Below, in pieces: positions 1 to 64,000 of a stretch of DNA of 64,000 nucleotides. The notes beneath the pieces were generated by a model that was not told the DNA's origin, did not search any database, and was given only the letters and a program-made list of their open reading frames with translations. Both the position numbers and the translations under genes were made by a program. Numbering within the stretch: position 1 is the stretch's first letter; each line of letters opens with the position of its first letter. The DNA comes from Octopus sinensis (Eukaryota). The DNA is taken from contig NC_043000.1 in NCBI RefSeq assembly GCF_006345805.1, positions 68,572,001 through 68,636,000 on the forward strand, read 5' to 3'.

Positions 1-545
1 GAAATTCGCTTTCGCCATAAATCAATAAATAAAGAGTTAATAGCTTTTAAAGTTATCAAATGTTTGGTAATTTTAGCCAATCGAAGGCCAAAGACATGTA
101 GGTGCCTGTTTCCATAGTAACAAGGCAAGCGTTGAAAAAGTGTTTACGAAAAGCCACGTTTTTTCAAACTGATATTTTACTTTGTGTTTTCCTTCTTAAA
201 CCTATCTTTTTCTGCTCTTAAAACTATAATGTGTGTCCTTTACTCCTTTTCGCATTGAATGCATATTGAATGTTTAAAACTACAAAATATGTGTTGTTTA
301 CTCGTATTGGGGATCATTTTCGCTTAATAAATGCTTAGGACAGATGCTATCGTCGCAATGTTGACATTTTTGTTTCGTCATCGTACGATTGCTGTCACTC
401 ACAAAAATCACTGCTTCCAAATCCTGTTTTCTGACTGGGTAAAAAGTATCAAACTTTAAACCTGTGTAACGTTAACAAAAAAGAACAAAACAAAATCTGG
501 AATAAGTGAATTAGGTCCAGAGATTCTGCGTGAAAAATTATGTCA
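1..545 (+). mobile_element. Non-autonomous DNA-transposon-like repeat (family F), partial copy carrying a CCAAT box and an X-box
   Basis: Colinear blocks shared with 31070-32540 and 47710-49230 (ttggtaattttagccaatcg, gtttccatagtaac, gcattgaatgcatattgaatg, tcctgttttctgactgggtaaaaa). Confidence 0.65.
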
Positions 546-689
546 ATACATTATGTTTGAAGATTTTCACTTGATTTTAAAATTTCAAAAAGTACAGCCA
601 AGGGAAAAAACGAACCCCCCCCCCCAAAAAAAAAATACGGTAAATATGAATATTGATTTCTTTCAAAATAATGTATGAATATAGAGAGT

Positions 690-960
690 ACGAAACCCAC
701 TTTGCAACCACGTGGTTTTGGGTTCCGTCCCACTGCGCAGTGCACTATACTATAACCAAATTGAGTTAATTTGGTAGGCGGAAACTGTGCGGAAACTCGT
801 TGTGTGTAGGTCTTTGTGTTTTGCTTCCCCACTGCTGTTCGTTTGTTTACGTTCCCATAACAGTTCGTCAAAAGAGACTGATAGAATAACTACCAACTTT
901 CTTGAAAAATAAGAACTGAGATCGATTTATGATTCACTTAAACCTGCCGTGACGGTTACC
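690..960 (+). mobile_element. Degraded SINE family B copy
   Basis: accacgtggttttgggttccgtcccactgcg head; gacggaaactg-like and gagactgatagaataa motifs match the other B copies. Confidence 0.6.
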
Positions 961-1672
961 CTGAACGGCTGCTGTTCGATGTCTGAAACAAGTAAACGAT
1001 AAAAGGATAGAAGTGCTCAGCCTGGTCTTGACTCTGGTGGCTAAAGCAAATTAAACAGTTAAAGAAATTAAAAGAGCTAAAGAACCGTGTGATTAAAAAA
1101 TTCCCTTAGCGTCATCAGTCTGATCAGTATCTTCTGATCCGTATTTCATTTAGTAAACGGAAGGAAACTGTGCCGAAGCGCGTCATACAGGTACATGTGT
1201 GTGTCTGTTTGTTTGTCTTTGCATTCACATTTGCGTTGTGTTTCTTTTTGTCTCATAACTTAGCGGTTCGGCAGAGTTGGTTTAAATAAGTGCCGACTTG
1301 AAGTAAGCAACGATGCTGATGTGATCGACTTAATCAAATTAGAACAAGCAAAAAACAAATATCATTTGTAAATTAAAATGTAAAACCCTAACAGAAACCG
1401 GAACTTACATTAACGTAGCGATCTTCTATAGCCAGGGGTACATTTTGTCCTTGAGCAGAACACTTTAGTTTATATTTCTCCAATCCACTCAGCTAGCAAA
1501 AATTTTTCTGTATTTCGCATTTTGTGTCATGGTGGATCTCCCTGAGAACTACGTTAAGGTTACACTCAGCCACTTGCACGTTAATTTCACGAGCAGGCTG
1601 TTCCGTTGATTGGATCAACTGGAAAACTTGTCGTCGTTACCGACAGTGTCAGCTATACACACACACACACAA

Positions 1673-2040
1673 GGCGGCAAGCTGGGGGAAACGTTAGCAC
1701 GCCGGGCGAAATGCTTAGCGGTATTTCGCCTGCCGTTACATTCTGAGTTCAAATTCCACCGAGGTCGACTTTGCCTTTCATCCTTTCGGGGTCGATTAAA
1801 TAAGTACCAGTTATGCACTGAGGTTGATGTAATCGACTTAATCCGTTTGTCTGTCCTTGTTTGTCCCCATAATCTATATAAGCATAATCCCTTGTGGGTA
1901 GTAAAGAAATAGGTATTTCGTCTGCCATTACGTTCTGAGGTCAAATTCCGCCGAGGTCAACTTTGCCTTTCATCCTTTCAGGGTCGATAAATTAAGTACC
2001 CTCTATGTTTAGCCCTTTGTGGGCAATAAAGAAATAAGAT
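1673..2040 (+). mobile_element. tRNA-derived SINE family A with internal duplication
   Basis: ggcggc..gctgg..gaaacgttagcacgccgggcgaaatgc head, B-box-like gagttcaaattcc, central gaggtcgactttgcctttcatcctttcggggtcga domain present twice. Confidence 0.9.
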
Positions 2041-2079
2041 ACACACACACACACACACAAATATATGTATGCGTGTGTA

Positions 2080-2142
<63 letters not shown>

Positions 2143-2228
2143 TTATTTGTCCCCTCTATGTTTAGCCCTTTGTGGGCAATAAAGAAATAAGATACACACA
2201 CACACACAAATATATGTATGCGTGTGTA

Positions 2229-2260
<32 letters not shown>

Positions 2261-2290
2261 GTGTGTGTGTGTGTGTGTGTGTGTATAGAT
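2001..2290 (+). repeat. Tandem duplication (~150 bp unit) of SINE tail plus (CA)n/(TG)n
   Basis: ccctctatgtttagccctttgtgggcaataaagaaataagatacacac...aaatatatgtatgcgtgtgtattt occurs twice. Confidence 0.9.
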
Positions 2291-2425
2291 AAACACACAC
2301 ATTCATAATGTATGCAATTACTTGTACGTTTGAAATCTCATTCCTCCTCTGTCACTTTCAGACATTCGACTTCTTCCATTTTCAACATAATATGATACAG
2401 TACGACACATTTCTCCGATACTCAC

Positions 2426-2521
2426 ATTTTCTTTCCTTTCCATAAACTCTATCCATCTAACTGACTGAAGAAGATCCAAAGTTCGAAGCTTCAAAGGCAA
2501 AATTCGGCTTTCAGTGTCAAT
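2426..2521 (-). CDS. Candidate internal exon, unidentified protein (IDTESRILPLKLRTLDLLQSVRWIEFMERKEN)
   Basis: Acceptor tttttag|, donor AAT|gtgagt, 96 nt, phase 0-0, open frame, non-repetitive sequence. Confidence 0.5.
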
Positions 2522-3489
2522 CTAAAAATTACACATTCTTTCACTTTGTCTTGTGGATAATTTTGAAAAGTGCACACTCGCACCCGCCCGCGCATACACA
2601 AAATTTATTACCTTAAAAATATTTGAATTGTTGAAAATCGTTTCGAAACATTTCTGGAATAAGTTTTAAATTCCATATCCTAATAAGGTGATGGTGCAAG
2701 GAGTTTAATCGAATAGGTGGTTGATACAACAATTTGAAATTTCAATAGTAAGCAAATATTTATATAAATATGGAAGTGCAACACTAATGTAAGTGTATAT
2801 TATTTTTGTATATCATTAGAAAAAAAAAACGGTATTTGTGTAGGTAAGCGGCCAAATGTGAAACTAAATTGAATGTATTTGAATTGTTCTTGTCTATGCC
2901 ACCTTGTGTGTGTACGTATACATATATTATTGTGAATGTGCTAAAACAAACAAGAAAATACAAAAGGGATTCTACCGGCGAATAAGACCTGAGTCACTAA
3001 ATAGGTTTAAACATGACTATAAACAAAATTACATTCACAAGTTTGCATTGATCTCAAAAGTCAAAGAAACTCTATGAACCTACGTGTGCGAATGTGTTAT
3101 AAGCAAAGTGTTGTATAAATAGGTCGAATGATGTACTTATTATGGCTGAATCGCAATAAAGTAATTCAGTGTACCATAGACGTTTAAAAAAAAAGTTTTA
3201 ATGGGTGATGTATTAAACAAACCAATGCATAATGTTGTCTTTGCGACATTTTTGTATTTAGAATGAAAGGACATCTCCGTATTTCATTTATATCAAGATG
3301 GGGAGGGTCTGGAGTTTAACGGGGGTAAAATCATTTGTGCGGGAACGAAATTTGTTAAAGGGATGCAAACCCCGGTCTAAATCTTTTTACAAACAAGGTC
3401 GACTTTTTTATTCTTAATATCAAGACAAAGTCAGGTATAAATACAGTGATAACAACACCAACAACAACAATAATGATAATAATTGTTTA

Positions 3490-3930
3490 AAAGATGGGCT
3501 ACAGTAAATATTCTGTTCAATGCCACAGATTTGTTTGCCAGTTGCTTGACTTTAACCAGTTGAACATGTCTCTTAGTGGCTGACGATATGTGCATCCCTG
3601 ATCACGAGCAGAAGTAGTGGGGAAGCATCATAGCTATGTGTTGAGAGGAATTTTGTAGGGTTTGGATAATTCACCTTTGGAAACATGGGTGCTTTATTCA
3701 ACATCCTTAAACAACCCCTATTCAGGGACCTTTTGAGCGTAATTGGTCACTCGACCTGAAGAAAATTCTAACTGGGCTCCATCTGCAAGGTCATGCGCTG
3801 TTAATCTTGATGTGAGATCGCCATGTCGCGCACATATGGTTGTGATGCATGTGACTGGTTTACTCTTATCAGACGAGTAGTCATGATGGGTCTACTGGGC
3901 TTCGTAAATTTTACCATAGCGTCATTTTGA
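3490..3930 (-). mobile_element. Dispersed retro-repeat family C
   Basis: Reverse complement of 38690-39165 (tcgtcagccactaag, catggctatgatgct, aagggttgtttaaggatgttgaa). Confidence 0.85.
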
Positions 3931-3954
3931 GGGCATGCACTGCTCTCTCACTCA

Positions 3955-4050
3955 GTAGTAGTAGTAGTAGTAGTAGGAGGAGGAGGAGGAGGAGGAGTGG
4001 TGGTGGTGGTGGTGGTGGTAGTAGTAGTAGTGGTGGTGGCGGTGGTGGTG

Positions 4051-4109
<59 letters not shown>

Positions 4110-4127
4110 TAGTAGTAGTAGTAGTAG
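3955..4127. repeat. Compound (AGT)/(GGA)/(GGT) microsatellite
   Basis: Direct reading; source of the 3927-4112 poly-S/G ORF. Confidence 0.95.
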
Positions 4128-4129
4128 TC

Positions 4130-4331
4130 CTTTCTATTATAGACTCAGGGCTTGAAATTTGGGGGAAGAGATTAAATCGATTACATCAACTTCAGTACTT
4201 AACTGGCACTTAATTTATCAACACCGAAAGGATGAATGGCAAAGTCGACCTCAGCGGAATTTGTAATCAGAACATAAAGATAGACGAAACGCCGCTAAGT
4301 ATTTCGCCCAGCATGCTAACGATTCTGCCAG

Positions 4332-4334
<3 letters not shown>
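4130..4334 (-). mobile_element. SINE family A
   Basis: Reverse complement match (aaaggatgaatggcaaagtcgacctc ... gctaacgattctgccagctc). Confidence 0.85.
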
Positions 4335-4394
<60 letters not shown>

Positions 4395-4526
4395 GTATTT
4401 GTATATCAATCAAATCAGATCAATCCAGTAATGGAAAGGTAATGTTTCGAATCCGTCCAAAATGTTTCTATGCTTGTTCGTTTTGGCGATGAAGTTTTTC
4501 AGGTTGTTCAAAACGTTTTCATTGCC

Positions 4527-5095
<569 letters not shown>

Positions 5096-5420
5096 TTAAT
5101 GCTACATTGTATGTACTACAAAATATATCTATAGATTTTAGACGTCGTTGTAATTAACAGATGCAAACATTGTATCTTTCTTTATATACACTACGTGTTC
5201 AAGGAGACACTGCTTACAAGCTTGCAATTATTAAGGGTCTGAGTTAGTTGGATGCATCAGGTGACATATACAACGCATTTGTCAGCTAGATAGATCAGTG
5301 AATTGTGGTGCAGCCACGCGCGCGCGCACACAAACACACAAATACACACATATGCATATACATGCATATATGTTTGTATGTACGTAAATATGTATTTATG
5401 TATGTTCGTCTGTGTAAGTG

Positions 5421-5452
<32 letters not shown>

Positions 5453-5461
5453 TGTATGTAT

Positions 5462-5750
5462 GTACGCAAAGGTGCCCAAAAGAAACCGGAACTTTGCAAT
5501 GTTATTTTATTCACTAAGATTTACATGTTTACACTTTTATCGCCTTCAAACTATTCTCCATTTGAAGCAATGCATCGGTCCAGACACCTTTTACACTAGT
5601 GGAAGCAATGGTGGAACTCTTGCGAAGTGATGCTTTTTAACGCCTCCGTCGTTTTTTATCTTCACCTCTTCTACATCTGCAAATTCCGAAGCACCAGCTT
5701 TTGTCACCAGAGATGACCTTCGAAAAAGGTCCGGATCAATTTCCAACTGT
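5462..5750. mobile_element. Mariner-type non-autonomous fragment
   Basis: Starts tac..aaggtgcccaaaagaaaccggaact (mariner-like TIR after TA), followed by tactctccatttgaagcaat-type subterminal sequence; second TIR not seen. Confidence 0.5.
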
Positions 5751-5751
5751 T

Positions 5752-5815
<64 letters not shown>

Positions 5816-6663
5816 AAGGAGGGAGGGAGGGAGAGAGAAAGGGAAAGATCTGTGACGTCTATGAGTTCGGTGTTTTTATTTTATAAAGCTTGTTACCAAT
5901 CCCTGTATAATCATTTCCCCCGATATTGAAAGTTCTTATAACAACTAGTACAGGTCAAATGAAGATGTCAGAATGGGTATTGTATTGTGGAAATGTTATA
6001 AGCAACATTGTTGTTGCTTCAGAATTCCGATGACCATATTTTCTTGACCCTCTCTGAGATATTCATTTCTCGAACTCTCCATATTAATGATCCGTCCATC
6101 ATACCTGACATTTTCCTTCTGTCCAAAGGACTGCTGGAACTTGGCTGCCAAAAGTAAAGATTGTATTGTTAAGCTATTTATACTTAATCTTGAGTAGGAC
6201 AGAATTTTACCACGTTTTGCTTGACCAAATTTCATTCCAATTTAAATGGGTTACCCAATCCAATTGCTCTTTTGATGTCATTAATACTAATTTGTCTCCG
6301 AAGAAAATGTGAGAGACGCTTCTGAATTTAGTGAATCCATTTCTAGGCAGATTAGGTTTGTTAAGCAGCTATGGTAATAGTTCCAAGGAGAAGACTAAGA
6401 ACAGTACTGATTCGCTTCCATTTTACATGATACCACTTCGCATATGATGTCAAATTGGATTTGTTAGTTATCACCTTTGAGAAATAAAGTGGTCTAGTTT
6501 TTGGTTAGGCGTTGGACAGCAGTTACTAATAGTGATACGTTGGATAATTAAAATACTTTGAAAATCCAACCATGTGTATTGCTCGAAAATTTCTGGTAAT
6601 CCAGCTTCCCTGCAGCCAAGTTCCAGCAGTCCTTTTCTGTTTTTTACTATATCATTTTGTTAA

Positions 6664-6950
6664 CTAGTAGCTGTTTATACAAGCCGATATTTGTAATATT
6701 GTTTGTGGCACAATGGACAGATTAAGGCCCTTAGCGAATATTTTATCCATAATAACAAATTCAGGCAACCAACGTATATCTGATACGTAATGTTCATGCA
6801 GATAATTTTTAGCTTGGATGGTTTGGAATTTTTTAAAAATAGGGAGCGTAATGTTAGTTGCCAGCCGTTTAGGTATATTTAACATATCACTGATGTTCTT
6901 CCCATACAATACAATCAAATTTCGCCGATAAAAGATGAGATTCTTGAACC
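6664..6950 (-). pseudogene. Coding-like open frame of ~95 codons, unidentified
   Basis: WFKNLIFYRRNLIVLYGKNISDMLNIPK...INSY*; after a frameshift it continues into KGLLELGCREAGLPEIFEQYTWLDF; no convincing splice sites. Confidence 0.25.
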
Positions 6951-7916
6951 ACTATCCTATGATAATATCTGAACCTTGGCAAGCAATCTATTCAATATTT
7001 GGTGTTTATTATAAGTCGATTTATAATTTACTCTGCCACTAATGGCCATAAGTTATTGATTTAACTGAGGTGGTTTAGTGTTTTAAAATTTTTAATTTTG
7101 TGTTTCCGAATTACTTTTCTACATCTTTTGTGGTTGTGTTGTTTATGTTACATTTCAAACTACGGAAATCTGTAAATCTCTTCTTCGTAGAAATAAAATT
7201 ATATATTTTAAGTAACGGACCCATCTTTACTCAGAATGTTTGCTTGTATCTTGATTGCGTAGCTTCGTTCGGCTCCTGCTGATGAACTAGGAGTGTGATT
7301 GCTGACACATACATCAAGAGATTTATAGTCTCATATGTTATTTTTATGCCCTTGACTGGGCACCTTTTAGGTAATTTCCTGCTGTTTCATCTACTATAAT
7401 CCAGTTCTAGTTGGCAAGGCTCTTTTCATATATTTGTTTTGAAAAGACTGTCTTTCAAGTCGTACATACAGATACATACGTACGTGCGTATGTATGTATG
7501 TATGTATGTATGTATGTATGTATGTATGTATGTATGTATGTATGTATGTATGTATGTATGTATATGTATGTATGTATGTATGTATGCTTTCATAAGTTTA
7601 GCTTGCTCAGTAATATTAGATTTTACATTGATATATGTGTGGGAATATCTTCAGAATGTTGGCTGAATAGCTTGTATATTACACATATAATAAGTCGAGG
7701 TGTAAATGTTTTCTCCTTGCCGTTAAAGTCAATCATAATCTCCCATGTCATTTATCTATTTCTCTTCCACCACTTCAATGTCACCGCTGCCGCCGCTGTT
7801 GTCCCCGTCGTCGTAGTCATTATCATGATCATCATCGATATCATCAACGACGTCCTCACATCATTTCACCACTACCAATAATACCACTTCAATAGAAACT
7901 CCTTTACCATCACTGT

Positions 7917-8250
7917 GAAGGTGTATGGCTCATTGGTTAGAGCGTCGGACTTACTATCATGAGGTAGTGAGTTCGATTCCCAGATCGGACTCTGTGTTGT
8001 GTTCTTGAGCAAGACTCTTTATTTCACGTTTCTTCTGTTCACTTAGCTGTAGAAATGAGAAACTGTATTAATATTTGCTTTTCTCTTGGATAACAGCGGT
8101 GGCGTGGAGAGAGGAGACTGGTATGCATGGGCGACTGCTCGTCTTCCATAAAACAACTTTGCCCAGACTTGTGCCTCGGAGGGGAACTTTCTAGGTGCAA
8201 TCCCATGCTCATTCATGACCGAAGGGCGTCTTTACCCTTTTACCATTACC
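7917..8250 (+). mobile_element. tRNA-derived SINE (third family)
   Basis: A-box tggctcattggttag, B-box gagttcgattccc, CORE-like ttcttgagcaagactcttt, tail ctttacccttttacc. Confidence 0.75.
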
Positions 8251-9804
8251 GTTAGGGTATTGTCTATATGGTCGACCGGCCTTCTAGAAGTAGCAACCAA
8301 ATCTCTTTAAACCACACGCTACCGTAAAATATATTAAAGAAAAAAACACTGGATAAATGAAGTCCTACATACAGTACGTCTGAAAAAAAATGATGCGATA
8401 GTCACGGGTGGAATGCCTGTTAGATCAGAGTTGGTTTGAAGCTAAACACCAGCAAGAATAGCATAAGTCATTGTTCAAACCATCAGCACCACTAACACCA
8501 TCATCACTCCCACCTTCACTAACACCATCATAACGTTAATGATTTTTTTTTGTTTCGCCCCAGGTAGGTCATGATGGAGCAGACCTATGATCAAGTTGAA
8601 TCTAATCATGACTGCCCGTATTTTCGTGTATCTATGACTACTACACTATGCTTCTCTTTTAAGATGGTGTGGAGTAATTTGAGGTAATTTAACTGGCATT
8701 TATAGTAGGTCGAGACATCAAACAGCAACTTACCAGTTAATTTGAACGAATGGAACCAGGAGCATGGTCGATTTCATTGATTCCAGTATGATGTTATTTT
8801 ATCAGCACTGTGAAGTGGAAAATCAACCCCAGAGTGATTTGCACTCAAGAAGTAGAAATTTGAGATTTGATACTATAAGAAAACGGTTTTGTCAAACATC
8901 ACGCTGTCTTTCAATATTAATTTGAAAGTAAAAAGAATATAACCACAATAGCATCAATGGTTTCTTATATAGACACCTTGCTTCAAATTTGGAGTTGAAA
9001 CAGTCGCTTATTTCGACCCCATGTTCAACTTTTATTTTATCGACCCGGTGCTTGAGTTTTATTCTGTCGACTCCGAGAAGATGAAAGGTAAACCTGAACT
9101 CGACGGTATTCGAACTTAGAACGTTAAAGAATCAAAAGGGAAATTACAAGAATAATAACCATAATAACAAGAATAACATCTTAAGCATCACCACTTGTAC
9201 GTCTTTCATCTTCTCTATTAACACCAACAACTGGAAGAAAACAACAAGAATAGCGACTGCAATAGCAACAAACACCGCGAAGTGTAAGTAACCATTATTG
9301 GATTTTGCCGTCTACTCATTAGTCACGTATTTTAAGAATCTATTAGAACCTAAGAGATCACGTGGATCAGTTTGCTCAGTTTTTCTTTTATGGCTGGCTG
9401 CTTCAAACAAGATTTAATTGAAATACTGATACAACACCTTCGTCGGAAACGAGGTAATAATTTCCACCCTCAGCTTTGGAGTACACATGTTGATTTGTTT
9501 ACTTAAGCAATAAAACTGTGAATTCTTTGAGTTACTTTCGCCACTTAAATATCTCTACTTGTCTATCCAACTTAAGGCCTACACCATTTTAGTACTACTG
9601 AAACTAGCACCATCGCCATCAGCAACTCTTCCACCAAAAAATGCTACTTTCATCTTCTCTACATCTCAATTTTGTATCATCCATTTCGTGTGATTGGAAA
9701 TTTTTGTATAAAAATCAAAGAACATTTTACATTTCTTGCTTCAAATACATAGTTTATTTCATTTTTCATTTACTAACCACTGCAATCATCAAGATAATTT
9801 TTAC

Positions 9805-10127
9805 CTGCTCTTTTCAGCACTAAAATGCTGGCCTGTAGCTTATCTTTCAGCCAATTTAAAAATAACATGTACAAGCATATTTTGTCTATGAAGTAATGTT
9901 TGATACAAAAGGGATTGTTTAACAAGATAATTGCTTCTGATTTCGTAACAATTGTAATTAGACTGCAGAGAACCAGAAAGTAATCGAACAGCGATAATAA
10001 TCTCCCTTCCTCGCATGAAAAGCCCCGTGATTTTACAAACGTTAACAGAGGATTTTGTTCATGAATGGATAAGTCTATTCTCCAATGAATCAACTCTACT
10101 TTAAGTTGTTGGCAGTTAGAATTTTCA
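9805..10127 (-). CDS. Candidate internal exon (~107 codons), unidentified, predicted helical protein
   Basis: Open frame ENSNCQQLKVELIHWRIDLSIHEQNPLL...LQASILVLKRA ending in GCAG|gtaaaa; acceptor is weak and uncertain. Confidence 0.4.
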
Positions 10128-10647
10128 CTGCTTTCATTCAAAATTTAATCCAGACACAATATCCTAAATAAATCATTTAATCCGAAATTCAAGTCACGAG
10201 TTATTCTAAAAGCATAAGGTAAAGTTGTTTTAAAATTTTCATTTACTAACCACTGTAATCATCAGGATAATTTTTTACCTGCTCTTTTCAAAACCAAAAT
10301 GCGTGCCTGTAGCTTAATCTTTCAGCCAGTTTATAAATGACATGTACAAGCATATTTTTTCTATGAAGTAATGTTTGATGCATCACAAATCTCAAGTTAA
10401 TCTTTGAGTTGCAAATCTAATCCGTCATCCGGTTTAGTACCATCATTTCTCACCTCATCCCTCCTACATTCGGAGGTGGTTTACAGTGAAGTCTCCTTTG
10501 CAAGTATTCGGATCTAAGTAGATACTTTGGGTCACTTCTTTGTTCTACAGCAACCCACATTCCTTCCATCACTCATCCTTCATCTACTTTCGGAATCTTG
10601 CAGGGGTCAACATCACTTCATCGTCATCTGACCATAACATAAAAATA

Positions 10648-10730
<83 letters not shown>

Positions 10731-10731
<1 letters not shown>

Positions 10732-11480
10732 GGCGGCGAGCTGGCAGAATTATTAGCACGCTGGACGAAATGCTTAGCAGTATTTCGCCTATCGCTACGT
10801 ACTAAGTTCAAATTCCGCCGAGGTCGACTTTGCCTTTCATTCTTTCGGGGTCGATAAATTAAGTACTAGTTGAGTACTGAGGTCGATGTAATCGACTAGT
10901 ACCCTCATCCAAAATTTCAAAACGGATTATTATTATTATTATTACTACTATTGTTATTATTAGACGTGCAAAATGCTTAACGGCATTTCACCCCTCTTTA
11001 CATTCTGAGTTGAAATTCCTCCGAGGTCGACTTTGCCTTTCATCATTTCGGGGTTGATAAATTAAGTACTAGTTGAGTACTGGGGTCGATGTAATCGACT
11101 TAATCCCTCACCCAAAATTTCAGGCCTTCTGCCTATAGTAGAAAAGATTATTATTATTATTAAAGGCGACGAGCTGGCAGAATCGTTAGCGCGCGGGACG
11201 AAATGCTTAGTGGTATTTCACCGTCGCTACGTTCTGACTTCAAATTCCGCCGAGGTCGACTTTGCCTTCCATCTTTTCGGGGTCGATAAATTAAGTGCCA
11301 GTTACGCACTGGAGTCGAGGTAATCGAGTGGTCCCTTTCCCCAAAATTTGAAGCCTTGTGCCAATAGTGGAAAAGATTATTAAGGCGGCGAGCTGACAGA
11401 ATCGTTAGCACACTGGATGAAATGGCTAACGGTTTTTTATTCAATCTTAACGTTCGGAGTTTAAATTCCGACGAGGTCAA
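10731..11480 (+). mobile_element. Head-to-tail array of four SINE family A copies separated by (TTA)n
   Basis: Copies at ~10731, ~10960 (5'-truncated), 11161 and 11381 (3'-truncated), each following a ttattatta run. Confidence 0.9.
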
Positions 11481-11762
11481 CACGGGTATTCACAATAGTT
11501 TTTTAACGGTTCTTGAAGAAATTTTGCTTTAGATATATGCATTGGTGTGTATTGCAAAAAAAAAAAACAGCTAAATTTCTTTCTTTAACATTTGACATAG
11601 TTCAACCTACACAAGTTAATGTGTGAAAAAACAAAATAGGAATTTCAAAGCTTCTATAAAACTAGTTTTTAAACATTAAATAGCTATGGGGGTCGGTCCA
11701 CAAGATTAAAATAATTATCGAAAGGGGTCCATAGATAAAAGATGGTTGAAAACTCATGTTTT
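11481..11762. mobile_element. hAT/Charlie-type MITE fragment
   Basis: Ends ggggtccatagataaaagatggttgaaaac; related to 55454-55675 and 63790-63952. Confidence 0.55.
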
Positions 11763-11784
11763 AGTAGAAACGATTATTATTATT

Positions 11785-12175
11785 AAAGGCGGCGAGCTGG
11801 CAGAAATGTTACCACGCCGGGCGAAATGTGTAGCCGTATTTCGTCTGCCGCTACGTTCTGAGTTCAAATTCCGCCGAGGTCGACTTTGCCTTTCATCCTT
11901 TCGGGGTCGATAAATTAAGTACCAGTTATGCACTGGGGTCGAGGTAATCGACTTAATCCGTTTGTCCTCTCTGTGTTTAGCCCCCTGTAGGTAGTAAAGA
12001 AAAAGATATAGGTATTTCGTCTGCCGTTACGTTCTGAGTTCAAATTCCGCTGAGGTTGACATTTCCTTTCTTCCTTTCGAGGTCGATAAAAAACGGAACC
12101 GTTTGGGTACTGGGGTCGATGTAATCGACTATCCCCCAAATTTCAGGCCTTGTGCCTTTAGTAGAAAGGATTATT
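11785..12175 (+). mobile_element. SINE family A, long form with duplicated central domain
   Basis: Same architecture as 1673-2040; ends agtagaaaggattatta. Confidence 0.9.
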
Positions 12176-12176
12176 A

Positions 12177-13890
12177 CACTGGGTAACAAAAAACATTTTT
12201 GTGTGTTGCCTGGAATTCTTAAGTGATTTTGCCTACTAGATTCAAAAAATTACGTCAGTTTTTCTCTATCAGGTCTAGTTTTCTTATTAGACCTGATAGA
12301 GTAAGTATTTTATTTATACAAGAGGCATATAATATGAATCAATAAAGCGGGTGTAACACAAAACAAAACAAAGTACAAATAAAAATTCAAAATTGAAAAT
12401 GTACATTGGCAAAGATTTTTGGCAGAAAATTCAAGGAATAAATTTAAGTTTCTTTGTGCACCGTGAATGTTGAGCAAATGGAGTATCTCGATTAAACACC
12501 AGCAATAGTCTGCCATCATCACAGTGCCCCAACATCCTTGGTACCGAATTTCTATCTCCTTGATGTCCTGATGGGATCGTTCGCCTAACATCGCCAAGAT
12601 TTTCAGGAAAACGATCAAGAAGACTAAAAGGATAATGCATTTTGATGCTCATATTCATGCCAATATCACGAAAAGTTGATATCAAGTTGGTAAGAAGATC
12701 TTTATAGTTTTCACTTCCGTCTTTCCCAAGGAAATTTTGCACTACTTCTGCAAAGACTAGCCAAGCTGATGCTTCATTTTCGCTCATCGTTTTCAGAAAT
12801 TTGTATCCTTCAAGAGCTTACGGATCTTTGGGCCATCAAAGATCCCTGCTTTAAGTTTTTCAGTCGTCAAGTCTGGAGATACGCTGCAGATATACTTGAA
12901 GCACTCCCCATTTTTGCCAAGAGCTTTGACGAATTGCTTGATCAATCCGAGTTTGATGTGTGAAGGGGGTAAATGATCTTAACTCGCTAAACTAAAGGCT
13001 CTTCCAATATATTGGCAACTCTACATGGAGCTATATTTGTTCGAGGCGGCCAATCTTTCTTAATATAGTGGTTTACTAGGTCCCTACTGTCCCACGTGCA
13101 AAGAAAGCATGGGTATTTGGTGTAACCATATTGCTGCCCCATGAGAAAATTCACCATCTTTAAGTCAACGCAGATGACCTATATATGATCATGATACAGT
13201 ATCTTCTCTAAAACCAACTTAATTTCTTCGTATTTTTCCTTCAGAGTTTTTGAGTGGCCGAGTGGGACAGAGCCATACACATTTCCATTGCGCAACCATA
13301 CACATTTTAAACTACGCTTAGAGTTGTTTATGAAAAGACGTCATTCTTCTGGCTTGTATTCCTCAATGCCAAGTTTATTAAGAAGCCCACTGACATCTCT
13401 GCAGCAAACCAACTTTCCTCATTTGGGAAGAAAGAAAGGAACTCTTCATGCTGACTCCGATAAAAGGTTATACGGACACCATTCTCAAGAAGATTCTTCT
13501 CTTTCGGTTGGGAAGCCAACAGTTCTACAGAACTTTTGGTGGTGGTGGTGGGGGTGGGGTTCAAGTCACGAACTAGACCATTCAGTTCTACCTGGGAGAT
13601 TAGCTGAGGTAAAGTCTCAGCTGAAAAGTCTTGATCTCTAGTGTCCTCTTCAGGTGATGAACCTTCTTTGATTGAGGATAAAGTTATCTGAAGCAAGACA
13701 TTGAAGACAGGAACAGGAAGCTCTTCACTGTGTGGAACCGGTCTAATAGCAGAGGCAAGATTTGGATAGACAAGCGTTTGTCGATTTTTCTGGTTAATAT
13801 CCTTCAAATTTAGGTTACAAAAATAGTAGTCGTCCCCGTGATTATAGGGCTCCCGCCATACCATTAGTATAGCAAACATCATACTTTCCT
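12177..13890 (-). mobile_element. Decayed DNA transposon, Chapaev3-like transposase pseudogene, 5'-truncated
   Basis: Motifs VWREPYNHGDDYYFC, YPNLASAIRPVPH, ELNGLVRDL..SVELLASQPKEKNLL, VICVDLKMVNFL, GYTKYPCFLC(T)WDSR, VQNFLG, MSIKMHY; terminus CACTGGGTAACAAAAAA at 12177; stops and frameshifts. The Chapaev3 assignment is recalled, not searched. Confidence 0.8.
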
Positions 13891-13995
13891 TGCAAAGTCT
13901 ACCTCGGCGGAATTTGAACTCAGAACGTAGTGACGGGCGAAATACTGCTAAGCATTTCGTCCAGCGTTCTAACGATACTGCCAGCTCGCTGCGTT
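13890..13995 (-). mobile_element. SINE family A 5' part at the transposon truncation point
   Basis: aaagtctacctcggcggaatttgaactcagaacg ... ctgccagctcgc. Confidence 0.8.
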
Positions 13996-14630
13996 AATCT
14001 TTGATAGTAATAATAGTAATAGTTATACCTAGTTATTATTTTCGACGTGGTTGTGGTGGTGGTGGTGATGGTGGTGGTGGTGGTGGTGGTGGTGGTGGAG
14101 GCGGCGGCGGCGGCGGCGGCGGCGGTGCTGGCGGTGGCGGCGGTATGTGTGGTGGTGGGTTGCAGTGGTGGTAAGTGGCGGGATAGTGGGTGATAGTAGA
14201 CGCTGTCAGTCGTAGATATTAAGAGTTAAAGGATCCTCATCCAATAATAATACTTTTTGCTTTACAACTTTCACCAATCTCAACCAAATGCTATCTTCAA
14301 CAGATACCACCCGTCAAGACCAATACTTCCACTTCTTTTACGTTTCTTCAAGTTCTGCACTAAGCGACATTTAACAGCCAACAAACCAACTAAACTAATG
14401 GCCCCGCTATCATCCTTCTCCACCATGAGTACCACTATTATCACCAGCATCGCTGAAGCCACCACCACCACCACCACCATCTTTCAATAACAATTCTTAA
14501 GAATCCCGCAGACAGTTTCGTTTCAGCGCTACAAAGACAAGTGGTTCAGACGACATTCTCCACATTATTCTGAGATCTGCCACCCCATCAACTTCCATAT
14601 AATCCTACCTAGGATATTTCATTCACTTAC

Positions 14631-14686
14631 CAGTCACCCACATTATTTCATATTCAAGTAAACATCTCGATGTCTTGAGAGGCGAG
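14631..14686 (-). CDS. Candidate 56-nt exon (SPLKTSRCLLEYEIMWVT)
   Basis: Acceptor ctctctctttcag|, donor TG|gtaagt, one open phase (2 to 1). The pyrimidine tract is a microsatellite, so this may be chance. Confidence 0.25.
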
Positions 14687-14983
14687 CTGAAAGAGAGAGA
14701 AAGAGATGAGGTGGGGCTGTGTATCAATTCGACTATCAGTTAATCTCATCCGCCCACCCCCACTCACATACAACATTTTCCTATAATAAACATATAACTC
14801 ATGACGTACCTCGGAAGAAGGCTCACCACATTCCTGCCGTACCCTGTCTTTCGCTCACTAATGATGCTGCTATCGCTATCAAAAATCATCGAATTTTCTG
14901 GTCTTATAACATCTCCAAACGAGTCCAAAACTTTATTCTATTCACAATCTTACTTAGCTTGCTCGTGTGTGTGTGTGTTACAC

Positions 14984-15070
<87 letters not shown>

Positions 15071-15585
15071 AAGTTAATCCAAACAAGAAAGTAGAAAAAA
15101 ACACAACAACGCGAGGACGTGGAACAACAATTAACGAAACAAGATGAATTTGGTATTGTTCTTTATTTTGTACGATGATCGTTTCGACCCATCTTGCAAC
15201 TGTCCCTTATGCGTTGCATCAACTTTTCAGTTTGGGTCACTTCAGGTACATTCATACACAAATTGTTTCGCTAAAGATCTCGACTTTGCTCGGTTATGTT
15301 GTTATTTGCCCGCTTCCGTTAGGGAATGAAGCATTGCTATAATTGTCCTTATTATTAAATATCCATAACAGATAATATTAAATAATTGTAAATATAAACG
15401 TATAGACTGTATGCAAGAAAGCAAAAAAAAAGAACAAAACATTTATACCTATTGAAAGTAACTGCGGATGATACTAGATAGCCCAAACCAAGGAAGCAAA
15501 AGGAGTATAAATAACAAATATTGTTGTTGCTTAGTTGTTGTTGCTGTTGTTGCTGCTGTTGTTGTTGTTGCTGTTGTTGCTGCTG

Positions 15586-15617
<32 letters not shown>

Positions 15618-15861
15618 GGTGTTGTTGTTGTTCTCAAGGTCATCTCTGACGGGAAAGTCATATTGAACCTATTTGTATATTCCACAGATGATAGCTTGAA
15701 TCTAGTTTTCATCTACTACCGACAGTATATTGGAAACTGAAATACTACTCCCTGACTAGGTTATAATTTAGCTGTACGTTGTTCTTTCTTCTTCTTTTCT
15801 CTTCTTTTTCTTTTTGTTTTTTGTTTTTCAAAGACTGCTAGATACTTAATTCCTCTCTTAC

Positions 15862-15995
15862 TCTTTGTCAGAGATCAAATTCGTGAGCAGGTCTATGATA
15901 TTTGTTTGTGCATGAGAGGAATGTCTTGCAACGACAGAACAGCAAAAACAGCAGATATCTAACGGTTCCTCACCACAAGAGCTCCTATACGAAGT
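15862..15995 (-). CDS. Candidate exon (TSYRSSCGEEPLDICCFCC...IIDLLTNLISDK)
   Basis: Acceptor tttattggcag|, donor AGA|gtaaga, 134 nt, only phase 0 open. Confidence 0.35.
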
Positions 15996-17488
15996 CTGCC
16001 AATAAATTTGAGAAGGTAATACATAATACATCTTTTCTATGCCTGATCATTACATGTTATGTGAAGTAAGTTCGCTACAATGGGATTTCTCAGAGAGGAC
16101 ATTAACATTATGGTCAAGAAAAAAAAGACAGTGTGAGAAATATAATGGACTTGATATCGGCATTCGACTTCTATCATTAGAAAGTAGATAATGAAGAGTC
16201 TCCGAAATGTTAAATACTTACATTACGTTATTCTTAGGATTTCTATAATGGCATCAATAATAAAAGACTAGCACCAAACGTGTCTAAGTCTGGCTGTTTT
16301 TCATTACTTCGAGATTAAACAAAGGACATTTCAAAAACTGAACGTTTTTCGCTCGTTCTGCAATACGTTTTTGATAATGTTAACCGAAGAGTCTATTGGG
16401 TATCCAATAGCTTCTGAAGTTTATGCTAAATCTCTTCTGCAGTAAATACTGCCACTGCAGAATTCGGGATCCGGACAAAGTCCCCTAGGACAAATCCCAC
16501 CTAGGACAAAACCTCCTTAGTTAAAGTGCGAAAGCGGACAAAACCCACTCGGTTATATTTTTTGGTTACTTTTCGTTTTTTTGGGTGTTTTTTTTCTAAA
16601 AAGTTTTTTACTTTTTTCAGTCATTGGACTGCAGCCATGCTGGTTGCCCCGCCTTGAGGAATTTTTAGTCGACTGTATCGACTCCGGAATTTCTTTATTT
16701 TCATACTTGTTTCAGTCATTAGACTGCGGTCATGCTAGGGCACCACTTTGAAGAACAGTCGCAGAAAAATCAGCATTTTAAAATTTGAAGTCTTTTGTTT
16801 TGTTTTGTCTGCACTTAGAGATTAATGAGAATGAGCTGACCTATTGAACTTTCTCTGGCCGTTGAAGACCTAACAGAATTATGGCGCCGAAAGCTAGTCG
16901 TTCAAACGTACTGCTTATCGTTTCTGTCTTTCTATACATTTCTTAAAGGATTGTTAAGATTCAGACAAAATGTACATTGAGTAGAAAAGAGTCTTGTGTT
17001 ACATATTTATTTTCGATTGAATATATTTTTGTTTACTTAAAAATAGGAATTTTAGAAAATAATTGTTTTTTTACAGACTCGCTTTGTTTTTGTTTAGGAG
17101 AAATTGTAAAAATAAATTCAAGAAATTTGGCTGTTATTTCTAGCATGTGGAGAGACCTTCTAGGCTTAACTTCATGCGCTGGCTGAAAGTCACCTAAAGT
17201 CGTCTAAAAATTTGTGAAGGTGGTGCTCCAGCATGGCCGCAGTTTAATAATCGCAACAAGTAAAGAAGAAAAAAAATTCTGGTGTCGATACGTTCAACTA
17301 AAAATGTTTCAACCCTAACCCAGCATGCCACAGTGTAATGACTGAAACAAGTAAAAGGGGGAAAAACGAAAGGATAACCGACAAATATAACCGAGGGGAG
17401 TTTGCCCACTTTTTTTTAACTATTGGGGTAGAATTCAGTTGGAATTAATGTCCAGTTACATTTCACACAATGATATGAAGGTACGTAC

Positions 17489-17680
17489 CTTGGTGACGAG
17501 CGAAAACTCGCTTGTGCCGGATGCCATTGTCCCACATGCAGTGTTTGTCCACTGCGATGGCTACCAACTCGGCCTGGGAGTCATTAACTGCGTAAAAGTA
17601 TGTAAAGGGCGCTGGAGGATTTATCGACATACTGCACCACTTCTGCAGGTTCATAGTTCAGTCCGTAGTGCATTAGTACT
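17489..17680 (-). pseudogene. Exon-like block with one frameshift (VLMHYGLNYEPAEVVQYVDKSSSALY / YAVNDSQAELVAIAVDKHCMWDNGIRHKRVFARHQ)
   Basis: Branch point plus acceptor ctactaactgcttag|, donor CAAG|gtacgt, many C-ending codons; removing one base of the A4 run at 17594-17597 opens the whole frame. Confidence 0.45.
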
Positions 17681-18181
17681 CTAAGCAGTTAGTAGAAGGA
17701 AAAGGTAGACAACCAGTGCAGCGGAAAAGTTTGTCTACTATACATCGTATTACACTGTGCGTTGTATGTTTCCATTTACTTTTGACACTGTTGCATTTCA
17801 GTGAGGACAACAAGAGAAAGTAAATGAAAGTGCAAGTCTCCTTCTGTCATTTTTGCCTGCTGATCTTTTCGTCCTCTTTGCACAAGTCTTGCTCTGAATC
17901 AAGCTTCTGGTAAAGATGCCATAATCTTCTTCTCTGATGATGAATGTAAGAAGAACATTTATATCTCAGTTAAACTGAGAATCTTGAGATAAAGTAAGAC
18001 GAGTTGGACGTCGAAGGTATGTGGCAAACGCTCAAACGACATGCCACTGAACATGTTTTAGGTGAAACCGAAACGGCGAGGAAAATTGTTATATTTGGAG
18101 AAGTCAATGATCCGTGAGGTTGTTGGAGGCCAAGCAAGAAGTAGTGGAGGGCCTTTCGCCTATTTTCGCTTTCATTCTTAC

Positions 18182-18307
18182 TTTGGATCGGAAGTAAGAC
18201 GCCACTTTTCAGCAAGAACCGCTTATATATTAATGCCAAAAGTGAGCATTCTCTCAACTTTGATGATTTCAAATTCACGGCAGACCTATCGAATGAACCT
18301 GGACGAC
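18182..18307 (-). CDS. Candidate exon (GRPGSFDRSAVNLKSSKLRECSLLALIYKRFLLKSGVLLPIQ)
   Basis: Acceptor tttttcttcag|, donor CAAA|gtaaga, 126 nt, phase 1-1, within a 129-codon ORF. Confidence 0.4.
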
Positions 18308-19467
18308 CTGAAGAAAAAGCATTAAGGTACGAAGCATCAGCTGAGTAGAAGTCACACACTTCGACTGGGTGATTTAGGGTTTTGTATACCTACAAGGTTG
18401 CTTTCTGTGGACTCTTCAAACAGTTTCATACCACTGTAACACTTACCTGTAAACTTTGTGAACTGTAACGTAGGTTTATCTCAAGGTGCAGATGAGCAAA
18501 GACTTACTTATGGAATTCATTGGCAACAATTCACTGGAAAATTTAGGCCAATTAACATTGAAATAATATTTACTTAAATTACTTAAAAGAATCCATCCTT
18601 TATTTCGCAGCAAAGCACTAAAACTGTAGAATTACAATAGTGTAGGTTGTATTTATTACTTCAATAGATGTTGCTGGTTTTCATGTTTCATTCCTTTTAT
18701 TTATTGCAATTTATATACAATGAAACTGATAGTGACTTTCTAGTTGATACATTAAAATAATGAAATTACAAAAACTCATACTATTACTTATAGAAATTTT
18801 ACCCGTCCTTGTAGTTTTCTTGTCGGGTCTTGCCTCGGACTGGTGCAAAATACTGGCTCTGCCGTTGCTTAGAATAACATTGCCTTCTAACTTCGATGCA
18901 AGTATACAAATGTATAGGAAAAGTATGTAGATGATTGACTGGGATTTACATTAACGTCGCTTTAATAAAGAAGCACAAAGTCAAATTTTAAAATGTTTTC
19001 ACCGAAATCTGGGGTTTATTGGAACCTATATTGTGACATACTGAGGTACATTGTACAAATTTATACTATTTGACTTGGTATTTCCATGTTATCGAACCTG
19101 GAATGATGGAAAGCAAATTTGACTCGGATTTGAAGTATGAACATAAATGGCCAAAAACACATACCCCAGAACTTTTTTCTTTTTTTTTATCCTTGAACTA
19201 TCCTCGATTCTGCCAATTCGCCGCCTACCAAGTTTATTTATTTATTTACATATATCTTGACTTATGTTCTCAAGCTTTTATAATTAGTCTGGAAGATTAA
19301 TTTGAGAAGCAGTGAGAAAGTGGCTTCTAAAAACAACGCACAGACACAAAGTAAATGAAATGTATAGACGTACTTTTAATGAAACATCGTTCATTGTGTT
19401 GATCTTTGTTGTCTCTTTATTGAGGTCATCTCTATTTTTCTTTCTTTTTCCCGCCTTTGATGGATGA

Positions 19468-19580
<113 letters not shown>

Positions 19581-19822
19581 AAGAAGCCGACTACATTGAC
19601 AACATGCTGAGTCATTCTTCCACTCTCTGCTATGATGGATTGTAGCGGATATCTTAGTTATCATTGCTGTTTTAGTGGTTACTTAGCCACAGGTCAGTTT
19701 TCACTGTGCTGACCTGTGATTACAGGGCGGATAGTAATCCAAAATCAGGGAAAGGAGTAGATAAAATCCAGGCAACTACTCCATTCCCTACTTTGGGATT
19801 TCTATTGGCACGCGCACGAATG

Positions 19823-19856
<34 letters not shown>

Positions 19857-20953
19857 TGTATGTATGTATGTATGTATGTATATTTTCCTGTGTCACGAAA
19901 TCAGCAATACAATGGGTTTCCAGCCAACGACAATATTCTTTCAAAATATGTTCTGTTGTAACATTATAAGAAATTACTATTTTACAAGTAAAAATAGTCG
20001 CTGCAGACCGGTTGGATTGTTGGAAGTTTTTTGCGACTATTAGCTCCGTGATTCGTAAATCGAACTCTAGTGTTTCCTTGTGCATTTGATTATGATAAAA
20101 CAAAAATGCCTTTGCAAAAATTCAAGTTTCACTTGATTAAACTTTCTCATTATTTCCCTCTGCGAATCTAATCCACGCTTCTATCGTGCATGTTGTCTTC
20201 TACGTCTTTTGCTGTCAATTTAATTTCAGTCTCTTAGTTTTCAATCATTCATCTTCTAAAACGTTCAACCCAAGTTGCATTTAAATCAGTTTAGAACTTG
20301 GGCATTGTCGTTTAGTTCTGTATGTTATCGGATTCATTTCGTTATTTTGTGGTCTTCCACATTGCTTCAGTCAACACAGTTCGTAAACGTGTTACATTGT
20401 CCCTTGCTTGCTTGTTAGTTCTTTGAAAGTCAGTTTATAAGTAAATGTCATAGAATCGACAGCTGTAACTAGTTGGTTGAGTTATTGTTGTGTTTCTGTA
20501 TCCCATTGTAATAGATTCAAATCATTTCATGTGTTACTTATGATATGATGGAAGTAATAATCTTAGTCCATTGTTCAACCCCATTGCCACCGAGGAAACA
20601 ATGTTTGATCAATAGTGTATTGACTCACTAGCTGTGAAAGCACTGCGTGTGGTCAGGGCCGACCATAGGAGGTGCGTGACCCTATTGGGAACAATTTTGA
20701 TTGGCGCCAGGTTCCTAGTCAACGAGCACCTCGGAGTTTCTTTTTTTTTTCTTCGTTTTGTTTTCAGGTGCTATCAACTAATCTCGCCTCCTAAGATACT
20801 GCAGAGGACTTTTTTTCTCCTTTGCGGCATATTAGGTGATTAGAATAGTGGCTGTTTTGCATGTTTAATATCTGCTATTTCTAGTATACTAAACAGTCAC
20901 GATAAGGATGGGCTGCCTTTCAGTTTATTTAAAAAAAGAGTATAATATGCGCC

Positions 20954-20987
<34 letters not shown>

Positions 20988-21044
20988 TATATGTGTGTAT
21001 ATGATGTATATGTATGTGTATACGTATATATATATATATATATA

Positions 21045-21322
21045 TGGCACCGTGTTGGTGTCACGTAAAAGCATCCAGTCCACGCTGTAAAGTGGTGGTG
21101 TTAGGAAGGGTATCTTGCCGTTGAAACTATGCTACCGTGCGGTGCCACGTAAAAGCACTCAGTTCACGCTGTAAAGTGGTGGCGTTAGGAAGGACATCCA
21201 GCCGTTAAAGCCATGCTAAACCAGACGAGTGCTAGACGTAGCCCCGGGCTTGAAGGTCCCTGTTAACCGTCCAACCTATGCCAGCATGGAAAACGGAAAA
21301 ATGGAAAAATGATGATGATGAT
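21045..21322 (+). mobile_element. Retroposon 3' tail (RTE-like tail family) ending in (GAT)n
   Basis: cacgtaaaagca..cacgctgtaaagtggt..gttaggaagg unit duplicated; ends ccaacctatgccagcatggaaaacgga...gatgatgatgat. Confidence 0.7.
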
Positions 21323-22009
21323 AGCGGTTCGACAAAAGAGACCGATAAAATGAGCACTAGGCTTACAAAGAATAAGTCCTGGGGTTGATTTGTTCGACCA
21401 AAGTCGGTGCTCCAGCATGGCCACAGTAAAATGACTGAAATAAGTGAAAAAAAAAGACTATATAAAATACACTGTATTGAAATTTTAAAATGTTTCCCCA
21501 AAATTAAACATATTTATAGAAACTGACACACAGAAAACATACGCGCACATATATACATACAATTTTACCCACATGTATATGGGTAAAATTGTATGTAAAA
21601 GCATTTTTTAATTTCAATAAAGACCATGTAGAGTTTTTAAAAGATTTTAGGGAGACCACCTTCATGAAATGCTGCAGTATAGAATAAGAACCTCTTGAGC
21701 GCGGGGCCCGATTGGAAGCAATTGGTCCAATCGGCTTAAGGCCGGCCCTGCGTGTGGTTGTTCTCTGCTCTGTGCAACCGAGTACACCCAGCTTTAAGTA
21801 GGTACTACAACAGAAAATATTGTATAACAGAGGAGAGTTTTGCTGGATCAGTTCTTTCTGCAGTGAAAGCTTTGTGCGAAGAACTAGCACCGAGTCCCAG
21901 AAGAAATGTATCTCTCTACCATTTTACACAATTAAAACCAGAAGTCAGATCCTTCTCAATGAATCTCTGCAGATTGGAAGCTGATTCAGGTTTTCTTTCG
22001 AATATTATC

Positions 22010-22101
22010 AGCATCATCATCATCATCATCATCACCACCACCACCATCATCATCCTCATCATCTTCATCGTCATCATCATCATCATCATCATCATCACCA
22101 C

Positions 22102-22149
<48 letters not shown>

Positions 22150-22249
22150 TATTATCATCATCTTCTTCTTCTGTTCCTCCCCTTCTTCTCAACCCCTTCT
22201 CTCTCTCTCTCTCTCTCTCTTTCTTTCTCTCTCTCTCTCTCTCACTCTT

Positions 22250-22282
<33 letters not shown>
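22010..22282. repeat. (CAT)n, (CT)n and (CA)n microsatellites
   Basis: Direct reading. Confidence 0.95.
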
Positions 22283-22780
22283 TATTCTATTTTTTTCTCC
22301 CATTCTTCACTTCTCCACACCTTTCATTTTTAAACAATTCGCTGTTTGGAAAGTTAACAAAGAAATTCTAAATTTTTACACTGTTCACTAAGAAACAGAC
22401 GGCCGTCTAAATTCCTGCTTATCAAATGTAATTTCACTAGACTGACTGCTAGTGTTTTACTAATCCGACATGACCACTCTCAATTACTCACTCTCGTCTA
22501 ATTAGTCACGACTGGATTGTTATGTAAACTCAGTGCCTATGCTATCAATATCGTTTCTTGGGAGTAATTCAGTTAGACTTTTCAAACGGGAAACAAATGA
22601 TATGTATAAGTGTGTGTGTGTGTGCATGTAAAATAAGATTGCTTCCCATTGAAGCTCTTGAAGCTCCAAATCGCAACCGAATATGTAGATTATGTCGTAT
22701 TTCTGAGAAAGACATCCTTTGCATATCATATGATTGTAAACTCTCCAACACCAAGGCAATGATACACAAACACTACTTAC

Positions 22781-22909
22781 GTCTGGTTAGATAACTTATA
22801 CAAATGAATGATCAAAGAATCTCGAGACAGACCTGTATGATGAGCTTGTATGAAGGAGGCACCCTTAGCATGAACCAAGCTTGCGGTGTAAAGATTGTGT
22901 ACATTCCTT
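22781..22909 (-). CDS. Candidate exon (RNVHNLYTASLVHAKGASFIQAHHTGLSRDSLIIHLYKLSNQ)
   Basis: Acceptor ctttccag| (alternative same-phase acceptor ttcttttctag| starting at 22939), donor AC|gtaagt, 129 nt, only phase 2-2 open. Confidence 0.4.
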
Positions 22910-23424
22910 CTGGAAAGCTTGTGAAAGAAGTAAAGTCCACTAGAAAAGAAATGCTTTTGATCGTCACCAATAGAGAAAATGAACAATGGATGGTCGAATA
23001 TTGTTGAAAAAGCACGAAAAACACGATTTGTGAAATGGGAAGTTAAGTTTGGTCAGTGACATTTGTAACTGAGTACGTCTTTTCATGTCTAGGATCGCAA
23101 GTCACCAATGCAAACATCACTTCATGCAAAAAAAAAAAAGAAAAGACAGAAAGAAAAAACTAACTCCAATATGTTTATGAGGAACATGTTGCGTAACTTG
23201 TAAGTTATGTTGGGAGGTTTGTAAATCTATCAGTGGCGAAAATAGACACAGAGGTATACATCGGAACATACTTGTGCCTACTGATGGGCAGACAAGGCTT
23301 TGTTTGCAAGGTTTGCCAAAAGACAAATGAATGTATAACGAACTTGAAGAGCCAATGTCGATAGTATGATTTTTTACAGTAGTCTAAGATGGCCTTCCTC
23401 GGACACGAGTGGAGAGCAATAATC

Positions 23425-24680
<1,256 letters not shown>

Positions 24681-24859
24681 ATACATACATATCTACGAAA
24701 CAAGATATAAATAATACAAGAATAGATAACAGAAGAGTGTAGTAATTAGAAGGAATGTTGCTTATGAAAAATTAATATTTTATCGTAGGATGGGAAAATG
24801 TTGATAAAGAAATACTATATTCTGTAAGCTAATTTAAAGCTCATATACAATGATTAAGC

Positions 24860-24921
<62 letters not shown>

Positions 24922-25021
24922 GATATATGGAAAAGAGTAAGATTTTTCAGAAATTTAGCATTTGTACAACTCTTTTGAACAGTGAAATGTATTTTTAAAA
25001 AACTTTGCTTCTTAATTGAAA

Positions 25022-25076
<55 letters not shown>

Positions 25077-25899
25077 TGTGTGTGTGTGTGTTGTGCGTGT
25101 AAATAGTAATGTAGGGTGAGTGAATATTGCACCTGAAAAGTGTACAAAAGCATGTTTCTTTTTATTTCCAACTACGAGAATATATCAGCAAATATTACCC
25201 TTACTTATAAATATAATATAACTAAAACAACATAATACCATCTGTAGTAAGGTATTGTCTATTTAGAAAAGCTATAGGCATTGTAGATACTGAATGTACT
25301 TACTCCTTTAAAAATAAATAATACTAGTGGAGTATTCTAATAAAAATATCTACGAAGTGCAGACATAACAGATCTGTTGTATTGTCCTTTGATGTAGTGA
25401 ATAAAAAGAATGTAATGTTGTAGAAATTGGTGTTACGACTGTTGGAACCTGCTAGAGGGAACATTTACAGAACCTTTCAATTGTTGAATGACATCTCAGA
25501 TTGTTGAGTGTATGAGATACAAACAACCTGGTGAAAGGATCGTCACTTCGTATTCTATCATTGGCGCTGTGTCTGTGAGTGTGTGTGCGTGTCCCCGATA
25601 TATGTAACCAAACTGTCAATAGAAAACTCCTATCTCTAAATAGGCAACACTGTTGGTATAAGTAAAGCAGAAATCGGTAACTGAGACTGGATTGCTGTAA
25701 CATGCTCAATAATTCTTTCGATGGCAAAGTTTACTTGCAATAGAAAATCATTCCGTCTAAAATATGAATATAGATGTAAATGTAAATATAAATATAAATA
25801 TGAATATATATGTGTGTGTGTGTGTGTGTTTGTGTGTCTATGGGCCGACTGAGTAAATCTATCAATCTATCTATCTACCTATCTAAATGTATATAAATA

Positions 25900-26154
25900 C
25901 AGTGTACATTTAAACACATAAGAAGCATCCATCATAGGACTTCTTTCACGCTAGAGAGAACAGTTAAATTCCAACCCACTATTAGGGATAAAATTTCGAA
26001 AGAAATGAAAAATAAAAATATTTACCTTCTAACTCCTTCGTATTTTTCATTCCATTCGAAATTTTATCCCTAATAGTGGTTTGGAATTTAACTGTTCTCT
26101 CTAGCGTGCAAGGAGTCCTATGATGGAGGCCTCTTACGTGTTTAAACGTAACTG
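25900..26154. mobile_element. Foldback MITE, Tc1/mariner type (TA|CAGT...ACTG|TA)
   Basis: Inverted arms of ~120 bp (25891-26013 and 26041-26163), roughly 90% identical by eye, ~27-nt loop, TA flanks. Confidence 0.75.
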
Positions 26155-26566
26155 TATTTATATGAATAATATAGTCTATTGACTAAATTTTTACACGCTA
26201 GGCCACTGTAATGGAAGTTTCTAATATTTCCGATTACCCTTTGATATTAATTATCTATATATATATAAGTATATATATATATATATATAAATTAAAACCT
26301 TACCTGTCATTATGGTTCTGCGGTACGTACCAAAGCGGGCCTTGCCGCCCATTCAAAAAGAAAAAAAAAGAAAAGAAAAAAGAGAAAAAACACATAGTAA
26401 ATGATCCACAAACATTAGAGAAAAGTGAGTCCTCAACATGTTCCGTTTGCAAAAAGGTTTGCAAGAGACACATTCGTGTCTACAGAACACGATTACTGCT
26501 TTATTCTACTGAAACCTCATTTGTCGTTCACAACGAAAGAAGCTAACATACATGTGTATATATATA

Positions 26567-27807
26567 CAGGGTTGGACAAAATAATGGAAACACCTAGCAT
26601 CATAACATCATAATTTTGAAATATCTATAAAACCGCCAAAAGCTTATTTATTTTTATGCTTTTTGATTTATTATTAGTGTTGTTTAATATGTTTTGTTAA
26701 AATTGCTGTTTCTTTTCAGATATCATCAAAAAAAAGGTAATTAAAATTCATTAAAATGACAGATTTATTGGACTTTTAAAGAGGTCAAGTTATTGGTACT
26801 CGTATGGCAGGTGCTAGCGTAACGAAAGCAGCCGGAATGCTTGGTGTATCAAGCAGTAGTGTCTCGAAAGTAATGACAGCCTTTGAGAAAGAGGAAAAAT
26901 TCTCCACGTCGAAACAAAACTCCGGAAGAAAACCAAAAGTTGCAGATAGGGACCGTCGAACTCTTACGCGAATTGTTAGAAAGGATCACCAAAGTACAGC
27001 TCCCCAAATTACTGCAGAGCTTAATGACCACCCCGAGAACCCACTTTCCATAAAAACTGTTCGCCGGGAACTGCACAAAGCCGGATTTTACGGGAGGGCT
27101 GCAACCAGAAAACTACTACTTTCAAAAACAAACATTGCAACGTGTTGAGAGTGGAGTAAAAACCTACAGAATTGGTCCCTAGAGCAGTGGAAGAATGTTA
27201 TTTTCTCGGACGAGTCATCCTTTACCTTATTTCCGACTAGCGGCCGAGAATACGTGTGGAGACAGCTAAAAGAAGCATTTGGCCCAGACTGCCTTCTTCC
27301 AACTGTTAAACATGGAGGAGGATCTGTGATGATCATGGAGGTGGGGGGTTATATCTTGGAAATCCGCTGGTCCAATGGTTCCCCTTCATGGCAGAATTAA
27401 TAGTGAAGACTAAACATTTTATCTGATCAAATTTATCCTATAGTTGTGGAACTATATCTAGAGAGAAATGCAATCTTTCAGGATGATAATGCCTCAGTTC
27501 ACAGAGCTAGTGAAGTTGAACATCTTATCTGGCCACCACAGTCCTCAGATCTCATTGAACATTTATCATTTATAGTGCATTTTAGGAAAACAAGAAAGGA
27601 GTCGATATCCTTCACAATCATCACAAGAACTGGAGAGTGTTTTAGCTGAAGAATGGACAAAAATTCCTTTGGAAACACTTCAAACTTTGTACGAGTCCAT
27701 ACCTCGTGGAATTCAAGCTATAATTTCTGCCAAAGGCGGTCCTACCCCATATTATAATAAATTTGTTAAAAATTTTAAGGTGTTTCCATTATTTTGTCCA
27801 ACCCCTT
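26567..27807 (+). mobile_element. Tc1-like transposon, near full length (~1.24 kb), transposase disrupted
   Basis: TIRs cagggttggacaaaataatggaaacacct / aggtgtttccattattttgtccaaccc after TA; HTH region GRKPKVADRDRR, VIFSDESSF, TVKHGGGSVMI, QDDNASVHRA, WPPQSSDL; stops and deletions. Confidence 0.95.
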
Positions 27808-27819
27808 TATATATATTCA

Positions 27820-28054
27820 TTCTTTTATTTGTTTCAGTCATTTGACTGTAGCCATGCTGGAGCACCGCCTTTAGTCGAACAAATCGAGCCCAGGGCTTAT
27901 TCTTTGTCAGCCAAGCACTTATTCTAACGGTCTCTTTTTGCCGAGCCGCTAAGTTACGGAAGTGTAAACACACCAACATCTATTGTCAAGCGATGGTGGG
28001 GAACAAACACAGACACACAAACATACACACACACACACAACACACACACACACA

Positions 28055-28145
<91 letters not shown>

Positions 28146-28282
28146 ACAGGCTTCTTTCAGTTTCCGTCTACCAAATCCACTCACAAGGCTTTGGTCGGCC
28201 CGAGGCTATAGTAGAAGACACTTACTGAAGGTGCTTTGGCGGTGGGTTTGAACCCGGAACCATGTGGTTGGTAAGCAAGCTA
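27820..28282 (-). mobile_element. SINE family B with internal (CA)/(TA) microsatellite
   Basis: Reverse complement of the B consensus; 5' ~25 nt missing. Confidence 0.9.
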
Positions 28283-28284
28283 GG

Positions 28285-28461
28285 TGCAGGAGTGGCTACG
28301 TGGTAAGTAGCTTGCTTACCAACCACATGGTTCTAGGTTCAGTCCCACTGCGTGGCATCTTGGGCAAGTTTCTTCTCCTATATCCTCGGGCCGACCAAAG
28401 CCTTGTGAGTGGATTTGGTAGACGGAAACTGAAAGAAGCACGTCGTATATGTGTGTGTGTG

Positions 28462-28498
<37 letters not shown>

Positions 28499-28710
28499 TG
28501 TGCCTGTGCTTATTTCTCCACCCCCAACATCGCTTGACAACCAATGCTGGTGTGCTTACACCCACGTAACTTAGCTGTTCGGCAAAAGAGACCGATAGAA
28601 TAAGTACTAGGCTTACAAAAAATAAGTCCTGGGGTCGATTTGCTCGATTAAATACGGTGCTCCAGCATGGCCGCAGTCAAATGACTGAAACAAATAAAAG
28701 AGTAAAAGAA
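28285..28710 (+). mobile_element. SINE family B (tRNA head, CORE-like cttgggcaagt)
   Basis: gcaggagtggct..gtggtaag A-box, ggttcagtccc B-box, gacggaaactgaaagaag, tail cagcatggccgcagtcaaatgactgaaac. Confidence 0.9.
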
Positions 28711-28745
28711 GATTATATATCAACACACACAAAAGTGTATATAAT

Positions 28746-29790
<1,045 letters not shown>

Positions 29791-30905
29791 TAGCATCGTT
29801 AACATGCTACCTAGCTCCTTCTCTAATAGTAAAATACGTCATTTCATTCATTTTGTTATTTTCTTCTCAAATATATAAAACAAACATTTTAGTGTAGTTT
29901 ATATATCTAAAAATGCTAACAGGAACAAAAATCAATAAATTTTAAAAAATACAGAGGTTTATTGAAGAAAACTTTATTGAGTCAATTCACAAATATATTT
30001 ACAAAACTGCACTTCGTGGTGAGTATAATTTCATTTTATATTTCATATCATATACAGAAATTCCCACAGTCAAAACTGAAGAGAAAAAGAAGTCTTACTC
30101 AATAATAGACCGGAAAACATGAAGTGTATTGAAGCATATGATCTAATCCTGAAGACTCTTTCAAAACCACACGTCGCACCCTAGGTGTCTTAAAGAAGTT
30201 GTAAGTTTGCAACAATAACAATTTGCTGCCTACGATCGCTTTGTCATTTCTTTTTTCTCTTTTTCTCCGTCTTTTTTCCTCCCTGCTATAGTTCTCTTTC
30301 TTTCTCTTTATTCAACTTCTTTTCCTTCTTCCTCCATTCCTTACGCCTTTCTTCTTTTTTGTTCTCTTCTCTTTTCGTTTGAATGAACCATACGTCAATG
30401 CAATGCTGTTCTTTTAATTCTGCACAACATTCCTTCGGCCCATTCGACTTAGAGCAATATTTCACTTGTGAATCTCATGTTTTCCGTTCTATACTATATT
30501 GCATTCTCACTTTAACCGGTTTATTCATTTGATGGTTTATGAAGGTGAGGCAACGCTGACTTGTGAAGGCTTTGCTTCGCGGTGAGAGAAATCGAAAACT
30601 TACTCCACTGCCCTCGCTGTCTCCGAGAATTTTTCTTTTTATTAATTCTTTTTTTTTTTTTTTTTACAAGAGACGTTGTTTCACGAAAGTGACAGTCAAT
30701 ACATATGAATCAGTAGATAATCGACTTGCAGCTTTCTGCAAATTTTTGGCTTTGTACTTACGCTAGTAGTTATTTAGAGCTTGCCGTATTTTTCTAAGAG
30801 TTCAGTGAAATGTGCTGCACTTCACGCGTATAGTTTCCGTTTTATTATTATTATTGTTGTTGTTGTTGTTGTTATTGCTGCTTCTGCTTCTGCTGCTACT
30901 GCTGC

Positions 30906-30959
<54 letters not shown>

Positions 30960-31069
30960 TGTTGTTGTTGTTGTTGTTGTTGTTATACGTGTTATTTATG
31001 AGCTCTGTGAGTTATAGTTTGTGTTGAATTTTTTGAAGATTGATGTTCGTTTGCTTCGTTGGATTTTAT

Positions 31070-32540
31070 CAGTTCGAATTGATTTCATATTCAGCGTAAT
31101 GATACACCTTTATAGGCTAATTAATGACGTGAAAGTAATTTTCCTTATAAATCTATAAATAAAGAGTTATTAGCAATTAAAGTTTGAAACTTTTGGTAAT
31201 TTTAGTCAATCGTAAGCCACAGACACATTCATGACCGTTTTGATAGTAAGAAGCGGAACATGAAAACTCTTTTGTGTCTCAACGTACCTGTTGCCATAGT
31301 AACAAGCGAATCCGAGCAGTCTTTCAAAAGTCTTTTATCTGGGAGGAAACACGTGTTGACAAATTTGACGCTGTGTTCTGTGTGATTATGGCAGCAAGCT
31401 CCAATAACTTCGTTTCTGGAAATGTAGTGATGCTACTGTGTAAGGTTCAGCGCGCATGCGCAGAATGGGACTACTTCAGGTTGGCCACCGGAAGTCTTCC
31501 CCATGCGCATGTGCGGGAAACTGACCCCCTAAGGCACACTCACTCATTCATCCTCTCTGGGCATTTCAGCCATCGTGAACAGACGTGCATTTGGTAGTCT
31601 CTAATAACCACACCGACTTAGCCGCGGACGACATCGAACCACTTCAACCAACGAACAAGAAGCTGTACAACAGATTCGGCTGTCGTTTTCCCTTCAGAGA
31701 TACGTACACCATCACGATTAATAAACAAACTGCTGTCTTTCACCGGTAACCTGACTTCGTCTGTTATATCTAACTAAATTGTATGTGACGGGATCGGATC
31801 GACACCCTTTCAGTGTTACCGATACCAGATCCTGTTACAGAAACATTGAAAACAGAGGAGGATATTTTTAGAATTAAAGCCGAAAGTTAAATGTTTGTTT
31901 TTTAAACATACTTAGTTCACTCTTATTTTCATATATAACTGTGTACATCTCCTGGAACGTTGTCATTCTATGAGATTTTGCTGAAAAATTTTTTAAATTA
32001 ACACATTTATTTACTTGAAAGAAAATTACTGGAGAACTTTCATCTAATTCTTCTAAATATTTCTGTTAAAAATTGTAATGTGTGCATTGCATGTAACGTG
32101 TTGTTTATCGCATTTGCATTAAATGCATATTGAATGCTTAAATGTTTATTTACACATTTCTTTTTGTCATTGAGCATTGAGGTGGTTGTGTTGTGTGCTA
32201 AAAAAAACAGCTAAATAAGATTTTTTTAGATAAACCTTTTAAACTAACATAAACATTTGCATGACAATGTTGTCATACAAATATGACAACACGGGCTATT
32301 TTCAGGATGTTGACAACAAAATATGCAGTCACGCACAAAATGACAGCTTTGAAATCATGTTTCCTGACTGGGTGAAAATGGTCAAATTTTAAACCTCTAT
32401 AACTTTTTAAAAACATTTTTCTGGAAAAAATGAAATAACTCCAGCAATTCAGTTTGGGCAAGTGCATTATTGTGCCAAATTTTAAAATTTTCGGTAAACT
32501 TTAATTTTTGAAATGCTGGTAGCCAAACCGCTTCGTTTGT
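31070..32540 (+). mobile_element. Family F repeat, left part 31070-31364 and right part 31889-32540, with unrelated internal segment
   Basis: Both halves colinear with 47740-47917 and 48418-49230; right end tgctggtagccaaaccg is the inverse of cggtttggctgccagca at the left end of the 47.7-kb copy (putative TIR). Confidence 0.7.
31416..31520. promoter_or_regulatory. Housekeeping/bidirectional-type promoter motif cluster
   Basis: ACTACATTTCCAG on the reverse strand (31416-28, ZNF143-like), GCGCATGCGC (31452-61, NRF1), ACCGGAAGT (31487-95, ETS), ATGCGCATGTGC (31503-14, NRF1-like), GCGGGAAA (31513-20, E2F); locally CpG-rich. Confidence 0.55.
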
Positions 32541-32659
32541 TAACTGCGTGGAACCCTTCTTGTTAACTAGAAGGGGTCCGTTGTTGAGCGTTCGCCCTTT
32601 TGGAGGCAATTTTGGATTTTTAGTCCTTTAAAAAGAATTGCTTTTCATTTAACGAAAAA

Positions 32660-34255
32660 CAATAGATGGACTCCGTTGTCAAGGGGAGTGGCAGTGGCTG
32701 TCCTAGCAGCCAGTATTGATTTGATTTCACCCCTCTGTACAGCTCCAGTACCAGTACAAGCACACGAAACTATTTCAAAAAGTACAAGAACACAAAAATA
32801 TTTCAAAATGTCACGGCACAAATACAGACAGCAACAAGAAAAATACACACATGGACAGCGATGAGATGGACAAGGAACAAAAGGAAAAACGACGATTCAA
32901 CAAGAAAACCATACAGGCGCTGTTTTGCATCGGTCGCTGGACAAACAAAGGAGCAACTTAATCTGACATTAAGACGACATAAAAGACGCGAAGGAGATGT
33001 TAAGGAGGAAAGGAAACGCTGTCCTAAACACTGCTCAAGACTTAATGAGAGACACATGCAAGCGAATTGTGATATATAAATGTCTGAAGATAAAAAAGAA
33101 ATGAATGGAACTAGCTGCTTAACAACAGCTGAAATTGGTACTGAAGCCAATATGGAACCAAAAGACGTATGTGACACGGGGAAGGCGCTTCAGCACAGTG
33201 GAAGTGCATTTTGCAACGGAGCGAGAACCAAAACAGCACTCCACAGTGCCCCTAAAGACAAATGAGGTGCAGCTCGTGCCGTCATGCCTGGATCGGCGCG
33301 TAACCAAAGTGAAAATTGGCGATGTGCCCTCAGAAATAACATATGCTGGCTGGTGGCGGCTCTCCTCCTACACATGGAGGACACCGCCACAATACTGGAG
33401 GTGCACATATTGCACCAATAAAATTGGTCAGGTCAGGGGATAGAGCTCCTTATTCAAATTGAACAAGAGAACATAAATTCCATCCCCGACTTGATGAACC
33501 TGCTGGACGGCACAAAGTTACGCGTGACCGTAGAGGACAGAAGGCAGAGATGCTATTTTTGTTGAAGCGTAAACCATCTCAAGTTCTCTTGCCTCAAATG
33601 CAACAAGTTAGATGAGGCACTTAGATAATGCATCGCGACCGACATGTCGGTGGCGAGGTTAGACCTCGACCAATTTTTCAACGCCTAACACGAAGGCTGT
33701 GTTGTCAGAAATAAAGCACGTTCACTAAACGGAGAAGGAACGAAAACCGCTCGATGGGCCCGAGTGACAGAGGCAAAACGTGCAACAAAACCAACATTTA
33801 GTCTTTGGTAGATGAGAACGGACGGGAAGTGTTTGAACCGAAGCACATGTGTGCGACCTTTCAGTGGCACTTTGCTCGACTGTTTGGGACGAATGGTAGG
33901 ACGGATAACAGGGCAGACTTCGGGGTCTACCTGAATGGCCTGCTGCAACTCTCGATCAGCGAGGCGGAGTGCTGCGAAAGACCGATAACAGCTGCGGAGA
34001 TACAGGAGGCGATGAAGGGCTGCGCGAGGGACAGGTCGCCAGGTTTGGGTGATCTGCCCTACGAGCTTTATATTTCTATGGCTGACTTGTTTGTGGGCCT
34101 CTTAGCAGACGTCTACCGCAACTTGCAACAAAATGGGAGAAATCCTGCTTTTGTTTGTCGAGGAGCGGTGGCACTGCTGAGAAAACTCCTCCTTTTGGAC
34201 ATTTGTATTTGCATCCCTGTGCGCTCTATGTAAGCCCATGATGCCAATAAAGAAA
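32660..34255 (+). mobile_element. Internally deleted Tx1/L1-like LINE
   Basis: ORF1 relic (VTKVKIGDVP, LRVTV, zinc knuckle CYFC*SVNHLKFSC) joined to mid-ORF2 (EPKHMCATFQWHFARLFG, PITAAEI, RSPGLGDLPYELY, RGAVALLRK), homologous to 60360-60900, then a 3'UTR-like end with aataaa. Confidence 0.8.
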
Positions 34256-34262
34256 ACTTTAT

Positions 34263-34405
34263 TAAGGTGGCCAACTGGCAGAATCGTTAGCACGCTGGAT
34301 GAAATGCTTAGCGGTATTTCGTCTGCCGCTACGTTCTGAGTTCAAATTCCGCCGAGGTCGACTTTGCCTTTCATCCTTTTGGGGTCGATGAAAAGAGTAC
34401 CAGTC
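34263..34405 (+). mobile_element. SINE family A, 3'-truncated
   Basis: Head and central domain match. Confidence 0.85.
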
Positions 34406-34406
34406 A

Positions 34407-36990
34407 ACTTTCTTCACTGTTACCTATATAGGAGTCTATACCTACTTAAGCTAACTCCATGCAGTCTCCTACTGATATTAATCCTTTTCCACCTTCATTT
34501 CTATGTAAGTGTAATCTTGCTACTCCTGCACTTGGGTGGAGTCCTCCATTCATATTGCATTCCTTCATGGTCTTGTCTAGCTTTACTAATTCAGTTTTTG
34601 TCTAATCTACAAAAGCCCTTGAATATCTAAGTAATGATACTACCCAAGTATTTACAGCGTTCACTGGATTCAGACCCTTTAGCTTTGACTTCATTTGCTT
34701 CCTCACCCTTCTGATGTACTCTTCAATTTTCGTTTTCATTTCTGTAGTTAGTACTCTGTCAGATTCTAATACTCCTAGACACTTATAACTCTCTTCTCCT
34801 TTCAATGAGTTCAATGCCTGGCCATCTGCTAATTGGATACCTTCGCTGTTGACTACCTGTCCTCTTCTCACGACTAACATTGCATACTTATCTATTCCTC
34901 GCCTATATCTTTGCTGAAGAGTCTTACAGTCTGTATTAAGGAATCTATCCCTTTTTCATTCTTACTAAATAACTTCAAATCATCCCTGAACTGATACCCT
35001 GCCTTTGCCTTCCTTAATACTAAACTGAGGGGGATCAAACATAGAAAAAATATTAAAGGGGACAACGAGTCCCTCTGGAAAATTCCTCTTTTGATATTAA
35101 CTTTCCCTAAGAGTGTATCACCTGAATATAGATCTACTTTCCAATTTTTTCATGCTAAAGCTAATTAATTCACTTATGTTGTCTACTATACTGAACATAT
35201 TCAAACATTCTCTTATCCATGAGTGTGGGATCATGTCACAGACTTTCCTATAATCTATCCATGTTATTGTTAGATTTTTTTTCTTTCTAGCCTTTACTTC
35301 ATTTAGAACAGCTTTGTCTATATATAATAGATCATGCATTCCTCTAGCCTTCTCCCTGCAACCTTTCTGTTCTTCTGATAGTAAAAATTTTAGCTGTCAA
35401 GGTGCTTGTAAATGCTTTCTGAAATCATTCCTGTAAGCATCTTCTACACTAATGGTAAGCAAGTGATTGGTCTACAGTTGCTAGCTGTATTACCTTTGCT
35501 CTTATCCTTCATAATGAGTATTGTCCTCCCTCTAGTCATCCAATCTGGTATTATTCCTCCATTAAGGCAATCCTGAAGTTGTTACCTCAGCCTCCCATGT
35601 AAACTACTGAATCTTTTTAGTCAGTACCCTTGAACTAAATCAGGTCCTGGGCCCTTCCAATTAGGAATTTTTTTTAGCACTTTACTCTAGTTAATCTTAA
35701 ATCTGGCTGCTTCTCAGTCACTACTTCTTTCATCACTTTCTTTAACCATACTGCATCTTCATTATGATTGACTGGTTTATCCCAAATATTACTCCAAAAC
35801 TTTCTAGCTTCCTCTGCATTATGTTTTTCAACTTCAGTACTTTGTTATCCACTATCTATTTGGTTATAAAATCTCCTCTGGTCTGTCTCAAATAATCTAT
35901 TCTTTTCTGATATCTGGAGAGCTTGCCTGCTATTATGATACGCTGTTTCAACTCTTCTATTACTGTTCCAAATCCTGTCTCTTTGACTAAATATCTTTTC
36001 TGTAGGGAATATTTGCATCTTGTGTTTCCTAACTTGTTCAGTTTCCAGGTTTCTATTCTATTCAGATCTCGTCTTAAAGTTTTCACTTTATTGTGTAGTC
36101 TCCTTTTCCACATTTGCCCTTTTTTAAATCTTTCCGTGTGAGATATCTAATCTTCTAGTAACTACTACCCCTCCTGCATAGATCAATAAGTTAATGTCTC
36201 CTATATTTTTAGTATCTATCCTCCTGATAACAGAATCTACTTACCTAGTCATTCCTTCTAGCTTCCTTCTGTTGATGTCTTTTAATGCTGGCAGTTTTTT
36301 TCTTACTTCTTTACTCATTATGTCCTGCAACTCATCTAAGATCTTCTGATCTTCCTCACTTAAATCATTTAAGTCGTTTGTGCAAGTTGTCCCTTCCTTA
36401 TTGGTAGCGCTATTATTATTTTTTTCCTTAGGTTCTTTGGTTTGAGATGTATCTCTTATGTTGTTGTTTGTCATTCCCTCTGCCTAGTCTTTCTTTTCCA
36501 GTTCTATTGTGATCTCTTCTACCTCCAATTCTGTCATCCACTTTCTTCTAATAGCATTAGCTTGATCAACTAATCTCAGCCCAGTCACTTTAAGCATACC
36601 CTTCTCTACCCAAAGTGTTAACATCCGTTTTCTATAACCCCTTCTTTTAGGATAATTTTCTAAGTAGCACTGTATCATTATCCTGTTTTCTTCGCTGGTC
36701 CACTTCCTCCTCCTTGCTCTATTATCTGCTGATGCTGTATTAGGATGCCAGCTGTGGTCAGTCTGCATCTTTACTGATCCACTGCCGAGCGAGAGGCCTT
36801 CCCTTAAAGGTCCAGCTTCATTTTCGCTGCTACAACCATTTATATCGGAAACTCTTGTCTCTCATAAACTAAAGTAAGGTAACGTTCGTCACCATCGGCG
36901 TCACCACTATTATTTCTCGACATCTGAAAGTTTCAAGCAACTTTCTATTTCATCATTTGTTGCACATTTGAGCTGGTGGGGTGGTGTATG
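34407..36990 (-). mobile_element. R4/Dong-like non-LTR retrotransposon relic, 3'-truncated
   Basis: RRKWTSEEN..CY, RGYRKRM, RLVDQANAI, WKRRL; NWKGPGPD, RPITCLP, WIDYRKVCDMIPHSWI, RGIFQRDSLSP, DDLKLF, YKCLGVLE, LHP..GVARLHLHRNEGGKGL; many stops and frameshifts. Confidence 0.88.
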
Positions 36991-37544
36991 CTGAATTTAT
37001 CAGTACGTTTTGTTATGGGTTTTGTTTGAGTCTTCGGTTGTATTAGTTTTTATCTTGTGTGTTGTCTGTGTAGCGCAGGTTGTGTTCTGTCGAGTATCGG
37101 CCTTTCTATGGCTCATGTTGTGGGTTTTGGTCATTTTGTTGGGTATTTACAGTATGAGTTTATTCTTGTATGTTTTTGGAGTTGTGTTGCATAGTAGTGC
37201 GTGTGTGTGTATGTAACTCCTAAATCAATTATTCTGTAATATTTATGGTCATCCGCTAGCCGTTCCTTTGCTTGGTTTTGTTATGGGTTCAGTTAATTAT
37301 TATTATTATTGTTGTTGTTTTTGTTGTTGTTGTTGTTATTATTACTATCACTCTCATTATCATCTTCTTTCAATTCTGTTTCCTTTTCCTGCCAAGTGCC
37401 TTCCTGACACCTAGGACAGAGACACGCACTGTATAAATTTATAGGCCATTAAGTAATCACACCAGATTGTTCGCTTACAAAGTCATGTGATAGAAAAAAT
37501 GAAGAAAGACAGAGAGAAAAAGAGAAAAAATATAAAATATAAAA

Positions 37545-37707
37545 AGTAGGAGTGGCTGTGTGGTAAGTAGCTTGCTTACCAGCCACATGGTTCCGGGTTC
37601 AGTTCCACTGTGTGGTACTTTAGGCAAGTGTCTTCTACTATAGCCTCGGGCCGACCAAAGCCTTGTGAGTGGATTTGGTAGACGGAAGCTGAAAGAAGTC
37701 CGTCGTA

Positions 37708-37780
<73 letters not shown>

Positions 37781-38060
37781 GTGTGTGTGTGTGTTGTGTG
37801 TGTGTGTGGTGTGTGTGTGTGTGTGTGTGTGTGCGTCTATGTTTGTGTCTGTGTTTGTCCCCCCCCCCAAATTGCTTGACAACCAATGCTGGTGTATTTA
37901 CGTCTCCATGACTTAGCGGTTCGGTAAAAGTGACCGATAGAATAAGTACTAGGCTTACAAAGAATAAGTCCTGGGGTCGATCTGCTCGACTAAAGGCGGT
38001 GCTCCAGCATGGCCGCAGTCAAATGACTGTAACAAGTAAAAGAGTAAAGGAAAATAAAGG
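37545..38060 (+). mobile_element. SINE family B, full length
   Basis: aggagtggctgtgtggtaagtagcttgcttacc head through aaatgactgtaacaagtaaaagag tail; internal (TA)n(TG)n. Confidence 0.92.
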
Positions 38061-38624
38061 GCAAAAAAGAAAGAAAATTCACAACGACAATGCTCTTCTC
38101 AATACGTGTGACGTACCAGTTAATACACTGTTTTGCACTTCCTGCATGAATGGTAATCCAGGGTCATTCTCAAATAATTTTCAGTTACTTTATTGATCAT
38201 TTCAAGTACTCCTACAATCACTGGTATTGTAACCGACTTTGCTCCAACTACTGTGTAGTATTATTAAATGTTGTTTAGTTTTTACTTTTGTCTTGTACTT
38301 GAGATAATCATAAATATGTGAGGTTTGGAGGGGATAGTAGGAGAAAGAGAAGAAGGTTGGTGAATAGACCAAATTCCACAGATTTGTAAATAGGTTCGGC
38401 AGATGATGAGGTGATCAACAATTATTATTATTATTATTTTTTTTTTTTCTTCTTTCAAATTTGCTTCCATTTCTTGCCGAGTGTCTTCCCGACTCCTAGG
38501 GCAAAGAAACTCAGAGTATACATTGGTAGGCCATTAAACCAAACTCAGTAGTTCGTTCATTTTTTTTTTTTTTTAATCTTTTTTTTAAAATTAAAATACA
38601 TGAGCAGCAACAGTTATTATTATA

Positions 38625-38684
<60 letters not shown>

Positions 38685-38685
38685 G

Positions 38686-39165
38686 AGTGAGAGAGCAGTC
38701 CATGCCATCAAAGTGACACTGGGGTAAAATATACGAAGCCCAATATACCCATCATGACTACCCGTCTGATAAGGGCACATGCATCACAACCATATGTGCG
38801 CGACATGGTGATCTCATAAAAAGATAAACAGCACATGACCTTGCAGGTGGGGCCCAGTTAGAATTTTCTTCTGGTTGAGTAGCCCATCCCACTCAAAAAG
38901 GTCCCTGAATAAGGGTTGTTTAAGGATGTTGAAAGAACCACCCATGTTTCCAGAGGTGAATTATTCAAACCCCAAAGAATCCCTCTCAACACATGGCTAT
39001 GATGCTCCCCCACTACTTCTGCTCGTGATCAGAGATGCACATATCGTCAGCCACTAAGGGACATGTTCAACTGGTTAAAGTCAAACAACTGACAAGCAAA
39101 TATGTGGTATTGAGCAGAATATTTGCTGTAGCCCATCTTTTATACCAAGACAAAACAATGTACAT
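38686..39165 (+). mobile_element. Dispersed retro-repeat family C
   Basis: Matches 3490-3930 in opposite orientation; flanked by (TAT)n runs. Confidence 0.85.
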
Positions 39166-39267
39166 GATAACACTTCCAATCAGTTTGATAACACTTCCAA
39201 TCAGTTTGATAACACTTCCAATCAGTTTGATAACACTTCCAATCAGTTTGATAACACTTCCAATCAG

Positions 39268-39270
<3 letters not shown>
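39166..39270 (+). repeat. Five perfect copies of the 21-bp unit GATAACACTTCCAATCAGTTT
   Basis: Direct reading; contiguous with the 3' end of the family C element. Confidence 0.95.
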
Positions 39271-39314
<44 letters not shown>

Positions 39315-39320
39315 GTAGTA

Positions 39321-39358
<38 letters not shown>

Positions 39359-40065
39359 TCATTAAGGGAAAAGTTATTGCACAATGAACAAAGCGTGTGT
39401 TTTAAATTATATGGTTTAAATTTTTTTCACTTTTCACTGAGGTTTACTTCGCCTTTTATTTTTCATGGCTTAATAAAATAGGCAGCAAATAAAGTACTGA
39501 AGACAGCTTAATTTAGTACATCTTTCCTCAAAGTATCTGTGGTCCTGTGCCTATATAAGAAATCATTACAATTATTGTTGATTAGAATCTATTATTATTC
39601 TTAGAAACGATTGTAACTATAACTGACAATCCTCTGAGACTTGCTGAGAAAGCCTGGCGAAAGTTCAAAACATGATTGAATAACTTTTTATACTTTCTGG
39701 TAGTTGTAGTATATTTAGTAATTGGGAAGAATAATTTGTTGTGGAATATGTGATTGTAGAAGATATTCGAACTTTATTATTTAGTATGACGATAATGCAA
39801 ACAATACTTTTCCTTTTTTTTTTCTTTTTACGAATGGTGGCAGGAGTAAAAATAGTTGAAGACTGTTGCAATGAAACTCTGTGTTTTGTGGGGAGGTAAC
39901 AGCAATAAAAGAAATAGTAATACGCTGAGCAAGTACAATGTGAATAACTTCAATAGAAGCAGAAAAGTCATCACCAACAATATTAGCAACAATAATTTTA
40001 AAAACAGTATTAACATCACACTCGCACCCGCATAAACACTCCACACACACACACCCGCATAAACA

Positions 40066-40110
<45 letters not shown>

Positions 40111-40759
40111 TAAACACGCACGCACGAGGCAACAAGGGACCCTCTATGTGGTCACTCAACCCGCTAGATATAGCTATCAAGTCTCCCTCAAACTCTAATA
40201 TAATATCTTTAAAGATACATACTGGGTTAGGAAGTCCAGAGTGGGCTATTGTTGAAAATAGAATAGAATGGATTACAGCGTGGAAGACACATGTTAGCCA
40301 TTTAAAAGTTTGATGCCATATAACAAATAATAAATGTTTAAGTAAAGTCTTCTGTGTGTTTCTGAAAAGCTAGTACATGACTTCTTCTGTACAATCAATT
40401 AAGTTTCAACACATGGTCTCAGATCAAATCACTTGCCTGCTTAGTACGCCTCTAAGATGGAATGATTACAGCAAGAATATTTTTGATCATTGGTCAGATC
40501 AGTCAGGTTTGACATGGGACTAAACAACAATAAATAAAAACCGTGACAATAACTCCGCTAGCAACACAGTATTAGCAGCAGCAGCATCACTATAAACAGC
40601 ATAAGTAACAACAATAGCAATGTCAAAATTAGTCACTTTCAAAATAAGCACGAAAAGGAGAACATCAATATTTATCAGCCAATGGGAACCGATTAAATAT
40701 TTTAGCTTTCTTTGTGAATCTGGATCCTCTCGGAATGAACGCCAGCTGCGACTAAACAC

Positions 40760-41900
40760 CCTTGGTACAGTGAAGAATTATAGGGAAGTTATAAACTCTA
40801 GTTTTCCTCTTGAAATAACTCATCGGATCAGGCTGGTGCTGATTACACTTGGTCATTTTCAAGTACTTGAAGTCACTGGTCTCCTTGAGTTGTCTGGTAT
40901 CGTTGAAACAAATTGGCAGGCGGCTTCCATCTTCACTAATTGCCAAGTACCCAGTCTTCTTTGCATTGAGAAACAGGCTAAACTTGTCTACAGCATTCTC
41001 AAAGATGCTGTACACCTATGATGTACGTGGGGATTGCGTGGGAGTAGCTGATATAAATCAGAGTGTAAAGTGTCTAAATTTACTCGTGCATTTCCAACAC
41101 TCTGACAAATATTGAATTGATATCCCGAATGATCCAATGTCAACTTGGAAAAATCGTTTCAGATCATCCAGGTTAATATATAATGATAGCTTTGAGTGTG
41201 GGCGATTTCAGATAACAAGACAAAGACAGAACGTAGATTCGTAATATTCACTATCAAATTCTTAGAACATTTAAGCAGGTGTCCTGTACTGGAAGTTAAT
41301 GTATATTTTTCGTTATGGAAAATGAATAATGATCGAGTTACACTGTTAATTGGAAGAAAACGGTGACTATCATGAACAACAAATGCCGGTTGGATTGCAA
41401 AAGAAAGTTCAAATAGAATCCATTAGTTTTATTTAAAATATAGTGATATATGTAGAAGATAGACTATTCTGGGAAAGACATAGCAGTCAATGTTCACAAC
41501 GAGAATGAGTCTTGATCATTTCTTCTGCAGAATTAAAGATTTTAATGAAGATACGAACTAAGGTGTCGACGCTTGTCCTTTGCAGTGTGATTTTGAAGAT
41601 TGCTTGAAAGATGTGAAGAAAAAATCTAGGAAGGTTGTTTCAGTTACTTAGCTGCCAGCAGTGGATTCAAAAGCTAAGTACGATTGTTAATGTAAGTAGT
41701 CAGTGTAGAATTGTGATAGCTTTAAATGGATAGTTGACTTGAAATCCTGAGACGTTAAGAGTCAAAGACTGTTGGGAAGTCGATATGAAATTACATTCCT
41801 TGAATAAACGATCTAATATAGAGAGAAGCTCTGATGATAAGGTAATGGTTAAGCCTGTACCACAGAAAAGAGGTGTAACGATGCACATGTCACTCGAACA
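40760..41900 (-). mobile_element. Highly decayed LINE reverse transcriptase relic (RTE-like)
   Basis: FENAVDKFSLFLNAKKTGYL...LKETSDFKYL resembles RT domains 6-7; weaker upstream motifs (RTSVDTLVRI). Confidence 0.5.
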
Positions 41901-43229
41901 GTGACACAGGAAGGCTGCAAGTGCTCAGGCTGGTGACGTAATCGATATGGTGCTAGATATGTCAGGACCCAAGGAGACTTTGGTGAATCTTTGCTTCTAT
42001 TGCCAAAATAAAAATAAATGTTTTAGAGGTAGATTTGGCAGTTAATCAGAGGGAAATCTACCCAAACCACCATAGATCTTATGACATGAATTAATCAATT
42101 CCATTTAAGAAAATTATTTCAAATCTTGTTCTAAAAGAATGTTCATTGGTTTTTAACGTATGTTTTCTCGTATCTTATTTACCAATTATATACCTCTAAT
42201 GACTTAGATAGAGTATGTATTGATGAATAAATAATACGACAGGGAAAGTAAGAGTAGGTCTGAATGTACCAAAGTTGGATTGTGATCTCAACCTAATTGA
42301 CTTTCATCGATCAATTGTTAGACTCACATTTGTTTCAGGGGTTTATTACCCTTAAAGTGTTTTCAAATAGAACGAGAAATGTATTTTATACACGGTAAAT
42401 TGATTCATCGTTTGGGCAAAGTGATTGCATATATAGATCTAGTCAAGCAATATTTTTCCCATCAGATGTAATCAAAATATTCCCACCCTTTATGAATCGT
42501 CAATGACTCAGTAAAATATTTATAATTCAATGATTCTTTTCCCTCCTTTCTTCCTTTGTAATATTTCAGCACGCACACACACACACACGTACACACCCAC
42601 ACACACACATTTACGTATGTGTGAATGTGGGTGACTGTGTATGTGTGTATAAGTACATTATGTACAGAGTGTATATAACTATAGATATGTGTAATATAAT
42701 AACAATTCTATAATACAATTAATGACATAAACTATCACACGCGCGCAAACATACAAAAAAGCAGACACACACAAGTACGCATTTATATATGTGAATAGCT
42801 ACAGGAACGAATTGATGCATGCAACACAAAAGTTGAAAGATTAAAAGTGGAGCAACCAGTAATTCCCACAAACGTGAGAGAATTGTTTAACATTTTCTTT
42901 GCTTCAATTTTATGACAGAAATGTTGTCATTTTGGGTTTTTGTGTATTATTTTCTTTAAAGAGATTATAATTGTAGTTTAACGCTCAAATTTTGTATCGT
43001 GCTGTATGAATAGAATCTTGAGAAAAAATATGTGCTTATTTAGTCACCTGTTAAGTTGAATGTAGTATATAGCAACATTGACAATTTTGGCTAACTCCAT
43101 AAAATGTACAATAACGTCAAATTTTATGTCGTGTAGAAGAATAGAAGTTTAATATTCTGGGAGCACGCTTTCTTCGGAGAGAAATTAAATATTTTCTGGA
43201 GATTTTGAGAGAAATATATTGGTTTCAAA

Positions 43230-43440
43230 TTTTGGTACAAGGCCAACAATTTCAGGAGAGAGGTTAAGTCAATGACATTGACTCTAGTGTTCGACTAGTA
43301 CGAAAGGATGAAAGGCAAAAATCAACCTCGGCGTAATTTGAATTCAGAACGTAAAGACGGACGAAATATCGCTAAGCATTTTACCCGGCATTTTAACCCG
43401 GTATGCCGCTAAGCATTTCACCTGGCAGCTCACCACCTTG
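43230..43440 (-). mobile_element. SINE family A
   Basis: aaaggatgaaaggcaaaaatcaacctcggcg...aatttgaattcagaacg. Confidence 0.8.
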
Positions 43441-44589
43441 CTGTTAAGATAAATTTACTGTGATTCGTGTTAACAAGATAAAATTATTACAAAAGTAACA
43501 AAAAAAAAAATATAGTATCAGGTTAGAACCAGTTCTATCACTGACTAATAGAACCTGCAATGGTCACCATGCAATCTAATACTACCTATTTCTGGTCGAG
43601 TAGTCGGTAACTAAATCGGCACTTTGCTGGGTTTGCCCTGAGAGGAGGGTATGTAGGCATCCAGCTGCAAATAATAAAGAATACCTTTCAAAAACGGATG
43701 AGCTCCTTGAAATCCAGTCTTAACCTGTTGAGGACATGGGTACTGCAGGATTACCAGGCCCAGTGAAACATTTGATTGGAAGTTACACCAATATTTAATT
43801 CATTACCGGACCAGTCAGGGCTTGGAAAGCCCAAACCGAAGCGGTTGTGGTGGAGAAGAATGGTAGAAAGATTTGATTCAGACACTCCAGTGGCAGAAAT
43901 GCTACGAGAACAGCTTGGAAGAATAAAGGAGGAAGAGATGTAAGAGAGGAGAGGCGATAAAAGAAGTTAAGGAAGGGAGGTAAAAACTGATATTACAGTA
44001 CGTTACTGAATCCCATCTCCTCGGAGAACTTTCATAGTTCTGTTATTGATAAAATAGTTTATTGGACATAGACTAAAGCTAACTCAGTTGACAATACGTC
44101 ATTTATAAAACACATTCACACAATCTCTTATATATCTAATTCCCCACTGTTAAATACATATACATAAACACACTCATCCATACACGTCCTCTCTGATATA
44201 CACTCAGTTTTCTTTTATTCAATAACTCTCGACCAAATCTATTATTATCACCCATGAGATAGAAAGTGTTATATTTTAAGAATGATAAAAAAGATCTCTA
44301 GTCATTGTTCCAATGAGCTCTTCTTGTTTACTGAAATCGAACTTGGGGATCAAATTCATAGATACACAAATCATTTAAAGCAAACAACATAATTTGTACG
44401 TTTTACTCTATAATGATATCTCTACTGTATGCATTCGACATCAACTGGCTTTGTTATCTCTGTGTTTATCAATAATAATAGTAGGACATTAAAGCTTGGA
44501 TGTAAAATAGCTTTACGGCTATTTTCATGCCCAACATGGTGACTCTAGACTAGTGTAGATAACCCTCTTGCTTACCTCTGAGTTGGAAA

Positions 44590-44633
44590 TCACCTACTGA
44601 CGAGGGCAGACGGAAACTGAAAGAAGCCCGTCG

Positions 44634-44719
<86 letters not shown>

Positions 44720-45079
44720 AGCTGAAGTTGTCTGTGTGTGGCAGGTTTGGTAGCCTTCAACTAACACTATCTCCTCCGAGATCCTGCGGCGCAAGTTGAC
44801 CAAAATTGAGAGTATGACAGGAGAAGGCTTGCTCTTCATTCCGTAGAAGATAAAATTCAAATCGCACCATGTTAAGACCGAAAATTATTTACATCAAAAA
44901 GGTGATTTTTTTTTTCTATGAAAATCCCTACTTTTTACGATTTTTTGACTACTGTGTCGTAATTTTTCGGTGTATTTCAACCAGAAAAATGTTCACTTAA
45001 AGAGAATAACAAGCTAAAATTCCAGTTCTAAAGGGTCGAAACAAACTCAAACAATGCCGGGCGATACTGCTAGTATATA

Positions 45080-45161
<82 letters not shown>

Positions 45162-45350
45162 CATTTGTTTCTATGTTTGTCCCTCCACCGTCGCTTGATA
45201 AGCTATGTTGGTGTGCTTACTTCCCCATAACTTAGCTGGTTGGCAAAAGACACCGATAGAATAAGTACTAGGCTTACAAAGAATAAGTCCTGGGGTCGAT
45301 TTCTTCGGTGCTCCAGCATGGCCGCAGTCAAATGACTGAAACAAGTAAAA
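44590..45350 (+). mobile_element. SINE family B (5'-truncated) interrupted in its internal microsatellite
   Basis: gacggaaactgaaagaagcccgtcgtatat at 44608; the B 3' half resumes at ~45160. Confidence 0.85.
44712..45073 (+). mobile_element. Non-autonomous Helitron-like element (Lep1-type ends)
   Basis: Starts tattataaagctgaagttgtctgtgtg; ends gccgggcgatactgCTAG followed by t; no TSD; sits in (TA)n. Confidence 0.6.
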
Positions 45351-45515
45351 AAATATATGGTAAAAGAAAGACCAAAAACAGTAATTTAATATGTTATATA
45401 TCTATAAATTTATAAAATTTAATGTTCAATATGTTTCTCGGTACAAATGCACGCTACAGATTTTTCACTTACACTTTTCTCGTGGTACTAAAAAGGTTCC
45501 CAACTCATGCTCGCT

Positions 45516-45730
45516 GAGAGGTGCTCAAAAGTTCCTGGCTCTAAGGGTATCGTGAAAGGCCTGATTGGAAGGCCAACCTTCCGAGTTCTTTTACAGGGTT
45601 TAGAAAAACTGAAGGATCGCTGCAAACTGTGTATGAATCTAAGAGGGGAATATGTTAAATAGAATCATGATTAACTGATCCTGCTGCATTTTCTTTTACT
45701 CAAAACCAGGAACTTTTCAGTACACCCCCG
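45516..45730 (+). mobile_element. Mariner-derived MITE
   Basis: Imperfect TIRs gaggtgctcaaaagttcctggct / aaccaggaacttttcagtacacccccg|ta; retains a transposase C-terminus-like frame (GLEKLKDRCKLCMNLRGEYVK*). Confidence 0.75.
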
Positions 45731-46287
45731 TACACCAACAGAAATAAATTCTCCACTGCAAGTTAATAAAACTCTCGTCAATTTTAGAGTGTTTTGCCTG
45801 CTTAGAGCGCTAATTGTTCCTGCTCTGTAGCGTCGCAAGTGTCCTCACTGACCAGGTATAAAGATGCTATCGACGTCCCAACATTCATTAACAGGCATAA
45901 TGCGCTAAATGAAATGTTTGTCTTTTACACCTGCGCCTGAAGGCGAATACTCCTTTGGCCCCATTTGCTACATCTCTGGTGATATTTACAGCCAGGTTGA
46001 TCAAGTCATTTGAATGTATAAATAAAATTAATGGAGCCACCGACCTTTTTGCCCGAATTGTTGCTACTACTTATCCAGTAGTACATATCACCTTATAAAC
46101 CTTCCATGGAATGTTACCCGAGGATGTGGCAAAGTTATGTTTTTTTACATAATCTTATGTAATCCTGCATGTTATTGCATGCCAAATTATATGACGCTAT
46201 GAAACGCGTGTTATATCTATATTATCCATTCGTTTCAGATTTTATTACTACACACACACACACACACACACATACACACACACACAC

Positions 46288-46365
<78 letters not shown>

Positions 46366-46509
46366 TTCATTCATGAAGCCGTGCATGTATTATAGTTATT
46401 TCGTCTTCTTCAAACTATTCTATTACATCAATTGAACTAACTTTATTCTGGATATAAAAACATTACGTTGTATAGTTAACTACTGAATTCTCTATTGTGT
46501 TGTAATCCT

Positions 46510-46730
46510 TTCTACTATACGCATAAGGTCTGAAATTCGTGGAGAGAAGGTTAGTCGATGCCAGTGCTCAACTTGTATGATTTTATCAACTATAAAAGTA
46601 TGAAATGCAAAGTCGACATCGGCAGCATTTGGACTCAGAATGTAAAGTCGAAAAAAAAAAATAGAAAAAAACCCCCCCGAGAATTTTTTTGTTCGGCGAG
46701 GTAAGGATTTCGCCAGCTTCGCTACCTTTG
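46510..46730 (-). mobile_element. Degraded SINE family A
   Basis: aaatgcaaagtcgacatcggcagcatttggactcagaatg. Confidence 0.65.
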
Positions 46731-47711
46731 TTTTGCATTGTAATGAGATTCAGTAATAATCTGAAGCTACATGCGTATTATTAAAGTGTCCAGTCACAAA
46801 TTACTTAGAACTAAATCGTTGTTCATACCATTATGTCCCTAAAACAAAAGAAAAATTAAATGTCTTTGGATAGGACAACGGTCTTTCGTAGGTAATATTT
46901 CACCGAGTGTGTATTTCCGGCAATGAAAGGAATTAGGACACGGAGAATAAAATTTTCTTGCCAGAGAAAATAAAAAAAAACGAAACATCTGCAGTGGATT
47001 TAAATTCATGACTCATGAGCAGGTAGTGCAATACCTAATACGCCCAGCTAATTGGCTTTTACAACGTTGTATAATCTAAAACATAAGTATCTAGACACTA
47101 CTTTCCGACAATATAGATAAGTGTTGGTATTAAAAGACAGGAATTTAGAATATGAAATCAACCAGTGAGAGACAAAAGATACAAGAACCAATCTATTGCT
47201 TCTTGTTTTTTATTTCTTTGAAACATTACCAACAACAACATTGATATTCAAATATACATCATCAGCAAAGTAAATCGAGCGAAACTTGATATGTGGATGT
47301 CACTATCGAATGAACAAGATTAATATTCTCATAAAAAAAAAAAACTCAAACAATATGAAAATAAAGTAAAAGTATTTAGCACCTGAAACTGAAGAAGAGT
47401 GGTCGGGAGCTTTCGTTCGTTATCCATGTTTCGGAGAACAAAGTAAATAACAATATAATAAAGTATGCTATTACATACAACGCATACAACACGCATGCGC
47501 GTGTGTGATACTCGCACGTACGCACATACATATACATGCATATGCACATGCACAAAGTTTTCAAGACAATATTAAGTGACTCAAGGTTGCAGATTAGAAT
47601 TTCATTGGATAAAGCACTCGTTTACATACACACATACATACATACATAAATACATACATACATATATACATGCATACTTACACACATACATACATTCATT
47701 AGAGATCTAGT

Positions 47712-49230
47712 CGGTTTGGCTGCCAGCACCAATTTTGTTCGAATTGACTTCATATTCAGTGTAATGATACACTTTTATAGGCTAATGAATGATGTGAAAA
47801 TTTTAAAATTTTGTTAATTTTAGCTAATTGTAGGCCTCAGGCACATTCATGCTTGTTTCCGTAGTAACAAGCAGAACGTGACAAATTTTTTGTCTGCGAG
47901 AAAACACGTGTTGACAAATATATTGAAACCACTTGTTTTACCTATCTGTTGACAATTGAGCATGTGAATTTATGTAGCGCAGGAGATATTGATTGAATGT
48001 ATTTTTAACTTTCGTTTTCAATGAACTGTTCAACAAAATATATGTATTTTGTTTTCAAATATTTAATTTGTAATGTGCTATTTGGTTTTTAGATAACTCT
48101 TAAGTTCGTGCTATCGCATTAAATGCACGTAGAACGCTTAAAACTACAAAATACGTGTTGTTTACTCATTTTTTTTTTTTTTTGTTAACCCAAAAGATGG
48201 TACCCACACTCAACAAGTGGAGAGTACATGGACCTCTGTGACGCGAGGTAATAAAAAATGCTGTGGCACTCACCGCTCTATGGTAGATTCGTATCCCTGA
48301 ATTTATATGGCACAGGAGATACGAGAATTGTGATTTCTTAGAGAAATTGATTGAATGTATTTCTAACTTTGGTTTTTAATTTTAAAAATCTTTTGTAATG
48401 TGTTGCTTATTACTTGCATAAATGCTTGTTTTTTAAGCATATTTTGCTCACTCTTTTATTTTCATATATAATATAATAAACATGTACATCTTTTAGAACA
48501 TTGTCATTTTATAAGATTTTGCTGGCAAATTTTTAAATTAACATAGACATTTATTTACATGGCGGCGAGCTGGCAGAAACGTTAGCACGCCGGGCGAAAT
48601 GCGCAGCCGTATTTTGTCTGCCGTTACGTTCTGAGTTCAAATTCCGCTGAGGTCGACTTTGCCTTTCATCCTTTCGGGGTCGATTAAATAAGTACCAGTT
48701 ACGCACTGGGTCAATGTAACCGACTTAATGCCTTTATCTGTCCTTGTTTGTCCCCTCTATGTTTAGCCCCCTGTGGGCAATAAAGAAGTATAAACATTTA
48801 CTTACATGAAAGAGAATTATCGGAGAACTTTCATCTAATTCTTCCAAATCTTTCTGCTAAAATTATATTGAAACCATTCGTGGAGTAAAATTGTAATGTG
48901 TGTATCGCATGTAATGTGTTGTTCATCGCATTTGCATTAAATGCATATTGAATGCTTAAAACTACTTGTTTACTTGGTTTGGTTTTTTTTTTTTTGTCAT
49001 TGGTTGTGAGGTGTACTAAAAATAACAGCTAAATAACGCATATTGATTGCTTCAAACTACAAAACACGTGTTGTTTACAAATATTGACAACACGTGCTAT
49101 TTTCAGGATATTGACGACTAAATGTGCTATTTTCAGGATATTGACGACAAAATGTGCAGTCAGACACAAAATGACATCTTCCAAATCCTGTTTCCTGACC
49201 GGGTAAAAAATGATCAAATTTTATACCTTT
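47712..49230 (+). mobile_element. Family F repeat copy
   Basis: Left end cggtttggctgccagca; X-box-like gtttccgtagtaac at 47855-68; colinear with the 31-32.5 kb halves. Confidence 0.7.
48561..48793 (+). mobile_element. SINE family A inserted in family F, with 14-bp TSD
   Basis: acatttatttacat (48547-60) / acatttacttacat (48794-807); the paralogous site near 32010 is empty. Confidence 0.92.
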
Positions 49231-49457
49231 TTCTTCTTCGCTCCCGCGTCTGCTATTGTCGAGGCCTACAAAAAATAGAGAAGCTATTACAAAAAGTCTA
49301 AATAAGTAAAGGAGAATCGGAAAGAAATTTTACTAGTTCAGTAAAACTGGAAAGACTGGAAAAAGAACTGTTGTACGAGGGAAAAATCCTATCTCTAGCA
49401 AAGCTGGTACTTTTCCATTACCATCATCTATATATATGTGTATGTATGTATATATGC

Positions 49458-49507
<50 letters not shown>

Positions 49508-49869
49508 AATGTCATTTTAGTGCGTCCTCGTTGTCTATGATTTGGGCGAGCAGTGCTCTCTCTACAAAGCGATATTCAATCACAAGAATCATACCGGAGT
49601 TGGTCCCTGTCATGGGAAGTTAGAGCGACGTTGTTAGGATAAAACTCCTGTCACCTATGTGCAGATTTGTAACTGTTCGTTTCCTGCTCGCTAGCTCTGC
49701 ACATGTCGCCACACTTCTATCAGCGTAGAACTTTCAGTAGATGGAATGAAAAATGAGGTCACAATAAAGTGACATCAGGTAACATAAACATACATACATA
49801 CATACATACATACATACATACATCATACATACATACATACATACATACATACATACATACGCACAAATA

Positions 49870-50240
49870 CAGGCGCAGGCGTGGCTGTGTAGTAAGAAGT
49901 TTGCTTCTCCAGGGTTCAGTCCCACCGCGTGGCACTTTGGGAAAGTGTCTTCTATTATAGCCTCAGCCTGACCAAAGACTTGTGAGATTATTTGGTAGAC
50001 GGAAACTGAAAGAAGCCTGTTGTATATATACATGAGTTTGTGTGAGTGCGTATGTGTGTGTCCTACCACCTCCTGACAAGCGGTGTTGGTGTGTTTAAGT
50101 ACCCGTAACATAGCGGTTCACCAAAAGACTCCGATAGGATACTACCAGGCTTAAAAAGAAAATAAGCACTGGGGTCAATTAGTTCGACTAAAATTCCTCA
50201 AGGCAGTGCCACATGGTCGCAGTCTAATGATTAAAACAAG
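49870..50240 (+). mobile_element. SINE family B variant
   Basis: aggcgcaggcgtggctgtgtagtaag head, gacggaaactgaaagaagcc, ggggtcaattagttcgactaa tail. Confidence 0.85.
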
Positions 50241-50303
50241 TAGAAGATAAGAGATAAGAGAGATACATATTTCAATCACCTTTTGGCTAATAAAGCTGAT
50301 GTA

Positions 50304-50438
<135 letters not shown>

Positions 50439-51172
50439 TTTTCGTTTAATTATTGTGCCGCATTACAAGCCGTTTTTGCATCACCTGACTTGAAGAATGA
50501 AAATCCAAATTTTACTGAAACATTCTACAGCTTCCACTCCCCCTCTCTCCTTCTTCCTTCCTTTTTTCTTTCTCTCTTTCTTTCAACCATTCATCATTGT
50601 AATATATTTATATATTTTTTACATAGACAAAAGCATATTTTCCATGTACAAATAACCAATTCTATTTTTCCTTTGTACTCAAATTTAGACATGTTACAAA
50701 TCACTGGCTTCTTTACTTACTGAATATCCCTTTTATAAATTTCGACTTTCATTCTTCAGCATTTTAGTTTGACAGTCGTAGACATCAAACTCAGTAGAAT
50801 AATAAACAGATTGACACTTTACTTTCACTCTGGGATACTCTGTTCATTTTCCCCCTCATCTACAGTGGAAGTGTTCACTCACGCGCGCAGACGCACGCAC
50901 GGATTTGATAAGTTGAAGAATTTGGTAGTTGTTTCATGACAGCAAGATTCTTGTCTGAGGATTATATTGAGAATACTCTCATGATATGACGTTTTAAATT
51001 GTAGAGTGACGTAAGTTGAACTATAACCAACATAGAAAATGTTTGCACTCTTCAGGCATAAAGTTCGCTTCTGCATTGCTGGTATCTTCAAGGTGCATGC
51101 GGTTTCACTAGCACACTCCTAGCTCACTTTCTCTCCTTGTCACCCTCTCTCCCTGCATCTCTCCCTTTCTAC

Positions 51173-51301
<129 letters not shown>

Positions 51302-53665
51302 TACATAAATACATACAGGCATACGCATACACACAGCACACATACGTACATATATATATGGGTGTGTGTGTCTATGGTATACACACAAATGCATAACATA
51401 CAAATATGTAAATATGTGTATGTATGTCCATACATATATACATACACATTCAGATGTCATATGTGCGTATGTATGTACGTATGTATGTCGTATGTGCATA
51501 CGTATGTGCGTATGTATGTACGTATGTATGTAATCATGTGCTGTATGTATAGTTTACACTTATTGAAGAAGACACGGTAGGTTTTCTATTTGTATACAGT
51601 ACGATTTTTATTTGTTTGTCTGTTTTTTAATCTTTTTTTTTTATTTATCTGAGCATCAAACAGCAGGTTTGCCGTATTAAACTTTTCACAAGATGAAATC
51701 TAAGTCGTAGAACAATAAAAGTGGTTTAGATATAGAAATTGCATGCTACAGGCACCACACCCGATGTAACGAAATATAGCTAGCAAACCTATACCGTAAC
51801 GGAACAGTAGAGTGTAATTTTAGCCGAATTGAATGGACCGTGATGTTAAATGCCAAATGTATTAGTTAAGACGATAGATAATCTTTATTACCAAGATGGT
51901 TTTTATTTTTTATTCACATGACACGATTTCCTGTACAATAATAAAAACAATTGTTTTTAACATCGACATAAAAATATATACTTTAGAGGAAGGCCTGCTC
52001 GATTAAATCACTGGTTCCCAAAGTGGGCAGCACCGCCCCTTGGTGGCGCTGAAATGTTAGCAGGGTGTTAGGTGGACGGTGGATGGCTGAATGATGGCCA
52101 GGAGGTGGAGGTAATGGAGTAAAACTTGAGAAAAGGGTGTGGAAAGACAAGTTACGAAAGGCCAGCGAAAAAAATGAACACGTTTAAGCGTCACGTATGC
52201 CTTAATTCCCTTGATGAGATTTTCATAATGGGATTGACAAAATGCTATAGATATCCAGAATAATTTGAAAAAAATTATTCAAATAAAACATTACTACAAC
52301 GGGATTTTATCTAAATGTTCATTGAGTATAATGGCCAGTAATACCTCTGTAGTCACATGACATATGATGGGATTATTTCCCCTTTGGCGTTGTCGAACAC
52401 TGTAGACGCAGTAATACGGGTTAACACCTCGTTTTCGATTGTCCGCTGCTTGGCGTCAAAAACTTAGCTTTGATTAGTTAGCTCTTAGAGTTTGATCTGT
52501 TCACAAGTCCTCGCTGTACCGTCGGTGTTGGTTTCTCAACCAATGTGTGACGGTACACACATCTCTCCAAAATTCAATCATTAACATGGCAACTCCACTT
52601 AAATACAGCCATAATGTATAACATCGTGCAATTAGCCAGATAACCTTTTTATGGAAGAACCATAAAAATGTCAGTAAGTCTTTACATGTATTTTTGCAGG
52701 CACTTTCCTTTGTACCTTCGAAGTCATGAATAATTCGTGCACGCATACACATCACGAATGGACACTCGAAAACTCCATTTCGTTTCACTGTTTTAAGAGT
52801 CAATTCAATCTGCTGCTTTGAGCACATTGGTAATGAAATGTTAAGAATTGTTGAAATTACTACGACTCAGTCTTCTGTTATATATGCCTTCTGATTAATT
52901 TGCTCACTCACTAAACTGCTGACCACTCATTCAACTATTCCCACACTTCATTCAACAGGAAGTGTGGAAAGCATTGACCAAGGCTGTCCTTTTTCGGCTT
53001 CAGCCGTTACCGAGCTAGCGGGAGTTGGTTGCAACAGCTGCTAAGTTAGGTGCGACGGGTAGGGCGCGAGTCTTGGACTAAGTACAGATGGATAGCTGTC
53101 ACCACAAATATTAATATTAATAAAATTAAATATTAATATTAGTATTAATAATATATATACAAATATATTATTAATACATAATTCTACCGCGAAAAAAGCA
53201 AAGATACTCGCATCACGAGTACCATCAGTTGCTTTTAAACTTGCCACTAACGTTATTATCTATTAATATTTGTATATTTATGAACTATTCACTTAGTTCG
53301 TCTCTGTATGCGCCTTGGAACTTCACACGAACACACAAGGTTGGTGAGGTGAATATCTTTAAATTTAGCTGTTTTCGCAGTAAACTTAACTGAAGAGGGA
53401 AGTATTGTTTAATACAAAGCCCGAAACCGGTATTAAGTTACCTGCCATTTGCTTTGCGGCCTTCGCAAAGGTAAGAGCTTTAATTTTTATTTACCGCCCG
53501 ATTCCATCATGCTTATTTTTAAGTGGACTTTCTGTAGGTTTGGAGTTCATTTGGCTCCTGTCTCTAGCAAAGCTGGTACTTTTCCAGTACCATCATCTTT
53601 TTTAAAAAACTTGCCTGCACGGTTCACGCTATGAATTGCCACTAATATTCTATTAACAATATATA

Positions 53666-53699
<34 letters not shown>

Positions 53700-53946
53700 C
53701 ATACACATACGTTGATTTCCGTTGAACAGAAATCTTATGAATTGACAAGCGAGCTGAGTTTAACCCTAGGTGCGGGGAGAGCCACTGATGAGCATTAAAA
53801 TGCGAAATCATCGATGATCTGGCTATGTCCGAGACTCCCTTGTCAGTCATTAAGACAGTGCTATCCGTAACTATTGAGTTGCTTTGACTCTTATTTGTAG
53901 CAATGTTGGTGCTGATTAGTGTCCTTGGTCACTTTAGTGACGTTAT

Positions 53947-53978
<32 letters not shown>

Positions 53979-54006
53979 ACACACACATACATACACACAC
54001 ACATTC

Positions 54007-54061
<55 letters not shown>

Positions 54062-54879
54062 CCTAGTGTTTTCATTGGTAAAATATGCATTTTTTTAAAA
54101 GACAGTAAAAATTCTGAAAATCGGCTATAATAATAAAGTTTTCCAGTCTAATGGCTATGAAGGTATGATGTTGTGGAGAAAAAGAAATTGGAGGAAGAAG
54201 TTACAGAGGTTTAAAAACCGAAAAGTTGTGTATTTTTAGCCAATAGCCAGACAGAAATTTTCTGCGTTTGGTGGAGCGGTGTCAACTTTAACGTTGTACC
54301 CTGTGAAATTTATTGTTCAGCGTCTGTGAAATGACCTCTTCATAGTAGCTTTTTGAATAAACAGAAATATCTAATTTCATTGTAGTTTCTAAATAAACAG
54401 AAATACTTAATAAAATCAACATGTATCAACTTACTGTTTCTTTTGTCTTTTCATTGATTTATGTTTTTATTGTTTTTTTAAAATTTGTTATGTTAATATA
54501 TTTGTCTGCATGTGTTTACTTTATGCATATTTCAATATTATGTATACCTGTCATGTATTTATATACATCATTAATATATAAGTGTGTGTGTGTGTGCGTG
54601 TGAAAAGGGGGCATCTGTCTCCAAAACTTCAAAGTTGAGTAACGTTTTCATGCTTGGATTTGTAAACTACAATAAGAATAACACTGGTCAACAAAGAATT
54701 TGTCCCAAGGAAAAGAATACTTGTAACTTATATGTTTATGCATGCAGCATTCAAAAATAATGTGTCAAATTATCTGTACGAAGTTCACATATTCCATTCA
54801 CCTTCATAATGCCAAGAAACTGTATAAACATCGCAAACAACTTTTGCTTTATATGAAAAATATGTAAAATATTAAGACA

Positions 54880-55200
54880 ACTGAAAAATATCTATAACAA
54901 AATTCTAATTGATAAATATAATTTTTTATTAAAACAAAACACGCAGCTGAAGTAAATTTCCTGGTGTGAAGAATCAACACATGCACGTGAAACACAACAC
55001 AATGTGTGGTTGTCGTGGTAATAAGCTGCTAAAGCCCTGCTGTCTGTTGATTGGCTAAAATTACCCAAATTTTTAAACTTTAATTCCAAATAACATCAGA
55101 TTCTTTGACTTACGAGATAAAGTTGATCGTAATCAAAATTCAGAGTTGCATCAATACACCAAAATTGAAAGCAATCAGAGCAAAATTAAAGGGGGCTGAT
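54880..55200 (-). mobile_element. Non-autonomous repeat family G
   Basis: Reverse complement of 58432-58735 (cagagttgcatcaatacaccaaaattgaaagcaatc). Confidence 0.75.
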
Positions 55201-55453
55201 TTTGCGAATGAAAAAGACCAGATCCATATATATATATGTGTGTGTGTGTGTGTGTATACACACATATATATGTATGTGTGTGTGTGTGTGACCAGTATAA
55301 GATACTCTTGTGTTTTCTTTCTTCCCAACTGTTTGGAGTGCACCAAAGAGTAGGTTACTCGACTGCTAGTATGATATTAACAGTTTGTTTTCTTTCTACT
55401 ACTTTTGTGTTATTCATGACCCAAGACACACGGCTTTCAATCATACTCAAATG

Positions 55454-55675
55454 CAGTGGTTCTCAACTAGGGCCATATAAGATTTGGTCGTTAAAATTTG
55501 TCTGCAATAAATTGCTTTACGAAACACTAAATATTCTTAACTTTTTATACAATTCCTAATATTTAATTATAAGCACATAATAGAAACTTTTTAAACATCA
55601 AATGATTATGGAAGTCCATCCGAGTGAAACAAGTATTAAAGGATTCCTTAAGAAAAAAATGCTTGAGAATCACTA
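55454..55675. mobile_element. hAT/Charlie-type MITE
   Basis: Termini cagtggttctcaac / cttgagaatcacta. Confidence 0.65.
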
Positions 55676-56292
55676 ATCTAACTAGTCTGTGATGCTGTTT
55701 TTTTTTAGCCCTTAATCCAGGAAACCTGTGGTCAAAAGCTTTCTTCTGTTTCTATTCAATGTTTTTGTTTTTTTTTTGTTTTCAATTGAAGTGTACATAG
55801 AACTGAAATAACAAATGTCTCTTTTTAAAGACGATAGAATAGAATTTTAGAGAACTTAACTGCTATTTTTAGCAGAGCGACTGATCGGGTTGAAGCTCCC
55901 TCGTTAGCTTGTGTCCAACTAGATACCATCGGGACGTGATATATCACATCCCTGGTGTCCATCCATCATATATATTACACATTGCCATTTTTTCCCAACC
56001 ACTAGACTAACTTGGGACTTATGAAGGGAAAGCTTTATATAACATACGAATGTATTTATGAAACAACAGCTAACTAAAATTCTGTAAACAAGCATGGACT
56101 TTCAAAGGATAAACTTATGAAAATGATTTGTTCATGCAAAAGGGGAAGCAACGACTTTTAGTGCTGATGTCAATTTATCACATAAAAAAAAAGCGTACTA
56201 AACTGACTTCGTATCTAGGTAGATATTTGTTTCTCAATAGCTTCACACCATAGAAACAGGAGATATATAACCACGACCTCAATGGTCGATAG

Positions 56293-56623
56293 CAATGTTT
56301 CTCAACCATTTTTTATCGGTGAACTCCTTCGATTCCTATTTTATTCTGGTGGACTTACATAAACATTGGATGTTTATTCACTAGTTTTATAGATACTTCC
56401 TTCAAAATACTCATTTTGTTTTTCAAAGATTAACTTGTGTTGGTTGAACTATGTGAAATGTTAGACGAGGTAAGCTGTTTCTTGCAACAGATACATCTAA
56501 TTCAAAAGAAAAAAAAATTGCTCCTTCAAATGCTACTGTGAATCCCCAATTTACTATTCTGCTTCATGGATCTCCAGGGGTCATATGGACCTATAAAGAA
56601 TACCCAAAAGTTATGAAGCATTG
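56293..56623. mobile_element. hAT/Charlie-type MITE
   Basis: Starts caatgtttctcaacc; ends ggggtcatatggacc...gttatgaagcattg. Confidence 0.5.
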
Positions 56624-57218
56624 GTTAGGTTTGCTTAGTTGCTTCAGATATAATACTACGATATCAAAATCACTATGATATAACCACTACAATATATGAC
56701 CACATCTACTTAGTTAACAAAATAAGATGAAAAGAACATTTCCCATGAAGATTGTTTTCATGTTGTTCAAGATAATCCCTCACTGTCTCTTTCCCTCACT
56801 CTCGTACCCTCCCCACCCCATACACACTACTTTTCTTATAAACTCTCACCTTTTTTTCTCTTCTTATCCTTTCACCTCTCCTCTCTCCGCGTTTTCCTTC
56901 CAATCGTTCTCTCTCATTCCTTTGCTCTCCTTTTTATCCGCTACTTCTTTCCCCTGTTTTTCATTACATTTTCTTTATTTTCCCCACATTTCATTTTTAT
57001 CTTTCGCATAATTTCTTTCTGCCTTTCCACTCACTCACACATACATACACACACACATACACACAAACACACACATTCGCTCACACACACACACACATAC
57101 ATACAAACACACACACATACACTCACACACATATATACACAACAAACACACTCACACACATATATACACAACAAACACACTCACATATATACACAACAAA
57201 CACACTCACACACACACA

Positions 57219-57268
<50 letters not shown>

Positions 57269-57634
57269 ACACACACACATTTTCTTTCCTCCTGTTCAAA
57301 CATACGCACACACAAATTCTCTTTTTCTCTTTTCAACACGGACACTCACGCACACTCGTTTTCTCTCTTTTGCTTCTCTTCAAACGCTACCACCACCACC
57401 ACTACCACCCACTCATAAAATCCTTCTCCTCCTTCCCCCCCTTTGCTGCTCCTCCGTTCGTGCCGCTCCAACTCACTTTACGATTGTCTATCTGTTTTGA
57501 TTACCTTTGTGGTGTTATTGGTGAAAGTGAGAACTGTGCACGTGTGTTGAATGAAACCGTAACTTTCAGCCTTTCCTCCCAAACACAGCGATAACTTTAC
57601 ATGTTCGGCATCTGTGTAAACACTAGTGGAATGT

Positions 57635-57712
<78 letters not shown>

Positions 57713-58431
57713 AGACAGAGAGGTGGGGAGTGAAAGACGGACCGAAAGATATGGGGAGGGGAGAGGAGATGGAAAGGGAGAGACTGGGAAAGGTTATATG
57801 ACTGTGCTGCAACACAACTCTACAACTTCACCATCCTGATAATCACCATCACGATGACGACGACGACGACGACGACTATCACCTCTACCACCATCATCCC
57901 TTCACTTATTATTACCAGTACTACCACTACCACCTCTACAACTACCAACACTACCACCACTACCAGCCTCAACAATTACTACTACTACTACTACTACTTC
58001 CAACATCACTACCACAACTACCACCGACAACACCATTGCTACACCAACTATCACCACCATCACCAATAACGACACAAACACCACTAATAAGTTCCACCAC
58101 CACTACTATCACTACTACTAATCCCTTCAACAAGGGAGCTCCCGACATATTTGCTCGATCTGCTAGAAATAGGAGTTAATTCTCTGTCAAATCATACCGT
58201 CGGAAAAAGGGAAATAAAGATAAATTGGATCTTGTAAGCATTGATTATACAAAAACGAAAATGACAGGATAGTCGCGGCTGCAATATGGCATTGACTATA
58301 AGCCTGCTCGATCAGGATTGACCCGGGGTTAAACGATCAAGTACTCTCCATTACAACATCCGTCACTGCTTGATTTCATTACAGACCAGATGTTCTGGAG
58401 ATTTGTTTGTCCCCCTTCACTTTTCATTTGC

Positions 58432-58735
58432 AAAATGAGCCCCCTTTAATTTTGCTCAGATTGCTTTCAATTTTGGCGTATCGATGCAACTCTGAATTTT
58501 GATTACGATCAACCAATTACTTTATATCGTAAATTAAAGAATCTGATGTCATATGGAATCAAAGTTGGGAAATTTGGGTAATTTTAGCCAATCAACAGAC
58601 AGCGAGGCATTAACAGCTTGTTACCATGACCACCGCATATTGTGTTGTGTTCCACCCCGCGTGTTTTGTTTCAATAAAAATTTTTATTTATCAATTAGAA
58701 TTTTATTATAGATATTTTTCAATTGACTTAATATT
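58432..58735 (+). mobile_element. Non-autonomous repeat family G
   Basis: Matches 54880-55200; contains gggtaattttagccaatca, also seen in family F. Confidence 0.75.
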
Positions 58736-59271
58736 TTATATATTTTTCATACAAAGCAAAAGTTGTCTGCGATGTTTATACAGTTTCTTGGCATTATGAA
58801 GGTGAATGGAATATGTGAACTTAGTACTGATAATTTGACACATTATTTTTGAATTCTGCATGCAAAAACATAAGATACAGGTATTCTGTATCTTATGGCA
58901 TTGACTATAAGCCTGCTCGATCAGGAGTGACCTGGGGCTAAACAAGCTAGTACTCTCCATTACAACATCCGTCACTGCTTGATTTCATTACAGACCAGAT
59001 GTTCTGGAGATTTGTTTGTCCCCCACCCCCTCACTTCTCGTTGATACCTTCTCCAATACATACACGCCTATCATACATTTTCATGCTACGAAGTAAAACG
59101 AAAGAAAAAAAAAGAAATGGAAATAGATCTTACGTCGATTTCGACGATGTCCCAGTTGTTTGATTAACTGGAGTATCTACTTGGCTGGATGTGTGTGAAT
59201 GAGATTTTGTGCCGATACACTATATTGTCTTTTTTCTTTCGTATATTCTCCATCCTTCCACACACAAATAC

Positions 59272-59355
<84 letters not shown>

Positions 59356-59459
59356 CTTACTATTTGTCTTCTCGTACGCTTCCTTTACTCATACCACCCT
59401 TCTTTCGCCCTTCACATCTATTTTCTTTTTCACCATCTTCAACTAAACTTCAACTAAAC

Positions 59460-59512
<53 letters not shown>

Positions 59513-59888
59513 ATACACACACACACACACTTGTAACTTTAACGTTAATCAGTCAGAATCAGCGCAATAGGTTCGCCTTTTGAATTAAATGCAAACTCAA
59601 AGCCACGGGCTTCTATATAGTTTCTGTCTTATTCTACGAAACGATGTGATTTAGTTAATCATTCCACTATTTCTAAATAAAATGTTTTTGTGACATTGAG
59701 TTAGTGCTACTGTTTTGCCTCCAGTCGGGTATGAACAAAGAGACCATTAATCAAAGGCGATCTAGCTGTGACCAATTTGTATCTAGGACCATATATTCCA
59801 ATGTGCTCCTTCCAGTTTAAAGAGAAGTAGGTCAGGATTTGAAAGCAATTTGGCTGCTATTCCTTGTAGAACGAACGATCACGTCGGG

Positions 59889-59927
<39 letters not shown>

Positions 59928-59929
59928 TC

Positions 59930-62900
59930 GAGTTGGCAGATCGATTCAGACTGGACCACCCAGACACTCCAGCGTGGACCTGGGCAAGAAACGACGGGTC
60001 GTCCAGATCTTACATAGATAGAATCAGAACTAACTAGAAGAAGAAAGATAATACTTAGCCGTCCACAACACCATATCGTCAGCTACAGCGATCACAAATT
60101 AGTGACCTGTACGCTCGACATAGATAGCATGTGTAGACGAGGTACCGGTTACTGGAAGCTAAACAAGTTACTATTGGACTGTGAAGCCTACAGGAATCGG
60201 ATTAAACAATTAGTAATGAGGGCGTTAACCGGATCCATTATCAACAACAAATGGTGGTACGCACTGAAAAGAGCCATCAAATTACGTTTAGCAAAGAATT
60301 AGCTAGTGCTAGAAACAAAGTAGAAAAGGAAATAGTTAAGGCAATAGATGAGGCAATGAGGTCAGGCAGTACATCGAAAGTGTTAGCGGCGAGGTTGGCA
60401 CTCGACCAACATCTCAAAGCTAAACATGAAGGGTGCATTGTCAGGGCTAAGATCCGTGCAATGAGCCAGGAAGGGATCAACGCAGTCGGATGGGCCCGGG
60501 TGGTACAGGGCCAGCGTGGCAACAACTCAGCCATTCGAACTTTGACGGGCCCAAAGGGTCGATTAGTAAACGAACCCGAGGAGATGTGCAAGGTGTTTCA
60601 CGATCATTTCGCCCAGCTATTCGGGAGGAGCGGCGGACTGGAACGCGGGGAGAAGCTCGCAGACTTCCTAGCCGGTTCGCCACGTCTATCGAGGCCGGAC
60701 GCGGAATCTTGTGAGGCGCCGATCACAGCCAAAGAAATCGAGGATGTGTTGGCAGACTGCGGCGGGGACAAATCGCCGGGACTCGATGGTCTGCCTTACG
60801 AACTCTATAGTAGCATGCCAGACTTGCATGCGTGTACACCAACTGGCAGCAGAACTGGAGAATTCCTAAGTCTGTGAGCCGAGGGGTGGTAGCGCTGTTA
60901 AGAAAGGACCCAAACAAGGGGGATTTAATTGATAATTTTCGGCCCATCACTCTGCTTAACGCAGAGTTGAAGATTTTGGCCAAGGTCTTAGCAAAAAGGT
61001 TGGCGCGGATCGTGGGTGAACTTGTTGGCGAGGCGCAAACTTGCGCCATCCCTGGAAGGACCATCCACGACAATCTCCACTTTCTACGCTATGCCTTAGA
61101 AAGGGTAAATAGGATTCCTGGCAAGGATGGGGCTATGGTCCACTTGGACCAATCGAAAGCGTTCGATAGGGTGGGCCATCAGTATCTGGCGGCGGTCCTC
61201 ACGGTGGTTGGCTTCGGCCCGACCTTCAGCGGATGGATCAACGCTTTATACAGCAACATCGAATCGGTAGTTCGGGTGAATGGTTTCTTTTCGGAGCCGT
61301 TCCGCATTGAACGTTCGGTACATCAAGAGTGTCCTCTCTCCCCGCTTCTCTACGTTTTGGCCCTCGAGCCGTTGCTGAGGAGGTTGGAAACTATGAGGGG
61401 CACTCCGCAAGATCTAGGGTGCGGAAAGTCAGCTTCGGCGTATGCGGACGACATCACCGTCATCGTATCCCAAGTCGAGCACCTACAGTAGGTGGGTGAG
61501 GCCTTAAGGGACTACGAAGCGGTGGCAGGAGCGAAAGTCAACCGGGATAAATCGGTCGGCTTGCAACTCGGCACCTGGAGGGGCAAATCGATGTCTTCCG
61601 ACAGCGTCGTAGGACGTTGGACGGAAGGGCCGGTGAAAATGCTTGGAATCTGATTAGGTCCAGATCTCCAGATAGAGAAGAATTGGAGCGAGGTGGCGAG
61701 AAAGGTGGCTCTCCTAACTCAGACCTGGTCTGAGCGGAAGCTGTCCTTGAAAGGGAGGGCGGAGGTTGCAGCGGTGTTTATCGCCTCTGTAATCACTTAC
61801 TGCCTGACCGTCGTGCCTTGCCCCGATTCGTGGTTGAACAAGCTGGAACGCATGCTCTTTCGCTTTTTGTGGAGGAGCAGCAGACCTCTTGTAAGGCGCT
61901 CTATTTGCTGCCAAAAGCCGCTGAAGGGTGGGTTAGGGATACCGTGGCTAAAAATGCGCAGACATGCACTCAGGCTTAGGCACCTCTGGCTTTACCTGGA
62001 CGGTGAGCAGGTGTGGTCTTCGTTCGTCAAGCTGTTATTTCCACAGTTCACATCGTTTACCAAACTGAACCCATGGATCAAGTGTAGACCGAGGTTGGGC
62101 ATGTGGCATGTAGAGTGCCATCAGGCACTCGTGCTTCTCTCCCAGTCGGGCAAAGCCGGTGGCGGGGGTACTACCTCGTTCTTCTATAGAGGGTTAGTAG
62201 AGTTTAAGTGTGACGACGTCCTGGGAGAAAACCTGGGCTTCGACGAAAATCAACTGGCCAGCCTGTTCCAAAGGACATTCGGTCCGGGGCCTATGGATAA
62301 TTACCAAAAGTCCCTGGCCTGGCAATGTTACAGAGGAGCTTTACCGGTTCGAGATTAGCTCTTTAGACATGGGTGTGCACCTTCGCCGGTTTGTGCAAGA
62401 TGTGAGGGGGACAGTGAAACTGTCCTGCACGCGATTGTGCAATACCCCAAGGTGACTGAACTCTGGGCTTATGTCAAACACCTGCTGTCGCATTCGAGAA
62501 GAGTACAACTGTCGAGCGAATCTGTAATTAAGATAGTTCTGCCGATCTCCCTGAATAGGGAGGAGCGAGCCTGTTTTCTCTCGGTAGTTGCTATGGCGAA
62601 AGAAGTAGTATGAAAGGCGAGAGTGAAAGGAATTGCAACAGGCATGTTTATCTCCAGTCTCGAGCTAATCGACTTCTTCGTTTTCCACATGAAACGGAAA
62701 ATAAGGCTGGAGAAGAAATGCCTGTCGCAAAGTGTGTTTCGTAAAAGATGGAAGTATATAGCAAGTATGTTGCGAGTGAAAGAACCTGTTTAATCGAGAA
62801 AGTAAAAAAGGAGAAAGCGAAGTCTTCAGTGTGAGTATGTGGTTTATGGGGTCAACCGCGTCCTCCGCTTCATTTTTTGTTATTCACTCATTCCCATTTA

Positions 62901-63021
62901 ATTGTATATATTTTAACTGTTTGTTTAACTGTTTGTTTGTTTAACGTTTCGTCTCATTCGATACCCTGACCCCAACGTTTGTTTTGTCCCCCTCTTTTTC
63001 TCAACCTTATGGTGAATACAG

Positions 63022-63025
<4 letters not shown>
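59930..63025 (+). mobile_element. Tx1/L1-like LINE, 5'-truncated in the APE domain, ORF2 broken by stops and frameshifts
   Basis: APE end (WTW...SRSYIDRI, SDHKLV, YWKLN); RT (KSPGLDGLPYE, NFRPITLLNAELKILAK, LDQSKAFDRV, QECPLSPLLY, YADD); RPLKGGLG-type motif QKPLKGGLGIP; C-terminal CARC..ETVLHA; 3'UTR. Confidence 0.95.
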
Positions 63026-63073
<48 letters not shown>

Positions 63074-63137
63074 TCTCTCTCTCTCTCTGCCGTGAGCTCA
63101 ATGACATCAGACAGCTAAGTGATATATTCCTTTCTAA

Positions 63138-63350
63138 AGGCAGCGAGCTGGCAGAAACGTTAGCACGACAGGCAAATTGCTTAGCGGTATTTCGGCTGAC
63201 TTTACGTTCTGAGTTCAAATTCCGCCGAGGTCGACTTGGTCTTTCAGTCTTTTGGAGTCCATAAATTAAGTACCAGTTGCGTACTGGGGTCGCTGTAATC
63301 GACTGGCCCCCTCCTCCCAAATTTCGGGCCTTGTGCCTAGAGTAGAAAAG
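63138..63350 (+). mobile_element. SINE family A
   Basis: ggcagcgagctggcagaaacgttagcac head to agtagaaaagga tail. Confidence 0.9.
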
Positions 63351-63359
63351 GATACGTTC

Positions 63360-63780
63360 CTATCTATTATAGGCACAAGGCCTGAAATTTTGTGAGTGGA
63401 TGCTAGTCGATTACATCAACTCCAGTGCTGGTACCAATTTTATCGTTCTAGAAAGAATGAAAGGCAAAGTCGACTTCAGCGGAATTTGAATTCAGAAGGT
63501 AACGACAGACGAAATTCTGCTAAGCGTTTTATCTGGCATGCTAATGATTCTGCCAACTCGCTGCCTTAGTTAAAATATATAGAGATTTCAAATTCTAGCA
63601 CAAAGACAGCAATTTTTGTTGGGGTGGGTTAGTCGATTATATCAACCCCAGGCTCAGCTAGCACTTATTTTATCGACCCCGAAAGAAAGAAAGGCAAAGT
63701 CGACTTCTGTGAAATTTGAACTCAGAAAGTAAAGACATGAAACGTCGCTAAGCCTTTTGTCCGGCGTGCTAACGGTTTTG
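63360..63780 (-). mobile_element. Two SINE family A copies in tandem, reverse orientation
   Basis: 63360-63575 and 63590-63780; both contain gaaaggcaaagtcgactt. Confidence 0.85.
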
Positions 63781-63789
63781 ACTTATACT

Positions 63790-63952
63790 TCTACAATACA
63801 CCAAATATTTAGATATTTTTTAATACAATTCCTAATACTTAATTATAAAATCATAACGGTATTTTTTAAACATCGAAGGAGTAGGAAGATCCACCCGAGT
63901 AAAATGGAAATCACAGGGGTTCCATAGGTAAGAAAGGGTTGATAAACACTGA
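63790..63952. mobile_element. hAT/Charlie-type MITE fragment
   Basis: Ends ggggttccataggtaagaaagggttgataaacactg. Confidence 0.55.
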
Positions 63953-64000
63953 TCTAGATGAAAATATGTACCGCGTGGTGGTGACTGCTATAAAAACAAT

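What the first reader, a model, noticed from the sequence alone, without database searches (positions are those of the whole stretch)
31070..32540. Promoter-like motif cluster carried as cargo between the two halves of a transposon
Seen in the sequence: family F left (to cacgtgttgacaaat, 31364) and right (from 31889) halves are colinear with the 47.7-49.2 kb copy. The ~520 bp between them is unrelated, CpG-rich DNA with ZNF143-like, NRF1, ETS, NRF1-like and E2F motifs packed into 105 bp, plus a possible donor CG|gtaacc at 31746. Established knowledge: this motif combination typifies housekeeping and bidirectional promoters; Pack-MULEs and Helitrons capture host fragments. Inference: either a Pack-type element captured a host promoter and 5' exon, or a real promoter here has been bracketed by TE halves.
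Basis: partly seen in the sequence, partly recalled or inferred. Interest (0 to 1): 0.7.

Follow-up and report, generated by a model that had tools for sequence, protein, structure and literature searches.

The report
Transposon copy carrying promoter-like foreign DNA
One copy of a small cut-and-paste transposon in this cephalopod-like genome has had its middle replaced by about 520 bp of unrelated DNA that looks like a housekeeping-gene promoter; such capture is already known in animals, and I could not show where this DNA came from or whether it is active.

Summary
Both arms are equally diverged from the copy at 47.7-49.2 kb (84.6% left, 86.8% and 82.7% right). The right end carries a clean 17-bp TIR that matches the left end of copy 2. 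A candidate 8-bp target-site duplication (TTCGTTTG, p about 0.01) abuts both ends.

The 523 bp between the arms (31365-31887) matches nothing else in the 64 kb. It holds a motif cluster in 69 bp: a perfect NRF1 palindrome, a second NRF1-like site, CCGGAAGT and TTTCCCGC. None of 300 dinucleotide shuffles of the window reproduced this cluster. A strand-specific 272-nt ATG-free stretch follows it.

- "CpG-rich" is overstated (o/e 0.97 against 0.75 for the window).
- The ZNF143 match is poor.
- The splice donor is no better than chance.

The best reading is a hAT-like "Pack-TIR": a transposon whose interior was refilled from a host promoter and first exon by template-switch repair. It is not a MULE or a Helitron.

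No cephalopod genome was reachable with these tools, so the source locus, the copy number and any activity are untested. Retention of the autonomous element's own promoter is not excluded. This is at most a new member of a known kind, of moderate-to-low interest.

The parts
31046..31053 (.). Candidate left target-site duplication TTCGTTTG
   Evidence: This is the longest common substring between the 32-nt windows around the two inferred ends. An 8-mer or longer appears in 1.07% of random genomic window pairs and in 0.67% of shuffles.
31054..31364 (+). F left arm. Its terminal inverted repeat is degenerate (about 31054-31070). It carries a copy-1-specific ~62-bp local duplication at about 31263-31325.
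   Evidence: 84.6% identity to copy 2 (47732-47893) and 77% to copy 3 (1-124). The junction with the insert can be placed anywhere in 31364-31369.
31365..31887 (+). Foreign insert ('cargo'): promoter-like cluster, then an ATG-free leader, a donor-like GT, and about 140 bp of further unique DNA
   Evidence: No other copy in the window. No Rfam or tRNA hit. GC 46%, CpG o/e 0.97.
31452..31520 (.). Motif cluster: NRF1 palindrome 31452-31461, ETS CCGGAAGT 31488-31495, NRF1-like 31505-31514, E2F TTTCCCGC (- strand) 31513-31520
   Evidence: NRF1-type sites: 3 observed against 0.33 expected. Joint cluster: 0 of 300 shuffles.
31510..31782 (+). ATG-free stretch on the + strand (putative untranslated first exon and the start of an intron)
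   Evidence: 272 nt without ATG, against 3.5 expected from local composition. The - strand has 8 ATGs in the same span. 11.5% of window bases lie in gaps that long. No RNA structure signal (z = -0.11).
31746..31747 (+). Donor-like GT (CCG|GTAACC)
   Evidence: Top 3.2% of + strand GT sites, which means about one per 500 bp; weak evidence.
31888..32531 (+). F right arm, ending in the 17-bp TIR at 32514-32530 (- strand: CGGTTTGGCTACCAGCA)
   Evidence: 86.8% and 82.7% identity to copy 2, 73% to copy 3. The TIR matches the copy 2 left end at 16 of 17 positions. The pattern occurs only at these two places in the window, against 0.13 expected.
32532..32539 (.). Candidate right target-site duplication TTCGTTTG
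47712..49238 (+). F copy 2 (the comparison copy). It has a left TIR at 47712-47728 and a patchwork interior at 47920-48418. It also carries a SINE-like insertion at 48560-48793, and its right end is truncated.
1..605 (+). F copy 3. This short derivative is cut by the window start. It joins the left arm directly to the right arm (equivalent to copy 1 position ~32018) with no middle segment.

Best explanation
Window 31054-32531 is one non-autonomous, hAT-like TIR DNA transposon of family F. Its interior was replaced by about 520 bp copied from elsewhere in the host genome. The copied piece is a contiguous fragment with the anatomy of a TATA-less housekeeping promoter (paired NRF1 sites, ETS, E2F), an untranslated first exon, and the start of its intron.

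The likely mechanism is repair of a double-strand break or excision gap inside the element. During repair, the polymerase switched template from the sister or homologous F copy to unrelated DNA and back. This is the gap-filling or FoSTeS-type 'Pack-TIR' transduplication.

What is shown:
- single-element architecture;
- the insert is foreign relative to the other F copies;
- the motif cluster is non-random.

What is inferred:
- the host-promoter origin;
- the repair mechanism;
- any transcriptional activity at this site.
For: - The arms are colinear, in the same orientation, and equally diverged from copy 2 (84.6% left; 86.8% and 82.7% right), so they are the same age.
- A 17-bp TIR is shared between the copy 1 right end and the copy 2 left end, and it occurs nowhere else in the window.
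- The 8-bp direct repeat TTCGTTTG abuts both ends (p about 0.01). This indicates a single transposition event.
- Copy 3 joins the left arm to the right arm with no middle, and copy 2 has a different interior, so the insert is not shared F sequence.
- Copy 2's interior is itself a patchwork. Duplicated F segments bracket a unique 116-bp patch of 47% GC, as expected for a family repaired by template switching.
- The insert has no second copy in the window.
- The motif cluster is far beyond chance.
- A strand-specific ATG-free leader follows the cluster.
- There is precedent in animals: 370 Pack-TIRs in 100 genomes, including a frog hAT that captured a 291-bp 5'UTR (PMC8277862).
Against: - No parental locus was found. 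None lies within about 31 kb on either side, whereas 57% of animal Pack-TIRs are within 15 kb of their parent.
- The left TIR of copy 1 is degenerate, so the exact left terminus, and therefore the TSD, rests on one 8-mer.
- With only three F copies, the canonical F interior is unknown. 'Foreign' therefore means 'not shared with copies 2 and 3', not 'absent from every F element'.
- CpG enrichment is modest, the ZNF143 site is poor and the donor is at chance level.
- No host exon was recognised downstream in the window (a weak negative).
Confidence: 0.45

Rival explanations
1. Ds-like deletion derivative. The insert is the autonomous F element's own promoter and untranslated leader, retained next to the left subterminal region when the transposase gene was deleted. 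Nothing was captured from the host.
For: The position fits. The promoter-like cluster begins about 400 bp from the left end, immediately after the subterminal repeat region, and points inward on the + strand. An ATG-free leader and a donor-like site follow it. This resembles the layout of autonomous hAT elements such as maize Ac, which has a TATA-less promoter and a long GC-rich leader (established knowledge, recalled, not tested here). Non-autonomous copies commonly differ in how much interior they retain.
Against: Copies 2 and 3 both lose homology to copy 1 within a few bases of the same left point (about 31364-31372). If the insert were ancestral, this would need two independent deletions at the same point, against one gain under capture. 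No F-flanked transposase ORF exists in the window, and the TIR pattern occurs only at the two known ends. Paired perfect NRF1 sites with ETS and E2F are typical of host housekeeping promoters (established knowledge).
Confidence: 0.2
2. Nested or recombined fragment of a different, unrecognised repeat family that carries its own internal promoter (for example an LTR, a LINE 5' region or another DNA transposon).
For: About two thirds of an octopus genome is repeat and many families are unclassified (PMC13282606). TE promoters can be rich in NRF1 or ETS-type sites (established knowledge). AAAT is present at both junctions (31361-31364 and 31889-31892) and could be a short TSD (sequence).
Against: There is no second copy in a 64-kb window that is dense in repeats. 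The segment has no terminal repeats and no poly(A) or poly(T) at either end. It has no coding capacity or Pfam/Rfam signal. The F sequence on the two sides of the insert is not contiguous in the nearest relative, where it lies 500 bp apart in copy 2, so this is a replacement rather than a simple insertion. A 4-nt A/T-rich match is not significant.
Confidence: 0.13
3. A working promoter at this very site. Whatever its origin, the segment fires here and drives a host or chimeric transcript whose first intron begins at 31746 and runs through the F right arm. The extreme version is a resident promoter bracketed by two independent F half-insertions.
For: The core motifs are intact (a perfect NRF1 palindrome). 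The ATG-free leader is specific to the + strand. In humans a majority of exon-derived Pack-TIRs are transcribed (PMC8277862).
Against: No recognisable host exon lies downstream on the + strand in 32 kb, only TE debris. The donor is at chance level. The two-half-insertion version conflicts with the equal arm divergence, the terminal TIR and the TSD around the whole unit. No expression or chromatin data were available.
Confidence: 0.15
4. Filler DNA of no regulatory history, in which the motif cluster is a coincidence.
For: The motif set was chosen after seeing the sequence. ETS and E2F are individually at chance frequency. CpG o/e is unremarkable.
Against: Two NRF1-type 10-mers lie 53 bp apart when 0.33 are expected in the whole 64 kb. 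Co-location with ETS and E2F was never seen in 300 shuffles.
Confidence: 0.07

Closest known systems
Pack-TIRs of animals (Tan et al. 2021, Nat Commun, PMC8277862), e.g. frog hAT-N8_XT carrying 291 bp of the CAPSL 5'UTR
   Same: Two parts of one TIR transposon, in the same orientation, flank a few hundred bp of non-TE DNA. The cargo is 5'-end gene sequence. There is evidence of template-switch repair in the family. The TIR and TSD are hAT-type.
   Different: The parental copy is not identified and does not lie nearby. The left TIR is degenerate. The copy number is unknown. No cephalopod or mollusc case is mentioned in that paper's main text.
Pack-MULEs of plants
   Same: A transposon carrying captured host gene fragments, with a bias towards GC-rich 5' regions.
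   Different: MULEs have long TIRs (about 100 bp or more) and 9-11 bp TSDs. This element has a 17-bp TIR and a candidate 8-bp TSD.
Helitron gene and promoter capture (maize, bats)
   Same: Dispersal of host promoters and first exons by a DNA transposon.
   Different: Helitrons lack TIRs and TSDs and end in a 3' hairpin plus CTRR. This element has a TIR and a TSD.
Ac/Ds-type internal-deletion derivatives of hAT elements
   Same: Retained termini and subterminal repeats, variable interiors among copies, 8-bp TSD. A promoter and leader lying just inside the 5' subterminal region would match the layout.
   Different: No autonomous F element or transposase is known here. The insert is absent from the other copies, and the breakpoint pattern favours gain over repeated loss.

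Membership tests
Pack-TIR (criteria of Tan et al. 2021) | Internal sequence flanked by two parts of the same TIR element, colinear and in the same orientation | tested here: met
   both arms align colinearly to copy 2 at 83-87% identity.
Pack-TIR (criteria of Tan et al. 2021) | Internal sequence of 100-5000 bp | tested here: met
   523 bp (31365-31887).
Pack-TIR (criteria of Tan et al. 2021) | Both flanks cover at least 10 bp of the consensus termini | tested here: inconclusive
   The right end has the full 17-bp TIR. The left end is degenerate, at about 8-10 of 17-19 positions depending on gaps.
Pack-TIR (criteria of Tan et al. 2021) | A unique parental copy at >=90% identity elsewhere, of similar length, not flanked by TEs | not testable with these tools
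   None in the 64-kb window. No cephalopod genome is reachable: protein-proxy searches and exact-pattern scans all came back empty.
Pack-TIR (criteria of Tan et al. 2021) | Internal sequence is not itself a transposable element | tested here: inconclusive
   No match to any other repeat in the window and no Rfam or Pfam signal. No species repeat library was available.
hAT superfamily (non-autonomous member) | 8-bp target-site duplication | tested here: met
   TTCGTTTG at 31046-31053 and 32532-32539, p about 0.01. It rests on a single copy.
hAT superfamily (non-autonomous member) | Short terminal inverted repeats (about 10-25 bp) | tested here: met
   17-bp TIR, 16 of 17 between the copy 2 left end and the copy 1 right end.
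hAT superfamily (non-autonomous member) | An autonomous relative encoding a hAT (DDE, BED or dimerisation domain) transposase with the same termini | not testable with these tools
   No such element in the window. The TIR pattern occurs only at the two known ends.
Pack-MULE | Long TIRs and a 9-11 bp TSD | tested here: not met
   17-bp TIR and an 8-bp candidate TSD.
Helitron | No TIR, no TSD, 5'-TC ... CTRR-3' ends with a 3' hairpin | tested here: not met
   The element has a TIR and a flanking direct repeat.
Housekeeping (NRF1/ETS-type) RNA polymerase II promoter | Cluster of NRF1, ETS and E2F-type sites within about 100 bp | tested here: met
Housekeeping (NRF1/ETS-type) RNA polymerase II promoter | CpG-island context | tested here: not met
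   CpG o/e is 0.97 for the insert and 0.67 for the core, at 46% GC. The criterion is vertebrate-centred and may not apply to a cephalopod.
Housekeeping (NRF1/ETS-type) RNA polymerase II promoter | Mapped transcription start, open chromatin, spliced transcript | not testable with these tools
   No expression or chromatin data were accessible.

The most novel reading that the evidence does not exclude
F-with-cargo is not a one-off. It is a mobilised, multicopy Pack-hAT family that has spread an intact NRF1/ETS/E2F housekeeping promoter and leader to many sites in a cephalopod genome, seeding new transcription start sites and chimeric first exons. That would be transposon-driven promoter dispersal in a lineage noted for large-scale regulatory reorganisation.
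Probability: 0.06. Interest if true: 0.7.

Novelty: new member of a known kind. Interest (0 to 1): 0.33.

Why it matters
If the source-gene origin is confirmed, this would be a documented case of a TIR transposon duplicating a promoter plus first exon in a cephalopod. My literature searches found no such report for this group: there is no octopus or mollusc mention in the animal Pack-TIR survey, and no capture is discussed in the 2026 O. vulgaris repeat annotation. Promoter duplication by transposons is one route to new transcription units and chimeric genes. Octopus genomes are about two thirds repeat, with a TIR expansion wave at roughly the divergence seen between these F copies. As a single, unvalidated copy, however, this is an example of a known process rather than a new one.

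Tried and rejected
1. Reaching the source genome or related octopods.
   - An exact look-up of ten window ORFs in the 15-billion-protein collection found none.
   - A homology search with the ORF spanning the arm/insert junction found no candidates.
   - A search with the LINE-like ORF 1.3 kb downstream found nothing.
   - A search with the RT domain ORF returned only about 50%-identical RTs from unrelated ENA contigs, plus one 71% hit on a 767-bp contig.
2. Exact-pattern scans.
   - Insert sequences gave zero hits in JGI metagenomes and in GTDB genomes.
   - An F block gave zero hits in metagenomes.
   - The 17-mer TIR in GTDB genomes gave at least 120 bacterial hits. That is the number expected by chance for a 17-mer in 596 Gb, so these hits are irrelevant.
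3. Known RNA genes: no Rfam hit at gathering threshold across the window, none meaningful in permissive mode over the element, no tRNA-like sequence, and no excess RNA structure in the putative exon.
I listed the filtered stop-to-stop segments downstream on the + strand. By eye they contain only TE and microsatellite translations, so I did not spend calls on them.
5. Rejected: the idea of two independent F half-insertions (arm ages, TIR, TSD).
6. Rejected: the MULE and Helitron labels (TIR and TSD type).
7. Looked for a curated octopus repeat library in the supplement of PMC13282606. The supplement is only a 6-kb document with no sequences.
8. A full-text search for the SINE sequence to fix the taxon found nothing.

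Full report
**What is there**

The window is repeat-dense, low-GC eukaryotic DNA. It contains microsatellites, SINE-like units, LINE reverse-transcriptase fragments and a Tc1/mariner fragment.

- 31072-31364 is colinear with 47737-47919.
- 31888-32408 is colinear with 48419-48561 plus 48794-49238. In the 48-kb copy, a 233-bp SINE-like insertion interrupts this arm.
- A third, shorter copy lies at the window start (1-~605). It joins the left arm directly to the right arm, at the equivalent of copy 1 position ~32018.
- Sensitive profile searches found two more fragments at 58.45 kb (+) and 55.18 kb (-). These belong to a related but distinct MITE-like family.

**F is a TIR transposon and copy 1 is one element**

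- The right end of copy 1 (32514-32530, - strand) and the left end of copy 2 (47712-47728) share the 17-mer CGGTTTGGCTRCCAGCA at 16 of 17 positions. The pattern occurs nowhere else in the window, even with three mismatches allowed.
- The octamer TTCGTTTG lies immediately outside both inferred ends of copy 1, at 31046-31053 and 32532-32539. A shared 8-mer between two such 32-nt windows arises in about 1% of random genomic pairs and in 0.7% of shuffles.
- The arms are equally diverged from copy 2: 84.6% on the left, 86.8% and 82.7% on the right.

Together these results indicate a single insertion of a non-autonomous element with a short TIR and an 8-bp target-site duplication. One caveat applies: the left TIR of copy 1 is degenerate, so the left terminus and the TSD rest on one 8-mer.

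The pairwise divergence of about 15% between copies 1 and 2 fits the TIR expansion wave reported for Octopus at a Jukes-Cantor distance of about 0.09 from consensus (PMC13282606). This is an inference.

**The middle segment**

The 523 bp at 31365-31887 matches nothing else in the window by blastn or nhmmer. The only hit is its own short palindrome, formed by the two NRF1-type sites. It is not shared with copy 2, whose 500-bp interior is built from duplicated F pieces, nor with copy 3, which has no interior.

It contains no Rfam family, no tRNA-like sequence, no meaningful ORF and no excess RNA structure.

The motifs, against chance:
- It contains the only perfect GCGCATGCGC in 64 kb.
- A second, one-mismatch copy lies 53 bp away. 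Window-wide there are three hits at <=1 mismatch against 0.33 expected, and 0 of 100 shuffles reach three.
- CCGGAAGT and TTTCCCGC are each at chance frequency across the window. Both fall between and next to the NRF1 sites.
- All four sites lie within 69 bp (31452-31520).
- None of 300 dinucleotide shuffles of the window produced three motif classes within 105 bp. The motif set was chosen post hoc.

Immediately after the cluster, the + strand is free of ATG for 272 nt. About 3.5 ATGs are expected from local composition, and the - strand has eight in the same span. This behaviour is typical of 5' leaders. However, 11.5% of the window lies in gaps that long, so it is supportive only.

- CpG o/e is 0.97 against 0.75 for the window, and 0.67 in the motif core.
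- The ZNF143 resemblance is loose.
- The donor CCG|GTAACC ranks with about one site per 500 bp per strand.

**How it most likely arose**

The F sequence on the two sides of the insert is not contiguous in the nearest relative; the two sides lie 500 bp apart in copy 2. The insert therefore replaces interior F sequence rather than simply interrupting it.

Copy 2's interior is also a patchwork. A duplicated F segment (47965-48022, about equal to 48298-48380) brackets a unique 116-bp patch of 47% GC, in surroundings of about 27% GC.

Variable, filler-containing interiors between conserved termini are the signature of double-strand-gap repair with template switching. Tan et al. infer this mechanism for 370 'Pack-TIRs' in 100 animal genomes, including a frog hAT element that captured 291 bp of a 5'UTR (PMC8277862).

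I therefore favour this reading: an F element acquired a contiguous piece of a host gene's 5' end (promoter, untranslated first exon and the first ~140 bp of intron) by such repair. This happened either at this site or before the element transposed here.

**What limits the claim**

The defining test for capture is a unique parental locus without F flanks, and I could not run it. Every route to cephalopod genomic data failed: exact and homology protein look-ups, and exact-pattern scans of metagenome and prokaryote collections.

No parent lies within about 31 kb on either side, whereas 57% of animal Pack-TIRs are within 15 kb of theirs. This mildly disfavours in-situ gap filling but does not exclude distant or inter-chromosomal capture.

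The main rival is that the segment is the autonomous F element's own promoter and leader, retained in a Ds-like deletion derivative. Its position just inside the left subterminal region, and its inward orientation, fit this. Against it, copies 2 and 3 both lose homology at the same left point, which favours one gain over two identical losses. No transposase-bearing F is visible in the window.

A nested unknown repeat and a chance motif cluster are less likely, for the reasons given under the rival explanations.

Whether the segment fires here is unknown. I saw no recognisable host exon downstream on the + strand in 32 kb. That is a weak negative.

**Verdict**

- The closest known kind is the animal Pack-TIR, here of hAT type. 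Membership is provisional because the parental-copy criterion is untested and the left terminus is degenerate.
- On novelty, this is at most a new member of a known kind. My literature searches found no such case reported for this taxon.
- Interest is moderate to low unless a genome-wide search shows that the cargo-bearing element has amplified.

Noticed in passing
window 47920-48418: The interior of F copy 2 is a patchwork. A duplicated F segment (47965-48022, about equal to 48298-48380, 87-90% identity) brackets a unique 116-bp patch (48185-48300) of 47% GC, in surroundings of about 27% GC. This may be a second, smaller filler capture in the same family.
   Followed up: partly
window 48560-48793; also about 1610-1944, 11160-11483 and 62925-63320: A SINE-like unit (ggcgagctggcagaaacgttagcac...) is inserted in the right arm of F copy 2. 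ORF translations with the same RPRRNLNSER-type motif recur at several other places, so this is an abundant family in the window.
   Followed up: no
window 58430-58960 (+) and 55200-54720 (-): Two copies of a related MITE-like family share the ggtaattttagccaatc core with F but have different ends and interiors. The 58.4-kb copy sits between direct repeats of tacagaccagatgttctggagatttgtttgtccccc (58380 and 58981).
   Followed up: partly
window 60251-62358 (+): LINE-type element fragment with a reverse-transcriptase domain, GC 49-55%. Its nearest database relatives are only about 50% identical (one at 71%) and all come from ENA metagenome contigs.
   Followed up: partly
window 26804-27148 (+): Tc1/mariner transposase N-terminal fragment (PF01498 HTH_Tnp_Tc3_2, E = 8e-13).
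   Followed up: partly
window 12310-13882 (-): A cluster of transposase-looking ORFs (for example ...KYPCFLCTWDSRD...) with no Pfam match at E <= 0.01 for the two ORFs tested.
   Followed up: partly
window 47491-47500: The third NRF1-like 10-mer (ACGCATGCGC) lies about 210 bp upstream of the left TIR of F copy 2, within low-complexity ACGC/CA DNA. It is probably coincidental.
   Followed up: no
window 30840-30985: A long (TTG/CTG)n microsatellite lies directly upstream of F copy 1. Similar tracts occur at 15.5 kb and 37.3 kb.
   Followed up: no
window 31263-31325: A copy-1-specific ~62-bp local duplication of the 'tagtaaSaagc' block in the left arm of F. It is absent from copies 2 and 3.
   Followed up: partly
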